A stretch of DNA of 64,000 bases. It comes from an uncultured Pelagibacteraceae bacterium (GTDB lineage: Bacteria; Pseudomonadota; Alphaproteobacteria; Pelagibacterales; Pelagibacteraceae). Within the stretch, counting starts at the first letter, position 1, and each line of letters starts with the position of its first letter. Where the stretch lies: positions 70,526 to 134,525 of the forward strand of contig CACJLJ010000003.1 in NCBI GenBank assembly GCA_902594235.1. The letters run 5' to 3'. The notes under the pieces are model-generated. The model was not told the origin of the DNA and made no database searches. It saw only the letters and a program-made list of their open reading frames with translations. Made by a program: the position numbers and the translations under genes. Shown here piece by piece: positions 1 through 64,000 of the stretch.

Positions 1-2
1 AT

Positions 3-1709
3 TTAACAAGCCCAGCATCGAAGGAATTTGAAAAACTTCTAAATAGCCAACTTTCAAAAAATAAAATTGAAGAAGGAAAAGTAATTGATGGAAAAATAAA
101 CAAGATAACTGATAAATTTGTTTTCTTATTTATTGATGGCCTAAAGAGTGAACCTGTTTTAGATATAAACGAATTAAAGAGTATGGGATGGAGTGAAAAA
201 ATAAAAATTGGTGAAAAAATCCCTGTACTGTTAGAAAGAATTGAGGACAAAAATGGTGAGGTTGTAGTATCTGCTAGTAAAGCACAAAAAATTAGAGGAT
301 GGGATAAATTAGTGGAAGCATATGAAAAAAATGAACCAATAATGGGTAAAATAACCTCTAAGTGTAAGGGCGGGTGTATAGTAGAACATATTGAAACTGG
401 ATCGCTAATGTTTTTACCTGGCTCACAAATAAGTGACAAACCCCTCAAAGATATTAGTCACTTGATGAACGAACCACAAAAATTTGCTCTTATCAAACTT
501 GATAAGGTAAGAGGGAATGCTTGCGTATCAAGAAAAGAAATTATCTCATCATTTAAAAAAGAGGATAAAGCAAAAATTATCGACAAGTATAAAGTTGGTG
601 ACATAATTAAAAATGCAGAGGTCAAGGGGTATAGCTCGTTTGGTTGCTTCTTTAATGTTAATGGAGAATTAGATGTTCTAGTACACCTACAAGAGATATC
701 ATATTCCAGAGTAAATCACCCAGATGAGGTATTTAATATTGGTGAAAAACATGATTTGAAAGTAATATCTGTTGATAAAGAAAAATTGCAAGTTGGTTGT
801 TCTGTAAAACAACTATCTCCAGATCCTTTTGAGCATATTGAAAATTATGAGTTAAAAAAAATATATAAAGCTAAAGTTGTAAAAATTATGGATTTTGGTG
901 CATTCTGTGAATTAGAACCAGGTTTAACTACTTTATTACATTCTAGTGAGCTGAGTTGGACAAAAAAAAATGTATCTGCAAAAAAAATGTTTAAAGTAGG
1001 TGACGAGATTAATTGTGTTATTACCGAAATTGATAAAGAAAAAAGAAGAGTTGCTATTTCGTATAGACTTGCTCAAGAAAACCCGTTTGAGTCATTTGAG
1101 AAGAAGTTCCCTATTGGAACAATCGTTGAAGGTGAGGTTGTAAATAAAAACGAATATTCGTTATTTGTAAAAGTTCAAAACTACGAAATTGATGCTTTTT
1201 TGCATTGCAATGATCTTACGTATTTAAATAATGGAGAAGAAGAACTTTCAAAATACAAAAAAGGAGATAAATTAAAAGTTAAAGTTTTGGAAATCAAAGT
1301 TTCTGATCAAAAAGTAAGAGTTGGACTAAAACAAACATTTCCAGATCCTTTTGATTGGTTTAAAGATAAAAAAGTAAATCAAACAATTACTGTAAAAATT
1401 ATATCCACTGACAATAAAGGATTGATAGTAAGACCAGAAAATTGTGAAATGGATTTCCAAATAAAAAAGTCACAAATTGCAATTAATGCTGCGGATGCGC
1501 GACCTTCAAGATTTACTGGGGGAGAAAGAATTGACTGTGCGATTGCTGAAATTGATTTTAATAAAAGAAAAGTTGTCTTAAGTATAAAACTTCTTGAGGA
1601 AATAGAAAAAAAAGAAGCATTGGAGAAATATGGAGCAGAGGGTTCTGGTAAAAATTTACCTTTTTCATCTTTATCTGATGATTTAAAAAAAAAAGATAAA
1701 AAAAAGTAA
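3..1709 (+). CDS. rpsA: 30S ribosomal protein S1 (5'-truncated by window edge)
   Basis: Tandem S1 repeats (YSSFGCFF, MDFGAFCEL). The frame is open from position 3 (LTSPASKEFEKLL...), so the track's Met at 183 is internal. ihfB follows. Confidence 0.96.
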   Translation, partial: LTSPASKEFEKLLNSQLSKNKIEEGKVIDGKINKITDKFVFLFIDGLKSEPVLDINELKSMGWSEKIKIGEKIPVLLERIEDKNGEVVVSASKAQKIRGWDKLVEAYEKNEPIMGKITSKCKGGCIVEHIETGSLMFLPGSQISDKPLKDISHLMNEPQKFALIKLDKVRGNACVSRKEIISSFKKEDKAKIIDKYKVGDIIKNAEVKGYSSFGCFFNVNGELDVLVHLQEISYSRVNHPDEVFNIGEKHDLKVISVDKEKLQVGCSVKQLSPDPFEHIENYELKKIYKAKVVKIMDFGAFCELEPGLTTLLHSSELSWTKKNVSAKKMFKVGDEINCVITEIDKEKRRVAISYRLAQENPFESFEKKFPIGTIVEGEVVNKNEYSLFVKVQNYEIDAFLHCNDLTYLNNGEEELSKYKKGDKLKVKVLEIKVSDQKVRVGLKQTFPDPFDWFKDKKVNQTITVKIISTDNKGLIVRPENCEMDFQIKKSQIAINAADARPSRFTGGERIDCAIAEIDFNKRKVVLSIKLLEEIEKKEALEKYGAEGSGKNLPFSSLSDDLKKKDKKK

Positions 1710-1725
1710 TAAAAAGTAAACTAAA

Positions 1726-2022
1726 TTGGCTATAGTAAAATCTAAGCTTTTAAAACAAATTTCAGCAAACTATCCAAATTTTTTAAAAAAAGATCTTAAT
1801 AAATTTACTGACATTATCTTAAAAGAAATCAAACTTACTCTTAAGAGAGGTGAAAGAGTTGAATTGAGAGGTTTTGGGATATTTTATACTAATACTCAAA
1901 AAGCTAGAATTTCGAGAAACCCTAAAACTGGTGAAAAAGTAAATACACCTGAGAAAAAAACAATTCACTTTAAAATGTCTAAAGATTTGTTTAAAAAATT
2001 AAATGATAATGAAGAAGAATAA
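1726..2022 (+). CDS. ihfB: Integration host factor beta subunit
   Basis: RVELRGFG and ARISRNPKTGEKV HU/IHF motifs; TTG start; canonical position after rpsA. Confidence 0.9.
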   Translation: MAIVKSKLLKQISANYPNFLKKDLNKFTDIILKEIKLTLKRGERVELRGFGIFYTNTQKARISRNPKTGEKVNTPEKKTIHFKMSKDLFKKLNDNEEE

Positions 2023-2704
2023 AACTATTTTTGTTGCTTGTGATACTTCAAATTTAGATGAAATAAAAAAAATAATTAATCAAACTAATTCAAATAAATT
2101 AAAAATAATTCCTAAATTTGGTCTACAATTTTTTTATTCGAAAAACGGAAGAAAATTTTTAGAAAAATTTAAAAAAGATTTTTGGTTAGATTTAAAGATA
2201 AATGATATCCCCCAAACAGCACTATCTGCCATTGATAGTCTAAAAGATTTAAGAAAATGTAAATATATAACAGTACATGTAAATGGTGGTTTGGAAATGC
2301 TCAAATCAATAAAAAAAAAAGTAAAGAAAATAAATAAAAATTTAAAAATTTTGGGAGTTACAATTTTAACAAGTCTTGATAATAAATCACTTAAAGATAT
2401 AGGTCATACAAAAAATGTAAAACAGTTGGTTTTAAAACAAGCAGCATTAATTAAAAAGTCAGGATGTGATGGTATAGTTTGCTCTGCTCAAGAAGCTATA
2501 ATGGTTCGTAGAAGATACAAAAATTTATTAATCATAACTCCAGGAATAAGATTGCCTGGTGATAGTTCAAATGACCAAAAGAGAATTATGACACCTAAAC
2601 AAGCTTTCAAAAATAAAGTTTCTGGTATTGTAATAGGAAGATCCCTTACGAGAGGTAACATAAAAAATAATACTAAAAAACTTGCTGATCATTTAAACAG
2701 ATGA
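2003..2704 (+). CDS. pyrF: Orotidine-5'-phosphate decarboxylase (start 2003 or 2009)
   Basis: DLKINDIPQT catalytic motif; TPGIR; VIGRS. Confidence 0.95.
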   Translation: MIMKKNKTIFVACDTSNLDEIKKIINQTNSNKLKIIPKFGLQFFYSKNGRKFLEKFKKDFWLDLKINDIPQTALSAIDSLKDLRKCKYITVHVNGGLEMLKSIKKKVKKINKNLKILGVTILTSLDNKSLKDIGHTKNVKQLVLKQAALIKKSGCDGIVCSAQEAIMVRRRYKNLLIITPGIRLPGDSSNDQKRIMTPKQAFKNKVSGIVIGRSLTRGNIKNNTKKLADHLNR

Positions 2705-3330
2705 TCAAAGGTTGTAAGATTTGTGGTATAAAAGATTCTGTTACTTTAAATTTCATAATAAATCATCCCTATCCTCCAAAATTTATTGGCTTCATTTGCA
2801 ATTACCCAAAAAGCTCAAGATATGTTGAACTTAACTCTTTAAAAAAATTATTAAATGTTAAAAAAAACAAAAGTGAATTTGTTGCTGTTTTAGTAAAACC
2901 TAATGATGAGGTTTTAGAAGAAATAAAAAATTTACCTTTTGATTATTATCAGTTATATGACTGTACTCCTGATACAATTAAAAATATAAAACAAAAATAT
3001 CAAAAAAAGATTATTACAGCCTTTACAATAAAATATGAATCTGATGTTCTTATGCATAAGTCATTTGCTAACGTAACTGATGTATATTTATTTGATAGTA
3101 AAGGTTATGAAAAAAGTCATAGCTTTGATCATAACTTGATTAAAAATATAAAATTAAATAGAGAATTAATGCTTGCTGGTAATATAAAATTTGATGATAA
3201 TCTAAAAAATTATGAAAAAATTGCCAATTATTTAGATTTATCTGGAGGCTTGGAAACTTCTGGATTAAAAGATACATCCAAAATAGATATTTTTTTAAAC
3301 AATTTAAATAAATTAAAAAATGAAACTTAA
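2701..3330 (+). CDS. trpF: Phosphoribosylanthranilate isomerase
   Basis: KICGI, YQLY, LFDS, LAGN, DLSGGLE motifs; precedes trpB. Confidence 0.92.
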   Translation: MIKGCKICGIKDSVTLNFIINHPYPPKFIGFICNYPKSSRYVELNSLKKLLNVKKNKSEFVAVLVKPNDEVLEEIKNLPFDYYQLYDCTPDTIKNIKQKYQKKIITAFTIKYESDVLMHKSFANVTDVYLFDSKGYEKSHSFDHNLIKNIKLNRELMLAGNIKFDDNLKNYEKIANYLDLSGGLETSGLKDTSKIDIFLNNLNKLKNET

Positions 3331-4549
3331 AAAAAAAATTCCTCTAATTGATCAACATGATCGTTATGGTTTTTGGGGTAGTAAATTTGGAGGAAGTTTT
3401 ATTCCTGAAACTCTAAAAAAACCTATAGAGGATCTAACACACGAATTTTCAAAATTAAGAAATAATAAGAATTTTTTAAAAAAAAGAGATTTTTATTTTA
3501 GGAACTATATAGGATCACCTACATCATTCGTGAAATTAGAAAATTTATCTAATCATTTGGGTGGTGCTCAAATATGGGCTAAAGTTGTATCAGAAGCTAA
3601 TGGTGGTGCCCACAAAATTTACAATGCAACTGTTCATGCCTTAATTTGCAAGGCTATGGGGAAAAAATACATAGTTGGAGATACAGGCGCAGGTTATGCT
3701 GGTAAAATGTTAAGTATGGCTGCTAAGAAATTTGGTCTCAAATGTAAAATTTTCATGGGTGTGAAAGATATCAAAAGACAGAAACCAAATTGTGACGCCA
3801 TGAGAGAAAATGGTGCTGAAATAGTTCCTGTATATTCAGGCAGTCAAACCTTAGTCGATGCAGTTAGTGAATGTATGAGATATTGGGTATCAAATTGTGA
3901 CACCACGCACATGTGCGTTGGAAGTACAGTTGGTCCAAATATATTTGTAAAAATTTGTGGATGGAGTACAGCACAAATTTCAAGAGAATTAAAAATACAA
4001 ATTAAACAAAAATTTAAAAAAATTCCAAAAAAAATTAAATTAATTAATTGTGTGGGTGGTGGAAGTTCAGCATATGGTTTTTGGAGTGAATTTATAGATT
4101 TTAACAAATCACAGATAGAATTAATTGGAGTAGAGGCTGGTGGTCCAAAAAGATCCAAACTTCATGCAGCTCCTCTAAGTAGAAATGCTAAAATTGGAAT
4201 TTTACATGGTGCAGCTTCTTATGTTTGTCAAAACAATGAAGGTCAAATTAATGACACTGAATCAATCAGTGCTGGATTGGATTATCCTGGAGTCAGTCCA
4301 ATACATTGTTTTTTAAAAGATACAAAACGAGCTAGATACACTTATGCAACTGATGAAGATGCATTAAAAGCATATATGATGGTAACTAAATTTGAAAAAC
4401 TTAATCCAAGTTTAGAACCTAGTCATGCATTTGCAGAGGCCATAAAAATTGCTCCAAAATTAAGTCAAGACACAATAATAATAGTCAACTCTTGTGGTGA
4501 TGCTAAAAAAGATAGAGATATTTTAAGAGAGAGACTAGGTAAAAATTAA
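3320..4549 (+). CDS. trpB: Tryptophan synthase beta chain (divergent active site)
   Basis: GAHK PLP lysine, VGGGS, SAGLDYPGV; located between trpF and trpA. Confidence 0.93.
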   Translation: MKLKKKIPLIDQHDRYGFWGSKFGGSFIPETLKKPIEDLTHEFSKLRNNKNFLKKRDFYFRNYIGSPTSFVKLENLSNHLGGAQIWAKVVSEANGGAHKIYNATVHALICKAMGKKYIVGDTGAGYAGKMLSMAAKKFGLKCKIFMGVKDIKRQKPNCDAMRENGAEIVPVYSGSQTLVDAVSECMRYWVSNCDTTHMCVGSTVGPNIFVKICGWSTAQISRELKIQIKQKFKKIPKKIKLINCVGGGSSAYGFWSEFIDFNKSQIELIGVEAGGPKRSKLHAAPLSRNAKIGILHGAASYVCQNNEGQINDTESISAGLDYPGVSPIHCFLKDTKRARYTYATDEDALKAYMMVTKFEKLNPSLEPSHAFAEAIKIAPKLSQDTIIIVNSCGDAKKDRDILRERLGKN

Positions 4550-5349
4550 TGAGTTCGTTGATTAACAAAACATTTTCAATTGCAAAGAGTGAAAACAGGC
4601 CAGCACTTCTCACTTACACAGTTGCTGGAGATAACACTAAAAAAAAATCTTTAGAAATATTAAAATCAATTTCTAATTACGCAGATATTTGTGAATTAGG
4701 TTTTCCACATAACACACCAATAGCTGATGGAGGGCAAATACAAACAAGTGCTTACAGGGCAATTAAAAATGGTATTAAAATTAATGATGTATTTTCAATT
4801 GCAAAAAATTTTAAAAAAGTAAAAAGAAATAAACCGATTATTTTAATGGGTTACTATAATATAATTTTTCAATACAACGAAGATAAATTTATTAAAAAAT
4901 GTAAAAAATCTAAAGTTGATGGATTAATTGTTGTAGATTTGCCTTATCCAGAAAACAAAGCTTTTGCTTTAAAATGTAAAAAAAAAAAAATTAATTTTAT
5001 TCAACTTATCTCTCCTACAACCTCTAGAAACAGGTTAAAGCAAATAATTAGAGATTCGCATGATATGATATATTATATCAGTATGTTATCCACTACAGGA
5101 GGAAAACTAAAAGTATCAACAAAAAAGATTCTTAGTGAATATAAAAAAATTAAAAAACTAGATAAATCTAAGTATGTTGTTATTGGATTTGGTATTACAG
5201 GCAAAACTATTAAATCTCTAAAAAAGGCAGATGGATTAGTTGTAGGCAGTGCTATTTGTAAGGAAATTACTAATTCAATTAAAAAAAGACAAAATGCTGT
5301 CATAAATGTCACTAATGTAGTAAAAAAATTAAAAAATAAAATAAAATGA
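4549..5349 (+). CDS. trpA: Tryptophan synthase alpha chain
   Basis: ELGFP, PIADG, GFGI, VVGSA motifs. Confidence 0.95.
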   Translation: MSSLINKTFSIAKSENRPALLTYTVAGDNTKKKSLEILKSISNYADICELGFPHNTPIADGGQIQTSAYRAIKNGIKINDVFSIAKNFKKVKRNKPIILMGYYNIIFQYNEDKFIKKCKKSKVDGLIVVDLPYPENKAFALKCKKKKINFIQLISPTTSRNRLKQIIRDSHDMIYYISMLSTTGGKLKVSTKKILSEYKKIKKLDKSKYVVIGFGITGKTIKSLKKADGLVVGSAICKEITNSIKKRQNAVINVTNVVKKLKNKIK

Positions 5350-6275
5350 ATTGGATCACCAAAATAATAAAAGCTGGTGAAAAAATAAAATCAGCTATCC
5401 ACAAAAGAGCTACAAAGGAAGATATTGCAAATAGTGATTGGACTTCATGTTGTAAAGGACCAATTTTAAAAAAAGATTTAGAAGATAATCTTTGGGTTTG
5501 TCCTGATTGTAATAAACACCACCGTATAAAACCAAAACAAAGGTTTGATATTTTATTTGGTAAAAACAATTACAAAATTTTTAAAACACCTATTCCACAA
5601 GATGATCCGTTGAATTGGACTGATTCAAAATCTTATAAGGATAGATTGAAAAGTGCTAGAAAAAAAACAGGAATGGATTGTGGAATGATGGTTGTTTCTG
5701 GTTCAATAAATAATATCGAAATCACAGCAGTTGCTTCTGATTTCGATTTTTTAGGTGCTTCGATGGCAGCGGCAGAGGGAGAGGCGTTCTTATATGGTAT
5801 ACAATATGCTATTGAAAACAAAACTCCTTTTTTATGTATAAGTGCTGGTGGAGGTATGAGAATGATGGAAAGCTTAATTTCTTTATCACAAATGACAAGA
5901 ACAACGTTAGCAATCAATGAGCTAAAGAAAAACAATCTTCCCTATTTAGTTTGTATAACAGATCCAACTGCAGGAGGTATAACAGCCTCTTACGCAATGC
6001 TTGGCGACATTCATATAGCTGAACCAGGTGCTCTTATAGCTTTTGCAGGCTCGAGGGTTATTCAAGGAACTGTTAAAGAGGAACTTCCTGAAGGATTTCA
6101 AAAAAGTGAATATGTTGAAAAAACTGGTTTTGTAGATTTAATTGTAGAGCGAAAAAACCTCACACTTAAAATTGGAACTTTATTATCCATATTGTTAAAT
6201 AAAAATCCTGCTATAAATACTGAAGAAAATGAAACTTCAGAAAATAGTCAAAAGATTACAAAAGCTGCATCCTAA
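5346..6275 (+). CDS. accD: Acetyl-CoA carboxylase carboxyltransferase beta subunit
   Basis: N-terminal Cys cluster; GGGMRMMES; DPTAGGITASYAMLGD; EPGALIAFAG. Confidence 0.95.
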   Translation: MNWITKIIKAGEKIKSAIHKRATKEDIANSDWTSCCKGPILKKDLEDNLWVCPDCNKHHRIKPKQRFDILFGKNNYKIFKTPIPQDDPLNWTDSKSYKDRLKSARKKTGMDCGMMVVSGSINNIEITAVASDFDFLGASMAAAEGEAFLYGIQYAIENKTPFLCISAGGGMRMMESLISLSQMTRTTLAINELKKNNLPYLVCITDPTAGGITASYAMLGDIHIAEPGALIAFAGSRVIQGTVKEELPEGFQKSEYVEKTGFVDLIVERKNLTLKIGTLLSILLNKNPAINTEENETSENSQKITKAAS

Positions 6276-7494
6276 AGAAATAGATCTTAGCTTAGATCGT
6301 GTTAAAATTCTCTGTGATAAATTAGGCAATCCCCAAAATAAGATAAAAGCTATTTCTGTGGTAGGAACTAATGGAAAACAATCTACGATAAATGCATCAT
6401 ATTCAATTTTAAAAGAAGCAAACATCAAATGTAATGTTTATACTAGTCCACATATTCAAAGAATAAATGAAAGATTTGTTTTTAATAATACGGAATTAAA
6501 AGATGACGAACTAGTAAGTCTTTTTGAAGAAGTGGAAAAAATCAATAACAATCAATCTATTACTTTTTTTGAAATGTTAACTGCATGTTTTTTTTATAAA
6601 GCTGCTCAATATCCACAAAATATTAATTTAATTGAGTCAGGGTTATTTCATCGTTTTGATGCAACTAATATACTAGAGAATAATTTAGCTAGCATTGTAA
6701 CATCTATAAGTAAAGATCATTTAGATTGGCTTCCAAAAAATGATAGAACACTAAAAAAAATTGTTTTCGAAAAAACTTCATCACTTTTGAAATCGATAAT
6801 TATAGTATCTAAACAGAATTCAAAAAAAACGGTTGAGACTATAAGAGAAACAATTAAAGATAATCAATCAAAGAAATTATTTTTCAATGAGGATTTTTCT
6901 TATTCAAATTTAGAAAATAATTTTTTTTATTACGAGGATAAATTTGGTGGTCTGAAACTTCCATCGCCTAATATATTAGGTCAATATCAATTAGAAAATA
7001 TTTCAACAGCAATTGCAACATTGCGGGTGCTAGGTATAAAGATAAGTGACAAACATATTAAAACTGGTATCACTAAAATAAACTGCGTTGCACGACTTCA
7101 AGAAATAAAATCTGGAAAACTAAAAAAATTAGTTAAAAATAATAGATTATTAGTAGACGGGAGTCACAATGAGGATGGATCTAGAGTCTTAAATGAGTAT
7201 CTTGGATCATTAGATTGTAAAAAACATGTTATAATAGGAATGATGTCTAATAAAGATCACGAAAAATATATAAGTTATTTTAAAAATATTTCATCCTTAA
7301 CTACAGTCGATATTCCCAATCAACCAAATGCAATAAGTGGAAAACAACTGAAAGAAAAATTTAAAAATATCCCTAATGTTCAGTACAAAAAAAGTATTGA
7401 ACAAGCAATCAAGTCTATACCCTTACAAAAAAATGATTTATTGATTATCACTGGGTCACTTTATTTAAGCGGCGAATTCTTAAATTTAAATTAA
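6229..7494 (+). CDS. folC: Folylpolyglutamate/dihydrofolate synthase
   Basis: VVGTNGK P-loop, YTSPH, TFFE, ESGL, DGSHN, TGSLYL. Confidence 0.95.
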   Translation: MKLQKIVKRLQKLHPKEIDLSLDRVKILCDKLGNPQNKIKAISVVGTNGKQSTINASYSILKEANIKCNVYTSPHIQRINERFVFNNTELKDDELVSLFEEVEKINNNQSITFFEMLTACFFYKAAQYPQNINLIESGLFHRFDATNILENNLASIVTSISKDHLDWLPKNDRTLKKIVFEKTSSLLKSIIIVSKQNSKKTVETIRETIKDNQSKKLFFNEDFSYSNLENNFFYYEDKFGGLKLPSPNILGQYQLENISTAIATLRVLGIKISDKHIKTGITKINCVARLQEIKSGKLKKLVKNNRLLVDGSHNEDGSRVLNEYLGSLDCKKHVIIGMMSNKDHEKYISYFKNISSLTTVDIPNQPNAISGKQLKEKFKNIPNVQYKKSIEQAIKSIPLQKNDLLIITGSLYLSGEFLNLN

Positions 7495-7808
7495 ATATTC
7501 TTTTCTAAGAATTCTTTCATATTGCTCTCTGGAACTCCACCAACTTTTCTATCTACCTCAATACCCTTTTTATAAATTATTACTGTTGGTACCCCTCTAA
7601 TGCCTGCAGAACTACCTGTATTAATTCCACCATCTTCAATATCTGCATAATAAAAACCAGCTTTACCTTTAAACTCTTCTGCCAATTTATCCATAATCGG
7701 CTTTAAAGCCTTGCAAGGGCCACACCATGCTGCACTAAATTGAATCACAGAGACATCCTCATTTTTGATTTTATTATCAAAATCTTCATCTTTAAAATCT
7801 ATAAGCAT
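7491..7808 (-). CDS. trxA: Thioredoxin
   Basis: WCGPC active site; IRGVPT; convergent with folC as in other alphaproteobacteria. Confidence 0.95.
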   Translation of the reverse strand: MLIDFKDEDFDNKIKNEDVSVIQFSAAWCGPCKALKPIMDKLAEEFKGKAGFYYADIEDGGINTGSSAGIRGVPTVIIYKKGIEVDRKVGGVPESNMKEFLEKNI

Positions 7809-7842
7809 TCAATCTATCTATAATTATTATTGTTAATGTCAA

Positions 7843-9279
7843 CTATGCTAATTCATATTTCTTTTCAATTGACATTATAAATTTATTAATTTCGTCCAAT
7901 TTTCTCAACTCCTCCTCGTCATCTCTATTTGAAGCTTGATCTCTTAAATAATCAATTTCTGTATAAGCCATTCCGATAGTTTGCCATTTTTCTTTATTTT
8001 TACTTAATATTCTTCTAGCAATTTCACTCTTGATATTCTTGTATAGATCAGGTGGTAAGATTTGTGGAGCCTCTTGATAAATAATCTTTTGACCAAACCA
8101 ACTACATCTTTTATCTTGAAACTTATCTAACAATCTTAATTTATCTTCCCATGATGAACTATGCCATGTTTTAAATAATGCAGTATCTTTATTAGGAATA
8201 AATTTTTCATACAAAGTTTCCTCTGGTAATAAATCTTCTTGTGTTTTAGTTTGTTCCTTTTCTTCTGCTGCTTCTCTATTTATAGTTTGTATATTTTTAC
8301 AAAATTTCTCACTATTTCTTACAAGGGATGCTCTTTTCTTAATTATTTCTAAATCTAAATCAGAATATGGTTTTTGTTTTAACGCAAACTCTTTATTCAA
8401 AACTATTGGAGCTTTATTTGTTTTTAAAACTCTTAACGCTTTGGGGCTAAATTTTTTTAATGTGTCTCTTAATTGATTAACCGATAGATCTAATAAAGGT
8501 TCTGGATCTCTTCTCAAATCCCAAAGATATCCCCAAGATGCATAAGAGGGGTGAAAACATTGATTTGGATGCAATGTGCTAACTAAATACATCATATTTC
8601 TTCCCTTCACATTTTCAAAAATTGAATATACTCCATCACTTTTTAAAATTGTCTCTACACTTGCTTTTGTTGATGTCTTTAAAAATGTTTGCCAGTTTTC
8701 TTTATGTTTGTCTCTTATAATCCTAAGAACTTTTAATGAATTTTGAGCATCTACGTAAGCTGTATGGCTTGCTGAGGTATCAAAACCCTGCATTCTAGAT
8801 AAAGACTCTAATGCAAGACTTGGGTTTCCAGCTTCAGTTAATTCTGTTTTTAAAGTTTCAGGATCTAATGTTTGAGCAGCTCTTGCTATATGAAGACCAT
8901 CATGTTCTTGGTTAGGTGATGAATGAGTAGCATAAGGATAACGATTACCTTTAAAAAAATTAAAATGGAACATTCTTCGATCAAAATTTAAGTTCGACCA
9001 ACCCATAAACATTGCTGGAGCACATTTTGAAAAAAAATTTTCAACAGCACCTAAAAAATCGTAATGTGAATAATTACCCTTCGTTAATAAATCTATGCTT
9101 GTTGAATTTACTAATAACGCTTTAGCTGAAGGAACTTCCCCCTCAGGCATACGCCCCCTAATATTTAACTTTCCAATTTCTTTTAAATTCTTATCAACAA
9201 CAACTGCTCCAACCTCAATTATAGATCCCCAAATAGTGCTATTAGTTGTCTCAGTATCGTAAATTACAATTTTATCCAT
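7843..9279 (-). CDS. sbcB: Exodeoxyribonuclease I (3'-5' ssDNA exonuclease)
   Basis: DEDDh motifs YDTET, NLNFD and SHTAYVDA; NKAPIVL; 478 aa matches ExoI length. Confidence 0.85.
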   Translation of the reverse strand: MDKIVIYDTETTNSTIWGSIIEVGAVVVDKNLKEIGKLNIRGRMPEGEVPSAKALLVNSTSIDLLTKGNYSHYDFLGAVENFFSKCAPAMFMGWSNLNFDRRMFHFNFFKGNRYPYATHSSPNQEHDGLHIARAAQTLDPETLKTELTEAGNPSLALESLSRMQGFDTSASHTAYVDAQNSLKVLRIIRDKHKENWQTFLKTSTKASVETILKSDGVYSIFENVKGRNMMYLVSTLHPNQCFHPSYASWGYLWDLRRDPEPLLDLSVNQLRDTLKKFSPKALRVLKTNKAPIVLNKEFALKQKPYSDLDLEIIKKRASLVRNSEKFCKNIQTINREAAEEKEQTKTQEDLLPEETLYEKFIPNKDTALFKTWHSSSWEDKLRLLDKFQDKRCSWFGQKIIYQEAPQILPPDLYKNIKSEIARRILSKNKEKWQTIGMAYTEIDYLRDQASNRDDEEELRKLDEINKFIMSIEKKYELA

Positions 9280-9284
9280 TTTAA

Positions 9285-9971
9285 TTAACCTAAGTTACTC
9301 ATTTCATTAAATTTTTTTAATCTACCTAAAAACAAATTTTGATAAGTTATTAATTCTGGGCCTTGAATTTTAAATTCTTGGAATAAATTATCTACTGTAC
9401 AAACAAGAATAATACAAGCTCTGATATTTGAATTGTAAACAACATTATGCGCCAAAGAATAGGCTGCTGTTTGTAAAAACCAAGAATCTATGTATTCTGC
9501 TTTTTTCGGTTTATTTGATTGTTTGAAATCAATTATAGTTTCTTTCCCTTCATACACCCCAACACAATCTGCTGTGCCCGCATATCTATCAGGATAATAC
9601 ATTGTGCATTCCACACCGTATATCTCGTCTAATCTGTTTGTTAATCCTTTATCTATAATTTCTTTTGCCATCTTTTTATATTGTTCATTATCTTCAAAAA
9701 AACTTAAATTTTCTCTACCCAAAAGAAAAGACTCTAAATAGCTATGCATCTGAGAACCTCTACTGCTTGCAGCTTTTGTAATCGCTTCTGCCTCCTTTTG
9801 ACCAGTTCTTTCTCGCCAATTTGCCAAAGCTGCTTTATCCTCTTCAGATTTTGTTGCATCAAGAATTGACGTAACACTTGGTAATTTTGTTTCACCTAAT
9901 ATGTATCTTCTTATCCCATCTTCTGTTGCTCTTGATGATGTGGGATAACTGTATTTCTTATTCCAACGCAT
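9285..9971 (-). CDS. Stand-alone RecB-type PD-(D/E)XK exonuclease (MGME1/phage-exonuclease-like)
   Basis: LPSVTSIL; W..R; G..MH..LE; YAGTADC...IIDFKQS; QTAAY (RecB-family QxxxY motif). Confidence 0.8.
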   Translation of the reverse strand: MRWNKKYSYPTSSRATEDGIRRYILGETKLPSVTSILDATKSEEDKAALANWRERTGQKEAEAITKAASSRGSQMHSYLESFLLGRENLSFFEDNEQYKKMAKEIIDKGLTNRLDEIYGVECTMYYPDRYAGTADCVGVYEGKETIIDFKQSNKPKKAEYIDSWFLQTAAYSLAHNVVYNSNIRACIILVCTVDNLFQEFKIQGPELITYQNLFLGRLKKFNEMSNLG

Positions 9972-10008
9972 GAGATTTCTTATAATCGGTATTATCTAAA
10001 AAAAGAAA

Positions 10009-11100
10009 TTATTTTTTGATTTGTTTATTTCTTTCAACAAAACTCTCAACGTTCTCTGTCAGAACAGCTTTTTCAACTTGCTCGGGATCTTTTATATTTT
10101 CCAAAGTTCTTGTAATTGATCTTGCATCTTTTCCAAAACTATCAACAACCGTCATAGCCTCTTCAAGTTTTTTTCTTAATTTATAAATATTATCAAAATG
10201 ACTGGAAAATCTTGTGCTTATTGCTTTTAGATGATCATAAATCTCCGTAGCATTTTTAGATATTTTGATACTCTGAAAGCCCATATGTAAAGACTGCAAA
10301 TAAGCTGAAAGAGTGTTTGGGCCACAAATAACTATTTTATATTTTTTCATTAATTCTTGGGTTAATAACTCTTTGGTACTTGGATCTTGATACTCAGTTA
10401 ATTCTTTATAAAGACTTTCTGTAGGAGCATACACTATTGCAAAATTTGAAGTTTTAGGTGGAACAATATATTTTTCCATCACACTTTTTGCTTTAGCTTT
10501 AAATGCACTTGCTAATTTTGTTCTAGCGTCTGCCACTGCCTTTTTGTCATCTGCATCAAAAGCATCGGTAATTGCTTTAAATTTTTCTACTGGAAAATGA
10601 GAGTCTACAGGAACTAATACATCCCCTTGAAGCTTAATTGCAAATTCTACATTCTCACTAGTATCTTCTTTCATTTTAACATTGGTCATAAATTGAGATG
10701 CTGGTAACAAATCCTTGATTAAAGCGTCCAAAGAATATTCAGCCAATGTTCCATATTTTTTAACTCCTGCTAAAATTTTAGTAATCCCTTCTTGGCTTTG
10801 ATTTAATAATTTTACCTGTTCGTTAAAATTCCCGACCTTCTCATCTACTTTGGTTAAGGCCTCAGTCATATCTTTTGTAACCCCAGTTGATAAAGAATTG
10901 AATGATGTCGACATAGAACTTAATGATGTATTGATTGTAGAATTAAGGCTGTCTTTTAATCTAACAATTTCAGCATTCAAATTTGCTACTTCATCAATGT
11001 TTTTATCTGCTTCTTTAGTTTTAGACTTAATATTTAAATATAAAATAGCCAATGTCGCTACAAACATTAGAATTAAGATTATTAATAAAATTGTGTCCAT
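10009..11100 (-). CDS. rmuC: DNA recombination protein RmuC family, with N-terminal membrane anchor and coiled coil
   Basis: Hydrophobic N-terminus, coiled coil, then VPVDSHFP, FAIVYAPTESLY and ICGPNTLSAYL RmuC-like blocks. Confidence 0.85.
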   Translation of the reverse strand: MDTILLIILILMFVATLAILYLNIKSKTKEADKNIDEVANLNAEIVRLKDSLNSTINTSLSSMSTSFNSLSTGVTKDMTEALTKVDEKVGNFNEQVKLLNQSQEGITKILAGVKKYGTLAEYSLDALIKDLLPASQFMTNVKMKEDTSENVEFAIKLQGDVLVPVDSHFPVEKFKAITDAFDADDKKAVADARTKLASAFKAKAKSVMEKYIVPPKTSNFAIVYAPTESLYKELTEYQDPSTKELLTQELMKKYKIVICGPNTLSAYLQSLHMGFQSIKISKNATEIYDHLKAISTRFSSHFDNIYKLRKKLEEAMTVVDSFGKDARSITRTLENIKDPEQVEKAVLTENVESFVERNKQIKK

Positions 11101-11130
11101 GATTCGTAACTTGTATTATAAGGGATTTTA

Positions 11131-11262
11131 ATGGAATATTATCTTATTTTAAAATTAATATTTACAATAGTTGTTATAATTGCTGCATACGCAATTATTA
11201 GAAATTTGGATATTATAAAAATTATTATCATTTATTTTAAAGATAAATTAATTAGAAAGTAA
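11131..11262 (+). CDS. Putative 43-aa small membrane protein (not in ORF track)
   Basis: ATG at 11131 preceded by AAGGGA; translates to MEYYLILKLIFTIVVIIAAYAIIRNLDIIKIIIIYFKDKLIRK; fills the rmuC-hisG gap. Confidence 0.5.
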   Translation: MEYYLILKLIFTIVVIIAAYAIIRNLDIIKIIIIYFKDKLIRK

Positions 11263-11934
11263 TCCAATCAAGTTTTTCAATCCCCTTTTCTTACTATTCT
11301 TCTTTGAAGTAAAAATGCAAGCCTGAGACTTTAAAATTTGTCCATCTTTCAAAATACGTAAATTGTTTGCCTTAAGGGTTTCACCTGTAGAACTAATATC
11401 TGTAATCAATTCAGCTGAACCAGTGAAAGGATATACTTCAGTTGCACCCAAACTATCAATTAATTTGAATTGAGTGACACCTTTTGAAAACAAAAATTCT
11501 CTTGTTAAATTTGGATACTTGGTTGCAACCCTTAATCTTTTTTTCTTTTTATCTTTAAATTCAAATGCAATTTCTTCTAGATCAGCTATTGTTTGAACAT
11601 CAATCCAAGGATCCGGTATAGCTACAACTAGATTAGCTTTTCCAAAATTAAGTTTTTTTATAACATTTATTTTGTTTTGAGTATTTATTTCACTTTCTTT
11701 TAATAGATCAAAACCAGAGAAGCCAACATCTAAAGAGCCATCTCCTAATCTCTCAATAATTTCTCTTGCGTGCAAATATAAAATTTTTATGTTTGATTTA
11801 TTTTTTATTGAGCCTATCAAATCTCTTTCCCCTCGCTCAGAAATAAGCTTTAATCTTTTTTTAGTAAAAATTTTTAAAATATCTTTTCTTAATCGTCCCT
11901 TACTAGGTATTCCTATATTTATTAAATTTTTCAT
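11248..11934 (-). CDS. hisG: ATP phosphoribosyltransferase, short form
   Basis: GIPSKGRL, RVATKYP, GATE, ELITDISSTGETL; lacks the C-terminal regulatory domain and is adjacent to hisZ. Confidence 0.95.
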   Translation of the reverse strand: MKNLINIGIPSKGRLRKDILKIFTKKRLKLISERGERDLIGSIKNKSNIKILYLHAREIIERLGDGSLDVGFSGFDLLKESEINTQNKINVIKKLNFGKANLVVAIPDPWIDVQTIADLEEIAFEFKDKKKKRLRVATKYPNLTREFLFSKGVTQFKLIDSLGATEVYPFTGSAELITDISSTGETLKANNLRILKDGQILKSQACIFTSKKNSKKRGLKNLIGLLSN

Positions 11935-12989
11935 GATCGAGACTTTAAGTTAAGTGCAGCACCAACTGCTGGTACTTGTTTTTTTGAACCAAGATCAGAA
12001 ATTAAATTATCATAACGACCACCATTACAGCAATTAATAATTTTTGACTTAGATTTAATATCAATCTTGAAAACTATACCGGTGTAATATTCTAATTGTC
12101 TTCCAAATGCAGTTGAGAAAACCACATTTAATTTAGATATTTTATTTTTGGAGATAGGAAAATATTTCTGATCAACAAAAAGATTTATTTTATATCTTTT
12201 AAAAAATTTATTTAATTCCTTTGCGGCTTTATTTATTGGACATTTAATTTTCAAAAACTGTTTTATAATTTTTGATGTATTACTTCCTTTGCTTGCCCTT
12301 CTTGGGTCCTTAATTTTTTTATCAAACCTTTCTAAAATTTCTTTTAACGTTCTACCAGCAACAATAGATGATTGATCATCTTCTAACATTTTCAAATATC
12401 TTTTTTTATCAACTTCAACAATGGTTGGGTCTACGTCAGAATTCGTCTCTAATCTTTTTAATAAATCACTGAAATAGTCTTCTCGCCAAAAATGTCTTGT
12501 AAGTCTTAACTTCCATCTTTTTGGAATATCTAATTTAGATATTAAAAGATTAAAAATCTCCACATTGCTAATGGTGAGAGTGCCTGTAGAGTATTTTAGA
12601 TCTTTTATTGATTTAAGTGATGTATTTATTATTTCTTTGTCATCATTTTTTTCATCTTTTGATCCTATAATTTCAAAACCAACTTGATTTTGGATTATAG
12701 AGTTTTTTTTATTTTGAGATTTTCTATAGGCTTGTCCACTATAAAATATTTTTTCTTTACCCTTTAAGTTGTTTTCTAAATATCTAAGACAAGAAGCAAT
12801 AGTAAGATCAGGTCTTAGACATAATTCATTACCTGTCTGGTCAGTAAATGAAAAAATAAATTTTCTAAAACTCTCACCAGATCTTTGAACTATATGATTG
12901 GTTTCAATAACTGAGGGTAGCTCAATATATTTAAATCCTTTAGACTTTACTGATCTTAGGATTTTGTCAGATAAATTTTTTGATTTCAT
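11931..12989 (-). CDS. hisZ: ATP phosphoribosyltransferase regulatory subunit
   Basis: HisRS-like LRPDLT, EYYTGIVF, GGRYD, AVGAAL; lies between hisS and hisG. Confidence 0.88.
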   Translation of the reverse strand: MKSKNLSDKILRSVKSKGFKYIELPSVIETNHIVQRSGESFRKFIFSFTDQTGNELCLRPDLTIASCLRYLENNLKGKEKIFYSGQAYRKSQNKKNSIIQNQVGFEIIGSKDEKNDDKEIINTSLKSIKDLKYSTGTLTISNVEIFNLLISKLDIPKRWKLRLTRHFWREDYFSDLLKRLETNSDVDPTIVEVDKKRYLKMLEDDQSSIVAGRTLKEILERFDKKIKDPRRASKGSNTSKIIKQFLKIKCPINKAAKELNKFFKRYKINLFVDQKYFPISKNKISKLNVVFSTAFGRQLEYYTGIVFKIDIKSKSKIINCCNGGRYDNLISDLGSKKQVPAVGAALNLKSRS

Positions 12990-14364
12990 TAATTAAATTC
13001 TCTTTTGGAAATGTAATTTGGTTATTCTCTCCTTTGGTCCCAAGCAGATTTTTTAATGTAATTTTATTATCTTTGAATTCATTTTCACCACAGATAATTG
13101 CAACAGGACATTCTTTTTTATTTGCATAAGTAAGTTGTTTGCCTAGATTTTTTTTACTATCCAAAAATATTTCAGAATTAATATTATTTTTTCTCAAATT
13201 GTTTAAAATTTCGTAATAATCTTTTAAATATTTTTCATCCATTACACAAACAATAACTGGCTTTTGTACATCAATTTCTAATTGATCTAATTGCATCATT
13301 GCAAATAACAATCTATCAACGCCGATGCTTACACCTGTTCCTGGAATGTCTACGCCTTTAAATCTAGAAATTAATTTATTATACTGGCCACCTGAGCAGA
13401 TACTTCCAATGTCAATTTCCTTACCCTTAATATTTTTTGTTTTAAAATTTAGGTTAGTTTCAACACAAAACCCGTCATAGTAATCTAGGCCTCTGACTAT
13501 GGTAAAATTAGTTTTTACTTGATCAGAATAATTTCCAAAATTTAATACTTCAAATAATTCCTCTAATTCTCTAATCCCCTCTTGAGTAATAGGATTTTTA
13601 AAATTTTGTTTAAGTTCCTTTAAATCTTTAATACTTAAAAAATTTAAGATTTTAAAAGTTTGGTCATCACTTAAATTTGCTCCTTTTGTTATAGCTCCAC
13701 TTTTATCTTTTCTCTCTTTTTTTAATAATTCCTCAACACCCTTTAAACCAAACCCAGGTTTATCAAGTTTATCTATAGCTCTCATGACTTTAATTTGTTT
13801 CTCTTTTTCAATTTTCAAATCTTCAATTAAACCTTGAACAATTTTTCTATTACTTACATTAATAGTAAACTGATCTTTTTTTAGACCACAGTCTAACAAT
13901 GTGTTTGCAATCAAATCACAAAGATCTGCATTTGCTTGTGCAGGATTTACGTTTCCCACAATATCACAATCTGCTTGTGTAAATTCTCTATACCTAGCAT
14001 TTCCAGCCTTTTCATTTCTAAATACGTTTTGGATTGCATATCTTTTATATATTGGTGGAAGCGATTGGTTGTTTTGAGCTACAAATCTAGCCAATGGACT
14101 AGATAAATCGTATCTTAAAGTAATATTTTTTTCTCCGTCACTAAAAGAAAAAACATCAGACATAGGATTACTATCATCCTCTGCAAGAAAGGATCCTATA
14201 TTTTCACTTATTTCAAAAGATGGTGTTTCTAATGGATCAAATCCATATTTGATAAAATTCTTCTCAATAACCTTTAATAGATTTTTTTTGAGAATTAATT
14301 TTTTATTCCATCTATCTTCAAATCCCGCGGGTAATCCAGGAATTAATTTATTTTGTTTGTTCAT
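12967..14364 (-). CDS. hisS: Histidyl-tRNA synthetase (start corrected to 14364)
   Basis: LRYDLSSPLAR, RYREFTQADCD, RGLDYY, GGQY, SIGVDR. The track's start at 14412 lies inside tRNA-His; ATG at 14364 gives MNKQNKLIPGLPAG. Confidence 0.95.
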   Translation of the reverse strand: MNKQNKLIPGLPAGFEDRWNKKLILKKNLLKVIEKNFIKYGFDPLETPSFEISENIGSFLAEDDSNPMSDVFSFSDGEKNITLRYDLSSPLARFVAQNNQSLPPIYKRYAIQNVFRNEKAGNARYREFTQADCDIVGNVNPAQANADLCDLIANTLLDCGLKKDQFTINVSNRKIVQGLIEDLKIEKEKQIKVMRAIDKLDKPGFGLKGVEELLKKERKDKSGAITKGANLSDDQTFKILNFLSIKDLKELKQNFKNPITQEGIRELEELFEVLNFGNYSDQVKTNFTIVRGLDYYDGFCVETNLNFKTKNIKGKEIDIGSICSGGQYNKLISRFKGVDIPGTGVSIGVDRLLFAMMQLDQLEIDVQKPVIVCVMDEKYLKDYYEILNNLRKNNINSEIFLDSKKNLGKQLTYANKKECPVAIICGENEFKDNKITLKNLLGTKGENNQITFPKENLINEIKKFI

Positions 14365-14368
14365 TTTA

Positions 14369-14442
14369 TGGTACCTTGGGTAGGTTCTGCCCCTACGATT
14401 TCGGATCCACAAACCGACGTGATACTATTTCACCACCAAGGC
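14369..14442 (-). tRNA. tRNA-His(GUG), 74 nt, no G-1, non-canonical T-loop
   Basis: Manual fold: GCCTTGG/CCAAGGT acceptor, GTGA/TCAC D-stem, loop TTGTGGA, GTAGG-GGCAGAA-CCTAC T-arm, encoded ACCA. Confidence 0.92.
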
Positions 14443-14503
14443 TCCTTTTAGAGTTATTATCTTATTTTAAGATAGTTTTAAATTATATAATAAATGATAA
14501 ATC

Positions 14504-14549
14504 GCTAGCTTTAGCCAGCATGATAATGATTATGCACAGCTTTAGCTGT
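14504..14549. repeat. Two AGCTTTAGC-centred hairpins/dyads 31 bp apart with a GCAT/ATGC stem between
   Basis: Minus strand: ACAGC-TAAA-GCTGT (14549-14536) and GCTGGC-TAAA-GCTAGC (14519-14504). Confidence 0.6.
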
Positions 14550-14612
14550 TCCTCTAACATATAACTGAAGAGTACAATATTTATATTTTTTATTTATATT
14601 TTTTTTAATCAT
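14511..14612 (-). CDS. Possible 33-aa leader peptide ending HNHYHAG
   Basis: ATG at 14612 to TAA at 14511: MIKKNINKKYKYCTLQLYVRGTAKAVHNHYHAG. No clear SD; could be chance. Confidence 0.25.
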   Translation of the reverse strand: MIKKNINKKYKYCTLQLYVRGTAKAVHNHYHAG

Positions 14613-14652
14613 CAAGAATCTTTTAAACCTAAATTTTTGATATTCAACCCTT

Positions 14653-14694
14653 AAAAAAAGGACACAGGTCTATTTTAATAGATATTGCGCCCTT
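14653..14694 (-). terminator. Intrinsic terminator of cspA
   Basis: AAGGGCGCA...TCTATT/AATAGA...TGTGTCCTT followed by a U-run; the G-U pairs work only on the minus strand. Confidence 0.75.
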
Positions 14695-14710
14695 CTTGTA
14701 ATATTCAAAA

Positions 14711-14923
14711 TTAATCTAATTTTTTTAAATTTACTGCTGAAGGACCTTTTGGACCATCTTCTAATGTAAACTCTAATTTATCTCCTTCATTTAAATATCT
14801 CATACCAGCTGCTTTTACTGCAGACGCGTGTACGAAAGCATCTTTTTCTTTGTCATCCCTTTCGATAAAACCATAACCCTTTTTACCGTTAAACCACTTA
14901 ACTTTACCCTGTATTGTACTCAT
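14711..14923 (-). CDS. cspA: Cold-shock protein
   Basis: [14 protein letters not shown] (RNP1), AFVHASA (RNP2), [10 protein letters not shown]. Confidence 0.93.
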
Positions 14924-15005
14924 CTTGTTTTTTAGTCCTTTTTGTTATTTATTTTTTATTGGAGGTTAAATAGTTTTTTATTAATTTCAAGATGTAATGT
15001 TGTGA

Positions 15006-15080
15006 TGGTGCCTCGGGAAGGATTCGCACCTCCGACACAAGCCTTTTCAGGGCTCTGCTCTACTCCTGAGCTACCGAGGC
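15006..15080 (-). tRNA. tRNA-Phe(GAA), 75 nt, with A18 and G55
   Basis: GCCTCGG/CCGAGGC acceptor, GCTC-AGGAGTA-GAGC D-arm, loop CTGAAAA, GGAGG-TGCGAAT-CCTTC T-arm, ACCA. Confidence 0.95.
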
Positions 15081-15086
15081 AAAATT

Positions 15087-15302
15087 TTATCCTCTAAAGA
15101 TTATTCTGCCTTTTGTTAGGTCATAAGGTGTCATTTCTACCGTCACATTATCACCTTGTAAAACTCGAATTCTATTTTTTCTTAACTTTCCTGCAGTGTG
15201 TGCTGTAACGGTATGACCATTTTCTAGCTCTACCCTAAACATTGCATTTGGTAATAAATCAATTACTTTACCTTTAAACTCAAGTAAATCTTGTTTTGAC
15301 AA
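15087..15302 (-). CDS. infA: Translation initiation factor IF-1
   Basis: [36 protein letters not shown]. Confidence 0.97.
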
Positions 15303-15304
15303 AG

Positions 15305-16588
15305 TTATTTTCTCCTAATTCTTTTTTTTACAGATTGAGCATGTCCTGCTAATCCCTCATAATTTGCAAGAGTTATAACTGATGGTCCAAGACTTTCAAT
15401 ACCCTTTTTTGTTAAATTTACATATGAAATTCTTTTATAAAATTCATTTACACTCACGCCGCTCGAATATCTCGCTGAACCGTTTGTTGGAAGAATATGA
15501 TTTGAACCAATGTTATAATCTGTCATAGCCATAACAGCATATTTGCCAAGACAAATTGAACCTGAATTTCTTATTTTTGAAACAATATTTTTATAATTTT
15601 TTAAATTAAGTTCAAGGTGTTCAGGAGCAATTTTATTTACTACATCTATAATCTTCTTGTCTGAATTAATATACATTAAGATACCATTATTCTTTATACT
15701 TTTTTCTGCAACTGATTTTCTTGGAAGATTAATTAATTGTTTTGAAATTTCAAATTTTATTTTTTTTATCATTTCTTTATTTTTTGAAATAAGAATACAT
15801 TGTGCAAAATTATCATGTTCAGCTTGACCTATTAAGTCACTAGCTAACCACTCTGGGTTAGAAGATTTATCGCATACAATTGTGACCTCGGATGGACCAG
15901 CTATCATGCCCTCTATTCCAACATCACCAAAGACTTCTTTTTTTGCAGCAGTGACATACGCATTTCCTGGGCCAACAATTTTATCAACTTTTTTAATTTT
16001 TTTTGTTCCATATGTTAGAGCTGCAATCGCTGATGCACCTCCTATTGAGTAAATTTCTTTGATTTTACATTTTTTAGCTGCATACAAAACAGCTGGGTTT
16101 TGTTTTCCCTTAAATCCAGGATTTACCATTACTATTCTTTTAACACCTGCAACTAATGCAGGGATTGCATTCATTAATACACTTGATGGGTATGAAATAA
16201 CTGAGCCTGGAACATAAATTGCTGCAGAAGAAATTGGTATATATCTATATTCAAGTTTATTTTTAAAAGAATCATAGTAAGTAATATTTTTAAATTTTTG
16301 CAATGAATGAAATTTCAAAATTCTATTATAAGCTAAATCTATAGCCTTTTTAACTTTACTATCTAACGTATAAATTAATTTAGAAATTTGTCTTTGATTA
16401 GGAATTATTTTGTTATTTTTATTAAATTTTTTTTCATATTTTAGTATTGCATAATCTCCATTCTTTTTTACATCTTTAATTATACTAGATACAGCTACAG
16501 TATTTGATTTTATTTGAATTTTTCTTTTATTCAACATTCTTTCTAGGTCTCGGTCGAACCTTTTATTATTGTAAGATAAAATTTTCAT
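15305..16588 (-). CDS. hisD: Histidinol dehydrogenase
   Basis: [30 protein letters not shown]. Confidence 0.96.
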
Positions 16589-16986
16589 AATTCATTAATT
16601 TCATTTTGATCTTCTAGTCTTACTTCAATAGTTTCGGTAGTCAAAACAATATAAGCATTATCTTTAAAAATAAGATTTATTTCATAATCTCTATTATTTT
16701 TTATTATATCAATGGCAATTAATTCTAGTATTAAATCTTGATTTTTTTGGTCTATATTCTTTGATTTTACTTCATCTATAAAGTCGAATTTACATATACT
16801 TTTAATTTTTTTTTTTACACTCTCGTTCTCTACTTCATTTCTTTCTAATGAAATAAGGAAAATTTTACTTATTTTAAGATATTTTATATTTGATATTTTT
16901 ATTTTAGATCCAGAACAAAATGCGGATATCATTTGTAAACCCTCGATATCTGTTGCTATAATTTTAGCTAAATATTCCTTTGCCAT
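16585..16986 (-). CDS. Conserved alphaproteobacterial protein (DUF2948-like)
   Basis: Position between murA and hisD; C-terminal IEVRLED; the family call is from recognition. Confidence 0.65.
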   Translation of the reverse strand: MAKEYLAKIIATDIEGLQMISAFCSGSKIKISNIKYLKISKIFLISLERNEVENESVKKKIKSICKFDFIDEVKSKNIDQKNQDLILELIAIDIIKNNRDYEINLIFKDNAYIVLTTETIEVRLEDQNEINEL

Positions 16987-18239
16987 TAATTTAGCCTTCT
17001 AATTTTTGCTCCAACTCTTTTTAGTTTTTTTTCAATATCTTCATAACCTCTATCGAGATGATAAATTCTATTAATAACAGACTTTCCTTTTGCACATAAT
17101 GCGGCTAAAATTAAAGAGACTGAGGCTCTTAAATCTGTTGCCATTAATTCAGCAGCTGTGAAATTAGTATTCCCTTGAATATAAGCTTTATTTCCATTAA
17201 TTGAGATTTTCGCACCCATTCTATTTAATTCTGCAACATGCATAAACCTATTTTCAAAAATACTTTCTTTTATGATTGATTTTTTGTTTGCTTTACAAAG
17301 TAACACCATAATTTGAGCCTGTAAGTCAGTAGGAAATCCTGGATATGGAGAAGTTCTAATATTCTTTTTTTTTATTTTTGCTTTTCCATAAATATGAACT
17401 TCATTTTTATATATTCTTATTTTTGATCCAATTTTTTTTAAAATATTTATTTCAGTTTTAATAATATTTGGATCTACATTTTTTAATTTTAAATGGCCTT
17501 CAGTAACCGCAGCCGCTATTAAATAGGTTCCGGCTTCAATTCTGTCAAACATTACTGAATAAGTTATATCTTTTAGATTTTTTACTCCAATAATTTGTAA
17601 AGATCTTTTTGTTAACCAATTAATTTTACAACCCATTTTGTTTAAGAATTTTACTAAATCATCTATTTCAGGTTCAATAGCACAGTTAGAAAGTATTGTC
17701 TTACCTTTTGCAAAACAAGATGCAATAATTAAATTTTCTGTAGCTCCTACAGAAATTTTTGGGAAGCGAATTCTATTTCCTATTAAACCATTAGGAGCTG
17801 TGGCATAAACATAACCCTGCAAAATTTTATATTTTACACCAAGTTTTGAAAGTGCTTTCAAATGTATATCTATAGGTCTTGTCCCTATCGCACAACCACC
17901 AGGTAAAGATACTTTAGCTGAGCCAAATTTAGCTAGCAAAGGGCCCAGGACTAAAATTCCCGCTCTCATAGTTTTTACCAAACTATAAGATGCAAATTTT
18001 TTATTTTGTCTAGAATTATTTATTAAAAGTTTATTTCGCGTATAATTGATTTTTGATCCTAATGAACATAACAAATCAACCATAGTATCAATATCTTTTA
18101 CTTTTGGTAAATTTTTTAAAATTATTTTTTTACTAGATAATAAAGTTGCTGCAAGGATTGGTAATGAGGAATTTTTTGAACCTGATATTCTTATTTGACC
18201 TTTGAGCTTTTTGGCTCCCACAACCTCTAATTTATGCAT
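16986..18239 (-). CDS. murA: UDP-N-acetylglucosamine 1-carboxyvinyltransferase
   Basis: GSKNSSLP, LPGGCAIGTRP (catalytic Cys), PGFPTDLQ, ATDLRA, LDRGY. Confidence 0.97.
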   Translation of the reverse strand: MHKLEVVGAKKLKGQIRISGSKNSSLPILAATLLSSKKIILKNLPKVKDIDTMVDLLCSLGSKINYTRNKLLINNSRQNKKFASYSLVKTMRAGILVLGPLLAKFGSAKVSLPGGCAIGTRPIDIHLKALSKLGVKYKILQGYVYATAPNGLIGNRIRFPKISVGATENLIIASCFAKGKTILSNCAIEPEIDDLVKFLNKMGCKINWLTKRSLQIIGVKNLKDITYSVMFDRIEAGTYLIAAAVTEGHLKLKNVDPNIIKTEINILKKIGSKIRIYKNEVHIYGKAKIKKKNIRTSPYPGFPTDLQAQIMVLLCKANKKSIIKESIFENRFMHVAELNRMGAKISINGNKAYIQGNTNFTAAELMATDLRASVSLILAALCAKGKSVINRIYHLDRGYEDIEKKLKRVGAKIRRLN

Positions 18240-18241
18240 AA

Positions 18242-18796
18242 TTAAACTTTTGGTAAAGTTACCCCAGTCTGGCCCATATATTTGCCTTTTCGATCTGCAT
18301 AAGTAACCTCTGGCCTCTCATTTCCTTTAAGAAAAATAAATTGAGCCACTCCTTCATTTGCATAAATTTTTGCTGGTAATGGTGTGGTGTTTGAAAATTC
18401 AAGTGTAACGTATCCTTCCCATCCAGGTTCTAACGGAGTAACGTTAACAATTATACCACATCTGGCATAAGTAGATTTACCAAGACAGATTACTAAAACA
18501 TCATTAGGAATTTTAAATTTTTCTACAGTTCTTGCTAAAACAAAGGAATTGGGTGGAATAATACATTCAGATCCATTTTTTGTTACGAAATTTGTTGGTT
18601 TAAAGTTTTTTGGATCAACTATTTCTGAATTAACATTTGTAAATATCTTAAACTCATTAGAAACTCTTGCATCATAACCATAAGATGAAAGTCCATAAGA
18701 AATACTATCTCCTCTAATTTGTTTTTCCTCAAACGGAGAAATCATACTGTTTTCTTTTGACATTGTTCTTATCCACTTATCTGAAAGAACCGACAT
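18242..18796 (-). CDS. dcd: dCTP deaminase
   Basis: [27 protein letters not shown]. Confidence 0.95.
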
Positions 18797-18897
18797 TATC
18801 TATTTTTCTTCTTATATTTTTTTTGAAATAATTTTCTTTTTTTCAAATTTTTTTTTAATGCAGAACTTAATCTCTCATTTTTATCTTGTTTAATCAT
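18796..18897 (-). CDS. 33-aa basic small protein (not in ORF track)
   Basis: [33 protein letters not shown]; ATGA overlap with the upstream ORF and TAATG overlap with dcd. Confidence 0.75.
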
Positions 18898-19094
18898 TCT
18901 TTATTAGGATTTGTAAGAAAATCTAAAGTGATAGGTTTTGATGTATCTAAAGTTTTAGTTTTTAAATCATCTTTTTTTGGGCCCTCTTTTGCAAGTCTTT
19001 TTGCTTTTTTCTCAGCAAGCTTTCTTTCCCTTTTTGCCTGCTTCTCCATTAACTTGGCGCTTTTTGTCGATTTATAATCGTAATGAATACCCAT
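18894..19094 (-). CDS. 66-aa Lys-rich hypothetical protein
   Basis: First gene of the dcd-murA-hisD run; charged helical stretch; ATGA-coupled to the next ORF. Confidence 0.65.
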   Translation of the reverse strand: MGIHYDYKSTKSAKLMEKQAKRERKLAEKKAKRLAKEGPKKDDLKTKTLDTSKPITLDFLTNPNKE

Positions 19095-19194
19095 AAAATT
19101 TCCTTCACAAGATATAAATCATATTCATCAAAAAATTAAGGCAATAATTTGAAAAAAATGCTTTATTATCAATAAAATACAATTTTTGATATTT

Positions 19195-19268
19195 GCTCCT
19201 GTAGTTAAATGGCATAACAAGTCCTTGGTAAGGACTAGTTCCCTGGTCAGTACAGGGTGGGAGCACCA
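19195..19268 (+). tRNA. tRNA-Thr(GGU), 74 nt, non-canonical T-loop
   Basis: GCTCCTG/TGGGAGC acceptor, GTTA-AATGGCA-TAAC D-arm, AGTCC-TTGGTAA-GGACT, CCCTG-GTCAGTA-CAGGG T-arm, ACCA. Confidence 0.9.
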
Positions 19269-19991
19269 TTAATTTTTATAAAAAAGTTTTCTAAGAAATA
19301 TTGTAACTAAAACTAAAACAAAAAAGGCTGAAATCGGAATATAAATATCTGGTGAAAAAATTATATCTGAAATTGATGGAATTTTTGAATTTTGATCAAT
19401 AATTTTTTCCAAACCACTTCCGATTGATACAGCTAAAAAAATTTGCGGAATAATCCCAACAAATGATGCAAAGAAAAAGTTACTAACTTTTACATTAAAA
19501 ATTGTTGGTAAGATGCAGCTTAATTGCCAAGGAATACCTCCTATAAATCTATAAATTAATAAATAAATAAATTCTGATTTTTTAAATTTTATTTCAAGAT
19601 TTTTATATTTATCTAAAAATTTTTGTTTTATCAAATCTCGCAAAAAAAAGTTTCCAAACATATATAAAAATGTAGCTCCTATACTTAGCCCTAAAACAAC
19701 AACTATAGTTCCTAACCATTTTCCAAAAATGAAACCACCAAGAAGAGCAATTGGAGATCCAAACCCTAAAAAGGGGAATACCCACAAAATTGTAAATATC
19801 AAAAAAAGTATAAATACTAAAAACAAATTAGAGCTTTTAAGTCCAACAAGATATAATCTATTATCTTTTATAAATTCATAAGATGTGATTTCTTGAAGAC
19901 TGAATTTTGAAAAAAATAAAAATAAAAATACAGATATTAAAATTAGATATGATAAACCCAGAATTAATTTAATTTTTTTAGCTTTTTCCAT
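19269..19991 (-). CDS. VTT/DedA (TVP38/SNARE-associated) membrane protein
   Basis: GGFIFG, GATFLY, YRFIGGIP, GIIPQ motifs; multiple TM segments. Its stop codon abuts the tRNA-Thr CCA. Confidence 0.8.
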   Translation of the reverse strand: MEKAKKIKLILGLSYLILISVFLFLFFSKFSLQEITSYEFIKDNRLYLVGLKSSNLFLVFILFLIFTILWVFPFLGFGSPIALLGGFIFGKWLGTIVVVLGLSIGATFLYMFGNFFLRDLIKQKFLDKYKNLEIKFKKSEFIYLLIYRFIGGIPWQLSCILPTIFNVKVSNFFFASFVGIIPQIFLAVSIGSGLEKIIDQNSKIPSISDIIFSPDIYIPISAFFVLVLVTIFLRKLFYKN

Positions 19992-20022
19992 TGTAAGTTA
20001 TCGTATTTATAAAATCTTCTAT

Positions 20023-20051
20023 TTGCTATTTATATATTTAATTACTATAAA
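20023..20051 (+). promoter_or_regulatory. Candidate sigma70 promoter for the rpmH operon
   Basis: TTGCTA-N17-TATAAA, 32 nt upstream of the rpmH ATG; the AT-rich background lowers specificity. Confidence 0.35.
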
Positions 20052-20083
20052 GAGCGAAATTTAATAAATATTTAACCACATTT

Positions 20084-20224
20084 ATGAAAAGAACATATCA
20101 ACCTTCTAAAATAAAAAGAGCTAGAAAACATGGTTTTAGGTCAAAAATGAAAACCAAAGGTGGGAGAAAGCTCCTAGCCAGAAGAAGAGCTAGAGGTAGA
20201 AAATCGTTAACTGTATCTGGTTAA
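20084..20224 (+). CDS. rpmH: 50S ribosomal protein L34 (not in ORF track)
   Basis: [46 protein letters not shown]. Confidence 0.98.
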
Positions 20225-20228
20225 ATAA

Positions 20229-20570
20229 ATGAGAAGCAAAATAGTTGCTCTTTCCAAAAATGAACAGTTCAGAGAATTGTTAAAAAAACAAAAATTATCA
20301 AACAAATATGTCACAATTTTTTTTGGGATTATAGATAAAAGTAATAAAAAAAAATTGAATATTAGCTTTGTCACAAAAAAAAAAATTGGTAATGCTGTAA
20401 AAAGGAATAAAATAAAAAGACGATTAAGAAATATTGTAAATGAAGCTATTAAAAAAATATCAATAAAATTTGACTATTCATACCTTGTTATTGCTAAGTC
20501 AACTATGTTAAACAATGAATATACAAATATAAAAGAAGCTTTATTTCAAAGTTTTAAAAAGATTAAATAA
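20229..20570 (+). CDS. rnpA: RNase P protein component
   Basis: KKIGNAVKRNKIKRRLR; follows rpmH. Confidence 0.93.
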   Translation: MRSKIVALSKNEQFRELLKKQKLSNKYVTIFFGIIDKSNKKKLNISFVTKKKIGNAVKRNKIKRRLRNIVNEAIKKISIKFDYSYLVIAKSTMLNNEYTNIKEALFQSFKKIK

Positions 20571-20821
20571 TGAAAACTATTAATCATTTATTAATTAAAT
20601 TTATCCAAGGTTATAAATATTTAATTAGTCCTTTGCTTGGAAATTCATGTAGATATTTACCAACTTGTTCAGATTATTGTATTGAAGCTCTAAAAACTCA
20701 CAGATTAATAAAAGCTTTGTATTTGATACTCAAAAGACTTTTGTCTTGTCATCCAATTAAATTTTTAGGTGGGGGTGAAGGTTTTGATCCTGTAAATAAA
20801 AATATGAAAGAAAAAAAATAA
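20570..20821 (+). CDS. yidD: Membrane protein insertion efficiency factor
   Basis: ISPLLGNSCRYLPTCSDY; RLLSCHP. Confidence 0.93.
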   Translation: MKTINHLLIKFIQGYKYLISPLLGNSCRYLPTCSDYCIEALKTHRLIKALYLILKRLLSCHPIKFLGGGEGFDPVNKNMKEKK

Positions 20822-22503
20822 TGGACTCAAAAAATGTTATTGCAGCAATCGCTTTATCCTCTGCAGTTATAGTATTATACTCATTATTTTTTATACCAGA
20901 GCAAGCAGCTACAAATAAAAAAAATTTGACTGAAAATAAAAAAATCGAGCAAAACTCTGATACTCCAAGTTTAGAACAAAAAGAAACTATGATTACGATT
21001 TCAAGAGATGAAGCGTTAAATCAGAGTGAAAGGGTTAAATTTGAAAATAATAACATCGTAGGATCAATATCTTTAAAGGGAGCATCAATAGATGATTTAA
21101 CTTTCAAAAAGTATAAAATAAATCTTGATGATGAAAAGAGAGTGACATTATTAGGACCAAGAAATATCAATCAAGGTTATTTAATAGATAGTGGTTTTGT
21201 TACATCTGATAAGAATATCGATGTTCCTAATTCAGAAACAATCTGGTCTATTGTGGGTAATGATAAACTTACTAATAAATCACCAATAAAATTAACTTGG
21301 ACCAATAAACAGGGCTTAAAATTTGAGAAACAAATTTCTTTAGATGATGAATATCTTTTTAGAATTAAACAAAAAATAATTAATGAAAGTGATAATAGAT
21401 TTGACTTTTACTCCTACGGTCAAATAATAAGAAATGAAATTCCTGAAATAATTGATTTTTTAATACTGCATGAAGGTCTTATTGCTACCTTGGATGATGA
21501 ATTAATAGAGGAGGATTACGATGACATCCAAGAAAAAAAATTTACTAAAATAGCTAACAAAGGTTGGCTAGGAATAAGTGACAAATATTGGATAACATCA
21601 TTAATACCTCCAAAAAATAAAGAATTTAAAACAACATTTGATTATAAAAATAAATTTAGAGCAAATTTTATTACTACAGAACCATTGGAATTAAATGAAA
21701 ACAGTTCAATTGAGGAGGAAATGCAGGTCATTGTTGCTGCAAAAAGAGTGGATATAATTGATGGTTATGCCAAAACACTTGGTATAGAAAAATTTGATTT
21801 AGTAATAGATTGGGGATTTCTATATTTTATTACTAAACCACTATTTTATGGAATTGATTATTTTTTTAAGCTTCTTGGGAATTATGGTTTAGCAATTATA
21901 GCTATTACAATTTGTATTAGACTAGCGTTTTTTCCTTTAGCAAATTTTTCATTTAGAAGTATGGCTAAAATGAAAGCCCTTCAACCTGAGATGGTTAGAC
22001 TTAAAGAATTACATAAAGATGACAAGATGAAATTACAGCAAGCCATGATGGCACTTTATAAAAAAGAAAAAGTAAATCCTATGTCGGGATGTTTACCAAT
22101 TTTAGTTCAGATACCTGTCTTTTTTGCTCTATATAAAGTTCTATTTGTTACAATTGAAATGAGACAAATGCCATTTTACGGTTGGATACAAGATTTATCT
22201 GAAAGAGATCCTACAAGTATATTCAACCTATTTGGTTTGTTACCTTATGATGTGCCCTCCTTCTTGGTAATCGGAGCGTGGCCTGTGGCAATGGGTGTTT
22301 CTATGTGGATACAGCAAAAACTTAACCCAGCACCTACCGATGCTATTCAGGCAAAAATATTTATGTTTTTTCCTCTTTTCTTAACAGTCATACTGGCACC
22401 TTTTCCAAGTGGACTGGTTATTTATTGGACTGTAAATAATATCTTAACTATGGCTCAACAAGTATTTATTATGAAGCGTACAACAGTCAAAACCGCAACC
22501 TAG
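20821..22503 (+). CDS. yidC: Membrane protein insertase
   Basis: IDWGFLYF, GNYGLAII, NPMSGCLP, GLVIYWTVNN. Confidence 0.97.
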   Translation: MDSKNVIAAIALSSAVIVLYSLFFIPEQAATNKKNLTENKKIEQNSDTPSLEQKETMITISRDEALNQSERVKFENNNIVGSISLKGASIDDLTFKKYKINLDDEKRVTLLGPRNINQGYLIDSGFVTSDKNIDVPNSETIWSIVGNDKLTNKSPIKLTWTNKQGLKFEKQISLDDEYLFRIKQKIINESDNRFDFYSYGQIIRNEIPEIIDFLILHEGLIATLDDELIEEDYDDIQEKKFTKIANKGWLGISDKYWITSLIPPKNKEFKTTFDYKNKFRANFITTEPLELNENSSIEEEMQVIVAAKRVDIIDGYAKTLGIEKFDLVIDWGFLYFITKPLFYGIDYFFKLLGNYGLAIIAITICIRLAFFPLANFSFRSMAKMKALQPEMVRLKELHKDDKMKLQQAMMALYKKEKVNPMSGCLPILVQIPVFFALYKVLFVTIEMRQMPFYGWIQDLSERDPTSIFNLFGLLPYDVPSFLVIGAWPVAMGVSMWIQQKLNPAPTDAIQAKIFMFFPLFLTVILAPFPSGLVIYWTVNNILTMAQQVFIMKRTTVKTAT

Positions 22504-22531
22504 TATTTGATCATCAATCATAATTCAAAAA

Positions 22532-23380
22532 ATGGATATTAAAAAAATATTACCTGAAAATGGCCCTCCAATAAAAGAGGTTTCTAAATATATTGAAAAA
22601 TATAAAAGTGAATTAATAGTAATTAAGTATGGTGGCAATGTCTTTATTGACCGAGATATTTTTAATAATTTCATTACAGATATAAACATATTGAGTCAAC
22701 TTGGAATATCAATTGTAGTAGTTCATGGCGGTGGTCCAAGAATAAAAAGAGAATTAGAAAAATCTAAGATACAATCAAAATTTATTAGAGGTCTAAGAGT
22801 AACAGATGAAAAAATCATAGATATAGTAGAAAGTGTCTTAATTGAATTCAATATTGATATCGTAAATTCTTTAAGCCAAAAAGGATCTGAAGCTATTTCT
22901 ATCCATACAAAAAATAATAATATAATTGAGGTGATCCCTGAGGCAGAAGAACTTGGTTTTGTTGGAATACCAAATAAAATAGATAGTTCATTTTTAATTA
23001 AAACAATTAAAAAAAAAATAATTCCTATTATCTCTCCACTGGGTCTTGGAAAAGATAATCAAACATACAATATAAATGGAGATACTGCAGCTGGAGCAGT
23101 TGCAAAGTCTTTAAAGTCTAGAAGGCTGCTTTTAATGACAAATGTAGAGGGTGTCTTAAACAAAGAAAAGAAATTGATAGAAGAGATTTCGTCACCAGAA
23201 ATTTTAGAAATGATTAAGAATGAAACTATTACAGAGGGTATGATACCAAAAATAAATACTTGTTTGGATGCGGTAAATAATGGGGTTACAGCAGTAGGAA
23301 TAATCGATGGAAGAAAAAAACATTCTATATTATTTGAAATTTTTTCTGATAAAGGATCTGGTACATTAATTAGAAAATGA
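22532..23380 (+). CDS. argB: Acetylglutamate kinase
   Basis: VIKYGGN, VHGGGP, GLRVTD, NINGD, GMIPK. Confidence 0.96.
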   Translation: MDIKKILPENGPPIKEVSKYIEKYKSELIVIKYGGNVFIDRDIFNNFITDINILSQLGISIVVVHGGGPRIKRELEKSKIQSKFIRGLRVTDEKIIDIVESVLIEFNIDIVNSLSQKGSEAISIHTKNNNIIEVIPEAEELGFVGIPNKIDSSFLIKTIKKKIIPIISPLGLGKDNQTYNINGDTAAGAVAKSLKSRRLLLMTNVEGVLNKEKKLIEEISSPEILEMIKNETITEGMIPKINTCLDAVNNGVTAVGIIDGRKKHSILFEIFSDKGSGTLIRK

Positions 23381-24069
23381 AAAATATCAAAGAAATGAAA
23401 TACCTCCTATTAGATCTAGATGGTGTTTGTTATGGAAAACATAACAACTACTCTTTAGAAAGAGTATTTGGTCAAGTTTCTAAAAGAATGACAATGTTTA
23501 TTTCAGAAAGACTAAAAATAAATGCTGAAGAAGCAAAAAAATTGCAAACAAATTACTTTTATAAATATAATACAAGTCTGAATGGTCTTATGATACATCA
23601 TAATATACCTCCAGATGAATTTCTAGAATATGTTCACTCAATAGATCTTTCGTTCATGAAAAAGGATAAGATAATGAGAAATGAGCTCGAAAAATTAGAT
23701 ATGGAGAAATTTATTTTTACTAATGGGAGTGCTGAGCATGCAGAAAATATTCTAACACATTTAGGTATATATGATCTTTTTGGAAGAGATAAAGTATTTG
23801 ATATAAAAGATGCTAAATATGTTCCTAAACCTGAAGCTAAAACTTTTGATAGAATGGTTAAAAAATTTGGTATTAGTCCGAAAGAGACTATCTATATTGA
23901 AGATATCGCAAAAAATCTAAGTATTGGTTATGAACGTGGATGTACAACTGTTTGGTTAATTAATGATGAACATTTTGGAAAAATGGACTCTGATAAATAT
24001 TATATTTCACATAAAATTGAAAATCTGTCTTTATTTCTTAAAGAAATAAGGTTATTAAAAAGTCAATAA
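23377..24069 (+). CDS. HAD-family pyrimidine 5'-nucleotidase
   Basis: DLDG, FTNG, PKP, YIED HAD motifs; conserved position before dapD. Confidence 0.85.
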
Positions 24070-24071
24070 AT

Positions 24072-24899
24072 ATGTCTTTAGAAAAAATTATCAATGACGC
24101 TTGGGAAAATAAAGATCAAGTAAACCAAAATTCTGATCAAAATCTTAAAGATGCTATTAATCAGGTAATAACAGATTTAGATAGTGGTAAATCAAGAGTG
24201 GCTGAAAAAATTAATGGAGAATGGATAACGCATCAACATCTTAAAAAAGCTATAATGCTTAGTTTTAGAATTTATCCAATGGAAAATTTAAATGGACCTT
24301 ATAGTAGTTGGTATGACAAGGCTCACTTATTAAAAGGTAAAACTGCTGGATGGTCAAAGGAAGATCATGAGAAAGCCGGCTTTAGAATGGTTCCTAATTC
24401 ACCAGTTAGAAAAGGATCATTTGTCGGTAAAAATGCGGTACTGATGCCCTGTTATGTAAATATTGGTGCATATATTGATGAGGGAACAATGATAGATACC
24501 TTTGCAAGAGCAGGTAGCTGTTGTCAGATAGGAAAAAATTGCCATATCTCTGCTGGATCTGGGGTTGGGGGAGTATTAGAACCTGCACAAGCTTTGCCAA
24601 CTATAATTGAAGATAATGTTTTTCTAGGCGCAATGTCAGAAGTAGTCGAAGGAGTAATTGTTGGAGAAGGTTCAGTCTTAAGTATGGGTATGTATATCGG
24701 TCAATCAACTAAAATTGTTGATAGAAAAACTGGAAAAATTTCTTATGGAAAAATTCCACCCTATTCAGTTGTTGTTCCAGGATCATTGCCTGATAAAAAT
24801 AATTCATCAGCTCCATCATTATATTGTGCAGTTATAATTAAACAAGTAGATGAAAAAACAAGATCTAAGACATCTATAAATGATCTTTTAAGAGATTAA
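24072..24899 (+). CDS. dapD: Tetrahydrodipicolinate N-succinyltransferase
   Basis: [15 protein letters not shown], hexapeptide repeats, GGVLEP. Confidence 0.96.
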
Positions 24900-24901
24900 A
24901 A

Positions 24902-26059
24902 ATGAAACCTTTAAATGAGTTACAATTAGCTAAAGAGCTAATCAAGTTTCGCTCTATAACCCCAGAAGATGCTGGGGTAATGAAATTTTTAGAAAAAAAA
25001 TTAAAAAAATTAGGTTTCGAAACAAAAATATTGGTATTTAAAGAAAAAAATTATAAGCCTGTTAAAAATTTGTATGCAAGATTAGGAAATAAACAGCCGA
25101 ATTTTTGCTATGCAGGACATTTAGATGTTGTTCCACCGGGTAATATAAAAGATTGGACAATTGACCCTTTTAAACCATCTATTAAAAAAGATCATTTAAT
25201 TGGAAGAGGCGCAAATGATATGAAAAGTTCGATTGCATCTTTTGTCTCTGCGGTAAGTATTTTTTTAAATCAAAATAAAAAATTTAATGGTTCAATTAGC
25301 TTATTAATTACAGGAGATGAAGAAGGTGATGCAATAAACGGTACAAAAAAGGTTGTTGAGTATTTAAAAAGAAAAAAAGAAAAAATAAACTTTTGTTTAG
25401 TTGGTGAACCAACAAATCCAAATCGTCTTGGGGAAATGATTAAAATAGGTCGTAGAGGCAGTTTAACTGGTAAACTGACTATTTTTGGTTCACAAGGACA
25501 TGTTGCCTATCCTCATAAAGCTAATAATCCCTCAACAATAATTATAAATATTTTAAAAGATATAAAAGATATTAAGTTTGATAAAGGCACTAAAGATTTT
25601 CAACCAACAAATTTAGAAATTACAAAAATTAATATTAGTAATGATGCAGATAATGTTATTCCTAGTGTAGCTGAAGCAACTTTTAATGTTCGATTTAATA
25701 ATAAACATACTTCTAATTCTATAAAAAAAAGACTTAACAAAATTTTTAGTCAAGTTAGTAAAAGATATAAATCTAAATTCAAAATCTATTATAGAGTTTC
25801 TGGTGAGGCTTTTTTAACAAAGCCAAATAAAACAACTTTTATGATTCAAAGAATAGTTCAGAAAATTACTAAAATTAAACCAAAATTATCTACTACAGGT
25901 GGAACATCTGATTTAAGATTTATAAAAAAAATATCACCTGGTTTAGAATTTGGTCTAGTTGGCAAAACCATGCACAAAGTTGATGAAGCAGTATCATTAA
26001 AAGATCTAAAAAATCTTACTAAAATTTACCAAAATATTTTAAATAATTTCTTTAAGTGA
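24902..26059 (+). CDS. dapE: Succinyl-diaminopimelate desuccinylase
   Basis: AGHLDVVP, GRGANDMK, GDEEG, GEPT, GRRGS, GGTSD, MHKVDE. Confidence 0.96.
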   Translation: MKPLNELQLAKELIKFRSITPEDAGVMKFLEKKLKKLGFETKILVFKEKNYKPVKNLYARLGNKQPNFCYAGHLDVVPPGNIKDWTIDPFKPSIKKDHLIGRGANDMKSSIASFVSAVSIFLNQNKKFNGSISLLITGDEEGDAINGTKKVVEYLKRKKEKINFCLVGEPTNPNRLGEMIKIGRRGSLTGKLTIFGSQGHVAYPHKANNPSTIIINILKDIKDIKFDKGTKDFQPTNLEITKINISNDADNVIPSVAEATFNVRFNNKHTSNSIKKRLNKIFSQVSKRYKSKFKIYYRVSGEAFLTKPNKTTFMIQRIVQKITKIKPKLSTTGGTSDLRFIKKISPGLEFGLVGKTMHKVDEAVSLKDLKNLTKIYQNILNNFFK

Positions 26060-26985
26060 AAACTGGATTAATAATTACTGACTCTTACCAAAATCATGAT
26101 ACTGGACCAGGTCACCCTGAACAAATAGCAAGAGTTTCGGTAATTATCGAAAATTTTAGAAAATTAAACAGCAAAGATATTCTATGGAAAAAACCATCAA
26201 TTATTTCAGATGAAATTATTAAATACGCTCACAATGATGAATATATTGAATTAGTTAAAAATTCTTTTCCGGTTAGGGGTTTTTCCTCACTTGATGGTGA
26301 TACAATTATTTCACCTGGAAGTAAAAATGCAACATTTGATGCTGCAGGTTCGATTATTGCAGCAATTGATGGCGTTCAAAATAAAGAATTTAAAAACGCT
26401 TTTTGTTCTGTTAGGCCTCCTGGGCATCATTGCAATCAAAATAAAGCAGCAGGTTTTTGTATTTTGAATAACGTTGCGATTGGTGCTCAATATTTACTTA
26501 ACAAATATAAATATAAAAAAATCGCCATTATCGATTTTGACGTCCATCACGGTAATGGTACACAAGACATATTTTATGAAAACGAGAATGTTTTGTTCAT
26601 TTCAACACATCAATATCCCTATTATCCTGGTACCGGCTCTGAAAAAGAAAAAGGTAAATTTAACAATATTTTTAACATCCCTTTGCCAGCTGGAACAAAT
26701 TCGGAAGAATATTTAAATGCTTTTGAATTTGCTCTTAAAAGATTGAAAAAATTTATGCCTGAATTTATTTTAATAAGCGCAGGCTTTGACGCACATCAGG
26801 CAGATCCTTTAGCACAACTTAAATTACAAACAGAGGATTTCTATAAAATTACTCAGAGAATATTGGAGACTTCTAAGAAATTTTGTCAAGGTAAAGTTGT
26901 TTCAATTTTAGAAGGAGGGTATGATTTAAAAGCTCTCCAAGATAGTACTAAAAGACATGTTGATGCACTAATAGAATTCAATTGA
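26056..26985 (+). CDS. Histone deacetylase-family (Zn-dependent) deacetylase
   Basis: HPE, RPPGHH, GFC..NN, DFDVHHGNGTQ, SAGFDAH, LEGGY all intact. Confidence 0.93.
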   Translation: MKTGLIITDSYQNHDTGPGHPEQIARVSVIIENFRKLNSKDILWKKPSIISDEIIKYAHNDEYIELVKNSFPVRGFSSLDGDTIISPGSKNATFDAAGSIIAAIDGVQNKEFKNAFCSVRPPGHHCNQNKAAGFCILNNVAIGAQYLLNKYKYKKIAIIDFDVHHGNGTQDIFYENENVLFISTHQYPYYPGTGSEKEKGKFNNIFNIPLPAGTNSEEYLNAFEFALKRLKKFMPEFILISAGFDAHQADPLAQLKLQTEDFYKITQRILETSKKFCQGKVVSILEGGYDLKALQDSTKRHVDALIEFN

Positions 26986-27015
26986 TTAATACCTATTAAG
27001 TAATAATTAAGATTC

Positions 27016-27492
27016 ATGAAATTGTACAAAATAAAAAAATCAAAAATTGATTATAAAGGTCGTGGTCTTTATGCAACAAAAAATATCAAAGCTGGTACGA
27101 AAATAATAGATTATGTAGGAAAAATTATTACTAATAAATTTGCAGAAGAATCTAATAAGTTTGATAATAAAAAACCAATTTATTTATTTACCCTAAATAA
27201 TAAATATTCATTAGATGGGGATTTCTCCTGGAATAAAGCTGGCCTAATTAATCATTCGTGTGATAACAATTGTGATTATGAAGGAAAAGGTCTCAAAATT
27301 TGGGTTACAGCAATAAAAGATATTCAAAAAGGGGAGGAATTTACTTGTGACTATGGATTTGGATTTGATAAAGATTACAAACAATTTCCCTGTAAATGTG
27401 GTGCAAAAAATTGTTGTGGATGGATTGTGAGAGCAGAAAGTAGATGGCGAATTAATAAAAAATTTTCAATGAAAAAAAAAATTAATAAATAA
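27016..27492 (+). CDS. SET-domain protein-lysine methyltransferase with post-SET Zn motif
   Basis: GRGLYA, INHSC, GEEFTCDYG, CKCGAKNC. Confidence 0.92.
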   Translation: MKLYKIKKSKIDYKGRGLYATKNIKAGTKIIDYVGKIITNKFAEESNKFDNKKPIYLFTLNNKYSLDGDFSWNKAGLINHSCDNNCDYEGKGLKIWVTAIKDIQKGEEFTCDYGFGFDKDYKQFPCKCGAKNCCGWIVRAESRWRINKKFSMKKKINK

Positions 27493-28222
27493 TTTTAAAT
27501 AAAAACAAGCCATCAGATGGCGCAGGTGGTGCACATAAGATCCTTTTTTTTGATTTCATAACTTTTTCAAACTTATTTAATGACCACTTTTTTTCTCCTA
27601 CATACTTTAGACAACCAACCATTGAGCGAACTTGTTGTTGTAAAAAAGACTGAGATCTAAATTCAATTATTATTTTATCTTTTATAGATTTCAATTTGAC
27701 CAAATTCATAGTTTTGATTGGGCTTTTCGCTCTACAACTTGAAGCTCTGAATGTTGAAAAATCTTTTGTACCAATTAATTTTTTTGCAGCTTTTTTCATT
27801 ATTTCTACATCAAGTTTTTTAATAATATGCCAACCTCTATTTTTTTTCAAAACTGGTTCTGCTAGCCTATTAATTATTATATATTTATATATTCTCATTT
27901 TTGCTGAGTACCTTGCGTGAAAACCTTTTTTTCTTTTTTTAATTTTTAAAATTGATACTTCGTCCTTATTTAAAAAATGATTTATAGATTTTAAAAATTT
28001 ATCAAAATTCATAATTTTGTATTTGCAGTCAAAATGAGCAGATTGCTCAACTGCATGTACTCCTGCATCAGTTCTTCCAGAACCTGACAAAATTATTTTT
28101 TCCTTTAAGAGCCTTGAAATCTTATCTTGAATAAGGCCCTGAACAGTTTTTCCTTTTTTTTGAACCTGCCATCCTTTAAAATTAGTGCCAGAATACTCAA
28201 TAAGTATTTGATATCTAAACAT
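27482..28222 (-). CDS. truA: tRNA pseudouridine(38-40) synthase
   Basis: GWQVQ, GRTDAGVHA, FHARY, DFSTFR, FLQQQVR. Confidence 0.96.
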   Translation of the reverse strand: MFRYQILIEYSGTNFKGWQVQKKGKTVQGLIQDKISRLLKEKIILSGSGRTDAGVHAVEQSAHFDCKYKIMNFDKFLKSINHFLNKDEVSILKIKKRKKGFHARYSAKMRIYKYIIINRLAEPVLKKNRGWHIIKKLDVEIMKKAAKKLIGTKDFSTFRASSCRAKSPIKTMNLVKLKSIKDKIIIEFRSQSFLQQQVRSMVGCLKYVGEKKWSLNKFEKVMKSKKRILCAPPAPSDGLFLFKIIY

Positions 28223-29147
28223 TGGATATTATTGAGCCTCTTTTAATTCGAGATCCAAGTTTAAATTCTCCAATTTTTTGAGGTCTTTTTCCTTGTCTCT
28301 GAATTTCAAGAATTTTAATAAATTGATTTTTATTACAGGCAATTTCAAGATTATCAGATATTACTTCTCCAGCCTTACCATTTCCATTTCCAATTTCTGC
28401 TTTTAAAATTTTATATCTTTCTCCCTTAAAATTAAAAAAGGCTCCTGGAGATGGAAATAAGCCATTTATTTTTCCTAAAATTTTAGGTGCATCCTCATTC
28501 CAATTAATTTGACCCTCAGATTTTTCAATCTTTTTTGCATAAGTCGCTTTTGTATTATCTTGTTCAACAAATTTTACCTTATCATCAATTATTTCATCAA
28601 TATTATCTAAAATTTTTTCAGCTGCTAACATCGAAAGCTGATCAGTTATTTCCTGAGCATTTTTATTATAGTCTATCTTAATTTTATAAATATTGCTTAT
28701 AGGCCCACTATCTAATTTCTCAACAATTTTCATTATACTTATGCCTGTTTCTTCATCTAAGTTCATAATTGATCTCTGTATAGGTGCTGCACCTCTCCAT
28801 TTAGGAAGTATCGAGCCATGTATATTAATAAAACCTTTTTTTGTTAAGTTTAAATATTCCTTTGGTATGATTTGTCCATAAGCAACAACAATTGCAAGAT
28901 CAGCATTTAAGTTTTTAATAAAATCATATTCATCTTGATTATTTTTAAGCGTATCAGGTAACCTTAAATCTAAGTTTAATGTTTCCGAAATTCCTTGAAC
29001 CGGCGACTTATTAATCTTTTGACCACGATGAGACTTTTGTGGAGGTTGAGTATATACTGCAGATATAGTGTAGCCATTTTGATATAAAGATTTCAAAATT
29101 GGGACAGCAAACATAGGTGTGCCCATGAAAATAATTTTTTTTGACAT
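28215..29147 (-). CDS. fmt: Methionyl-tRNA formyltransferase
   Basis: FMGTP, VVAYG, NIHGSILPKWRGAAP, LDSGP. Confidence 0.97.
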   Translation of the reverse strand: MSKKIIFMGTPMFAVPILKSLYQNGYTISAVYTQPPQKSHRGQKINKSPVQGISETLNLDLRLPDTLKNNQDEYDFIKNLNADLAIVVAYGQIIPKEYLNLTKKGFINIHGSILPKWRGAAPIQRSIMNLDEETGISIMKIVEKLDSGPISNIYKIKIDYNKNAQEITDQLSMLAAEKILDNIDEIIDDKVKFVEQDNTKATYAKKIEKSEGQINWNEDAPKILGKINGLFPSPGAFFNFKGERYKILKAEIGNGNGKAGEVISDNLEIACNKNQFIKILEIQRQGKRPQKIGEFKLGSRIKRGSIISNV

Positions 29148-29150
29148 TTA

Positions 29151-29666
29151 TTAAACTACTATCCGAGTAGATTTAGCCTTAGATAGTTTCTTAATAATCA
29201 TAGATTTTTTTAATTTAGATAAATAGTCAATAAATAGTATACCTTCTAAATGATCCATCTCGTGTTGAATACAAGTAGCTAGTAAACCTTGTGCTTTTAA
29301 AATTTTTTTATTTCCATAATAATCTAAATATTCCACTTCACATTCTTTTGGTCTCGCTACTTCAGCAAATTGGTTTGGAACAGATAAACATCCTTCCTCA
29401 TAAGTAGATTTTTTTATGTCTCTATTCTTTATAATTGGATTCACAAAATATCTTGGTTCTTTTTTTTCATTCTTACTTAAATCCATCACAATGATTCTTT
29501 TTGGTATACCTATTTGAATTGCAGCTAAACCAATGCCATTTGCTGAATACATTGTATCCAACATATCATCCATTAATTTTTTTTCCTCAGCACCAACACT
29601 CTCTACAGGCTTGGAGATCTGTCTCAGTAATGGATTGGGCTCAGTTAAAATAGTTTTTACAGTCAT
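29151..29666 (-). CDS. def: Peptide deformylase
   Basis: GIGLAA, EGCLS, QHEMDH. Confidence 0.97.
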   Translation of the reverse strand: MTVKTILTEPNPLLRQISKPVESVGAEEKKLMDDMLDTMYSANGIGLAAIQIGIPKRIIVMDLSKNEKKEPRYFVNPIIKNRDIKKSTYEEGCLSVPNQFAEVARPKECEVEYLDYYGNKKILKAQGLLATCIQHEMDHLEGILFIDYLSKLKKSMIIKKLSKAKSTRIVV

Positions 29667-29698
29667 AACTCCATTAATACATTATTTTATTCTAATTT

Positions 29699-31471
29699 TT
29701 AAACTTTTAAAGGAAGAACTTTTAACAAAATTTTATTTCGTAACAAGTCGATATCTAATTGATTTAAGGTACTTATTATAAAGTAAATTGTATCTTCATC
29801 TATTCTATCTAGTCGATCTTGACCTATTACTTCTGCAATTCTCAATAAAGCAATACCCTTTTCATTATTATTAATCATAACCTGAATATCAGTGGGAATT
29901 TCAGATGGATCTATTTGATATAAATCATCATATTTTTTTGAAATTTCTATTTCATCAAATTTTAAAGACTCTAAAAAGATCTGGTCTTTTTTTGAAAAAA
30001 AATACTTCTTATTTTTTTTTATTTTTTTTAAAAAGTTCTCAACTTCTTTTTCAATCTTTGACTTTGAATAATTTCCATTAAAATAATCTATAAGTTTTGA
30101 TTGATGTAATACATCATTATTAAACTTTATATTTTCTTTATTTTGTTCTGTAATTTTTATATTCGTGTAATAAAAGCTTGTTAAATTATCAGGAACATCT
30201 ACTGGATTTATTTTTTCCAAATATTCTTTTAAATGAACATCAAACGCTTCACCAATATTATCTTTTAAAAATAAATTTTTTAATAATTTAAGTAATTTTA
30301 ATTTTTCATTCATTTCCGACTCTAAAAGTATCTTTTGATATATTAATGCTCTTGCCTCAATATTAGATAAAGTTTTATAATATTTTTCAGCATCTAAAAG
30401 TTGATTAATATTAAATTGAAATCGCTTGTAAATTTCAAATAATTCTTTTTCAGAATAATTTTTGTTATGAGTTGCTTTTTCTAAAGTTGAAATCTTGTCT
30501 AATTCTGAAATTTCTATCTTTTGAAAAGAAGAGAGCAAATTTGAAGAAGCAAGATACTTCCAAATTATTTTACTTGTATTTTCATTAGGTTCAAAATTAA
30601 AATCTTGGATTGTTTGATGTGCTAGATGAAAATTTAGTATATTTTTATCTGATATACTTTTGTCTTCTAGAGTATTAAATCCAAGTAAAAAATTAATCTT
30701 TTTTTCAAAATATTCATCTTTAAAACCTAATTCTTTTTTTAAATCAAAAATAAGTTGTGCTTGTTCTTTTCTGTCATTTATAATTAAACAATAAATCTTG
30801 AATTTTGAAAGATAATTATCTTCGATCACATCATCAAATTTGAAGAGTATTTGACAAGACCTCTCAACTTTAGCCTCGGACAAATATTGATCGACAAGAT
30901 ATTTTGTTAATTTAGGGTGAAGATTTATAATTTGATTCTTAATCAAATATTCTTCAATTAAATCTAAATCAGAATTCTTTATTAACCACTCTGACTTAAG
31001 CTTTAGAAAATCTTTTTCTGAGATATTTTTTTTTGGTAAGTACGCATTAGTCATTAAAGAAATTTTTACTATTTCATTTGCATCTTCAGAAAGTTTCATA
31101 TTATTCAATTTTTTTAAAATGATTTTTAATTGATCACCATCAGAATTTGACCACATATCAATATTAAGACTATTATCCTCAGGATCATATAGTCCCAATA
31201 TCTTAATTTCTTCATAATCTAAATTTTCATCTAACTTAATAGAGGTTTTTTTTTTTTGTGATTGCATTTTAAAAATATCTGAAACATTGTTGGTATCATT
31301 GATTGTGATGTTTTCATTATCATTTAGAGAATCTGTAGTAGTATTTTCAATTTTTTTTTTATCAATATCCCAAATATCGATTGGCTCTTCCTCAGCAAGT
31401 AATTTAAATTGAAATAAAAAAATAAATAAAATAAAAAAAACTCTTTTATTTAATAATTTTGAAATTTTCAT
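29699..31471 (-). CDS. Exported/membrane-anchored helical hypothetical protein (590 aa)
   Basis: N-terminal signal/TM segment, GLYD..WS.S block, no enzyme motifs seen; overlaps the upstream small membrane ORF. Confidence 0.75.
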   Translation of the reverse strand: MKISKLLNKRVFFILFIFLFQFKLLAEEEPIDIWDIDKKKIENTTTDSLNDNENITINDTNNVSDIFKMQSQKKKTSIKLDENLDYEEIKILGLYDPEDNSLNIDMWSNSDGDQLKIILKKLNNMKLSEDANEIVKISLMTNAYLPKKNISEKDFLKLKSEWLIKNSDLDLIEEYLIKNQIINLHPKLTKYLVDQYLSEAKVERSCQILFKFDDVIEDNYLSKFKIYCLIINDRKEQAQLIFDLKKELGFKDEYFEKKINFLLGFNTLEDKSISDKNILNFHLAHQTIQDFNFEPNENTSKIIWKYLASSNLLSSFQKIEISELDKISTLEKATHNKNYSEKELFEIYKRFQFNINQLLDAEKYYKTLSNIEARALIYQKILLESEMNEKLKLLKLLKNLFLKDNIGEAFDVHLKEYLEKINPVDVPDNLTSFYYTNIKITEQNKENIKFNNDVLHQSKLIDYFNGNYSKSKIEKEVENFLKKIKKNKKYFFSKKDQIFLESLKFDEIEISKKYDDLYQIDPSEIPTDIQVMINNNEKGIALLRIAEVIGQDRLDRIDEDTIYFIISTLNQLDIDLLRNKILLKVLPLKV

Positions 31472-31625
31472 TCGGAATTATTTTTTCTATTAACTTCTTT
31501 GGTGCTGGAAAATCTATTCTACTCAAGAAAAAAACTAGTCCAAAAATTATTATTAAAGCTAAAGCTATTTTTGTTATTAAACTTAAAATAGTCACTCTCG
31601 AACTTGTTTTTTTTATAAATTGCAT
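31446..31625 (-). CDS. 59-aa single-pass membrane protein (not in ORF track)
   Basis: MQFIKKTSSRVTILSLITKIALALIIIFGLVFFLSRIDFPAPKKLIEKIIPNENFKIIK; divergent from aroK and overlapping the next start. Confidence 0.75.
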   Translation of the reverse strand: MQFIKKTSSRVTILSLITKIALALIIIFGLVFFLSRIDFPAPKKLIEKIIPNENFKIIK

Positions 31626-31682
31626 ATAGTTTTAGTTAATTTCAAATTAAGACATATTTGTGTTTTTTCAATAAAGAAACTT

Positions 31683-32195
31683 ATGAATTCAAAAGGAAAT
31701 ATTGTTTTTTTAGGTATGATGGGGTCTGGAAAGAGTTCAATAGGCAGGTTAATTTCTAAAAAACTTAAACTTGATTTTTACGATGTAGACAAAGAGATAG
31801 AAAAAAAACTTAAAATGAAAATTTCAAAAATATTTATAGAAAAAGGTGAAACTTATTTTAGAAATTATGAGGAAAAAGTTGCTCTTAATTTATTAAAAAA
31901 AAATAATATAATTATAGCTCTTGGAGGTGGTACATTTCTTAATGATAATGTTAGAAAAGAGATCATAACGAATCACATATCTTTTTGGCTTAACTGGGAT
32001 GACAAAGTTTTGATAGACAGAATTAAAAAGACCCAAAAAAGACCTATTGCAATGAAATTAAATGAAACTCAATTAAAAAATCTTATAAAGAAACGATCAA
32101 ACATTTACTGTAAAGCATTATATAAAATCAATTGTAACCAATTAAAAAAAAATGAAATAACCGATAAGATTTTAAAAATATATGAAAAGATTTAA
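31683..32195 (+). CDS. aroK: Shikimate kinase (start corrected to ATG 31683)
   Basis: GMMGSGKS P-loop, DVD, GETYFR, LGGG, RP. Confidence 0.95.
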   Translation: MNSKGNIVFLGMMGSGKSSIGRLISKKLKLDFYDVDKEIEKKLKMKISKIFIEKGETYFRNYEEKVALNLLKKNNIIIALGGGTFLNDNVRKEIITNHISFWLNWDDKVLIDRIKKTQKRPIAMKLNETQLKNLIKKRSNIYCKALYKINCNQLKKNEITDKILKIYEKI

Positions 32196-33288
32196 ACTAA
32201 TTGTTGAAACAAATTCTCAAAATTATCCTATTATAATTGGATCAAACTTAGTTAACAATTTAAATATAATTTTGAAAAATAATTCACTGGAATTAAAAAA
32301 ATGCTTACTTGTAATAGATAAAAATGTTCCAAAAAAGTTTATTTTTAAAATTAAAAAATCATTAAAAAATAAAAATAAATTTTTTTATTTTTTCAAAGCT
32401 AGTGAAAAAAATAAAAATCAAAAAACTTCTAATAATATTTTAAAAATTTTACTAGATAAAAACTTTTCAAGACAAGATTATTTAATTAGTGTTGGTGGAG
32501 GAATCACAGGTGATATTAGTGGGTTCGCTGCAAGTCTTTTTAAAAGAGGACTTAATTTTATAAATATTCCAACAACACTATTATCTCAAGTTGATTCATC
32601 CGTAGGAGGTAAAACTGGAGTTAACACTAAACATGGAAAAAATTTAATTGGAAGTTTTTACCAGCCAAAAATCGTAATTGCTGATACTGATTTTTTGAAA
32701 ACTTTACCAAAAAGAGAAGTTTTATGTGGTTACGGCGAAATTTTAAAACACTCTATTATTGCGAACAAAAAATTTTATGATTTTCTTAATAAAAATTTTT
32801 TAAAAATTCTAAATCTTAAACCTTCAATCATTGATAAAACTATTTTCGAAAGTTGCAAAATAAAAAAAAATATAATTAAACGAGATGAAAAAGAAAAAAG
32901 TTTAAGAAAAGTTCTAAATTTCGGACACACATTTGGTCATGCTTTTGAAGCTACTTTAAATTATTCTAACAAATTAAATCATGGTGAAGCAGTTTTATTA
33001 GGAATGAATACTGCGGTAAAATTTAGTTACAAGATTAATCTACTAAGAAAAAAAGATTATTATTCTATTACTAAACATATTAAAAGTTCAAACTTACCCA
33101 ATGATTTAAAATCTTACTTTGGTATAAAACACTTAAATAAGATCTTAGCGTTTATGATGAATGATAAAAAGAATAACTCTGAAAAAATAAATTTAATTTT
33201 GATTAAAAAAATTGGAAAACCTATAATCAATGAAGTTTTCAATAAAAATAAATTAAAATCATTTTTAAAAAAAGAATTAATTAATTAG
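32182..33288 (+). CDS. aroB: 3-dehydroquinate synthase
   Basis: GGGITGD, PTTLLSQVDSSVGGKTG, LNFGHTFGHA, HGEAV. Confidence 0.96.
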   Translation: MKRFKLIVETNSQNYPIIIGSNLVNNLNIILKNNSLELKKCLLVIDKNVPKKFIFKIKKSLKNKNKFFYFFKASEKNKNQKTSNNILKILLDKNFSRQDYLISVGGGITGDISGFAASLFKRGLNFINIPTTLLSQVDSSVGGKTGVNTKHGKNLIGSFYQPKIVIADTDFLKTLPKREVLCGYGEILKHSIIANKKFYDFLNKNFLKILNLKPSIIDKTIFESCKIKKNIIKRDEKEKSLRKVLNFGHTFGHAFEATLNYSNKLNHGEAVLLGMNTAVKFSYKINLLRKKDYYSITKHIKSSNLPNDLKSYFGIKHLNKILAFMMNDKKNNSEKINLILIKKIGKPIINEVFNKNKLKSFLKKELIN

Positions 33289-33537
33289 TATTTGTATAGA
33301 ATGAATTGACTCTTTCATTTCATTCTCTAAAACCTTATAAATAATTTTGTTACTATCTATTCTGCTCATTTCTCTCAGTTCCTTTGAGTCTATCGAAATC
33401 TTTAAATGAAATTTATTTTTACTGTTTCCAGAATGATTTTTATGCAAAAAAGATTTATCTTCAATTTTTATATTTTCAATTAAAATTTTATTTTGTAATT
33501 TTTTTTTTACAATTGAAATTAAATCATTAATATTCAT
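33277..33537 (-). CDS. bolA: BolA-family protein
   Basis: IEDKSFLH..H, FHLKI, R....IY..L, IHSIQI pattern; adjacent to aroB. Confidence 0.75.
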   Translation of the reverse strand: MNINDLISIVKKKLQNKILIENIKIEDKSFLHKNHSGNSKNKFHLKISIDSKELREMSRIDSNKIIYKVLENEMKESIHSIQILIN

Positions 33538-33558
33538 AAATTATAAATATAATATAAC

Positions 33559-34086
33559 ATGAAAAATATATGTGATTGGAATAATTGTAAAAAATTAGGT
33601 GAATATAAAGCACCAGTAGAAAAGGATAATAGCAAAAAATACAGAATGTTATGTTTAGAACATGTTAAAGAATTCAATAAAAATTGGAATTATTTTTCAG
33701 GCATGAGTGACAATCAAGTAATCAATTTTTTAAAATCTGATATGGTATGGCACAAACCAACTCAAAGTTTTAGTTCTTCAGATAATTTTTTCAAAGTTTT
33801 ATGGAACAATACACTTAAAGATGAAAATGATATTAGTAAATCTAAAAGTGATTTTGATCATATGCGTCAATTTAAATTTGACCATAAAGATATAAAAGCC
33901 TTTGGTATATTGGGAATTTCAGTAGGTATGGGATGGCAAAAAATTCAAAAAAAATTCAAAATGCTTGTCAAAAAATTTCACCCTGATATGAATTCTGGAA
34001 ATAAAAAATACGAGGAAAAACTTAAATTAATTACATTAGCTTATACTCAGTTAAAAAATACTTATAGAGAAAAAATTGACACCTAA
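33559..34086 (+). CDS. J-domain co-chaperone with N-terminal Cys/His knuckle
   Basis: CDWNNC...CLEH at the N-terminus; KKFHPD J-domain at the C-terminus. Confidence 0.88.
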
Positions 34087-35050
34087 CTTAAACATTCAGC
34101 CTGACATTAAAGTATCACTTAAGCAAACTTTTGGAATCGACTCCGAAATGGAAGTGGATGCATTCTCAAAAAAAAGTGAATATGTTCCTGAAATTGATAA
34201 AAATTATAAATTCGATAGAGATACCACACTTGCAATTATTTCTGGATTTGCATTTAATAAAAGAGTTTTAATTCAAGGGTACCACGGAACAGGTAAATCA
34301 ACACACATAGAACAAATTGCTGCAAGATTAAATTGGCCTTGCATACGTGTTAATCTTGATAGTCATATTAGTAGAATTGATTTGATCGGGAAAGATGCAA
34401 TAGTTTTAGAGGATGGAAAACAAATTACTCAATTTAAGGAGGGTATTTTACCATGGTCTATCCAAAATCCAGTTGCATTAGTTTTTGATGAATATGATGC
34501 TGGAAGACCAGATGTGATGTTTGTAATCCAGAGAGTTCTTGAAGCTGAAGGAAGCTTTACACTTCTTGATAAAAACAAAGTTATTAAACAAAATAAATTT
34601 TTTAGATTATTTGCTACTTCTAATACTGTTGGGCTAGGAGATACTAGTGGATTGTATCATGGTACGCAGCAAATTAATCAAGGTCAAATGGACAGATGGA
34701 ACATTGTAACTACTCTAAATTATCTAAGCTTAGAAAAAGAAATGGAAATTATTTTAGCTAAAAATAAAAATCTCAATAATCAAAAAGGTAAAGAAAAAGT
34801 TTCTAATATGATTAAAGTTGCTTCATTAACAAGGAAAGGATTTATAGCTGGTGATATTTCAACAGTAATGAGCCCTCGAACAGTTTTGCATTGGGCAGAA
34901 AATACAGAAATTTTTAATGATATAGGTTACGCTTTTAGAGTAACATTTTTAAATAAATGTGATGAAATAGAGAAGAACACTATAGCTGAATATTATCAGA
35001 GATGTTTTGGTGAAGATTTACCTGAGTCTTTAGTCAATATTCAAATCTAA
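34076..35050 (+). CDS. cobS: CobS-family AAA+ ATPase
   Basis: GYHGTGKS Walker A, LVFDEYD Walker B, QMDRW, MSPRT. Confidence 0.92.
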
Positions 35051-36856
35051 ATGAATGACAATAAAGGAAATAATTTAAAAGAAAAACTAATACAGGCTTT
35101 AACCTCAACTGCTAAAGTAATTTCAGATGATCTAAGTCCAAAAGAGACCTCTAAGGTAAATAAAAGTTCCGATAAATTTGAATTTTTTAATTTAGAAAAA
35201 TTAAATTCAAAAAGTGATTTTATTAAAGCCAGAGCTGAATCTGACTCCTCTGCTCTTAAAAAAAAATTTTCTAATGATCAAATATTCAAAAAAAATTTAC
35301 CCTTAAATTCATCTTGTAAATCACTTTATGCTATAGCAGAAAAAATAAGATACGAGACACTTGGTTCAAGAATGCTTGTAGGAATTGAAAAAAATCTCAA
35401 AAATAATTATAATCAAATAATTGAGTTAAAAAGAAAAGATCAAATCAAGTCTAAAGATGATGTTCCAATAATAGAGGCTTTTGAACTTTATATGCTCAAA
35501 AAATTTCATAATATTGAACTCAATACTTTAACAAGCAACATGCTGAGTTTTTGGGAAAAAGATTTTGATAAAGCTATAGAAAAACATCTTAAATTTTTGA
35601 AGGAAAATCTAGAATTTCAAAATAATTATTCCTCAAAATTTTCAGAAATATTACAAGAAATGGAGATTTTTCAAAATGATGATGATGATCAGACTGAAAA
35701 TACAAATAACCAAGATGAGCAAAATAACCCATCGAATGATGATCAAGAAAGCAATAATGATGACTCAAAAGAACAAGATAAAACAGAGGAGACTGATGCT
35801 AGTTTAGATTCAGATTATGATATCGATGAATATAAATTAGATGAGCAATTAGTAGACACGGACTCTACCCAACAAAGCAACGAGCAAGTAATACAAAAGA
35901 AAAAAATTGATGACTTAAATCACGATTACAAAATTTTTACCAATCAATTTGATGAAACTACAAAAGCTGAAAATCTTGAAAATTTTGAGGATGCAATAAA
36001 ATTAAGAAAAACATTAGATCAACAATTAATAGGTTTTCAGGATGTAATCACAAAACTTGCGAATAAACTTCAAAGACAATTATTAGCAAAACAAAATCGT
36101 GCATGGGAATTTGATTTAGAAGAAGGACTTTTAGACAGTTCAAAACTTCCAAGGATAATAATAGATCCTTATAATTCATTATCTTTTAAGAAAGAGAAAG
36201 ATTTAGAGTTTAAAGATACCATTGTTACTTTATTAATCGATAATTCTGGTTCTATGAGGGGTAGACCAATAACTATAGCAGCAATTTGTGCTGATATACT
36301 ATCAAGAACTCTTGAGCGATGCTCTGTGAAGGTTGAAATTTTAGGATTTACTACAAAGAATTGGAAAGGTGGTCAAAGTCGTGAACTTTGGAATAAAAGA
36401 AATAAACCAAAAACTCCAGGTAGATTGAATGACTTACGACACATAATATATAAAGGTGCTGACACTCAGTGGAGACAGGCAAAAAATAATATTGGTTTAA
36501 TGTTAAAAGAGGGACTACTCAAAGAAAATATTGATGGGGAAGCAATATCTTGGGCATTCAGCAGGTTAAAAAAAAGGAAGGAGGAAAGAAAAATATTAAT
36601 GGTGATTTCCGATGGTGCTCCTGTGGATGACTCAACTCTATCTGTAAATTCTGGAGATTTTTTAGAAAAACATCTAAAAAAAATTGTAAAATTTATTGAA
36701 GATAAGTCAGATATAGAAATTTTAGCGATAGGAATAGGACATGATGTATCCAGATATTACAATCGAGCAATTAAAATAACTGATGTGAACGAACTTGGAG
36801 ATGTAATGATTTCACAATTAAGTTCATTATTTGATAAAAAAAAATACCTACATTAA
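35051..36856 (+). CDS. cobT: CobT-family vWA protein
   Basis: Acidic linker; [15 protein letters not shown]; [10 protein letters not shown]; ISDGAPVD. Confidence 0.92.
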
Positions 36857-38133
36857 ATTTTAAATAAATCATTATTTTTCCACTTAATACTTACTTCTGC
36901 ACCACCTCTTGTTTGTGAATTCCAACAATTTACACTAGCAAAATTTTTTTCAAGTAAAGTTTTTCCAATAAAAATACCTAAACCTAATCCACTTTTACCT
37001 TTATCTAATGACTTAAAAGATTTTAGATATGGTTCGCCAATTTTTGACAATATATCATTTGGATATCCATTTCCGTCATCCTCAATTAAAATCTCTGTTG
37101 TTTCATTATTACTCTTCAAACTGATAAATATTTTTTTGGAACTAAACTTATTTGCATTTCCAATAAAATTTCTCAAACCGTAAATAATTTCAAGAGATTT
37201 TGTAATTTTTTTTGAGTTCGAATTTTGATCGAAGTTTAAAATAAATTCTTTATCACTTGTCTCTTTAAATGAAGATACAATTTCTTTAATATATTCACTC
37301 ATACTTATATCTTCGTCAATAAAACCATCTTCCTCATAAGGATTGAGTGATAATCTTTTTAATATCTGATTACATCTTTCAACTTGGCTAGACAATAATC
37401 TAATATCTTGAATAACCTCCTTATTTCCCTTTAATTGTTTTGAAAGCTCTAATGTTATAATCTTAATTGTAGATAAGGGTGTTCCTAAAGAATGTGCTGC
37501 TGCAGCTGCTTGGCCACCTAATGATAACATTTCATGTTCTTTTGCCATTACCTCTTCCATCTTATTCAAAGCTTCTTTTCTAATTCTCGACTCAGATCCG
37601 AAAATAATTGCAAAATAATTTAGAAAAACTAAGGCAATAATTAGCGCAATGGGTATCGAATAATAATAGTAAGGATCTACATGAAAGTGATTATTCAAAG
37701 GTGAAGGTAATTCTTTAGAGTAAAAAGTTAAAAAGATAATCAATGCTATGGTTGTTATCACTAAAAGTAAATTAGTTCTTAAACCCAAACTTGAAGATGC
37801 AAAAACACTCGGAATTAGTAGGAAAATAACGAATGGATTTACAATCCCTCCAGTTAAATAAATCAAAACGCTCAATTGAAATATATCTATTAATAAAAAA
37901 ATTAAAGAAGATCTATCAGATAATTGGGTTTTCTTATAAATAAAGATCAAATAAAAATTACTTAAAATTCCAACTAAAATAACAATATTTGATAGAATAA
38001 ATTCAAAATCAAAGTTTAAAAAAAAATATACAAAATAAATAGATATTAATTGCCCAAGTATACCTATCCATCTTAAAGATATATAAGTAGACTTTTTTAA
38101 AGAATAATACTTTGAAGTTTCAAAAAACTTCAT
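36853..38133 (-). CDS. regB: RegB/PrrB/ActS-family redox sensor histidine kinase
   Basis: TM domain with GGIVNPF quinone motif; H-box AAAHSLGTP; VERC redox Cys; N, G1 and G2 boxes. Confidence 0.9.
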
Positions 38134-38136
38134 CTT

Positions 38137-40209
<2,073 letters not shown>

Positions 40210-40308
40210 TTATAATAATTTATTATATCATTTTTTTTTCTAAAAACAGTGTGATTAAAAATTTATAACTTTTAATAGTTAAAAAAAAGCATTGTCTATC
40301 AATGTATA

Positions 40309-41124
40309 TTAAGTCCTTTTTATGAAAGAAAAATTAATTTTAGGCCTATCTTCAAAACACTCAAAATCTAGACCAGAAATAGGAAAGTTATACCGAAAAA
40401 GTTTATTATTATTTTGGTAATTTTTTCGATTTATAAAACTTATTTCAACAACATCAAAAAAATAATTATTTTTTTTAACTTTTTTATAATTATTTGCATG
40501 TAGATGAATTATTTGAAATCTTTTATTTAATTTTTTAATAGACTTTTCAAAAATTTTTTTATTTTCATTTATCCAATGAAATTCAATTATCAACATTTGT
40601 ATTTTATTGTGAAATTTTAAAACTTGATTTATTATCTTATATTCATCACCTTCTATATCTATTTTTAGTAAATTATCTTTTTCTAAATTTATCCTAGAAA
40701 AAATTTGATCTAAAGAAACATGAGCAGAATTTAAACACTTTGGAACAACTTTTTGTTTATAAACTTTTACATTCTTTTTTGAGATAAAATTTTTAAATTT
40801 TACAAAATTATTTATGCTATAAATTACCGCAGAAAATTTACATCTAAATAATAAAAATCTTCTTATGTATTTAAAAATAATTTTGAAAAACAATCCAAAA
40901 TTTACACTATAATCGTAAAGATATATTTTTTTTGTGAATTTTAATTCATCAAAATCCCTTTCAAAAGATGTATCATCACCAACACCTAAGGAAATTAAAT
41001 TCTTACATTTTTTTAAGGTTTTATCACAAACAATATAACCTCCGTCAAAATTTCTACCAAGCCTAATCATTTTTTTCACTTTAGCTGGTATTAAGAAGTT
41101 AAGCTCGGATTTTAAAAAAATCAT
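40309..41124 (-). CDS. FkbM/Methyltransf_22-like SAM-dependent methyltransferase
   Basis: RLG..DGGY, SLGV.DD.SFE, LKIDIEGDEY, HLHANN. Confidence 0.7.
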   Translation of the reverse strand: MIFLKSELNFLIPAKVKKMIRLGRNFDGGYIVCDKTLKKCKNLISLGVGDDTSFERDFDELKFTKKIYLYDYSVNFGLFFKIIFKYIRRFLLFRCKFSAVIYSINNFVKFKNFISKKNVKVYKQKVVPKCLNSAHVSLDQIFSRINLEKDNLLKIDIEGDEYKIINQVLKFHNKIQMLIIEFHWINENKKIFEKSIKKLNKRFQIIHLHANNYKKVKKNNYFFDVVEISFINRKNYQNNNKLFRYNFPISGLDFECFEDRPKINFSFIKRT

Positions 41125-41180
41125 TAATCATTTTTACTATACAAAATTTAAATTAAAATATAAAAAAATTATTAAAATAA

Positions 41181-42026
41181 ATGCTAAAAAAAATTATAAA
41201 TTTATGTATCTATTTAATAGTAAATCTATTATTAAAAATCTATTCGTCTATAAGAAGAGTGCGAAAAGTCAAGTTTGATTACTTTCCAGAAGAATATAAA
41301 TTTTATAACAAAAATTATTATTTCATTCTTTTTGGAAAAGACAAATATGTTTCAAGAAATACTTTTGTTAATGGTCCCCATGACTTTGATCTTTTAAAAC
41401 AATCTATTAAAATTTTAAATAAAAGAATTTTTTTTTTAATTGATGTTGGTGCAAATGTAGGAACATTTTGTATTCCCCCAGTAAAAGATAAAATAATAAA
41501 AGAGTGTATTGCAATTGAACCAGTAAAGAAGATTTGCGATATTCTTAAAATAAATATTTACATAAACAATCTAAAAGATAAAATTAAAATTTTTAATAAC
41601 GTTATATCTAATTCTAAATCACAAAAATTATCTCTTAAAATAAATAAAAATAATTATGGTGATAATAAATTTTCAATACATGGCAAAAAAAAATTTAAAA
41701 CTAATTCTATCAAACTAGATTTTTTCTATAATTATTTTAATAAGAAAAAACTAATAATAAAAATTGATGTGCAAGGTTTTGAAGATAGAGTTTTAATTGG
41801 ATCACAAAAATTTATTAAATCAAAAGTACCTATTCTAATTGAGTTTAATAAAAACTTTTCAAAAAGCCTTTATTACAAAAAAATTATTAATATTTTAGAA
41901 ACTAATTATAAGTATGTAATTTTTTTCAATGAAGATAAAATTATAAAAAAAAAAATTACTAGTCTCAAAGAAATTTTTTTAAAATATAAAAATAATAAAA
42001 CTGAATATAATTGTTTAATTTATTAA
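41181..42026 (+). CDS. FkbM-family methyltransferase
   Basis: IDVGANVG, IAIEP, KIDVQGFE. Confidence 0.85.
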   Translation: MLKKIINLCIYLIVNLLLKIYSSIRRVRKVKFDYFPEEYKFYNKNYYFILFGKDKYVSRNTFVNGPHDFDLLKQSIKILNKRIFFLIDVGANVGTFCIPPVKDKIIKECIAIEPVKKICDILKINIYINNLKDKIKIFNNVISNSKSQKLSLKINKNNYGDNKFSIHGKKKFKTNSIKLDFFYNYFNKKKLIIKIDVQGFEDRVLIGSQKFIKSKVPILIEFNKNFSKSLYYKKIINILETNYKYVIFFNEDKIIKKKITSLKEIFLKYKNNKTEYNCLIY

Positions 42027-42038
42027 AAAAAAATAAAT

Positions 42039-42128
42039 TGGCGGAGAGAATGGGATTCGAACCCATGAAAGGATTGCTCCTTTACACACTTTCCAAGCGT
42101 GCGCCTTAAACCACTCGGCCATCTCTCC
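42039..42128 (-). tRNA. tRNA-Ser(GGA), 90 nt, canonical elbow
   Basis: GGAGAGA acceptor, GG in D-loop, TTGGAAA anticodon loop, long variable arm, TTCGAAT T-loop, GCCA. Confidence 0.97.
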
Positions 42129-42207
42129 ATAGCTATTTAAATTTAAATTATTATAAATAATTTTTAAAGTATTTTTAAAAATGATACTTATAATAATAAT
42201 TGATTGA

Positions 42208-43092
42208 ATGATTTTAAAAAAAAAAATAATAGCAATTATTCCTTATAGGGGTATTGGAGATCTTATTTTTCATATTCCATTTCTTAAAGGTATTTACTCA
42301 AAATATAAATCAGAGCTAATTATTTTTACAAATAGCGCAAATAAAGCCAAAAATATTTTAAAAAATGAAAGATATATAAAAAAAATTGAATATTTAAATT
42401 TTCAAAGAGAAAACCAACTTAGAAATTCTTTGTTGCTTCTTAAAAATATTAATTCTTATTGTCCAGATATATGCATTTTAACAGCGCCAACAAAAAGATT
42501 AATAATTCCTTTATTTATGTCTAATTCAAAAAAAAATTTTTACTTTAAAAAAGATAAGATTAAAGACCTTTCAAAATATATTGAAAAACAATCAAACAAT
42601 TGTTTTCCAGGTATAAATTTTCAGAATAATTATAATCTTAACTACAATACAAAATCAAAAAAAAGTAATTTGTTTATTAGTATTGACTCACATCACGACA
42701 CAAATAATTGGGGAGAACAAAATTATCTTAAATTGATTAAAAATTTAATAAAAATACCAAAAATAAAAAAAATATATGTGAACTATGCACCATCAAAAAT
42801 TAAAAACTTTAAACATCTATATGGCTCCTTAAGAACATCTAAAAAAATATCTTTTACATATAAAAAGAAGTTTAATGATATAATTAAGATTATTAACAGT
42901 TGCTACTATGTAATTGGAAATGAATCTGGACCTATATGCATCGGGGCAGCACTTAACAAAAATGTCCAGAGCATATATTATCCAAAACATACGAATAGGT
43001 CTAGTGGAACTATTAATCGAAAAGTTAAATTTTATAATTCAAATTCTGTATCAAATAAAAAAATTATAGAAAAAATTTGTAAAAATTTATAG
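42208..43092 (+). CDS. Glycosyltransferase family 9 (heptosyltransferase-like)
   Basis: RGIGDLIF at the N-terminus; IGNESGPI at the C-terminus. Confidence 0.75.
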   Translation: MILKKKIIAIIPYRGIGDLIFHIPFLKGIYSKYKSELIIFTNSANKAKNILKNERYIKKIEYLNFQRENQLRNSLLLLKNINSYCPDICILTAPTKRLIIPLFMSNSKKNFYFKKDKIKDLSKYIEKQSNNCFPGINFQNNYNLNYNTKSKKSNLFISIDSHHDTNNWGEQNYLKLIKNLIKIPKIKKIYVNYAPSKIKNFKHLYGSLRTSKKISFTYKKKFNDIIKIINSCYYVIGNESGPICIGAALNKNVQSIYYPKHTNRSSGTINRKVKFYNSNSVSNKKIIEKICKNL

Positions 43093-43095
43093 TAA

Positions 43096-44904
43096 TCATT
43101 TTTCTTTATTTATCTTAAGAACTCCAATAAATGCCTCTTGGGGAATTTCAACTCTACCAAATTGTTTTGATCTTGCTTTTCCTTTTTTTTGCTTTTCAAG
43201 AAGCTTTCTTTTTCTATCTGTTGCTCCACCCCCATGAATTTTAGTTAATACATCCTTCTTAAAACCTTTAATTGTTTCTCTAGCAATAATTTTTCCTCCA
43301 ATTGCAGCTTGAATTGGGATCATAAAATTGTGTCTAGGAATTAAATCTTTTAATTTTTCACAAACCTCTCTGCCAGTTTTTTGGGCAAAGTCTTTGTGTA
43401 TCATCATTGCAAGTGCATCAACTGGTTCACTATTTACTAAAATTCCAAGTTTAACCAGCTCGCCTTCTCTATGTTGAATAATTTCATAATCAAAACTTGC
43501 ATAACCGCTTGTCATAGATTTGATTTTGTCATTAAAATCAAAAACTACTTCATTTAATGGCAACTCATATGATATTACAGCTCGATTTCCTGAATAACTT
43601 AAATTAGTTTGTTTACCTCTCTTATCTTGACAAAGCTTAATAATAGAGCCTAAATAATTATCAGGTGTAATAATAGTTGCTTTAATCCAAGGCTCCTCTA
43701 TTGATTTAATCAACGTAGGATCAGGTAAGCTTGATGGATTTTGTAAATCTTTTACCTCGCCATTATTTAATTTTAATTTATAAACTACACCTGGTGTTGT
43801 GGTTAACAAATTAACATCAAATTCTCTTTCTAATCTTTCGGTTATAATTTCAAGATGTAAAAGCCCTAAAAAACCACATCTAAATCCCAAGCCCAAAGCC
43901 GATGAGGATTCTGCTTCATAAGAAAAACTAGCGTCATTAAGTTGTAACTTTGCTAATCCATCTTTTAATTTTTGATATTCAGAACTATCTACTGGGAATA
44001 AACCACAAAAAACAACTGGTTTACTTGGCTTAAAGCCAGGAAGAGGTTCAACTTTTGGTTTTAATGCATCACATATGGTGTCTCCTACTTTTGTATCTGA
44101 CAAAACTTTTATACCAGTAGTAATAAATCCAATTTCACCAGAATTAAGTTCACTTACATCTTTAGGTTTGGGCGTAAATAAGCCAACTTTTTCTACGATA
44201 TAATCCTGATTAGTAGAAAGCATTTTTATTTTCATATTTTTCTTTATCTTGCCATTTATAACCCTGACTAAAATAACAACACCAAGATAAGTATCGTACC
44301 AGCTATCTACTAATAAGCATTTTAAATCTTGATCTAAATTACCTTTAGGTCCAGGCAATTGATTAACTATTTGCTCCAATATATCATCTATGCCTTCTCC
44401 AGTTTTTCCTGAACACGGGATAGCATTCTCAGTATCTATACCAATCACATCTTCAATTTGTTTTTTTGTTTTATCTAAATCTGATGCTGGTAAATCAATT
44501 TTATTCAATACAGGGATAATTTCGTGATTTATATCTAAAGCCTGGTAAACATTTGCTAAAGTTTGAGCTTCAACTCCCTGAGTACTATCTACAATAAGAA
44601 TAGAACCCTCACATGCGTAAAGAGATCTGCTAACTTCATAACTAAAATCAACATGTCCAGGTGTATCTATTATATTTAATATATACTCTTTACCATTTTT
44701 AGATTTATAATTTAGTTTTACAGTTTGAGCTTTGATAGTAATTCCTCTTTCCCGTTCAATATCCATTGAATCTAGTACTTGGGCTTTCATCTCTCTTTCA
44801 CTCAATCCTCCACATCTATGAATTATCCTGTCAGCTATTGTTGATTTACCATGATCAATATGAGCGATAATTGCAAAATTTCTTATATGATCAATTGTGC
44901 TCAT
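43096..44904 (-). CDS. lepA: Elongation factor 4
   Basis: [36 protein letters not shown]. Confidence 0.97.
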
Positions 44905-44909
44905 TATTT

Positions 44910-47315
44910 TTAAGAACGGATCTTGGCACCAGTTTTATTTTCAACTGTTTTGATAATCAAATTGTTTATTTTTTCTAAATCATTATCTTTTAAAGTTTTT
45001 TCAAAAGATTGAATTGTTACACTTATAGCTATTGATTTTTGATTTTCAGGAATATTATCACCCTCATAAACATCAAACACTTTAACATTACTGACTAAAC
45101 TTTTATCTACACTTGAAACAGCATTTATTAAATCTTGCGCATTAATATTTTTATCTACTACAAAAGCAAAATCTCTTTCTGATTTTTGGTAATCTGAAAC
45201 ATAAAATTTAGTTTTTTGATCATTTAATGTTTTTTTAGGTAATTTTAAATTATCCAAAAAAATCTCAAATCCAACTAAAGTCTCTGTTTTTATGTCAACA
45301 TTTTTTATTATATTAGGATGAATTTCACCAAAATAAGCTGCCACCTGTTCTCTTCCTTGATTTAAAAATAATCTACCAGACTTACCAGGGTGATAATAAC
45401 TTGGTGTCACACTGTCTATAAAGAATTTTCCTGAGTCATATCCTGCTTCTATTAAAGTTTGAATCACATCTCTTTTGACATCAAACACATCGATATTTCT
45501 CTCTTTTTCAATCCAAGACAATCTTGATTTTTTTCCTGATGATAAACCACATACAACTGTATTCTGTTCTCCTGGGTTTGAACCAGTGAAGGTAGGACCT
45601 ATTTCAAATATTGATAAATCTTTAAAACCTCTATCTAGGTTTTTATTCATATACATCATTAAATTTGAGAATATTGAACTTCTTAAAACATTTAATTCAG
45701 AACTAATTGGATTTACTATTTTAATTTCTTTATTTGATCCTTTAAAATAATCATTATAATTTGAGTCAGTAAACGACCAAGTAATTGCTTCAAGATAACC
45801 TTTTGATGCAACTGATCTTTGAAGAAAATGAAATAATTTTTGAGATTTATTTAAAGTAGATTTTTTTCTCTCTTTAATTGGATCAATGATCTTAATCTTA
45901 TCATAGCCACTTATTCTCACCAATTCTTCAACGATATCTACTTCTTGTGAAATGTCAGGTCTCCATGATGGAACGACTAATTCTAAATATTTTTTTTTCT
46001 TTTTAGATTTAAAACCTAGATTTTCTAAAATTTTAATCATTTCTTTGTTAGAAATTTTAAAACCTGATATTTTTTCAAACAAATCAGGATCAAATGTAAT
46101 GGTTTTATTTTTATATATTTTAACTTTTTGAATATCTATTTTACTTATTTCACCACCACAAATTTCTTTAATTAGTAGCGCAGCTTTATTTAGACCATCT
46201 TCGATTGACAAAGGATCAATACCTCTTTCAAACCTGAACTTTGCATCAGTATCAAGACTTAATTTTTTTGCAGTAGTTCTTATGGACTCTGGCTTAAAAT
46301 AAGCTGACTCTAATAATATATTTTTCGTATCAAATTCTGTACCTGATCTTGTTCCACCAATAATTCCACCTAATCCTAAAACGCCTTTATTATCGCTGAT
46401 TACACACATTCCATTTTCTAATTTATAATTTTTATTATCAAGAGCAGTAAATTCTTCTCCTTTTTTTGAATTTCGAACTATTATACCTTTATCAATTTTA
46501 TCAGCATCATAAGCATGTAAAGGTCTATTTATATCTAACATTACATAGTTTGTGATATCGACTATTGCTGAAATAGGTTTTTGACCTATCGAAATTAGTT
46601 TATCTTTTAGCCACTGAGGACTTTCAACATTTTTTACATTTTTAATCAAACAGCTTCCAAAAACATCGCAACCCTGATTTTTTTCTTTACTAATTTTTAT
46701 TTTTAAAGTTTGTTTAATATTTGATTTAATTTTATTTTCTTTAAAGTTTATTAATTTTCCAAAACCAGATGCAGCTAGATCTCTTGCGATACCTCTGAGA
46801 CCAAGACAATCCGGTCTATTAGGTGTTATAGATAAATCGATAAGATTAGATAGTGATTTTGAAAAATAACTTTTACCAATATTTTTTTTATATTTAGATG
46901 ATAGTTCTATTATTCCATCACTTTCATCAGATAAATTCAATTCTGACTCAGAGCAAAGCATTCCATAAGACGTAACACCTCTAATCTTAGCTTCTACTAG
47001 TTTTGTTTTTGTTTTAGGAATAACCGCTCCTGGAGGAGCATATATTGTAATTAGTCCCTCTTTTGCATTAGCTGCTCCACACACAACTTTTTTCAATTCT
47101 TTTTCTCCAATATTTACATTGCAGACCTTAAGTCGATCTGCGTTAGGATGTTTTTCAGTTTTGATAATTTTAGCTATTTTGAACATCTCGTTAGCTGAAG
47201 AAAGATTTTGCACACTCTCTACTTCTAATCCAATGTTGGTAAGTTGTTCTAAAAGATTTTTTTCTTTTAAATTGGTCTTTAAGTGATCTCTGAGCCAATC
47301 AAATGTAATTTTCAT
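44910..47315 (-). CDS. pheT: Phenylalanyl-tRNA synthetase beta subunit
   Basis: [31 protein letters not shown]. Confidence 0.97.
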
Positions 47316-48379
47316 CTACTCAAGCCTCTATAATTTGTGGGTACATCTAATGGGTCAAATCCAAAGTGATTTAACCATCTATAATCACAGTCAAAAAAAG
47401 ATCTTAAGTCATTAATCCCATATTTTAACATTGCCAATCTATCAATTCCAATACCAAACGCATATCCTTGGAACTTAGTAGGATCAACTTTTACATTTTT
47501 TAAAACATTAGGATGAACCATTCCACATCCTAAAATTTCAAGCCATTGATCTCCTTCTCCTATTATTATTTTTCCATCTTGAACTTCATATCCTATATCA
47601 ACTTCTGCGGATGGTTCTGTAAAAGGAAAGTGACTTGGTCTAAACCTCATTCTAATTTTTTCTACTTCAAAAAATTCTTTGATAAAATAATTTAGACATC
47701 CTTTTAGATGACCCATATTTATATTTTTATCTATGTGAAGACCCTCAACTTGATGAAACATAGGTGAATGTGTTTGATCACTATCAGATCTATAAGTTCT
47801 TCCAGGTGCAATAATTTTAAAAGGAGGTTTATCTTTCAACATTGTTCTAATTTGAACAGGTGAAGTATGTGTACGTAATAATTTTTCTTTTTTTTCATCA
47901 AGATAAAATGTGTCATGCATATCTCTTGCGGGATGATTGTCTGGTGTATTTAATGCTGTAAAATTATTATACTCGTTTTCAACATCTGGACCCTCTTCAA
48001 CACTGAAGCCTATTTCAGAAAAAATAGAAGATATTTCATCAATAGTTTGTGACACTGGATGAATTTTGCCTCTAAGAAATGGCCTTTCAGGTAAAGTAAT
48101 ATCTACTTTTTCTTTCTGAAGTTTTTCATTTATTTCAGCATTTTCTATTTCGTTAATTTTTAGATTTATCAAATTTTGAAGTTCATCCTTTATAATATTA
48201 AGATTAGAAGCAAATTTTTTTCTTTCGGACTCAGCTATTGTCCCAATCTTTTTAAATTGAGATGAAACTAATCCATTTTTACCAAACAAATCTGATTTTA
48301 TTTGATTAATCTCTGAAAGATTTAATTTATTATTAAGCTTTGAGAGAAATTCTTCTTTTAATTTTTTAAGATCTGACAT
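47312..48379 (-). CDS. pheS: Phenylalanyl-tRNA synthetase alpha subunit
   Basis: [37 protein letters not shown]. Confidence 0.97.
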
Positions 48380-48422
48380 TCTTACAGATTATTTCTTCAG
48401 TAAAATAAAACAATAGAGAAGA

Positions 48423-48779
48423 TTAATTTAATGCAGATTGTGCTTTTTGGACAATAGTTTTAAAGGCTTCAGGGCTATCGTACGCTATTTCAGCTAGAAT
48501 TTTTCTATCAATTTTTATCCCACATTTATTCAATCCATTTATAAATTTAGAATAAGTTAAGCCTTCTGCTCTAACCCCTGCATTAATTCTTTGTATCCAC
48601 AATGATTTAAAATCTCTTTTTTTATTTCTTCTATCTCTATAAGCATATTGCATAGCTTTTTCCATTGCTTGCTTCGCAACTCTTATAGTGTTTTTTCTTC
48701 TCCCCCACTGACCTTTTACAGCTTTTAAAACTTTTTTATGTTTAGCTCGACTAGTTACTCCTCGTTTCACTCTTGCCAT
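48423..48779 (-). CDS. rplT: 50S ribosomal protein L20
   Basis: [27 protein letters not shown]. Confidence 0.98.
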
Positions 48780-48780
48780 A

Positions 48781-48987
48781 TTAGCCTCTCAAACTGTAAG
48801 GCATATATGACTTTACAATTTTTCCATCTTGTTTTGACATTGTGGTTGTGCCTCTTAATTTTCTTATTTGCGAATTAGATCTTTTAATCATGCCATGTCT
48901 TTTACCAGCTTGAGCCATTATCACTTTACCTTTAGCTGATATTTTAAATCTTTTTTTTGCAGAGCTTTTTGTTTTAAGTTTTGGCAT
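48781..48987 (-). CDS. rpmI: 50S ribosomal protein L35
   Basis: [19 protein letters not shown]. Confidence 0.96.
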
Positions 48988-48995
48988 AATTCTGC

Positions 48996-49031
48996 GAGGT
49001 TATACATAGAATGATATAAATTTACAACCTC
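48996..49031 (-). promoter_or_regulatory. 9-bp hairpin at the infC-rpmI junction (candidate L20 autoregulatory element)
   Basis: GAGGTTGTA/TATAACCTC with a G-U pair valid on the mRNA strand; ends 8 nt before the rpmI ATG. Confidence 0.5.
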
Positions 49032-49040
49032 AATTAAACC

Positions 49041-49586
49041 TTATAAAGGCTGAATTACCATAATCATTTGTTTTCCATCAAATTTTGGATCCAATTCTAC
49101 CTTTCCAATATCCTTCATATCCTCTTTAATTTTGCTCATCAGTTCATTTCCAAGGTGAGAGTGTTGAAGCTCACGACCTTTGAATTTTATTGTAAATTTT
49201 ACTTTATCTCCTTTAGCTATAAATTTTTTTGCATTTTTAACTTTGAATTTATAATCATGTGTCTCTGTAACTGGCCTCATCTTAATTTCTTTTAATGAGA
49301 TAATTTTTTGTTTCTTTTTTGCAAGATTTGCTTTTTTTTGAGCATCATATTTAAATTTACCCATATCCATAATTTTACAAACTGGAGGATTGGCATTTGG
49401 TGCTATTTCAATTAAATCAAGACCATCTTTTTTTGCTATTGAAATAGCCTCGTTAGTATTAAGAATACCTAAATTTTCACCGTCGTTTGATATAACTTGA
49501 ACCTCAGGAGATGAAATCCTATTGTTAGATCGTGGTCCACGATCTTTTGTTCTTCTCTGAAAATAATTTTGTTTAAAATCTGCCAC
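49041..49586 (-). CDS. infC: Translation initiation factor IF-3 (GTG start)
   Basis: LDLIEI, PPVCKIMD, KEIKMRP, GDKVK, KGRE. Confidence 0.96.
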   Translation of the reverse strand: MADFKQNYFQRRTKDRGPRSNNRISSPEVQVISNDGENLGILNTNEAISIAKKDGLDLIEIAPNANPPVCKIMDMGKFKYDAQKKANLAKKKQKIISLKEIKMRPVTETHDYKFKVKNAKKFIAKGDKVKFTIKFKGRELQHSHLGNELMSKIKEDMKDIGKVELDPKFDGKQMIMVIQPL

Positions 49587-51503
49587 TTATTTTGATGGAG
49601 CTTTGTTTAAAGCGGAGTAAGTTGTTAAAAATTTTTTTAATTCCATATTTTCCTGTTTATTAGAATCCAATCTTCTAATAGTTACTGAGTTAGTGTCAAC
49701 TTCTTTTTTACCACAAATTAATAAAAGCGGTATTTTTGCTAGTGAATGATCTCTTATTTTATAATTAAGATTATGTTTTTTTAAATCTACTATAGAACTA
49801 ATTCCAGAACTTTTAATTTCTTTTGAGACTTTGATTGCGTAATCATCAAACTCCTCGGAAATTGGTATAACAACAGTTTGTAATGGAGAAATCCAAAAGG
49901 GAAATTTACCAGCATAATTTTCAATTAATATTCCAATAAATCTCTCTAAAGAACCAAACAAAGCTCTGTGCAGCATTACTGGAATTTTTTTTGCTCCATC
50001 TTTATCTACATATGAGGCCCCTAATCTTCCTGGTAAATTAAAATCAACCTGCAAAGTTCCACACTGCCAATCTCTTCCTATTGCATCTCTTAAAACAAAT
50101 TCAATTTTGGGCCCATAGAATGCACCCTCACCTTTATTAATAGTATATTCTAATTTTGTGGCTTTGACAGCTTCCAATAACGCGGCTTCCGCTTTATCCC
50201 AAACTTGATCATCACCAACTCTTACATCTGGTCTATCAGAATATTTAAGAATAACATTTTCAAAACCAAGATCTTTGTAAATTTCTAAAATTAAATTTGT
50301 AACAACTAAACATTCTTTTGTAATTTGATCTTCAGTACAAAATATATGTGCATCATCTTGGGTGAATGCACGCACTCTTAGTAGGCCATGAAGAGCACCT
50401 GAGGGCTCATAGCGATGCACTTTTCCAAACTCAGACATCTTTAGGGGCAAATCTTTATAACTTTTAAGACCTTGATTAAAAACTTCTACACAACCTGGGC
50501 AATTCATTGGTTTAATCGCAAATATCTTTTCATCTGGAGTTGTAGATGTATACATATTTGATCCAAATTTATCCCAGTGGCCAGATTTTTCCCATAAACT
50601 TCTGTCTAAAACCTCTGGAGTATTTATTTCTTTATACCCTGCTTCATCTTGCTTCATTCTCATATAGTCTATTAATTTTTGAAATAAGGCCCAGCCTTTC
50701 TCATGCCAGAAAACTGAGCCTGGGCTTTCCTCTCTAAAATGATATAAATCCATTTCTTTTCCTAATTTTCTATGGTCTCTTTTTTCAGCCTCTTCTATTC
50801 TAATTAAATAATTGTCTAAATCTTTTTGAGTTGCCCAACTTGTTCCATAAATTCTTTGTAGCATTTCATTTCTTGAGTCTCCTCTCCAATAAGCACCTGA
50901 AACTTTTGTAAGTTTAAAAAATTTTCCAATTTTTCCAGTAGATGATAAGTGCGGCCCTCTACAAAGATCGTGCCATTCACCATGAAAATATATAGAAACA
51001 TCTTCTCCATCTGGAATACTTTTTATTAGTTCAGCTTTGTATATTTCACCTTTTTTTTCAAAATGTTTTATTGCTTTTTCTCTATTCCAAACTTCTCTCT
51101 TTGTAATTAGATCTCTATCAACAATCTCACCCATTTTCTTTTCAATCTTTTTAAGATCATCCTCAGTGAATGGCTCTTTTCTAGCAAAATCATAATAAAA
51201 ACCATTTTCAATTACAGGACCTATTGTAACTTGTGTTTTTGGAAAAAGTTCTTGAACAGCCATAGCTAAAATATGAGCCGTGTCATGTCTAATAGTTTCA
51301 AGTCCTTCTTGATTTTTAGAGGTAAATATTTTTACTGAACAATCATTTTCAATTACTGAGTCTAAATCTTTTAATTTTCCATTGATTGAGATTACAACAG
51401 CTTCTTTAGCAAGCGATTTACTTATTTTTTCAGCTATTTGGAAACCTGTAATTTTTTTTGGAAAATTAACGATTTTTCCATCAGGTAATGTAATATTTGG
51501 CAT
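49587..51503 (-). CDS. thrS: Threonyl-tRNA synthetase
   Basis: TGS domain, DLCRGPH, DHRKLG, KPMNCP, HRYEPSG, QCGT. Confidence 0.98.
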   Translation of the reverse strand: MPNITLPDGKIVNFPKKITGFQIAEKISKSLAKEAVVISINGKLKDLDSVIENDCSVKIFTSKNQEGLETIRHDTAHILAMAVQELFPKTQVTIGPVIENGFYYDFARKEPFTEDDLKKIEKKMGEIVDRDLITKREVWNREKAIKHFEKKGEIYKAELIKSIPDGEDVSIYFHGEWHDLCRGPHLSSTGKIGKFFKLTKVSGAYWRGDSRNEMLQRIYGTSWATQKDLDNYLIRIEEAEKRDHRKLGKEMDLYHFREESPGSVFWHEKGWALFQKLIDYMRMKQDEAGYKEINTPEVLDRSLWEKSGHWDKFGSNMYTSTTPDEKIFAIKPMNCPGCVEVFNQGLKSYKDLPLKMSEFGKVHRYEPSGALHGLLRVRAFTQDDAHIFCTEDQITKECLVVTNLILEIYKDLGFENVILKYSDRPDVRVGDDQVWDKAEAALLEAVKATKLEYTINKGEGAFYGPKIEFVLRDAIGRDWQCGTLQVDFNLPGRLGASYVDKDGAKKIPVMLHRALFGSLERFIGILIENYAGKFPFWISPLQTVVIPISEEFDDYAIKVSKEIKSSGISSIVDLKKHNLNYKIRDHSLAKIPLLLICGKKEVDTNSVTIRRLDSNKQENMELKKFLTTYSALNKAPSK

Positions 51504-52658
51504 TTAATTAAACAATCTTTTATATTCTGAATAAGTAGAAAAACACATTTTTTCAACATTAAATTTTGTCATTATGTTTTTTCTACCTTCATTGCCCATT
51601 ATTTTCAATAAAGTTTCATCCATAGTTAAAGCTTTAATAATTTTATTACTTAATGATTTTGCATCACCAGATTGAAACAATAAACCAGTTTTTTCATCAA
51701 TAATTGTTTCATTTGACCCGCCAATATTACTTGCAATAATTAATTTTTTCATAGACTGAGCTTCTACTGCTACTCTTCCGAATGCCTCTGGTTCAATTGA
51801 AGATGAAACAACTATATCAGAAACTTTATAAGCCAAAGCCATATCTTCACAGTGATCAATAAATTTAACTTGCTTAGTCATTCTGTATTTCTCAGCCAAA
51901 ATTAATAATTTTTTTTTATATAATTTTCTTCCTTGATCATTTCCTAAGATTACTGCATAAAATGCTTCATATCCAAGTTCTATATTTACCAAATTAATTG
52001 CCTCCAAAAATAATTCTTGTCCTTTCCAAGAAGTAAGTCTTCCTGGTAATAAAATTATTTTTTTATTATCTTCAATCTCCCAATCTGTTAGAAGTTTTTT
52101 TTCCTCTAGCTCTAGTTTTGTTGAAGGATCAAAATAATCAACATTTATACCTCTAAAAATTACTAAAAATTTTTTTTTAATATCAATTAATTCAGAGTAA
52201 TTTTCTTTTATATGTGAAAAGATAAAATTTGAACCTGCTATAATTAAATCTGATCTTACCATAACTGAGTTATAAAATTTCTTAAATTTACCTCTAAAAT
52301 CATAGGTGCCATGAAATGTTGTAACAAATTTTCTACTTGTTAACTTCGTTGCGAGCCAACATGACCACGCAGGTGCACGACTTCTAGCATGAACAATTGA
52401 AATATTATAAAATAAAATTATTCCCATTAATATAAACGAGTTAATCAGTATTAATATTGGATTTTTGCTATGCACTGGCAGTCTTATTAATTTTACTTTT
52501 CTCTTATCAACAAATTTTGTTAATTCTCCACCACTAGTTACAATAAATGATTTGCAATTATTTTCTGGCAAATAATGCGCGATATCATAACAGCCCGTTT
52601 CAGCTCCCCCATATCCTAATTTGGGAATTACTTGCATAACTTTTAAATTAATCGACAT
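51504..52658 (-). CDS. Glycosyltransferase family 4
   Basis: GGAE, HARSRAPAW, EAFGRVAVEAQ. Confidence 0.88.
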   Translation of the reverse strand: MSINLKVMQVIPKLGYGGAETGCYDIAHYLPENNCKSFIVTSGGELTKFVDKRKVKLIRLPVHSKNPILILINSFILMGIILFYNISIVHARSRAPAWSCWLATKLTSRKFVTTFHGTYDFRGKFKKFYNSVMVRSDLIIAGSNFIFSHIKENYSELIDIKKKFLVIFRGINVDYFDPSTKLELEEKKLLTDWEIEDNKKIILLPGRLTSWKGQELFLEAINLVNIELGYEAFYAVILGNDQGRKLYKKKLLILAEKYRMTKQVKFIDHCEDMALAYKVSDIVVSSSIEPEAFGRVAVEAQSMKKLIIASNIGGSNETIIDEKTGLLFQSGDAKSLSNKIIKALTMDETLLKIMGNEGRKNIMTKFNVEKMCFSTYSEYKRLFN

Positions 52659-52699
52659 CTGATATGATTATATAATAATAGAAAAACATATAAACTTTT

Positions 52700-53455
52700 A
52701 TGACTAAATTTAGATACTACAAAATAACAAAAAATAAAAAAATAAGATATTTAAGGATTTTTCAAAAAAAGGCTCCTTATATCGTTTTTCTACATGGATT
52801 TATGTCAGATTTAGAGGGAAATAAACCAAAAGCATTTTTTAATTTTGCAAAAAGAAATAGCTTAGGCTTATTAGCTTTAGAATATTCAGGACATGGTAAA
52901 TCATCAGGTGAATTTATAAATGGAAATATTTCCACATGGAGTAAAGACACAAATATTCTTATAAAAAAAATTGTAAAAAAGAATAAGTTTATTTTAGTTG
53001 GCTCAAGCATGGGGGCATGGATTTCTTTAATTCAATTTAAATATTTCAAAAATCAAATTTGTGGATTTCTAGGTATAGGTTCTGCTCCAGAATTTTTAGA
53101 ATATCTAATGTGGAATAAATTTTCAAAAAAAATGAAAAAAGAAATAAAAAAAAATGGAATAATTAATCTCAAACATGGAGATTATGAATATCCTATTTCA
53201 TTTCAACTTATTAAGGATGGAAGAAAAAATAGAGTACTACATAGAAAAATTCATCAAAAAATTAATGTAACAATGGTTCATGGTAGTAAAGATAAATCTG
53301 TCCCGGTCAGTTATTCAAAAAAAGTTTTAAATATGTTCGTTAATTCAAAGAAAAAATTAGTTTTAATCAAAAAAGGTGATCATAGTTTATCCTCACCTAA
53401 ATGGTTAAAAATTTTACAAAAAGAATTAAAATTAATTGTTAACCAACCTGTTTGA
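52700..53455 (+). CDS. Alpha/beta hydrolase
   Basis: HGFMSD, YSGHG, GSSMG nucleophile elbow, HG..D, GDH. Confidence 0.88.
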   Translation: MTKFRYYKITKNKKIRYLRIFQKKAPYIVFLHGFMSDLEGNKPKAFFNFAKRNSLGLLALEYSGHGKSSGEFINGNISTWSKDTNILIKKIVKKNKFILVGSSMGAWISLIQFKYFKNQICGFLGIGSAPEFLEYLMWNKFSKKMKKEIKKNGIINLKHGDYEYPISFQLIKDGRKNRVLHRKIHQKINVTMVHGSKDKSVPVSYSKKVLNMFVNSKKKLVLIKKGDHSLSSPKWLKILQKELKLIVNQPV

Positions 53456-56400
53456 TTTTTGACTTTAAGCTGATTGGATTTTTAAGCTTATTTAACATTT
53501 CTTTTGGACAAACTTGTACAAAATTTTTTATCTCTTCTGCAAAATTGCTAATTATTTTTTTTGATATTTGAGATCCAGTTTCTTCGTAATGTTCTTTGAT
53601 TAATTTCATTAAAAAATTAATCCAATAATCTGTTTCTACAATTTGTGATACTACAGAATCTGAATTTATTTTTTTTTCAAGCTCTCTTGATTTGTCATAA
53701 ACAAAAGCCATTCCACCAGTCATACCAGCAGCAAAATTATCTCCAACGTCACCAAGAATAACAACCGTTCCACCAGTCATATATTCACAACCATTCGAGT
53801 CACACCCCTCTATAACCGCTAAAGCTCCAGAGTTTCTTACTGCAAATCTATCTCCAGCTTGTCCTGCAGCAAATAGTTTGCCTGATGTGGCTCCATACAA
53901 AACTGTATTACCAATAATAGTATTTTCATTTGAAACTAAATTACTTTCATCAGAAAGACTTATTGAAATCGTTGCACCTGAAAGTCCTTTTCCGACATAG
54001 TCATTTGCATCTCCTTTAAGATTTAGTTTTAAACCTTTGGCTGAAAAGGCTCCAAAAGATTGACCTGCTGAACCTTTAAAGTTTAAAGTGAGAAAATTTT
54101 CATCTAATTTTTTATAACCGTACTTTTTGAAAAGATGATGAGAAATTCTTGTACCAACTGCTCTATTTGTATTTTTAATTACAAATTCTTTTTCAACCTT
54201 TTCAGAATTATCTAGAGACTTTTCTATATCAGGCCAAATTTCTTGGTCTAATGTTTCAGGAACTTTATTTATATCCTGAGACTCACAATATCTTTTGTTA
54301 TTTCCTGGGTCTGCCTGAACAAATAAAGGATTTAAATCTAAATCATCTAAATTTGGTGAAGCTTTACTTACTTGCATTAATAAATCTGTTCTTCCAATAA
54401 CATCATTTAAAGATTTAAAACCTAGTTCTGCTAAAATTTCTCTTACCTCTGATGCTATAAAGGTAAATAGGTTAACGATTTTATCAGGGGTACCAGAAAA
54501 TTTCTCTCTTAATTTTTCATCTTGTGTACAAACACCTACTGGACATGTATTTGAATGACATTGTCTTACCATAATACATCCCATTGCAACTAAGGCTGTT
54601 GTTGCAACTCCGTATTCCTCTGCTCCCATCATAGCAGCAATAACAACATCCCTACCAGTTTTAATACCTCCATCTGTTCTCAAAGTAACTTTGTGTCTTA
54701 AATTATTTAAAGTAAGAACCTGATTAGCTTCTGTAAGTCCCATTTCCCATGGAATACCAACATATTTAACACTTGTTTGTGGCGTTGCTCCAGTTCCACC
54801 ATTGTGACCTGAAATTAAAATTATGTCTGCTTTTGCTTTTGCTACTCCTGCAGCAATCGTTCCAACACCGGATGATGCAACTAATTTTACACCGACTCTA
54901 GCTTTTGGATTTATTTGTTTTAAATCGTAAATTAATTGAGCTAGATCTTCAATTGAATAAATATCGTGATGTGGGGGTGGAGAAATTAATGTTACTCCAG
55001 GAGTTGAGTGTCTCAATCGGGCTATTTCATCTGTAACTTTAAACCCAGGCAATTGACCACCCTCACCAGGCTTTGCTCCTTGAGCAATCTTTATCTCAAT
55101 TTCATTACAATTATTCAAATAATTTACTGTTACACCAAATCTTGCAGAGGCAATCTGTTTTACCCTTGAATTGGCACTATCTCCATCATCCATAACTTTA
55201 AATCTTTTTTCATCTTCGCCACCCTCACCACTACAAGATGCTCCTTTGATTCTATTCATACCTATTGCTAGAGTTTCATGTGCTTCCTTAGATAATGCTC
55301 CATGAGACATACTTCCACTACCAAATCTCTTTAAAATATTTTCTAAAGGTTCGACCTCTGATAATTCTATTGATGGTCCTAATTTCTTTTTTCTAAAATT
55401 TACCAAATCTCTTAAATTTATTGGTGGCAAATTATATATACCTTCAGCATATTTCTTATAAGCATCATAAGAGTTAGAACTTACTGCGCTCTGTAACAAG
55501 TGAATAAGATTTCCCTGATATTGGTGAGTTTCACCATTTTTTCTATATCTATAAATACCACCAATTGGTAATACTGTTTCTGTACTTTCAAATGCTTCTT
55601 TGTGAATTTCTCTTATTTTTTTTTCAATACCAGTTAAACCGATACCTGATATTTTGGATGTAACTCCAGGGAAATAATCATTAACAACGGTTCTGCTAAG
55701 ACCCACAGTTTCAAAATTACAACCACCTCTATAAGAACTCAAAACTGAAATTCCCATTTTAGACATTATTTTTAAAAGGCCAGCATTAACTGATTTTATA
55801 TATCTTTGAACACATTCATCAAAACTAAACTGACCAAAAAGTTTCTTGGAATATCTTTGATATAAACTATCAAACGCTAAATATGGATTTACTGTAGTAG
55901 CACCAACACCTATTAGTGTAGCAAATGAATGGGTATCTAAAGCCTCTCCAGATTGAACATTAATTGAGACATATCCTCTTAATTTTTTTTCAATCAAAAA
56001 GGTATTTATGGCTCCTACACATAACAACATTGGTATAGGTAGTTTTTCTGAAGAAAGATCCTTGTCGCTAAGAACAAGTTGTTTAACACCTTGTCTTACT
56101 GCTATTTCAGCCTCTTTTTGAATTCTTGTAATAGCATTTGTTAGATTTTCATTTTGTAAAAATGTACAATCTAAATTTATAGAATTTTTACCAAAAAAAT
56201 TAATAAATTTGTTAAATTGTGAATTAGATAAAATTGGGCTGTTTAAAACATAAATATTTTCTTCAGTTAAAGTATCGAAATCTAAAATATTACCTAAATT
56301 TCCAAATCTAGTTTTTAAACTCATTACTTTATTTTCTCTTAGCGAGTCTATTGGAGGGTTAGTAACTTGACTAAAATTTTGTCTAAAAAAATGATAAAGT

Positions 56401-57944
56401 GGTCTATATCTATCAGATAACACAGCTAGGGGAGTATCATCCCCCATGGAACCAGTTGCTTCTTTTGCATCTTCAGCCATCGGATGTAAAATAAGCTCTA
56501 AGTCTTCTAGACTTATTCCAAATGTATATTGTCTTCTTCTTAAATTTTCTCCCTCAAAACTATTTTGTTCCTTTGAAATGGGTAATTTTTCATCTAAATC
56601 TATTATTTGTGAATTAAAGTGTTTAAACTCTTTGGCCAAAAAATCTTTTATTTGGTTGTTTGAAAAAATTTTTCCTTTTTCAATTCTTACTCCAATAATT
56701 TCACCTGGGCCTAATCTGCCTTTTGATAAAATCTTTTTTTCATTTAATTCTATCATTCCTGTTTCTGAACCTGCAAAAAGCATCTTATCTTTAGTTATTG
56801 CATATCTAAGAGGTCTTAGTCCGTTTCTATCATTAGCAGCAATAACCCACTCATTATCTGTAGCTGCTATTGCAGCAGGCCCATCCCATGGCTCCATTGT
56901 ACTATTTAAGAAATTGAATAATTGTTGGTGACTTTTTGGAAGAGTTTTATTTTTTTTGGACCAAGCATCTGGTATTAACATTAATTTTGCCAAAGGTGCA
57001 GATTGACCAGATTTGTTAAGTAATTCAAAAACATTATCTAATGCCGCTGAGTCTGAAACACCCTTTTGAATTACTGGCTTTAAATTTTCAACATTATCAA
57101 AAAGTGGACTACTCATTTCTTGCTCATGAACTTTCATCCAATTTTTATTTCCTTTATAAGTATTAATTTCTCCATTGTGAGCAATAGCTCTAAAAGGTTG
57201 AGCTAAACTCCAACTTGGTGCTGTGTTGGTAGAAAATCTTTGATGAAATATTGCGTATCTCGAAATAAATCTTTTATCTTTCAAATCTAAATAAAAGTCA
57301 GATATTGCTTCAGCTAGATAAAGTCCTTTGTAAATGATTGATTTTGAACTGATTGAACAAATATAAAAGTTGTTCAATGATAACTCAAATGCCTTATTTT
57401 CAATTATTTTTCGTGTTTCATATATTTTTCTCTCTAAATTTTTATCTATCAAGTTTGGATCATTAGATTTAAACAGAACCTGAATTATTTCTGGCATGGT
57501 TTGAAATGCCTTTACACCTAAAATTTTAGGGTTTACTGGAACTTGTCTCCACCCATAAATGCTAAAATTATTTTTAGTTAATTCACTTTCTACAATAGTT
57601 TTGCAACTCTCTTGTGAAGAATAATCATTTCTAGGCAAAAAAATCATACCAACACAAATTTCAGAGTTATCATAATCGTGACCTGTAACTTCAATCTTTT
57701 CTATAAAAAAATCTTTAGGAATCTCAACGTGTATACCTGCTCCATCACCAGTTTTTCCATCAGCATCTACAGCACCTCTATGCCATACAGCTTTTAGAGC
57801 TTGAATCCCATATTCAACAATTTCTCTAGATTTCTTTCCTTCAGTTGAAGCAATTACACCTACACCACAAGCATCATGTTCCATTTCTTTTGAATAAACA
57901 TGATTTTCACTTAATATTTTTAGATTTTTTTTATAATTATCCAT
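53439..57944 (-). CDS. gltB: Glutamate synthase large subunit
   Basis: HDACGVG Ntn Cys, HQRFSTN, KIAQGAKPGEGGQL, CHSNTCP, GXGXG C-terminal repeats. Confidence 0.98.
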   Translation of the reverse strand: MDNYKKNLKILSENHVYSKEMEHDACGVGVIASTEGKKSREIVEYGIQALKAVWHRGAVDADGKTGDGAGIHVEIPKDFFIEKIEVTGHDYDNSEICVGMIFLPRNDYSSQESCKTIVESELTKNNFSIYGWRQVPVNPKILGVKAFQTMPEIIQVLFKSNDPNLIDKNLERKIYETRKIIENKAFELSLNNFYICSISSKSIIYKGLYLAEAISDFYLDLKDKRFISRYAIFHQRFSTNTAPSWSLAQPFRAIAHNGEINTYKGNKNWMKVHEQEMSSPLFDNVENLKPVIQKGVSDSAALDNVFELLNKSGQSAPLAKLMLIPDAWSKKNKTLPKSHQQLFNFLNSTMEPWDGPAAIAATDNEWVIAANDRNGLRPLRYAITKDKMLFAGSETGMIELNEKKILSKGRLGPGEIIGVRIEKGKIFSNNQIKDFLAKEFKHFNSQIIDLDEKLPISKEQNSFEGENLRRRQYTFGISLEDLELILHPMAEDAKEATGSMGDDTPLAVLSDRYRPLYHFFRQNFSQVTNPPIDSLRENKVMSLKTRFGNLGNILDFDTLTEENIYVLNSPILSNSQFNKFINFFGKNSINLDCTFLQNENLTNAITRIQKEAEIAVRQGVKQLVLSDKDLSSEKLPIPMLLCVGAINTFLIEKKLRGYVSINVQSGEALDTHSFATLIGVGATTVNPYLAFDSLYQRYSKKLFGQFSFDECVQRYIKSVNAGLLKIMSKMGISVLSSYRGGCNFETVGLSRTVVNDYFPGVTSKISGIGLTGIEKKIREIHKEAFESTETVLPIGGIYRYRKNGETHQYQGNLIHLLQSAVSSNSYDAYKKYAEGIYNLPPINLRDLVNFRKKKLGPSIELSEVEPLENILKRFGSGSMSHGALSKEAHETLAIGMNRIKGASCSGEGGEDEKRFKVMDDGDSANSRVKQIASARFGVTVNYLNNCNEIEIKIAQGAKPGEGGQLPGFKVTDEIARLRHSTPGVTLISPPPHHDIYSIEDLAQLIYDLKQINPKARVGVKLVASSGVGTIAAGVAKAKADIILISGHNGGTGATPQTSVKYVGIPWEMGLTEANQVLTLNNLRHKVTLRTDGGIKTGRDVVIAAMMGAEEYGVATTALVAMGCIMVRQCHSNTCPVGVCTQDEKLREKFSGTPDKIVNLFTFIASEVREILAELGFKSLNDVIGRTDLLMQVSKASPNLDDLDLNPLFVQADPGNNKRYCESQDINKVPETLDQEIWPDIEKSLDNSEKVEKEFVIKNTNRAVGTRISHHLFKKYGYKKLDENFLTLNFKGSAGQSFGAFSAKGLKLNLKGDANDYVGKGLSGATISISLSDESNLVSNENTIIGNTVLYGATSGKLFAAGQAGDRFAVRNSGALAVIEGCDSNGCEYMTGGTVVILGDVGDNFAAGMTGGMAFVYDKSRELEKKINSDSVVSQIVETDYWINFLMKLIKEHYEETGSQISKKIISNFAEEIKNFVQVCPKEMLNKLKNPISLKSKIKQVG

Positions 57945-59383
57945 TATGCTACTTTAATTTTTTTTAATTCATTATTTTCTAAATAAGTTTTCATAGCAGC
58001 TGCCGCGTCTCTACCATCCTTAATAGCCCATACAACGAGCGATGCACCTCTTACTATATCTCCAGCAGCAAAAACACCTTCTAAATTAGTTTCCATTGTA
58101 TTGAAGTTTGTCTTTAAAGTTCCCCATTTCGTTACTTGTAATTCTTTTGCATCAAATAAATAAGGTAGGTCTTCTGGATCAAATCCAAGAGCTTTAATAA
58201 CCATATCAGCTTTCATCTCAAATTCAGAACCCACTTTTATTTCAGGTCTTCTTCTTCCTGAGTCATCGGGTGCGCCTAATTGGATTTGATTAACAATTAA
58301 TTTTTCTACCTTATTAGTACCTTTGAATTCTTTTGGACTTGATAACCAAACAAATTCAACGCCTTCTTCTTCAGCATTTGCAACTTCCCTTGCAGATCCC
58401 GGCATGTTTTCTTTATCTCTTCTGTACAGACATTTAACTGAATTAGCTTTTTGTCTTACAGAAGTTCTAACACAGTCCATGGCTGTATCTCCTCCACCAA
58501 TAACAACCACATCTTTTCCCTCTGCATTTAAAATTCCTTTATCAAATAATTCAACTTTATCTCCTAATCCCTTTTTATTTGATGCTGTTAAAAATTCCAT
58601 AGCTGGAAAAATATTTTCTAAATCATTTCCTGGCAAGTTTATCTCTCTTGGCTTATAAACTCCTGTTGCGATTAAAATTGCATCATGTTTTTTTCTCAAC
58701 TGTCCTAAGGTAGCGTCTTTACCAACTTCAAAGTTATGCAAAAATTTTATACCACCATCTTTAAGAAGTTTTGTTCGTCTTTCGACTACATTTTTTTCTA
58801 ATTTAAAGTTCGGAATCCCATAAATTAATAAACCTCCTGCTCGGTCATAACGATCATAAACAGTGATTTTATATCCATTTTTTCTAAGTTGTTCTGCTGC
58901 CGCCAAACCTGCTGGACCTGCTCCTATAATACCAACACTTTGTTGCTTTTCATATTTTACATCAATTGGTTTAATCCAACCCTTTTCCCATGCATTGTCT
59001 GTAATGTATTTTTCTACCGACCCAATAGTTACCGTCCCATGGCCTGACTGCTCAATTACACAATTACCCTCACACAAACGATCCTGAGGACATATTCTTC
59101 CACAAACTTCAGGCATATTATTTGTGCTTTGAGATAATTCGTATGCTTCTTTTAATCTTCCCTCTGCTGTTAATTTAAGCCAGTCTGGGATGTTATTACT
59201 TAAAGGGCAGTGCACTTGGCAAAATGGTACCCCGCACTGAGAACATCTACTAGATTGTTCTTGTGCTTTTTGTTTTATAAAATCGTCATAAATTTCATTA
59301 AAGTCATTTTTTCTAGTCTCAACAACTCTTTTAGGTGGAGTCTGTTGACCTATTTTTACAAACTTAAGCATTTTATCAGTCAT
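57944..59383 (-). CDS. gltD: Glutamate synthase small subunit
   Basis: RCSQC..PFC..HCP, GRICP, GAGPAG, GGGDTAMD, FAAGD. Confidence 0.97.
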   Translation of the reverse strand: MTDKMLKFVKIGQQTPPKRVVETRKNDFNEIYDDFIKQKAQEQSSRCSQCGVPFCQVHCPLSNNIPDWLKLTAEGRLKEAYELSQSTNNMPEVCGRICPQDRLCEGNCVIEQSGHGTVTIGSVEKYITDNAWEKGWIKPIDVKYEKQQSVGIIGAGPAGLAAAEQLRKNGYKITVYDRYDRAGGLLIYGIPNFKLEKNVVERRTKLLKDGGIKFLHNFEVGKDATLGQLRKKHDAILIATGVYKPREINLPGNDLENIFPAMEFLTASNKKGLGDKVELFDKGILNAEGKDVVVIGGGDTAMDCVRTSVRQKANSVKCLYRRDKENMPGSAREVANAEEEGVEFVWLSSPKEFKGTNKVEKLIVNQIQLGAPDDSGRRRPEIKVGSEFEMKADMVIKALGFDPEDLPYLFDAKELQVTKWGTLKTNFNTMETNLEGVFAAGDIVRGASLVVWAIKDGRDAAAAMKTYLENNELKKIKVA

Positions 59384-59565
59384 ATTTTTTTAGATTTAAG
59401 GCAAAATATACATTGTTTTTATTAGTAAAAGGATTATTTAGGTCAGTATTTATTACCTATATTTAGCTAAAATGAGCTTAAAATAAAGAAATTTTATTTT
59501 TTGCATACCTAATATGATTAAATCGAATTGTTTTAAAAGGATATTATTTAAGCTACCACACTAAT

Positions 59566-60333
59566 ATGTTCCAAGATTTTATAGAAATTCTCATTCTATC
59601 TGCCATTCAAGGAATATCTGAATTTTTACCAATTAGTTCATCGGCTCATTTGATAATAGTATCTAGTCTATATGATCTTAAAGCAAGCTCACTATTAATA
59701 GACATAAGTTTACATTTAGGTTCTTTAATAGCTATAATATTTTTTTTTAGAAAAGATTTATTTAACCTCAAACATAATCAAAAATTATTAAAACTAATCA
59801 TTATAGGTTCTATACCACTTATCATATTTGGATACATACTACATTCAACTGAATTAATACATTTTTTAAGAAATATTAAAATCATAGCATGGACTACATT
59901 ATTTTTTGGAATTGTTTTATACTTTGCTGATCAGAGGAAAGTTGATCAAAATATTTCTTCAAATCTTAATATAAGAGCTATTTTATTTATTGGATTATTT
60001 CAAATACTTGCATTAGTACCTGGTGTGAGTAGAGCAGGCATCACAATGACTGCTGCAAGATTTTTAAACTTCAACAGAGTCGATTCAGGTAAAATTTCAT
60101 TTTTCCTCTCTATCCCTGCCTTAGCAGGAGCAAGTTTTCTTGGGTTAAAAGATATGCAAAAAGAAAGTTTAGAAATCAATTTATTAGTAATTATTGCTAT
60201 AGTTTTGTCTTTTCTATTTTCGTATATTACAGTAAAATTTTTTTTAAATTATTTAAATAAATTTTCATTAAATGTTTTTGTAATTTATAGATTAATAATT
60301 GCATTAATTTTATTATCAATAATTTATTTTTAA
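59566..60333 (+). CDS. uppP: Undecaprenyl-diphosphatase
   Basis: QGISEFLPISSSAH, PGVSRAG. Confidence 0.95.
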   Translation: MFQDFIEILILSAIQGISEFLPISSSAHLIIVSSLYDLKASSLLIDISLHLGSLIAIIFFFRKDLFNLKHNQKLLKLIIIGSIPLIIFGYILHSTELIHFLRNIKIIAWTTLFFGIVLYFADQRKVDQNISSNLNIRAILFIGLFQILALVPGVSRAGITMTAARFLNFNRVDSGKISFFLSIPALAGASFLGLKDMQKESLEINLLVIIAIVLSFLFSYITVKFFLNYLNKFSLNVFVIYRLIIALILLSIIYF

Positions 60334-61220
60334 ACTGATCGTTTTATTAAAGGTAGTAATTGAGATAATAAAACACCACATAGTATAAAAAAACATCCTA
60401 ATAAATTATTAACTCCTAATATCTGATTTAATAAAAACCAGGCTGCAATTGTTGCAAAAACACCTTCCAATGAAAAAATTATTGCTGCTGGAGCTGGTGT
60501 AATATTTTTTTGTGCGTAAATTTGTAAAACAAAAGCAAATCCTCCTGAAAGAATTCCTGCATATAAAATTGAATCAATTTCATTTAAAATATTTTCAATT
60601 ACAAATTCTTCATAAATAAATCCAATCATGAAAGAAAATAAGGCTACTAATAAAGTTTGAATAGCACCTAAGGTTAAAGGTAAATTATATTTTGTAACTA
60701 TTATTCCAGTAAAAATGATATGGGTACTCCAAAACAAAGCACCTAATACAACAAGTGTATCTCCAAGTCTTACTGTTGCATCATGAAAATTCGTAAGTAG
60801 ATAACCACCAATTAAACATAGAACTACAGAAGGCCATACACTCCAATGTATTGATTTTTTTCTAAATAGAAAAATTATAATTGGTACCATAGGGACATAA
60901 AAAATAGTGAAAAATGCTGCGTTAGCTACATCTGTATACAGAAGAGCAACTTGTTGTAATGCTGAACCTAAAAAAAGCGATAATCCAATTAAAAAAGAAA
61001 GTATAGCAAATGTTTTAAAGTCTAATTTAAACTCTGATTTAAATTTTTTTACCTCAAATAAAAATGTAAGAGGAACAATCGCCAAAAATCCAACAAAAAA
61101 TCTTACAGCGTTGAAAGTGAAAGGACCTATATTGTCCATGCCTGTATCCTGGGCAATAAAAGTAGTTCCCCAAATAAATGTACATAATAATGCACTTAGT
61201 AATGAGACCGTTTTTGACAT
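60330..61220 (-). CDS. DMT/EamA-family transporter
   Basis: Ten-TM pattern; IWGTTF, FNAVRF, LQQVAL, QIYAQK, FSLEGVF. Confidence 0.88.
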   Translation of the reverse strand: MSKTVSLLSALLCTFIWGTTFIAQDTGMDNIGPFTFNAVRFFVGFLAIVPLTFLFEVKKFKSEFKLDFKTFAILSFLIGLSLFLGSALQQVALLYTDVANAAFFTIFYVPMVPIIIFLFRKKSIHWSVWPSVVLCLIGGYLLTNFHDATVRLGDTLVVLGALFWSTHIIFTGIIVTKYNLPLTLGAIQTLLVALFSFMIGFIYEEFVIENILNEIDSILYAGILSGGFAFVLQIYAQKNITPAPAAIIFSLEGVFATIAAWFLLNQILGVNNLLGCFFILCGVLLSQLLPLIKRSV

Positions 61221-61228
61221 AATCTGTT

Positions 61229-62488
61229 TTAGATCGCTAACTTATAAGCAAAGTTTTTTCCTAAATTTTCTTTTAACTCATTGTTAAAACGAGCGGCTTC
61301 TGCTCCATCAATAATTCTATGGTCGTAAGATAATGATAGAGGTAACATAGTTCTTGTAACAAATTTTCCATCTAAAAAAACTTGTTTTTTTTCAGATCTT
61401 CCAATTCCTAGTATCGCAACTTCAGGGAAATTTATAATAGGTGTAAAAAACGATCCTCCAATTCCACCTAAACTTGTTATTGTCATAGATCCACCAAATA
61501 ATTCTTTTTTATCAATTTTAAGATTTCTACATTGATCACTAAGATTTTTGAGCTCAGAACTTATAAGATTAATATTTTTATTATCTGCATTTCTTAGTTT
61601 AGGAACCATTAAACCATGCGGAGTATCCACAGCTATGCCAATATGATAATATTTTTTGACAGTCATTTTTCCATCTTCAATGTCATCGATAGAGCTATTA
61701 AAATTGGGAAATTTTTTCAATGAAGCTGTCAAAGCTTTGACAATAAAAGCTAAAGGTGTAATTTTTTTTTTTTCCCCAGTATATATGTCAGTCAGCGATG
61801 TTCTAAATTCTTCTAGCTCTGTGATATCTGCTTCATCATGATTAGTAACATGAGGAATATTTGTCCAAGAATTCATCAAGTATTTTGATGACAATTTTTT
61901 AACTCTTGGTATATCTTTTATTTCTACTTCACCAAATTCTGAGTGAGGGAATTCTTGTTTTATCTTTTCATTACTTTTATTCTCATTGTTGACTAATTTA
62001 TTAGATTTCGAGGCTACAAATAATTTTACATCACTCTCAATAACTCTACCTTTACGTTCACTGCCCGAAACTTGATTAATATCTACCCCAAGTTCTCTTG
62101 CAAATTTTCGAACTTTTGGACTTGCAGATGATATATTTAATACTTTATCTTGATCAGTTAATATTTTTTGAGTCTCTGGTTTTATTTCTTGAGTTTTTTT
62201 TATCTCTTTTTTAATTATTAGTTTTTTTTCAACTTTTTTCTTTGCTTCATCAATATTTCCTAAAATTAAGATTAAGTCACCCTCTGAAACTTTATCTCTC
62301 ACCTTAACTTTTAAAGTCTTAATTTTACCATCATAATTTGAAGGAATTTCTACGCTAGATTTGTCACTCTCTATTGTTATTAAAGGATCATTTTTTTTTA
62401 TAGTTTGACCTTCAGAAACTAAAACCTCAATCACTTCTACGTCTTTGAAATCTCCAATATTGGGCACTTTTATTTCAATTTCTGACAT
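61229..62488 (-). CDS. aceF: Dihydrolipoamide acetyltransferase (PDH E2, one lipoyl domain)
   Basis: ESDKSSVE lipoyl site, ASPKVRKFARE E3-binding domain, DHRIIDG. Confidence 0.95.
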   Translation of the reverse strand: MSEIEIKVPNIGDFKDVEVIEVLVSEGQTIKKNDPLITIESDKSSVEIPSNYDGKIKTLKVKVRDKVSEGDLILILGNIDEAKKKVEKKLIIKKEIKKTQEIKPETQKILTDQDKVLNISSASPKVRKFARELGVDINQVSGSERKGRVIESDVKLFVASKSNKLVNNENKSNEKIKQEFPHSEFGEVEIKDIPRVKKLSSKYLMNSWTNIPHVTNHDEADITELEEFRTSLTDIYTGEKKKITPLAFIVKALTASLKKFPNFNSSIDDIEDGKMTVKKYYHIGIAVDTPHGLMVPKLRNADNKNINLISSELKNLSDQCRNLKIDKKELFGGSMTITSLGGIGGSFFTPIINFPEVAILGIGRSEKKQVFLDGKFVTRTMLPLSLSYDHRIIDGAEAARFNNELKENLGKNFAYKLAI

Positions 62489-63999
62489 TATAATTTTGTT
62501 GGCATTGGTTTATTAACATCTATTTTGTATTTTTTAATTGCCTCTTTAGCGTGCTTGGATGCTATGAGCTGTTCTTTCGCTAATATACTTAATCCATAAG
62601 TAACAACATGCTCCTTATCAACTTCAAAAAAATTTCTTAAATTTTTCCTAGTATCACTTCTTCCAAAGCCATCAGTTCCTAATGAATAAAAACTTTTATT
62701 AACGTAGGGTCTAATTTGATCTGAATTCATTCTCATGTAATCTGAGGCAGCTAAAATAGGTCCTTCCGTTTTACCTAAACATTTTTCAACATAAGACTTC
62801 TTTGGTTCCTTTTCGGAATTCAAAAGATTGTATCTTTCTACTTCTAGACCATCTCTTCTTAACTCATTAAAACTTGTAACACTCCAAATCTCACTATCTA
62901 TTTGATATTCTTTCTGTAATATTTCAGCACCTGCAATCATTTCTCTTAAGATTGTTCCAGATCCTAAAAATTGAATTTTGGTTTTTTTATATTTGTTAAA
63001 CTCTTTAATTTTATACATTCCTTTTAAAATTCCTTCCTCACAAGATTTATCTTTTGGCATAGCTGGATGAGGATAATTTTCATTCATAGTTGTAATGTAA
63101 TAGAAAATATTTTCTTTTTTTTCATGCATCCTTTTTATTCCATCTCTAAAAATAACCGCTAATTCATAATGAAATGTTGGATCATATGATATGCAATTAG
63201 GAATAGTTGAAGCCATAAGATGACTATGACCATCTTGATGCTGTAGACCTTCTCCTGCTAAAGTTGTTCTTCCAGCTGTAGCTCCAATTAAAAATCCTCT
63301 GGATTGACTATCTGCCCCTGCCCAAGCAAGATCCCCAATTCTTTGAAATCCAAACATCGAGTAAAAAAGATAAATAGGTATCATCTCAATATCATGATTT
63401 GTATAAGAAGTTCCTGCTGCAATCCAAGAGGACATTGCTCCAGCCTCCGTAATTCCTTCCTCTAAAACTTGTCCACTTTTTTCTTCTCTATATGAGCTCA
63501 ATTGAGCAGAGTCTTCAGGTTCGTATTTTTGTCCTTCGTGAGCATATATCCCTACTTTTTGAAAAAAACCCTCCATACCAAATGTTCTAGCTTCATCAGG
63601 AATGATAGGGACTAATCGAGGTGCAACATTTTTATCTCTCAGTAGATTAGTGAGCATTCTCACCAATGCCATTGTAGTAGACATTTCTTTTTGACCAGTT
63701 GAAACTTTCATATTATCAAAAATATCCTTCGGAGGAGCTTTAATTGATTTTGCATAGGTAGTTCTTTCTGGAATAAATCCACCTAATTGAAGTCTTCTTT
63801 CTTTAATATATTTAATCTCTGGAGAATTTTGATCAGGTTTATAATATTCAATATTTTTTACCTGTTGATCAGTCAAGGGAACATCAAATCTATCTCTATA
63901 ATACATTAGATCATCAACATCTAATTTTTTAGTCTGATGTGTAGTATTTACACTTTCTCCACTTTTACCCATACCATAACCTTTAATAGTCTTAGCAAT
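62488..63999 (-). CDS. aceE: Pyruvate dehydrogenase E1, homodimeric AceE type (5'-truncated by window edge)
   Basis: AKTIKGYGMG, PDEARTFGMEG, EEGITEAG, YSMFGFQR, GEGLQH, DGFGRSD; the frame is open to the window end. Confidence 0.95.
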   Translation of the reverse strand: MAKTIKGYGMGKSGESVNTTHQTKKLDVDDLMYYRDRFDVPLTDQQVKNIEYYKPDQNSPEIKYIKERRLQLGGFIPERTTYAKSIKAPPKDIFDNMKVSTGQKEMSTTMALVRMLTNLLRDKNVAPRLVPIIPDEARTFGMEGFFQKVGIYAHEGQKYEPEDSAQLSSYREEKSGQVLEEGITEAGAMSSWIAAGTSYTNHDIEMIPIYLFYSMFGFQRIGDLAWAGADSQSRGFLIGATAGRTTLAGEGLQHQDGHSHLMASTIPNCISYDPTFHYELAVIFRDGIKRMHEKKENIFYYITTMNENYPHPAMPKDKSCEEGILKGMYKIKEFNKYKKTKIQFLGSGTILREMIAGAEILQKEYQIDSEIWSVTSFNELRRDGLEVERYNLLNSEKEPKKSYVEKCLGKTEGPILAASDYMRMNSDQIRPYVNKSFYSLGTDGFGRSDTRKNLRNFFEVDKEHVVTYGLSILAKEQLIASKHAKEAIKKYKIDVNKPMPTKL

Positions 64000-64000
64000 T

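What the first reader, a model, noticed from the sequence alone, without database searches (positions are those of the whole stretch)
7843..11100. Helicase-free three-nuclease cassette (RmuC, RecB-type exonuclease, ExoI) in the addBA slot upstream of trxA
Seen: four co-oriented genes rmuC > PD-(D/E)XK nuclease > sbcB > trxA with spacers of 37, 5 and 34 nt, converging on folC-accD-trpABF. Established from recalled synteny: many alphaproteobacteria (e.g. Rhizobiales, Caulobacterales) have addB-addA immediately upstream of this trxA, and rmuC usually lies near def/fmt. Inference: AddAB was replaced in place by a minimal end-processing module. It would combine a membrane-anchored coiled-coil RmuC, a stand-alone RecB/MGME1-type exonuclease and a 3'-5' ssDNA exonuclease. 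Possible roles are DSB resection, processing of incoming DNA, or nucleotide salvage in a highly recombining oligotroph.
Basis: partly seen in the sequence, partly recalled or inferred. Interest (0 to 1): 0.72.

Follow-up and report, generated by a model that had tools for sequence, protein, structure and literature searches.

The report
SAR11 nuclease genes replace AddAB
In this SAR11 ocean bacterium, three DNA-cutting enzyme genes sit exactly where related bacteria keep their main DNA-break repair machine (AddAB), which SAR11 lacks; the swap of position is real, but whether the three enzymes do AddAB's job is unproven.

Summary
On the minus strand lie rmuC (10009-11100), a 228-aa MGME1-like PD-(D/E)XK nuclease (9285-9971), an ExoI/SbcB-family gene (7843-9279) and trxA (7491-7808), with spacers of 37, 5 and 34 nt, converging on folC-accD-trpA.

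The recalled synteny holds. In 27 of 30 alphaproteobacterial families trxA directly follows addA, and nine checked families show tsaE-(APH)-(NTP-transferase)-addB-addA-trxA<-folC. addA was found in 0 of 121 Pelagibacterales genomes against 94 of 100 other families. This genome also shows no addB, recJ or recQ, and only one UvrD-type helicase.

The sbcB-like gene occupies this slot across the order. In a second marine lineage (LRMED-289 type) both flanks are intact: tsaE-APH-NTP-sbcB-trxA.

The three genes are not one fixed cassette:
- sbcB is order-wide.
- An rmuC always lies beside sbcB, but belongs to two separate clades, in seven arrangements.
- The MGME1-like gene is confined to one genus and resembles pelagiphage genes.

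Function as an AddAB substitute is inferred only. ExoI degrades 3' tails, the cassette has no helicase, and complex prediction gave no verdict. Degradative trimming of DNA ends is my preferred reading.

The scan noted this trio before in another SAR11 genome (e1-4175577). The slot evidence is new here.

The parts
10009..11100 (-). rmuC: RmuC-family protein, 363 aa, with an N-terminal hydrophobic anchor (residues about 3-23), a coiled-coil-like stretch and a C-terminal RmuC nuclease-fold domain
   Evidence: Pfam PF02646, E 7.7e-50, residues 55-341. Translation. Invariant G117, E121, D166, S167, E228 and P261 across 23 Pelagibacterales RmuCs. Clade I, type A, in the RmuC tree.
9285..9971 (-). 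MGME1-like RecB-type PD-(D/E)XK exonuclease, 228 aa
   Evidence: phmmer to human MGME1 (8xa9, 5zyu, 5zyt) E 5.5e-12 over residues 25-223. AF2 model pLDDT 93.4, and the top nine PDB fold matches are all MGME1, TM 0.69-0.86. phrog_298 'exonuclease' 1.8e-48. Invariant D135, D148, K150, Q167 and Y171 in 21 homologues. Pelagiphage HTVC023P/027P homologues at 43% identity.
7843..9279 (-). sbcB-like exodeoxyribonuclease I family gene, 478 aa (DEDDh exonuclease domain plus ExoI C-terminal domain)
   Evidence: NF008746 ExoI full-length, E 1e-31, but 110 bits against a cut-off of 260. Exonuc_X-T_C 6.7e-15. DEDDh residues D8, E10, D100, H172 and D177 invariant in 31 sequences. Present in 112 of 121 Pelagibacterales genomes.
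7491..7808 (-). trxA, thioredoxin: the conserved right-hand anchor of the ancestral addB-addA slot
   Evidence: Pfam Thioredoxin 1.5e-21. trxA lies directly downstream of addA in 27 of 30 alphaproteobacterial families.
4549..7494 (+). trpA (4549-5349), accD (5346-6275) and folC (6229-7494), converging on trxA: the conserved outer flank of the slot
   Evidence: TIGR00262 trpA, TIGR00515 accD and TIGR01499 folC. The same convergent flank is seen in addA-bearing alphas, in Pelagibacterales relatives and in the LRMED-289 lineage.
11101..11247 (-). 147-nt AT-rich spacer between hisG and rmuC: the only sizeable gap, so a possible promoter region for the cassette
   Evidence: Sequence. Promoter-like TTTAAA-18-TATAAT at 11241-11212. 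Such sites are no more frequent than in shuffles (33 found, 38 expected), so this is weak. No terminator-like site inside 7491-11100.
11248..11934 (-). hisG: the left neighbour in this genus (hisS-hisZ-hisG), replacing the ancestral tsaE-APH-NTP-transferase left flank
   Evidence: TIGR00070 hisG 1.3e-53. tsaE of this genome lies on another contig, C1:78127-78492.

Best explanation
Shown: an ExoI-family gene (sbcB-like) occupies the chromosomal position that addB-addA hold in most Alphaproteobacteria. This holds throughout the order Pelagibacterales, which has no AddAB. This genome also shows no RecJ, no RecQ, and only one UvrD-type helicase (so no RecB). In Pelagibacterales a single-copy rmuC always travels with sbcB. 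In one genus (the window's own, presumably Pelagibacter) an MGME1-like nuclease of phage affinity was added directly upstream of sbcB.

Inferred: the genes form a loosely coupled set of DNA-end nucleases, not a fixed machine. ExoI would trim 3' single-strand ends. The MGME1-like enzyme would trim 5' ends and flaps. The membrane-anchored RmuC nuclease would supply endonucleolytic entry. Together they would provide the degradative, clean-up half of what AddAB does: removal of linear or frayed DNA, and possibly nucleotide recycling and limiting aberrant recombination. They would not provide the helicase, Chi or RecA-loading half. Any unwinding would come from elsewhere, for example from the single UvrD.
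For: Position:
- trxA lies right after addA in 27 of 30 families.
- tsaE-(APH)-(NTP)-[3.1-kb addB gap]-addA-trxA<-folC in 9 families.
- sbcB-(0 to 4.2 kb)-trxA<-folC<-accD<-trpA in both Pelagibacterales families.
- An exact tsaE-APH-NTP-sbcB-trxA<-folC in six genomes of the LRMED-289 lineage, and tsaE-ExoI-like-trxA in G174.

Absence of the usual machinery:
- addA in 0 of 121 Pelagibacterales genomes against 94 of 100 other families.
- In this genome: no addA, addB, PDDEXK_1, recJ or recQ, and one 680-aa UvrD.
- The literature already states that SAR11 lacks RecBCD, RecF and MutSL (PMC12374537).

Association: sbcB-like genes occur in 3 of 6 addA-lacking families but only 3 of 94 addA-bearing ones. 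Fisher p = 0.0023, not corrected for phylogeny.

Linkage: RmuC is found in 113 of 121 genomes and SbcB in 112 of 121. They are adjacent wherever both lie on one contig, except in G093, despite seven different arrangements.

Catalytic competence: DEDDh residues are invariant in SbcB, D-DxK-QxxxY in the nuclease, and the nuclease has the MGME1 fold.

Expression: seawater metatranscriptome contigs lie on all three genes.

Context: RmuC-domain proteins degrade DNA in vitro (Shield, PMC10270631), and rmuC is an SOS gene in Vibrio cholerae (PMC5963079).
Against: - There is no functional or physical evidence. Complex prediction gave no verdict.
- No contig bridges a gene junction by 31 nt on both sides, and RNA libraries can hold DNA.
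- sbcB fills the slot alone in the LRMED-289 lineage. HIMB59 has sbcB elsewhere, and its rmuC is far away. The trio is therefore not an obligatory unit.
- The sbcB tree does not resolve whether the slot was filled once or several times.
- sbcB is a pseudogene in G089.
- The slot is a site of gene turnover, so co-location could partly reflect a permissive insertion site.
Confidence: 0.55

Rival explanations
1. One reading: the trio is a minimal functional substitute for AddAB that resects double-strand breaks to start RecA-dependent repair. UvrD would unwind, the MGME1-like enzyme would remove the 5' strand, and ExoI/RmuC would tidy the ends.
For: Every canonical resection system searched for is missing: addA, addB, recJ, recQ, and RecB judged by the single UvrD-helicase hit. 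The genes sit in the addBA slot. Solved MGME1 structures show it bound to single-strand DNA and to 5'- and 3'-overhang substrates (entry titles). Some relatives (G029, G039) carry a Cas4/PD-(D/E)XK + RNase_H_2 + SF1-helicase protein in the same cluster.
Against: ExoI degrades the 3' tails needed by RecA; in E. coli it must be inactivated (the sbcB mutation) for recBC-independent repair (established knowledge). The 5'-end nuclease was not found in four of five genera of the family and in nearly all of the second family, although these also lack AddAB. There is no helicase in the cassette and nothing resembling Chi recognition. Complex prediction gave no verdict.
Confidence: 0.15
2. An anti-phage or foreign-DNA barrier. 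A Shield-like membrane-anchored RmuC nuclease would attack incoming DNA at the membrane, and two exonucleases would finish it. This would replace the anti-phage exonuclease role of AddAB/RecBCD.
For: RmuC-domain ShdA confers phage defence, degrades DNA in vitro and lowers transformation (PMC10270631). RmuC types are exchanged between lineages. SbcB and the nuclease diverge faster than RmuC in the ten most distant genomes of the genus (51% and 61% against 78% identity) and faster than hisG, folC or accD in the two genomes compared. The nuclease's nearest relatives are in pelagiphages and other phages. Variable neighbours include a Mokosh MkoA-like helicase-nuclease. Earlier scan note e1-4175577 reads the site as the edge of a variable defence region.
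Against: rmuC is a single-copy, near-universal gene in Alphaproteobacteria (95 of 101 families), so it looks like housekeeping. sbcB and rmuC are near-universal in the order. No PADLOC system model fits: there is only a weak RTasRmuC hit, and the RTasSbcB hit is generic to all ExoI. This genome's cassette is flanked by his, trxA and folC core genes with no other defence gene.
Confidence: 0.2
3. Neighbours without shared function. After addBA was deleted, the site upstream of trxA became a permissive landing place, and unrelated nuclease genes accumulated there by chance and by genome compaction.
For: Other, unrelated genes are inserted at the same site in relatives: an MsrP/MsrQ-like pair, DUF2130 and LRR-like proteins. 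sbcB stands alone in the LRMED-289 lineage. No complex was predicted.
Against: rmuC-sbcB adjacency survives seven rearrangements and a change of RmuC clade across two families. This is hard to explain without selection for linkage. All the persistent members act on DNA ends.
Confidence: 0.1

Closest known systems
E. coli exodeoxyribonuclease I (SbcB; NCBIfam NF008746, Pfam RNase_T + Exonuc_X-T_C)
   Same: Full-length collinear match with the same two-part architecture. The DEDDh catalytic residues are invariant.
   Different: The score is 110 bits against an equivalog cut-off of 260. In the tree it falls in a divergent alphaproteobacterial group, separated from the gammaproteobacterial clade by a fully supported branch of length 1.77. 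It sits in the addBA slot in genomes without AddAB or RecBCD, whereas E. coli ExoI coexists with RecBCD.
Human MGME1 (mitochondrial genome maintenance exonuclease 1; PDB 5ZYT, 5ZYU, 5ZYV, 8XA9)
   Same: Sequence match E 5.5e-12 over almost the whole protein. Same fold (TM 0.69-0.86). The D...DxK and QxxxY motifs are conserved.
   Different: About 23-27% identity. It is bacterial and chromosomal, with closest relatives in pelagiphages, cyanophages and jumbo phages (phrog_298). Activity and polarity are untested.
RmuC (E. coli YigN) and the RmuC-domain defence protein ShdA of the Pseudomonas Shield system
   Same: N-terminal membrane anchor, coiled-coil region and C-terminal RmuC domain. ShdA homologues degrade DNA in vitro (PMC10270631).
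   Different: It is a single-copy core gene here, as in 95 of 101 alphaproteobacterial families. No Shield partner genes are present. Linkage to an ExoI gene is, in the samples searched, specific to Pelagibacterales.
AddAB helicase-nuclease (alphaproteobacterial addA TIGR02784, addB TIGR02786)
   Same: The same chromosomal slot between (tsaE-APH-NTP) and trxA<-folC. The MGME1-like protein shares the RecB-type nuclease fold of the AddA/AddB nuclease domains, but only distantly (TM about 0.4).
   Different: No SF1 helicase domain, no Chi-scanning subunit, about 3.3 kb instead of about 6.5 kb, and three separate small proteins. Any functional equivalence is untested.

Membership tests
Exodeoxyribonuclease I (SbcB) | DEDDh 3'-5' exonuclease motifs (Exo I DxE, Exo II D, Exo III Hx4D) | tested here: met
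   D8, E10, D100, H172 and D177 are invariant in 31 aligned homologues.
Exodeoxyribonuclease I (SbcB) | ExoI-specific C-terminal region (Pfam Exonuc_X-T_C) | tested here: met
   PF08411, E 6.7e-15, residues 243-467.
Exodeoxyribonuclease I (SbcB) | Score above the NCBIfam equivalog cut-off (orthology with E. coli ExoI) | tested here: not met
   110.1 bits against a cut-off of 260. It lies outside the gammaproteobacterial clade, which is set apart by a fully supported long branch. It is therefore filed as an ExoI-family member, not an equivalog.
Exodeoxyribonuclease I (SbcB) | Processive 3'-5' ssDNA exonuclease activity and binding of the SSB C-terminal tail | not testable with these tools
   Needs biochemistry.
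MGME1 / RecB-type PD-(D/E)XK exonuclease | D...(D/E)xK catalytic core plus the QxxxY motif | tested here: met
   D135, D148, K150, Q167 and Y171 are invariant and align with the matching MGME1 motifs.
MGME1 / RecB-type PD-(D/E)XK exonuclease | Whole-protein sequence and fold similarity to MGME1 in particular | tested here: met
   phmmer E 5.5e-12. The nine best PDB fold matches are all MGME1; the next (DinG, RecE, Cas4) are at E 1e-5 or worse.
MGME1 / RecB-type PD-(D/E)XK exonuclease | Pfam PDDEXK_1 gathering score | tested here: not met
   18.7 bits against a cut-off of 22. The generic Pfam model is insensitive here.
MGME1 / RecB-type PD-(D/E)XK exonuclease | ssDNA-specific exonuclease activity needing a free end | not testable with these tools
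   Needs biochemistry.
RmuC (PF02646) | RmuC domain above the Pfam cut-off | tested here: met
   170.1 bits against a cut-off of 26.
RmuC (PF02646) | N-terminal transmembrane anchor and coiled coil | tested here: inconclusive
   A hydrophobic stretch at residues 3-23 is visible in the translation. Only weak coiled-coil-type hits were found (Baculo_PEP_C, ZorA). No dedicated TM or coiled-coil predictor was run.
AddAB/RecBCD-type helicase-nuclease (as functional analogue) | SF1 UvrD-like helicase motor within the system | tested here: not met
   No helicase domain in any of the three proteins. The only PF00580 gene in the genome is a 680-aa UvrD on contig 1.
AddAB/RecBCD-type helicase-nuclease (as functional analogue) | Chi recognition and production of a RecA-loadable 3' tail | not testable with these tools
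   Needs biochemistry or genetics. The known polarity of ExoI argues against it.
Shield (ShdA) anti-phage system | Match to a defence-system model, or partner genes ShdB-E, in a defence island | tested here: not met
   PADLOC gives only RTasRmuC at 3.9e-5 for this RmuC. The neighbours here are his, trxA and folC core genes. The PADLOC 2.0.0 library may predate Shield.
DRT (defence reverse transcriptase) accessory SbcB/RmuC | An associated reverse transcriptase | tested here: not met
   No RVT_1 match in the genome. The RTasSbcB model scores ordinary gammaproteobacterial ExoI as highly as this protein.

The most novel reading that the evidence does not exclude
In several streamlined marine alphaproteobacterial lineages the AddAB helicase-nuclease was displaced in situ by an ExoI-family exonuclease. 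In SAR11 this enzyme, with RmuC and (in one genus) a phage-derived MGME1-like 5' exonuclease, would form a helicase-less DNA-end-processing system. That system would shape the clade's unusually promiscuous recombination and its handling of phage and foreign DNA.
Probability: 0.15. Interest if true: 0.8.

Novelty: new variant of a known kind. Interest (0 to 1): 0.55.

Why it matters
SAR11 is the most abundant bacterial clade in the ocean and recombines at very high rates. The literature notes that it lacks RecBCD, RecF and MutSL (PMC12374537), and here AddAB, RecJ and RecQ were also not found. How it processes DNA ends is therefore an open question.

The addBA slot is filled by an ExoI-family gene, the very gene whose loss rescues recBC mutants in E. 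coli. An rmuC is held beside it through many rearrangements. This gives three concrete candidate genes to test in heterologous hosts.

The exact two-flank replacement in a second marine lineage is also a rare genomic change. It could help place SAR11-like lineages in the alphaproteobacterial tree.

If the genes turn out to be mere neighbours, the result is still a clean example of positional gene displacement during genome streamlining.

Tried and rejected
1. Complex prediction of RmuC (residues 75-363), the nuclease and SbcB, using my own alignments. It gave no verdict (score 0.00, mark 0.32). This is evidence neither for nor against binding.

2. DRT defence lead. PADLOC RTasSbcB hit SbcB at 3.8e-56. 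However, the same model scores ordinary gammaproteobacterial ExoI at 150-215 bits. The true high scorers are four large-genome alphas with no RmuC beside them. This genome has no reverse transcriptase. The lead was dropped.

3. Phage origin of sbcB. phrog_19080 matches at 1e-34, but tblastn against 50,697 phage records found nothing.

4. Single versus multiple origin of slot-sbcB. The tree's backbone is an unresolved polytomy among the Pelagibacterales subgroups, the LRMED-289 group, HIMB59 and other alphas, and G174 sits on a very long branch.

5. Co-transcription. Metatranscriptome contigs lie on all three genes, but none bridges a junction by 31 nt or more on both sides, and DNA carry-over cannot be excluded.

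6. Promoter and terminator scan. It was uninformative in this AT-rich DNA: 33 promoter-like sites against 38 expected.

7. The 1122-aa nuclease-helicase of G029 was not found in this genome.

8. Literature searches found no paper linking SAR11 with sbcB or rmuC. Only part of the literature is searchable.
Full report
**Observation**

The window (G000 contig 3, 70526-134525) comes from a genome of 1.19 Mb, about 29% GC and 96.6% estimated completeness. It is of SAR11 type: its gene sequences recur in seawater metatranscriptomes, and relatives' records are labelled Pelagibacteraceae.

The spacers are 37, 5 and 34 nt. The genes converge on folC, accD and trpA on the plus strand.

Family scans name three of the genes directly:
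- RmuC: Pfam E 7.7e-50.
- An ExoI-family protein: Exonuc_X-T_C 6.7e-15, plus a full-length match to the ExoI equivalog model at 110 bits, below its 260-bit cut-off.
- Thioredoxin.

The middle protein fails Pfam's cut-off (PDDEXK_1 E 0.0017). Other evidence identifies it:
- It matches phrog_298 'exonuclease' at 1.8e-48.
- It matches human MGME1 chains at 5.5e-12 over nearly its whole length.
- Its AlphaFold2 model has pLDDT 93.4, and the nine best PDB matches are all MGME1, TM 0.69-0.86.
- The D135...D148-x-K150 and Q167xxxY171 motifs are invariant in 21 homologues.

In the ExoI-like protein the DEDDh residues (D8, E10, D100, H172, D177) are invariant in 31 homologues.

**The slot**

I tested the recalled synteny instead of trusting it.
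- An addA model found the gene in 94 of 100 alphaproteobacterial families outside Pelagibacterales, and in 0 of 121 Pelagibacterales genomes.
- In 27 of the 30 best addA loci, each from a different family, trxA lies immediately downstream on the same strand. folC converges wherever the 1.5-kb flank reaches it.
- Larger regions from nine families show tsaE-(APH kinase)-(NTP-transferase)-[about 3.1 kb, addB]-addA-trxA<-folC.

In Pelagibacterales the right flank is kept. sbcB is followed by trxA<-folC<-accD<-trpA within 0.03-4.2 kb in 11 of 13 regions inspected, covering eight of the nine genera sampled, in both families.

The clearest case is outside the order. In six genomes of a marine lineage typified by MAG LRMED-289 (handle G128), both flanks are intact and the sbcB-like gene alone stands between them: tsaE-APH-NTP-sbcB-trxA<-folC<-accD<-trpA. 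A third addA-lacking lineage (G174) has tsaE, then a DEDDh ExoI-like gene, then trxA<-folC.

Among the 100 families:
- sbcB-like genes occur in 3 of the 6 without addA and in 3 of the 94 with it. Fisher p = 0.0023, not corrected for relatedness.
- Where addA and an sbcB-like gene coexist (G126), they lie about 3 Mb apart.

Canonical ExoI above the model cut-off was found only outside the class: 38 of 201 Pseudomonadota. These class-level tallies include one unpublished genome (G160). No specific claim rests on it, and removing it changes the counts by one.

**What else is missing**

In this genome I found the following:
- no addA and no addB;
- no PDDEXK_1-class protein;
- no recJ;
- no recQ above noise;
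- a single UvrD-helicase gene (680 aa), hence no RecB.

That SAR11 lacks RecBCD, RecF and MutSL is already in the literature (PMC12374537). The absence itself is therefore not new.

**The three genes are not one block**

*sbcB* is order-wide: 112 of 121 genomes, and 73 of 74 high-quality ones.

*rmuC* is also order-wide: 113 of 121, one copy each. It lies beside sbcB in every genome where both are on one contig, except G093, where they are 4.4 kb apart. I found seven arrangements:
- rmuC>nuclease>sbcB>trxA (most of the genus, including this window);
- nuclease>sbcB>rmuC>trxA (G005, G009);
- nuclease>rmuC>sbcB (G101);
- nuclease>sbcB>orf130>rmuC>1122-aa nuclease-helicase (G029, G039);
- inverted rmuC, then nuclease>sbcB (G033);
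- rmuC>sbcB>trxA (the four other genera of the family);
- sbcB>rmuC>trxA (the second family).

An RmuC tree with 29 outgroup families splits the Pelagibacterales proteins into two well-supported clades, separated by other alphaproteobacterial RmuCs. The split does not follow genus boundaries. RmuC has therefore been exchanged, yet an RmuC is always kept next to sbcB.

Elsewhere in the class rmuC is a near-universal single-copy gene: 95 of 101 families. It lies far from sbcB in the LRMED-289 lineage and in HIMB59. This window's own def-fmt is at 28215-29666.

*The MGME1-like gene* is present in 49 of 50 genomes of the window's genus, always directly upstream of sbcB. It was found in 0 of 10 genomes of the other genera of the family and in 2 of 60 of the second family. 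Its best matches outside SAR11 are pelagiphages HTVC023P and HTVC027P (43% identity), then cyanophages and jumbo phages.

Within the genus, SbcB and the nuclease diverge faster than RmuC. In the ten most distant genomes the identities are 51% and 61%, against 78%. In the two genomes where the neighbours were also compared (G005, G033), hisG, folC and accD stand at 67-86% against 43-52% for SbcB.

**How it probably works**

Shown: position, linkage, absence of the canonical machinery and intact catalytic motifs.

Inferred: function. I favour a loosely coupled set of DNA-end nucleases that supplies the degradative side of AddAB's work.
- ExoI would act on 3' single-strand ends.
- The MGME1-like enzyme would act on 5' ends and flaps.
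- RmuC, a membrane-anchored nuclease, could make the entry cuts. RmuC-domain ShdA degrades DNA in vitro (PMC10270631), and rmuC is SOS-induced in Vibrio cholerae (PMC5963079).

I give the strong AddAB-substitute reading low odds, for three reasons:
- ExoI removes the 3' tails RecA needs. In E. coli it is the loss of sbcB that rescues recBC mutants (established knowledge).
- The cassette has no helicase.
- Most Pelagibacterales lineages lack the 5' nuclease yet also lack AddAB.

A defence reading stays open. In its favour are RmuC exchange, fast-evolving SbcB and nuclease, phage relatives, and variable neighbours that include a Mokosh MkoA-like helicase-nuclease. Against it, sbcB and rmuC are near-universal in the order (rmuC across the whole class), and no defence-system model fits.

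**Tests that gave nothing**

- Complex prediction returned no verdict.
- Metatranscriptome contigs lie on all three genes, but none bridges a junction convincingly.
- The promoter scan is uninformative in AT-rich DNA.
- The sbcB tree cannot say whether the slot was filled once or several times.
- The PADLOC RTasSbcB hit is generic to ExoI, and the genome has no reverse transcriptase.

**Relation to earlier scan notes**

The same trio was noted in another SAR11 genome (e1-4175577). Its follow-up called the nuclease pair the fixed unit and RmuC an exchangeable neighbour.
- My RmuC tree agrees that RmuC is exchangeable.
- At the level of the order, however, the persistent pair is sbcB plus some RmuC. 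The MGME1-like gene is the genus-level add-on.

Note e1-5210740 describes what appears to be the G029-type arrangement. The addBA-slot evidence and the two-flank replacement in a second lineage are, as far as I could find, new.

**Verdict**

This is a real, conserved and moderately surprising case of positional displacement of AddAB by an ExoI-family gene, with a persistent RmuC partner. All the proteins belong to known families. Functional replacement remains a hypothesis.

Noticed in passing
L085:9844-13212 (G029; also G039): A 1122-aa protein with an N-terminal Cas4/PD-(D/E)XK domain, an RNase_H_2 domain and a C-terminal SF1 helicase (AAA_11/AAA_12; PADLOC MkoA 3.7e-41). It lies directly after rmuC in the same cluster. 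So the cluster is not helicase-free in all relatives. It was not found in this genome.
   Followed up: partly
L096-L104, L146 (LRMED-289 lineage; G128): Six genomes of an uncultured marine alphaproteobacterial lineage carry tsaE-APH-NTP-sbcB-trxA<-folC<-accD<-trpA, an exact replacement of addB-addA by sbcB. Shared slot content with Pelagibacterales and G174 might serve as a rare-genomic-change marker for their disputed relationships. The sbcB tree does not resolve this.
   Followed up: partly
whole genome G000: No recJ and no recQ above noise, in addition to no addAB or RecB. The genome is 96.6% complete, so absence is likely but not proven.
   Followed up: partly
G089:C1:75924-77340: The sbcB-like gene of this complete genome of the window's genus has several internal stop codons (a pseudogene), while rmuC and the nuclease look intact.
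   Followed up: no
G093:C1:573204-579773 (L088): An outlier in the same genus: no MGME1-like gene, an sbcB-like gene only 27% identical, and rmuC 4.4 kb away on the other strand.
   Followed up: no
L078:8766-10331 (G023): An MsrP/MsrQ-like pair (molybdopterin oxidoreductase plus ferric-reductase-like membrane protein) is inserted between sbcB and trxA. In G101 four genes (138 aa; 694 aa LRR-like; DUF2130; 153 aa) are inserted there. The site is a hotspot of gene turnover.
   Followed up: partly
L077:5532-6582, L078:5250-6331, L084:9765-10812, L085:4944-5991: A conserved pair of ORFs of about 181 and 170 aa lies upstream of the nuclease cluster in several lineages. The G001 pair, the only one scanned, has no Pfam match. 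This may relate to earlier scan note e1-5210740 about a repressor at this locus.
   Followed up: no
window 28215-31471: def (29151-29666) and fmt (28215-29147) lie 18 kb from rmuC. In 6 of 30 other alphaproteobacterial families rmuC sits directly upstream of def-fmt. Here that position holds an unidentified 590-aa ORF (29699-31471).
   Followed up: no
G098 (C25, C66) and L157: Probable mis-binned contigs. G098, assigned to the second family, carries sbcB, rmuC and nuclease pieces 91-93% identical to this genome's. A 'Burkholderiaceae' MAG contig (L157) carries an sbcB piece 91% identical to HIMB59's.
   Followed up: no
L089:6772-7569 (G034:C17): One of only two MGME1-like hits in the second Pelagibacterales family (43% identity). 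It sits on a 20.6-kb contig among many short ORFs, possibly phage-derived.
   Followed up: no

Follow-up and report, generated by a model that had tools for sequence, protein, structure and literature searches.

Two tRNAs of an uncultured Pelagibacteraceae bacterium, tRNA-Phe and tRNA-His, carry A18 and G55 where ordinary tRNAs carry G18 and U55, and the two changes very probably form an alternative, mutually compensating solution for the elbow contact in what are fully functional housekeeping tRNAs. In an ordinary tRNA, G18 of the D-loop inserts between T-loop bases 57 and 58 and touches pseudouridine 55. In textbook accounts, this G18-Psi55 interaction is a near-invariant tertiary contact, and Psi55 is the most conserved tRNA modification. 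The window, i.e., the whole 64,000-nucleotide stretch of DNA that was analysed, belongs to a genome designated G000. Its tRNA genes considered here are as follows.

15006..15080, minus strand: tRNA-Phe(GAA), found by ARAGORN, Rfam RF00005 (62.6 bits), our own scanner and direct reading
14369..14442, minus strand: tRNA-His(GUG), found by Rfam RF00005 (47.0 bits), our own scanner and direct reading; not called by ARAGORN
19195..19268, plus strand: tRNA-Thr(GGU), for comparison, found by ARAGORN, Rfam and our own scanner
42039..42128, minus strand: tRNA-Ser(GGA), for comparison, found by ARAGORN and our own scanner

Written with square brackets around its D- and T-loops, tRNA-Phe reads GCCUCGG UA GCUC [AGGAGUA] GAGC A GAGCC CUGAAAA GGCUU GUGUC GGAGG [UGCGAAU] CCUUC CCGAGGC A CCA, the CCA end being encoded. 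Its D-loop resolves into A14 G15 G16 A18 G19 U20 A21, with A18 at 15064 and G19 at 15063, and its T-loop into U54 G55 C56 G57 A58 A59 U60, with U54, G55 and C56 at 15028, 15027 and 15026. The sequence of tRNA-His is GCCUUGG UG GUGA [AAUAGUA] UCAC G UCGGU UUGUGGA UCCGA AAUC GUAGG [GGCAGAA] CCUAC CCAAGGU A CCA. Here, A18 and G19 lie at 14426 and 14425, and G54, G55, C56 and G58 at 14391, 14390, 14389 and 14387, respectively. Rfam cmscan delimits the gene to 14372-14442 on the minus strand, and the encoded CCA extends it to 14369. The discriminator is A73 and the base at -1 is A; that is, G-1 is not encoded, as in tRNA-His of the RRCH type. Both tRNAs form the cloverleaf of a type I elongator, with a 7-bp acceptor stem and D-, anticodon and T-arms; all stems are paired, as judged by our scanner, and both score above the Rfam gathering cut-off (29 bits). 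About 560 bp separate the two genes, and between them is a cold-shock-like gene. ARAGORN calls three tRNAs in the window (Phe, Thr and Ser); tRNA-His is invisible to it, although found by Rfam at 47 bits, and automated annotation may show such genomes as having no tRNA-His.

The identity of position 18 in Phe and His follows from G19, which has to face the retained C56, so that the preceding A is base 18. An alternative register of the AGGAGUA loop, with its GG as 18-19, was rejected: it loses R15 and places an A opposite C56. As to the two comparison tRNAs, tRNA-Ser(GGA) has a wholly canonical elbow (AGUGGUUUA / UUCGAAU, with G18 G19 and U55 C56). In tRNA-Thr(GGU), the D-loop AAUGGCA has G18 and G19; its T-loop GUCAGUA has U55 and C56 but G54 and G58. 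The earlier note had read the D-loops as AATAGTA (His) and AGGAGTA (Phe) and the T-loops as GGCAGAA and TGCGAAT, and from these had assigned A18 and G55; direct reading, Rfam and our scanner all agree with it. The sequence likewise bears out its statements that Thr and Ser keep G18 and U55 and that all four tRNAs keep G19/C56.

The pairing of the two changes holds across the genome. The G000 assembly (1.19 Mb in 12 contigs, 96.6% complete) contains 32 tRNAs, the identical set being returned by Rfam and by our cloverleaf scanner, which requires U8, A14, U33, C56 and at least eight G-C pairs and gave no false positives in G000. This stricter version was used instead of a looser, earlier cloverleaf scan that gave 226 matches, mostly false, in the AT-rich genome. 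A18 is present in exactly 3 of the 32 tRNAs, and G55 in exactly those three: Phe, His and Val(GAC). Were A18 and G55 placed independently, the chance of their coinciding in this way would be 1 in 4960. The third variant gene is outside the window, on another contig:

G000:C1:195179-195253: tRNA-Val(GAC), A18/G55, loops AAUAGUA / AGCGUAA

In all three, the G18/U(Psi)55 contact is absent, A18 and G55 standing in its place, while G19 and C56 are kept, so that the G19-C56 Watson-Crick pair is preserved. These molecules remain tRNAs, G18/U55 being a conserved feature of the family and not what defines membership in it. At 54/58, where ordinary tRNA has the U54-A58 reverse Hoogsteen pair, their bases are U54/A58 in Phe, G54/G58 in His and A54/U58 in Val(GAC). 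The three genes are dispersed, with no head-to-tail tRNA island, and all lie at conserved syntenic sites. The other 29 tRNAs keep G18 and U55: 28 have a D-loop GG and a T-loop UUCRANN, and the twenty-ninth is Thr(GGU). One member of the 32, tRNA-Leu(CAA) at G000:C3:147996-148077, is the only one without an encoded CCA end.

G000 has a single tRNA-Phe gene and a single tRNA-His gene, and a closed relative, G058, likewise has 32 tRNAs with a score profile matching that of G000. G000 therefore has no Phe or His acceptor other than the variant tRNAs, which for this reason must function in translation.

Relatives within Pelagibacteraceae were sampled as Phe and His genes from about 50 genomes and as five near-complete tRNA sets. 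The tRNA alone and whole tRNA sets were used for this, since a 712-bp DNA query covering the two genes matched mostly the cold-shock gene. tRNA-Phe is A18/G55 in genera g1, g2, g5 and g7 (AGGAGUA/UGCGAAU or AGUAGUA/UGCGAUU) and G18/U55 in g12, g13, g14 and g17 as well as in two g1 genomes. For tRNA-His, 13 g1 genomes have A18/G55, with the T-loop GGCAGAA or AGCGUAA, and nine further g1 genomes have G18/U55 at the same syntenic site. An independent A18/G55 tRNA-His is found in G012 of genus g12 (AGUUAGUUA / UGCAACU). In G037 of genus g17 it is tRNA-Tyr that is A18/G55, and its loops (AGCAGUCAA / UGCGAAU) differ from the canonical Tyr loops of its relatives by those two bases only. No gene with one of the two changes alone, A18/U55 or G18/G55, was found among the Phe, His, Val and Tyr orthologues of the family sample. 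This distribution points to at least five separate origins of A18/G55 within Pelagibacteraceae. The covariation of 18 and 55 that the earlier note had proposed to look for in this genome and its SAR11 relatives is present in this sample: the three A18 tRNAs of the genome are the three with G55, and the orthologues sampled from the family are never mixed.

Where the variant Phe genes differ from one another in the acceptor stem and T-stem, the substitutions are fully compensated and A18/G55 is retained, as is characteristic of a selected, folded RNA. This bears on the explanation that A18 and G55 are neutral mutations unconnected with each other, errors of sequencing or marks of decaying tRNA pseudogenes, for which one could cite the AT-rich, reduced genome and the failure of ARAGORN to call tRNA-His. 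Over 30 independently assembled Pelagibacteraceae genomes, of which several are closed, have the same bases, in accord with the earlier note, which had doubted sequencing error. Moreover, the variant genes are the only Phe and His acceptors, their stem substitutions are compensated, and the covariation of 18 and 55 across lineages, described next, is extreme. These data refute an origin by neutral drift, error or decay, leaving it virtually no probability.

For a broad scan, one genome per GTDB species was searched with a 7-nt D-loop in which A18 was fixed and positions 54 and 55 were free; at least 120 loci matched. Besides SAR11, the matches listed include Verrucomicrobia, CPR bacteria, Chloroflexi, Planctomycetota, Elusimicrobia, cyanobacteria, Actinomycetota and DPANN archaea. 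The listed matches are of many different isoacceptors, and position 55 is G in almost all of them; exceptions with A18 and U55 among those listed are, e.g., L192, L223, L245, L272 and L285. The same pattern was run on IMG/VR viral contigs, with counts taken from the matches listed, and again position 55 is G in nearly all of the A18 matches listed. Bystander tRNAs in the listed viral loci (n = 272) comprise 193 with G18/U55, 59 with A18/G55, two with G18/G55 and two with A18/U55.

From the matches listed, 681 unique cellular and viral tRNAs were clustered at 80% identity within anticodon, giving 458 clusters. Clusters without a pattern-selected member that have a purine at 18 and U or G at 55 number 372 and divide into 108 A18/G55, 259 G18/U55, 2 A18/U55 and 3 G18/G55. 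The Fisher p for coupling of 18 and 55 is ~1e-87. Phylogenetic dependence among the clusters makes this figure an overstatement and indicative only, but the direction of the coupling is not in doubt. Single-change clusters number 10 for A18/U55 and 3 for G18/G55. Since a few A18/U55 and G18/G55 tRNAs do exist, neither single change is absolutely lethal. Over 100 independent tRNA lineages of other phyla and of phages have A18/G55, with 18 and 55 switching together. The compensated A18-G55 elbow that the earlier note had proposed from two tRNAs is strongly supported by this joint switching, here and in the orthologues of relatives.

Closer to the window, among genomes sampled from its phylum outside the family, G18 with G55 occurs in 0 of about 400, and A18/G55 with the same D-arm type in 0 of 150. 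By these samples, the swap is rare in ordinary Pseudomonadota, yet recurrent across life. In 72 of 101 unique sequences, the T-loop pentamer that accompanies A18/G55 is UGCGA or UGCAA; GGCAG, AGCGU/AGCAU and CGCGA make up the rest.

Some of the listed loci are dense tRNA arrays. Four on contigs of Verrucomicrobia MAGs (L193, L209, L212 and L250), together with L265, hold up to 16 genes in 8 kb; their 10 to 15 tRNAs are nearly all A18/G55, with T-loop types as in SAR11. Such arrays, and the 59 of 272 viral bystanders noted above, would be accounted for if the altered elbow let a tRNA escape something that recognises the canonical D/T-loop corner, be it a tRNA-targeting toxin, a defence nuclease or a phage factor. 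There is a parallel in that phages carry tRNAs resistant to anticodon nucleases. We nevertheless consider escape very improbable: no elbow-directed nuclease is in evidence here, the exposed G19-C56 face is unaltered, and in SAR11 the change is located in ordinary single-copy genes. A phage origin of the SAR11 A18/G55 genes was also considered and set aside, as the viral A18/G55 tRNA-Phe genes differ throughout, with no sign of recent transfer.

The scans also turned up a further rare elbow class, G18/C55, in seven clusters, five of them without pattern selection; nearly all are viral (L375, L379, L384 and L387). One viral contig, L381, carries an A18/G55 tRNA-His with A73, without G-1 and with GUGA/UCAC as its D-stem. 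This tRNA belongs to the alphaproteobacterial type, and its D-arm resembles that of the SAR11 variant tRNA-His. Streptomyces and relatives (L174, L177, L184, L185, L200, L206 and others) have tandem copies of a tRNA-Gly(UCC)-like gene, conserved across species, with the D-loop AGUAGUA and the T-loop UGCGAUU or UGCAAUC. Their T-stem is unpaired in the standard register (CAGUG / CCUGU), and because of this mispairing they were left out as clean examples of A18/G55.

As to the enzymes that act on the T-loop, neither TruB model (TIGR00431, PF01509) has a match in G000. The operon infB-rbfA-truB-rpsO-pnp is intact in G012 and G027. In G000, about 30 bp separate rbfA from rpsO, and truB has been cleanly deleted from the operon. 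The site is outside the window:

G000:C3:174866-175473: truB deletion site (relatives: L033, L034)

Of the 60 Pelagibacteraceae genomes with a completeness of at least 90%, 40 have no detected truB gene. It is missing from every sampled member of g1, g2, g4, g5, g8 and g13 and present in all members of g12, g14 and g17. In model searches alone, G000 also has no match to TrmFO (TIGR00137), weak MnmG-like matches included, and none to a TrmA/RlmD-type m5U methyltransferase (PF05958).

These losses suggest another explanation, namely that the swap is an adaptation to, or a consequence of, losing T-loop modification enzymes during streamlining, the G18-U55 contact being weak without TruB. The truB-less G000, with its three variant tRNAs, fits this, as do truB-positive genomes, which have none or one. 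The comparison, however, covers six tRNA sets with small counts from closely related genomes, and it has A18/G55 tRNAs on both sides of the truB divide: one each in truB-positive G012 (His) and G037 (Tyr), and just one each in truB-negative G041 and G022. Therefore, the swap does not depend on truB loss. Further, 29 of the 32 G000 tRNAs keep U55 with no TruB, and A18/G55 is common in the tRNA arrays of phages and in large, non-streamlined genomes. Enzyme loss as the driver of the swap is, in our judgement, improbable. The earlier note had seen the swap as fitting a streamlining of tRNA modification. That view has partial support: the deletion of truB and the lack of TrmFO and TrmA-type matches speak for it, and the distribution of A18/G55 speaks against it. 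Its accompanying remark that G55 needs no pseudouridylation is trivially true.

We return to the reading of A18/G55 as a compensating elbow solution. A mechanism is suggested by T-loops in other RNAs. A riboswitch T-loop screen with a phylogenetic survey gave the consensus YGNRA (UGNRA 88.7%, CGNRA 10.9%), in which the receptor contributes a near-invariant adenosine that inserts between positions 4 and 5, with two hydrogen bonds to the sugar edge of G2; tRNA-type UUCRA and rRNA-type GGAAG were set as separate T-loop groups (bioRxiv 10.1101/2022.12.26.521914). G18-Psi55, for its part, is a single-hydrogen-bond pair, and RNase P, the L1 stalk and T-boxes recognise the G19-C56 face (PMC4810234). 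We propose that the variant elbow is rebuilt on the generic T-loop rule, i.e., YGNRA plus an intercalating A. The T-loop pentamer U54-G55-C56-R57-A58 would receive A18 from the D-loop, and A18 would take the place of G18 between the T-loop bases, contacting G55. The outer face that RNase P and the ribosome read, G19-C56, would be unaltered. Such a tRNA would be independent of TruB because it has no U55 to isomerise. A18/G55 probably arises repeatedly as a double substitution and is then retained by selection.

An A is indeed present at the position homologous to the intercalating G18, and the covariation of 18 and 55 argues for a contact between them. We infer the three-dimensional geometry of A18-G55, and any gain in stability, by analogy. 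The pentamer of tRNA-Phe, UGCGA, fits YGNRA; GGCAG of tRNA-His and AGCGU of tRNA-Val do not. The T-loops of the latter two (GGCAGAA and AGCGUAA), altered at 54 and 58, may fold differently or use a further variant.

A stronger version of this proposal would make A18-G55 a distinct, modification-independent elbow class, one that folds without Psi55 or the chaperone action of TruB and is favoured where the T-loop enzymes of the host are unavailable, as for phage tRNA sets in any host or in the truB-less SAR11 clade. We regard this version as doubtful, though conceivable. If true, such an elbow is in use in the only tRNA-Phe and tRNA-His of cells that are among the most abundant in the ocean.

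The variants can be set against several known systems. In the generic T-loop with an intercalating A, known from FMN and cobalamin riboswitches, RNase P and rRNA, a non-canonical 1-5 pair closes a U/C-G-N-R-A pentamer; the A18/G55 tRNAs resemble it in that their UGCRA or CGCGA/CGCAA loops always come with A18. The tRNAs differ in that the motif sits inside a tRNA, in that position 3 stays C for G19-C56, and in that GGCAG of His and AGCGU of Val fall outside YGNRA. The staphylococcal non-proteinogenic tRNA-Gly species of cell-wall synthesis likewise are without canonical D- and T-loop nucleotides; they have U18U19 or C18U19, have lost both elbow pairs, and are extra copies that avoid EF-Tu (PMC4574755). 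In contrast, the SAR11 variants keep G19-C56, have 18 and 55 changed together, and are sole isoacceptors in translation. The tRNA arrays and phage sets with A18/G55, including the long arrays of cyanobacteria and others, show the same paired change with the T-loops UGCRA, GGCAG, AGCRU and CGCGA. They are, however, accessory, clustered and probably mobile, whereas the SAR11 variants are dispersed, single-copy, essential genes on the chromosome of a free-living host and are polymorphic between close relatives. Finally, alphaproteobacterial tRNA-His of the RRCH type has A73 and no encoded G-1, as does the tRNA-His here, and is reported for most SAR11 strains; that study treats the acceptor end and HisRS, with the T-loop, D-loop and G55 unmentioned (PMC3937112).

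The earlier note would have taken it as a refutation if the pattern were common and already described in other bacteria, and of this one half applies. The swap does recur elsewhere and is not specific to SAR11, although a published description of A18-G55 or an equivalent was not found in a literature search whose reach did not extend to older subscription literature. Reviews of the tRNA elbow and the T-loop treat G18/U55 as conserved, without mention of G55 (elbow review PMC4810234). What this locus adds is a variant elbow in tRNAs that are, for their amino acid, the only ones of a free-living cell, a natural polymorphism of that elbow between close relatives at one syntenic gene, and its coincidence with a clean truB deletion. 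A second, strictly co-varying elbow solution has arisen many times, and it suffices in a free-living bacterium whose only tRNA-Phe and tRNA-His carry it. The case is a natural one of compensatory evolution at a tertiary contact of RNA that can be tested directly, and it ties the elbow of tRNA to the T-loop rule that holds generally in other RNAs. On the practical side, annotation pipelines may under-call such genes, as ARAGORN does with tRNA-His. Since truB is cleanly lost from much of Pelagibacteraceae, most tRNAs of these very abundant cells are predicted, in addition, to be without Psi55.

Positions 54 and 58 vary as well. Within one genus, tRNA-His genes with A18/G55 (L003-L008 and L014-L016, compared with window positions 14369-14442) carry either GGCAGAA or AGCGUAA on an identical T-stem, a coordinated change of 54, 57 and 58 between close relatives. 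The T-loop of tRNA-Thr(GGU) is GUCAGUA in the window and UUCGAUU in the g1 genome G041. GUCAG is found in seven unique tRNAs of the sample, and 54/58 also seem to switch pairwise (U-A, G-G, A-U and C-A).

Follow-up and report, generated by a model that had tools for sequence, protein, structure and literature searches.

U54 and A58 are regarded as invariant pillars of the tRNA fold. Two tRNA genes in the stretch of DNA analyzed here (the window, 64,000 nucleotides from an uncultured Pelagibacteraceae bacterium) encode neither of them, and the question is whether these are working tRNAs and what could hold their T-loops together. The features discussed are listed by their positions in the window.

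14369-14442, minus strand: tRNA-His(GUG), identified by Rfam RF00005 (47.0 bits) and our own parse
14380-14396, minus strand: T arm of tRNA-His, GUAGG-GGCAGAA-CCUAC, with the loop at 14385-14391
14423-14429, minus strand: D-loop of tRNA-His, AAUAGUA
19195-19268, plus strand: tRNA-Thr(GGU), identified by ARAGORN, Rfam RF00005 (45.5 bits) and our own parse
19241-19257, plus strand: T arm of tRNA-Thr, CCCUG-GUCAGUA-CAGGG, with the loop at 19246-19252
15006-15080, minus strand: tRNA-Phe(GAA), a contrast case from the same cluster
12967-14364, minus strand: hisS, histidyl-tRNA synthetase (Pfam PF13393 and PF03129)
11931-12989: hisZ, after hisS

The preliminary description of this DNA reported the T-loops GGCAGAA (His) and GTCAGTA (Thr) with G54, C56, A57, G58 and A60 in common and perfect 5-bp T stems, and the sequence does read so, with G53-C61 closing both stems. 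The full T-loop of tRNA-His is G54 G55 C56 A57 G58 A59 A60. Neither tRNA follows the consensus U54-U55-C56-R57-A58-N-Y60; both keep C56 and R57, and only tRNA-Thr keeps U55. The D-loop of tRNA-Thr, AAUGGCA, provides G18 and G19, while that of tRNA-His has A18 G19 where the canonical loop has G18 G19, so that the D-loop/T-loop partners G19 and C56 are present in both. Our own parser, which is permissive, recovered 7-bp acceptor stems, D and anticodon stems, 5-bp T stems, U33 and a sense anticodon in both genes. By minimum free energy, tRNA-His folds into the cloverleaf, and tRNA-Thr forms the acceptor, anticodon and T arms as expected.

It had been anticipated that tRNA finders would miss such genes or score them low, and both happened. 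ARAGORN found tRNA-Thr(GGU) and missed the only tRNA-His of the genome as well as several of the phage tRNAs described below, a blind spot of tRNA finding. The two RF00005 scores are the lowest among the 32 tRNAs of the genome, yet both matches are full-length (model positions 1-71) and above the gathering threshold of 29 bits. A whole-genome covariance-model search of the assembly, which is 96.6% complete in 12 contigs, identified a single gene for His(GUG), a single gene for Thr(GGU) and no second copy of either, answering the question of the preliminary description whether these are the only such genes. Their status as sole copies argues for function, and the earlier impression of functional-looking genes with intact stems and encoded CCA holds up.

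Distribution among relatives was different for the two loops. The GUCAGUA loop of tRNA-Thr was detected in 110 of 297 Pelagibacter species genomes (37%) and in five of 23 genomes of a second family, and in none of 150 other alphaproteobacterial families; a reversed-pattern control matched two of 401. The loop is constant across divergent tRNA-Thr bodies in Pelagibacterales, and its stems compensate: CCCUG/CAGGG, ACCUG/CAGGU, GCCCG/CGGGC, GCCUG/CAGGC and CCAUG/CAUGG were all observed. Since the loop is fixed while the stems covary, it appears to be kept under selection. For tRNA-His we collected 80 related loci by anchoring on hisS and applying the same permissive parser; this replaced a 77-nt tRNA-His BLAST, which was too insensitive and found only 10 among 60 relatives. 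The GGCAGAA loop is rare, occurring in this genome and one of the 80 relatives (two of 91 loci), and AGCGUAA, with A54 and U58, is the His T-loop in most relatives. Four differences separate the two His alleles, at 54, 57, 58 and a site in the variable loop, and no intermediates between them were found in the 91 loci. Conservation in relatives, on which the preliminary description had made its case depend, is thus substantial for Thr and poor for His. Nor is the loop "shared" by the two tRNAs in the sense of that description: GGCAGAA His and GUCAGUA Thr are unrelated alleles of one structural class and have no single origin.

These distributions bear on the simplest alternative, that the two genes are pseudogenes or products of sequencing or assembly error and that working genes lie elsewhere. 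An assembly that is slightly short of complete and in several contigs leaves room for missing genes, and in four metatranscriptomes the GGCAGAA His allele was absent from the contigs covering the His locus, which carried the allele of relatives (A54 and a variable-loop G). A metatranscriptome contig contains a tRNA-Phe(GAA) identical in sequence. We nevertheless consider this alternative extremely improbable, as the covariance-model search found no other candidates, stems and CCA are intact, an independent single-cell genome (L052) has a letter-for-letter identical tRNA-His allele, and the Thr allele is present in a further 115 genomes, of which many are closed. Chance origin of the loops is excluded as well, because 28 of the 32 tRNAs in this genome have UUCRANY T-loops, the His allele is identical in L052, and the 115 other genomes with the Thr loop compare with two control matches.

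Position 18 in tRNA-His points to a second kind of change. A18 goes together with G55 in tRNA-His, tRNA-Phe and tRNA-Val(GAC) of this genome. In tRNA-Phe(GAA), with the D-loop AGGAGUA and the T-loop UGCGAAU, A18/G55 is combined with canonical U54/A58/U60; this T-loop was found in 72 of the 80 relatives and another G55 loop, UGCGAUU, in two more. The 54/58 and 18/55 changes are therefore separable: tRNA-Thr has G54/G58 with G18/U55, tRNA-Phe has A18/G55 with U54/A58, and tRNA-His has both. This separation, along with the covariation in 107 phage tRNAs reported next, agrees with the earlier proposal of a second, independent compensated redesign.

For a wider survey, we defined a class by the T-loop G54-N-C56-R57-G58-N-A60, a G53-C61 stem closing and C56 or another base complementary to position 19; both tRNA-His and tRNA-Thr(GGU) belong to it. 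A scan of IMG/VR contigs, which are predicted viruses, with the pattern TGGTAAN{13,14}GGTCAGTAC gave 112 matches, most of them in non-tRNA, mostly coding-like context, and only those with paired T stems and a full cloverleaf were kept. Among 107 unique well-formed phage tRNAs, positions 54, 58 and 60 were U/A/Y in 84, G/G/A in 15, A/U/R in six, A/A/A in one and C/A/U in one. All 15 tRNAs with G54 had G58 and A60, and none with U54 did; the tables are 15/0/0/92 for G54 against G58 and 22/0/0/85 for R54 against R60. The contigs were picked for holding a G-type arm and the set includes many related tRNAs; the Fisher values overstate independence. Outside the search targets, G/G/A occurred in only two of 94 phage tRNAs, and about 10% of the non-target tRNAs in the sampled arrays had a non-canonical 54/58 pair. 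The result is a strict three-position rule, in which a purine at 54 comes with a matching 58 and a purine at 60, and all 32 tRNAs of the genome obey it. Seven different G54 loops were present in the phage set, on tRNAs with at least eight anticodons. We had also noticed that all four odd tRNAs of the genome have G34; this link was dropped, given that anticodons of G-type phage tRNAs include CCA, UUU, CGU, CAU and a manually read UGA.

Some of the phage T arms are the same as those in the window. Phage tRNAs with a GUU or a CAU anticodon contain the tRNA-His 17-mer, as does a class II tRNA manually read as Ser(UGA), and the tRNA-Thr 17-mer was found in phage Thr(GGU), Thr(CGU) and Ile(GAU); GUCAGUA is present on six further stems in phage tRNA-Thr. 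Only two of 74 positions differ between a tRNA-Thr on a viral contig (L100) and an allele from Pelagibacter (G192). One possibility, which we regard as unlikely, is that the remodelled elbows (G54·G58/A60, A54·U58/R60 and A18·G55) form an exchange pool between phages and small-genome cells that is maintained by conflict, the alleles in the window being phage-derived or phage-exchanged. With such elbows, phage arrays would go on working where canonical tRNAs are disabled by a nuclease or toxin of host or rival that is directed at the T-loop, or by the loss of host modification enzymes. SAR11 would acquire these alleles through recombination, and in this arms race frequency-dependent selection would maintain several of them in its populations. 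Exact 17-nt arms on phage tRNAs of other identities, the near-identity of L100 and G192, the non-canonical pairs among non-target array tRNAs and the coexistence and shuffling of canonical and odd alleles are all consistent with such an exchange. However, the T-loop-directed nuclease or toxin is postulated, the phage contigs range from 34% to 66% GC and none is tied to SAR11, and the shared arms may reflect convergent constraint. A BLAST search of 50,697 cultured-phage records with the two tRNAs also revealed no G-type tRNA: tRNA-His had no matches, and tRNA-Thr had four, all to tRNA-Thr(UGU) of Rhizobium phage, in which the loop is the canonical UUCGAUU.

The reading that we prefer, at a probability of roughly three in four, is that both tRNAs are functional and use a G54·G58 trans Watson-Crick/Hoogsteen pair together with A60 instead of U54·A58 and Y60, as recombining alleles in a permissive lineage. 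Both alleles would be expressed and charged, and tRNA-His and tRNA-Thr(GGU) would be elongators, each the sole decoder for its codons. The purine-purine pair is predicted to stack on G53-C61 where the reverse-Hoogsteen pair U54·A58 would otherwise lie, with A60 at the site normally taken by a pyrimidine. Because G19-C56, the outer pair of the elbow, is retained along with R57, the L-shape should persist, and with it the flat surface on which RNase P, the L1 stalk and further readers of the elbow stack. This 54/58 design combines freely with the 18/55 swap, giving A18·G55 in His and G18·U55 in Thr. Between the partners offered by the preliminary description, G54-G58 or G54-A60, we favor the former because U·A in T-loop-like motifs is known to be replaced by a G·G trans Watson-Crick/Hoogsteen pair (PMC2615604); G54-A60 is less favored. 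If so, sole-copy, essential tRNAs of a very abundant ocean bacterium do without U54 and A58.

Comparison with known systems shows what is conserved in these tRNAs and what is not. Like the canonical class I elongator (RF00005), they have a cloverleaf, a 7-bp acceptor stem, a 5-bp T stem with G53-C61, a 7-nt T-loop, C56 pairing with G19, R57 and encoded CCA; in place of T54-Psi55-C56-R57-A58-N59-Y60 they have G54, G58 and A60, and tRNA-His additionally G55 and A18. The T-loop of eukaryotic initiator tRNA-Met also has A60. Its purine 54 pairs with purine 58 in a longer A54-A58 Hoogsteen-type pair (PMC7912444), which fits the R54-R60 rule, but it is A·A with m1A58 and confined to initiators, whereas here the pair would be G·G in bacterial and phage elongators. 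Among UA_handle pairs, G:G accounts for 1% (Jaeger et al. 2009, PMC2615604), and in the ATP aptamer a G:G trans WC:HG pair takes the place of U:A (PMC2615604). These rRNA and aptamer instances likewise have G:G in place of U:A as the non-canonical pair that closes a T-loop-like motif, although none of them is a tRNA T-loop with a docked D-loop. Riboswitch T-loops strongly require a Y-A pair (bioRxiv 10.1101/2022.12.26.521914). Another system is the A54-G55-C56-G57-U58-A59-A60 elbow of SAR11 tRNA-His and tRNA-Val(GAC), which is similar in lineage, His locus, purine 54, A60, A18/G55 and presence in phages and different in having A/U at 54/58 and G57 instead of G/G and A57. Our literature search, which covered few subscription journals, returned nothing relevant on tRNAs with G54-G58 or A54-U58 or on truB loss in SAR11.

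U54 and A58 serve as substrates and recognition elements for TrmA/TrmFO, TruB and TrmI. Neither m5U54 nor m1A58 is possible on tRNA-His or tRNA-Thr here, and Psi55 is impossible on tRNA-His. TruB, TrmFO and TrmA were not detected in this genome. TruB was found in none of 88 Pelagibacter genomes that are at least 90% complete and is present in sister genera, and truB has been cleanly excised in the genus from the infB-rbfA-truB-rpsO-pnp operon. In 121 genomes of the order, TrmFO had no match above the cut-off and PF05958 only partial matches, in three genomes; judging from gene content, the sampled order appears to lack an m5U54 methyltransferase (TrmA/TrmFO). With TrmA/TrmFO not found and truB deleted, U54 and U55 would not be needed as enzyme substrates, and the lineage may be permissive for remodelled T-loops. 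A genus without TruB and an m5U54 enzyme is natural material for asking what T-loop modifications are for. A causal tie between remodelling and enzyme loss is conceivable, but we rejected truB loss as a necessary cause. Enzyme loss is not a prerequisite, because the link is broken by a TruB-positive genome with the GUCAGUA Thr allele (G042), by a TruB-positive genus with A18/G55 in tRNA-His (g5) and by a TruB-less genus with the G-type Thr allele in none of 43 (g8).

The same enzyme losses could instead have led to tolerated decay by drift at T-loop positions, in which the loops have no true T-loop fold and the tRNAs are sub-optimal with a looser elbow, as in animal mitochondria. Four odd loops among 32 tRNAs in a streamlined, AT-rich genome (28% GC) would suit such an explanation. 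We find it very unlikely, for these are non-random changes: there is strict covariation of G54, G58 and A60, C56-G19 and R57 stay in place, GUCAGUA is invariant while its stems covary, and GC-rich phages as well as a TruB-positive genome have these loops too.

Mapped on the hisS tree, the T-loop class of tRNA-His switches a minimum of 11 times and that of tRNA-Thr a minimum of 15 times, also between near-identical sisters; recombination shuffles the tRNA alleles among Pelagibacter species. Under the reading of working tRNAs, canonical and remodelled His, Thr(GGU) and Phe alleles would represent a long-lived polymorphism exchanged by homologous recombination among these species. Canonical and remodelled alleles coexist and recombine in wild populations, and the same designs are found in phage arrays. 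We rejected the idea that the Thr T arm came from an integrated prophage, because the spacing of the neighbors is equal in carriers and non-carriers and the differences between alleles reach the anticodon stem. The recombining polymorphism, the spread in phage tRNA arrays and the absence of TruB, TrmA and TrmFO all lie beyond the reading of the preliminary description.

The acceptor end of tRNA-His is unusual in a way familiar from its relatives. Alphaproteobacterial tRNA-His of the RRCH clade and SAR11 is described as lacking G-1 (Wang et al. 2007 and Ardell & Andersson 2006, as cited in PMC3937112), and PMC3937112 mentions neither the T-loop nor positions 54/55. That literature concerns the acceptor end and HisRS, whereas the elbow remodelling is a separate layer that varies among SAR11 species. 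The gene in the window agrees with the derived identity set: its acceptor stem is GCCUUGG/CCAAGGU with G1·U72, A73 and encoded CCA, position -1 is A with no templated G-1, and the gene adjoins hisS, which starts after a gap of 4 nt from the CCA.

The two T-loops are a real, functional-looking and recurrent variant of the tRNA T-loop. They occur in the genome of a Pelagibacter (SAR11) strain of 1.19 Mb and 28% GC with an assembly completeness of 96.6%, in the following genes:

14369-14442, minus strand: tRNA-His(GUG), full-length, matching the Rfam tRNA model at 14372-14442 with 47.0 bits; GCCUUGG UG GUGA AAUAGUA UCAC G UCGGU UUGUGGA UCCGA AAUC GUAGG GGCAGAA CCUAC CCAAGGU A CCA
19195-19268, plus strand: tRNA-Thr(GGU), found by ARAGORN, Rfam tRNA model 45.5 bits; GCUCCUG UA GUUA AAUGGCA UAAC A AGUCC UUGGUAA GGACU AGUU CCCUG GUCAGUA CAGGG UGGGAGC A CCA

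Direct reading of both genes bears out the preliminary description, which had reported G54, C56, A57, G58 and A60 over perfect 5-bp T stems. The minimum-free-energy fold of tRNA-His is a cloverleaf, and that of tRNA-Thr forms the expected acceptor, anticodon and T arms. The hisS gene lies 4 nt downstream of tRNA-His and is followed by hisZ. Derived traits of the SAR11/RRCH tRNA-His identity set, namely the lack of G-1 and the presence of A73, are shared by this tRNA-His (PMC3937112); the oddity of its acceptor end in SAR11 was already known. It had been suggested that such tRNAs might be missed or scored low by tRNA finders, and both outcomes were found: ARAGORN reported tRNA-Phe(GAA), tRNA-Thr(GGU) and tRNA-Ser(GGA) in the window and not tRNA-His, and the His and Thr genes have the two lowest covariance-model scores among the 32 tRNAs of the genome (31 found by ARAGORN plus the His gene, seen by the covariance model alone). 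Whole-genome scanning of this 96.6% complete assembly identified a single His(GUG) and a single Thr(GGU) gene. A weak tRNA-like match on another contig of the genome (G000:C1:198144-198230, outside the window) scored 20.5 bits, under the threshold.

Non-canonical T-loops were identified in four of the 32 tRNAs.

Non-canonical T-loops of the source genome and the D-loops of the same tRNAs
His: T-loop GGCAGAA, D-loop AAUAGUA
Thr(GGU): T-loop GUCAGUA, D-loop AAUGGCA
Phe: T-loop UGCGAAU, D-loop AGGAGUA
Val(GAC), at G000:C1:195179-195253, outside the window: T-loop AGCGUAA, D-loop AAUAGUA

Two swaps account for these loops. In the first, G55 accompanies A18 (His, Phe and Val(GAC)); in the second, positions 54/58 are G/G (His and Thr(GGU)) or A/U (Val(GAC), whose design is A18/G55 plus A54/U58/A60). 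The swaps are separate, tRNA-Thr having only the 54/58 change, tRNA-Phe only the 18/55 change and tRNA-His both, while G19 and C56 are retained in all four. Throughout the 32 tRNAs a purine at position 54 goes with A60 and U54 with a pyrimidine at position 60. Eukaryotic initiator tRNA also has A60, and its 54-58 pair is likewise purine-purine, but A54-A58. This purine-purine pair is a longer one (PMC7912444). In the ATP aptamer a G:G trans WC:HG pair stands where U:A would be (PMC2615604). From the covariation and these precedents we infer a trans Watson-Crick/Hoogsteen G54·G58 pair, which would stack on G53-C61, with A60 as the obligatory partner of purine 54. The compensated redesign of the T-loop proposed in the preliminary description appears largely right, its G54-G58 version being favoured by covariation and precedent. 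Since G19-C56 and R57 are unaltered, the elbow surface that RNase P, the ribosomal L1 stalk and comparable factors recognise would be preserved. Full-text searches, which covered a minority of subscription journals, returned no paper on G54-G58 or A54-U58 tRNAs and none on truB loss in SAR11.

Conservation of the loops among relatives, on which the functional interpretation had been staked, held for tRNA-Thr and failed for tRNA-His. When 401 genomes from the order (completeness at least 80%) were scanned with a sequence pattern, the Thr(GGU) GUCAGUA loop appeared in 110 of 297 Pelagibacter genomes, in none of 75 genomes representing seven further genera of its family and in 5 of 23 genomes of one genus of a second family; a reversed control pattern matched two of the 401. 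All of the 150 further alphaproteobacterial families scanned lacked the loop. In six divergent carriers retrieved the loop was fixed, while the T stems were ACCUG/CAGGU, GCCCG/CGGGC, GCCUG/CAGGC, CCAUG/CAUGG and UCCUG/CAGGG. A constant loop on a covarying stem is a signature of selection on the loop.

Alleles were compared in 80 hisS-anchored Pelagibacter loci (83-93% protein identity) using a permissive cloverleaf script. For tRNA-His, 57 of the 80 relatives have the AGCGUAA loop, the same as in Val(GAC), with an A18 D-loop, 22 are canonical, and the exact GGCAGAA allele is present in one (L052, from single-cell genome AG-453-D07). GGCAGAA is distinguished from the common allele by positions 54, 57 and 58 and a single site in the variable loop, and no intermediates were identified among the hisS-anchored loci parsed. 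In His-locus contigs from four marine metatranscriptomes, position 54 is A and the variable loop has the G typical of the common allele; none of them has GGCAGAA. The locus therefore does appear in RNA libraries, though not with the His allele of the window. tRNA-Phe has an exact match in a metatranscriptome contig.

For tRNA-Thr(GGU), CCCUG-GUCAGUA-CAGGG was detected at 26 of 67 loci and a canonical loop, with a different anticodon stem as well, at 37. Two of the 67 are of the A18/G55 type, UGCAAGU with D-loop AGGGAGUA or AGGUAGUA (L033:2097(-), L035:2033(-)), and two have UUAGAUU with D-loop UAGUGUUA (L081:2118(-), L091:2119(-)), a combination that suggests a U19-A56 swap. Some Pelagibacter loci have a quite different tRNA(GAA) gene in the tRNA-Phe slot (L002:2130-2202(-), L009:881-953(+), L013, L052, L064 and L066), with an acceptor stem beginning GGGUCUC or GGGACYG and a D-loop that reads AGCUGGUGC or AAGUGGUCU; some copies do not encode CCA. 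In L002 and L009 its T-loop is UUCGUUU, with U58. This gene looks like a replacement by a foreign allele.

Mapped onto a tree of hisS from 81 loci, tRNA-His switches class 11 or more times and tRNA-Thr 15 or more times, in some cases between sisters of almost identical hisS, and the two GGCAGAA tRNA-His carriers are non-sisters. Because the alleles differ at many sites over the whole tRNA body, replacement by recombination is indicated and not point mutation. Different tRNA-His alleles next to a near-identical hisS 4 nt away place recombination breakpoints at the junction (window 14364-14372).

Loss of modification enzymes may also be considered. TruB, TrmFO and TrmA had zero matches in the source genome, where the infB-rbfA-truB-rpsO-pnp operon has cleanly lost truB; the rbfA-rpsO gap is about 40 bp (G000:C3:174866-175506, outside the window), and in relatives truB lies between the two. 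TruB was detected in none of 88 Pelagibacter genomes of at least 90% completeness, many of them closed. All 11 genomes from three sister genera have it, as do 12 of 13 from the second family. All TrmFO model matches in 121 genomes were MnmG-sized, with scores of about 55 bits where the cut-off is 428, and PF05958 gave partial matches only, in 3 of these genomes. With neither TrmA nor TrmFO detected in the order as sampled, and no TruB in Pelagibacter, m5U54 is probably lacking across the sampled order and Psi55 is probably lacking from Pelagibacter. The missing enzymes are suggestive of a link with T-loop remodelling, not a causal one; against it stand a G-type Thr allele in one TruB-positive genome, an A18/G55 tRNA-His in a TruB-positive genus and a TruB-less genus without the G-type Thr allele.

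The same T arms were detected in predicted viral contigs when IMG/VR was scanned for the exact 17-nt T arms of both tRNAs. The Thr arm occurs in tRNA-Thr(GGU), tRNA-Thr(CGU) and tRNA-Ile(GAU), and the His arm in tRNAs with anticodons GUU (Asn) and CAU and in a class II tRNA read manually as Ser(UGA). These viral tRNAs lie within arrays of up to 27 tRNAs at loci of 32% to 63% GC, and ARAGORN overlooks the GGCAGAA-type and Ile tRNAs among them. A second scan identified phage tRNA-Thr(GGU) with the GUCAGUA loop on six other stems.

Positions 54/58/60 in 107 unique, well-formed phage tRNAs (contigs picked for carrying a G-type arm; related sequences not independent)
U/A/Y: 84
G/G/A: 15
A/U/R: 6
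A/A/A: 1
C/A/U: 1

Neither G54 without G58 and A60 nor purine 54 without purine 60 was found among these 107 tRNAs from G-type-selected contigs; G/G/A makes up only 2 of the 94 non-target tRNAs. Seven G54 loops (GUCAGUA, GGCAGAA, GGCAGCA, GCCAGCA, GGCGGUA, GGCGGAA and GGAGGUA) span at least eight anticodons. One tRNA-Thr(GGU) on a predicted viral contig not assignable to a known phage (L100:12331-12404(-), locus 49% GC) differs at 2 of 74 positions from that of Pelagibacter locus L268 (G192:C1), a likeness that hints at recent exchange between phage and SAR11. Every sort of elbow swap was observed in the phage arrays (L092-L121, e.g. L098, L101 and L115), including the 19-56 swaps U19-A56 (UUAGACU with AAUGUUA) and A19-U56 (UUUGACU with AACGACA) and the 54/58 variants A54/U58, A54/A58 and C54/A58; several such array tRNAs were passed over by ARAGORN.
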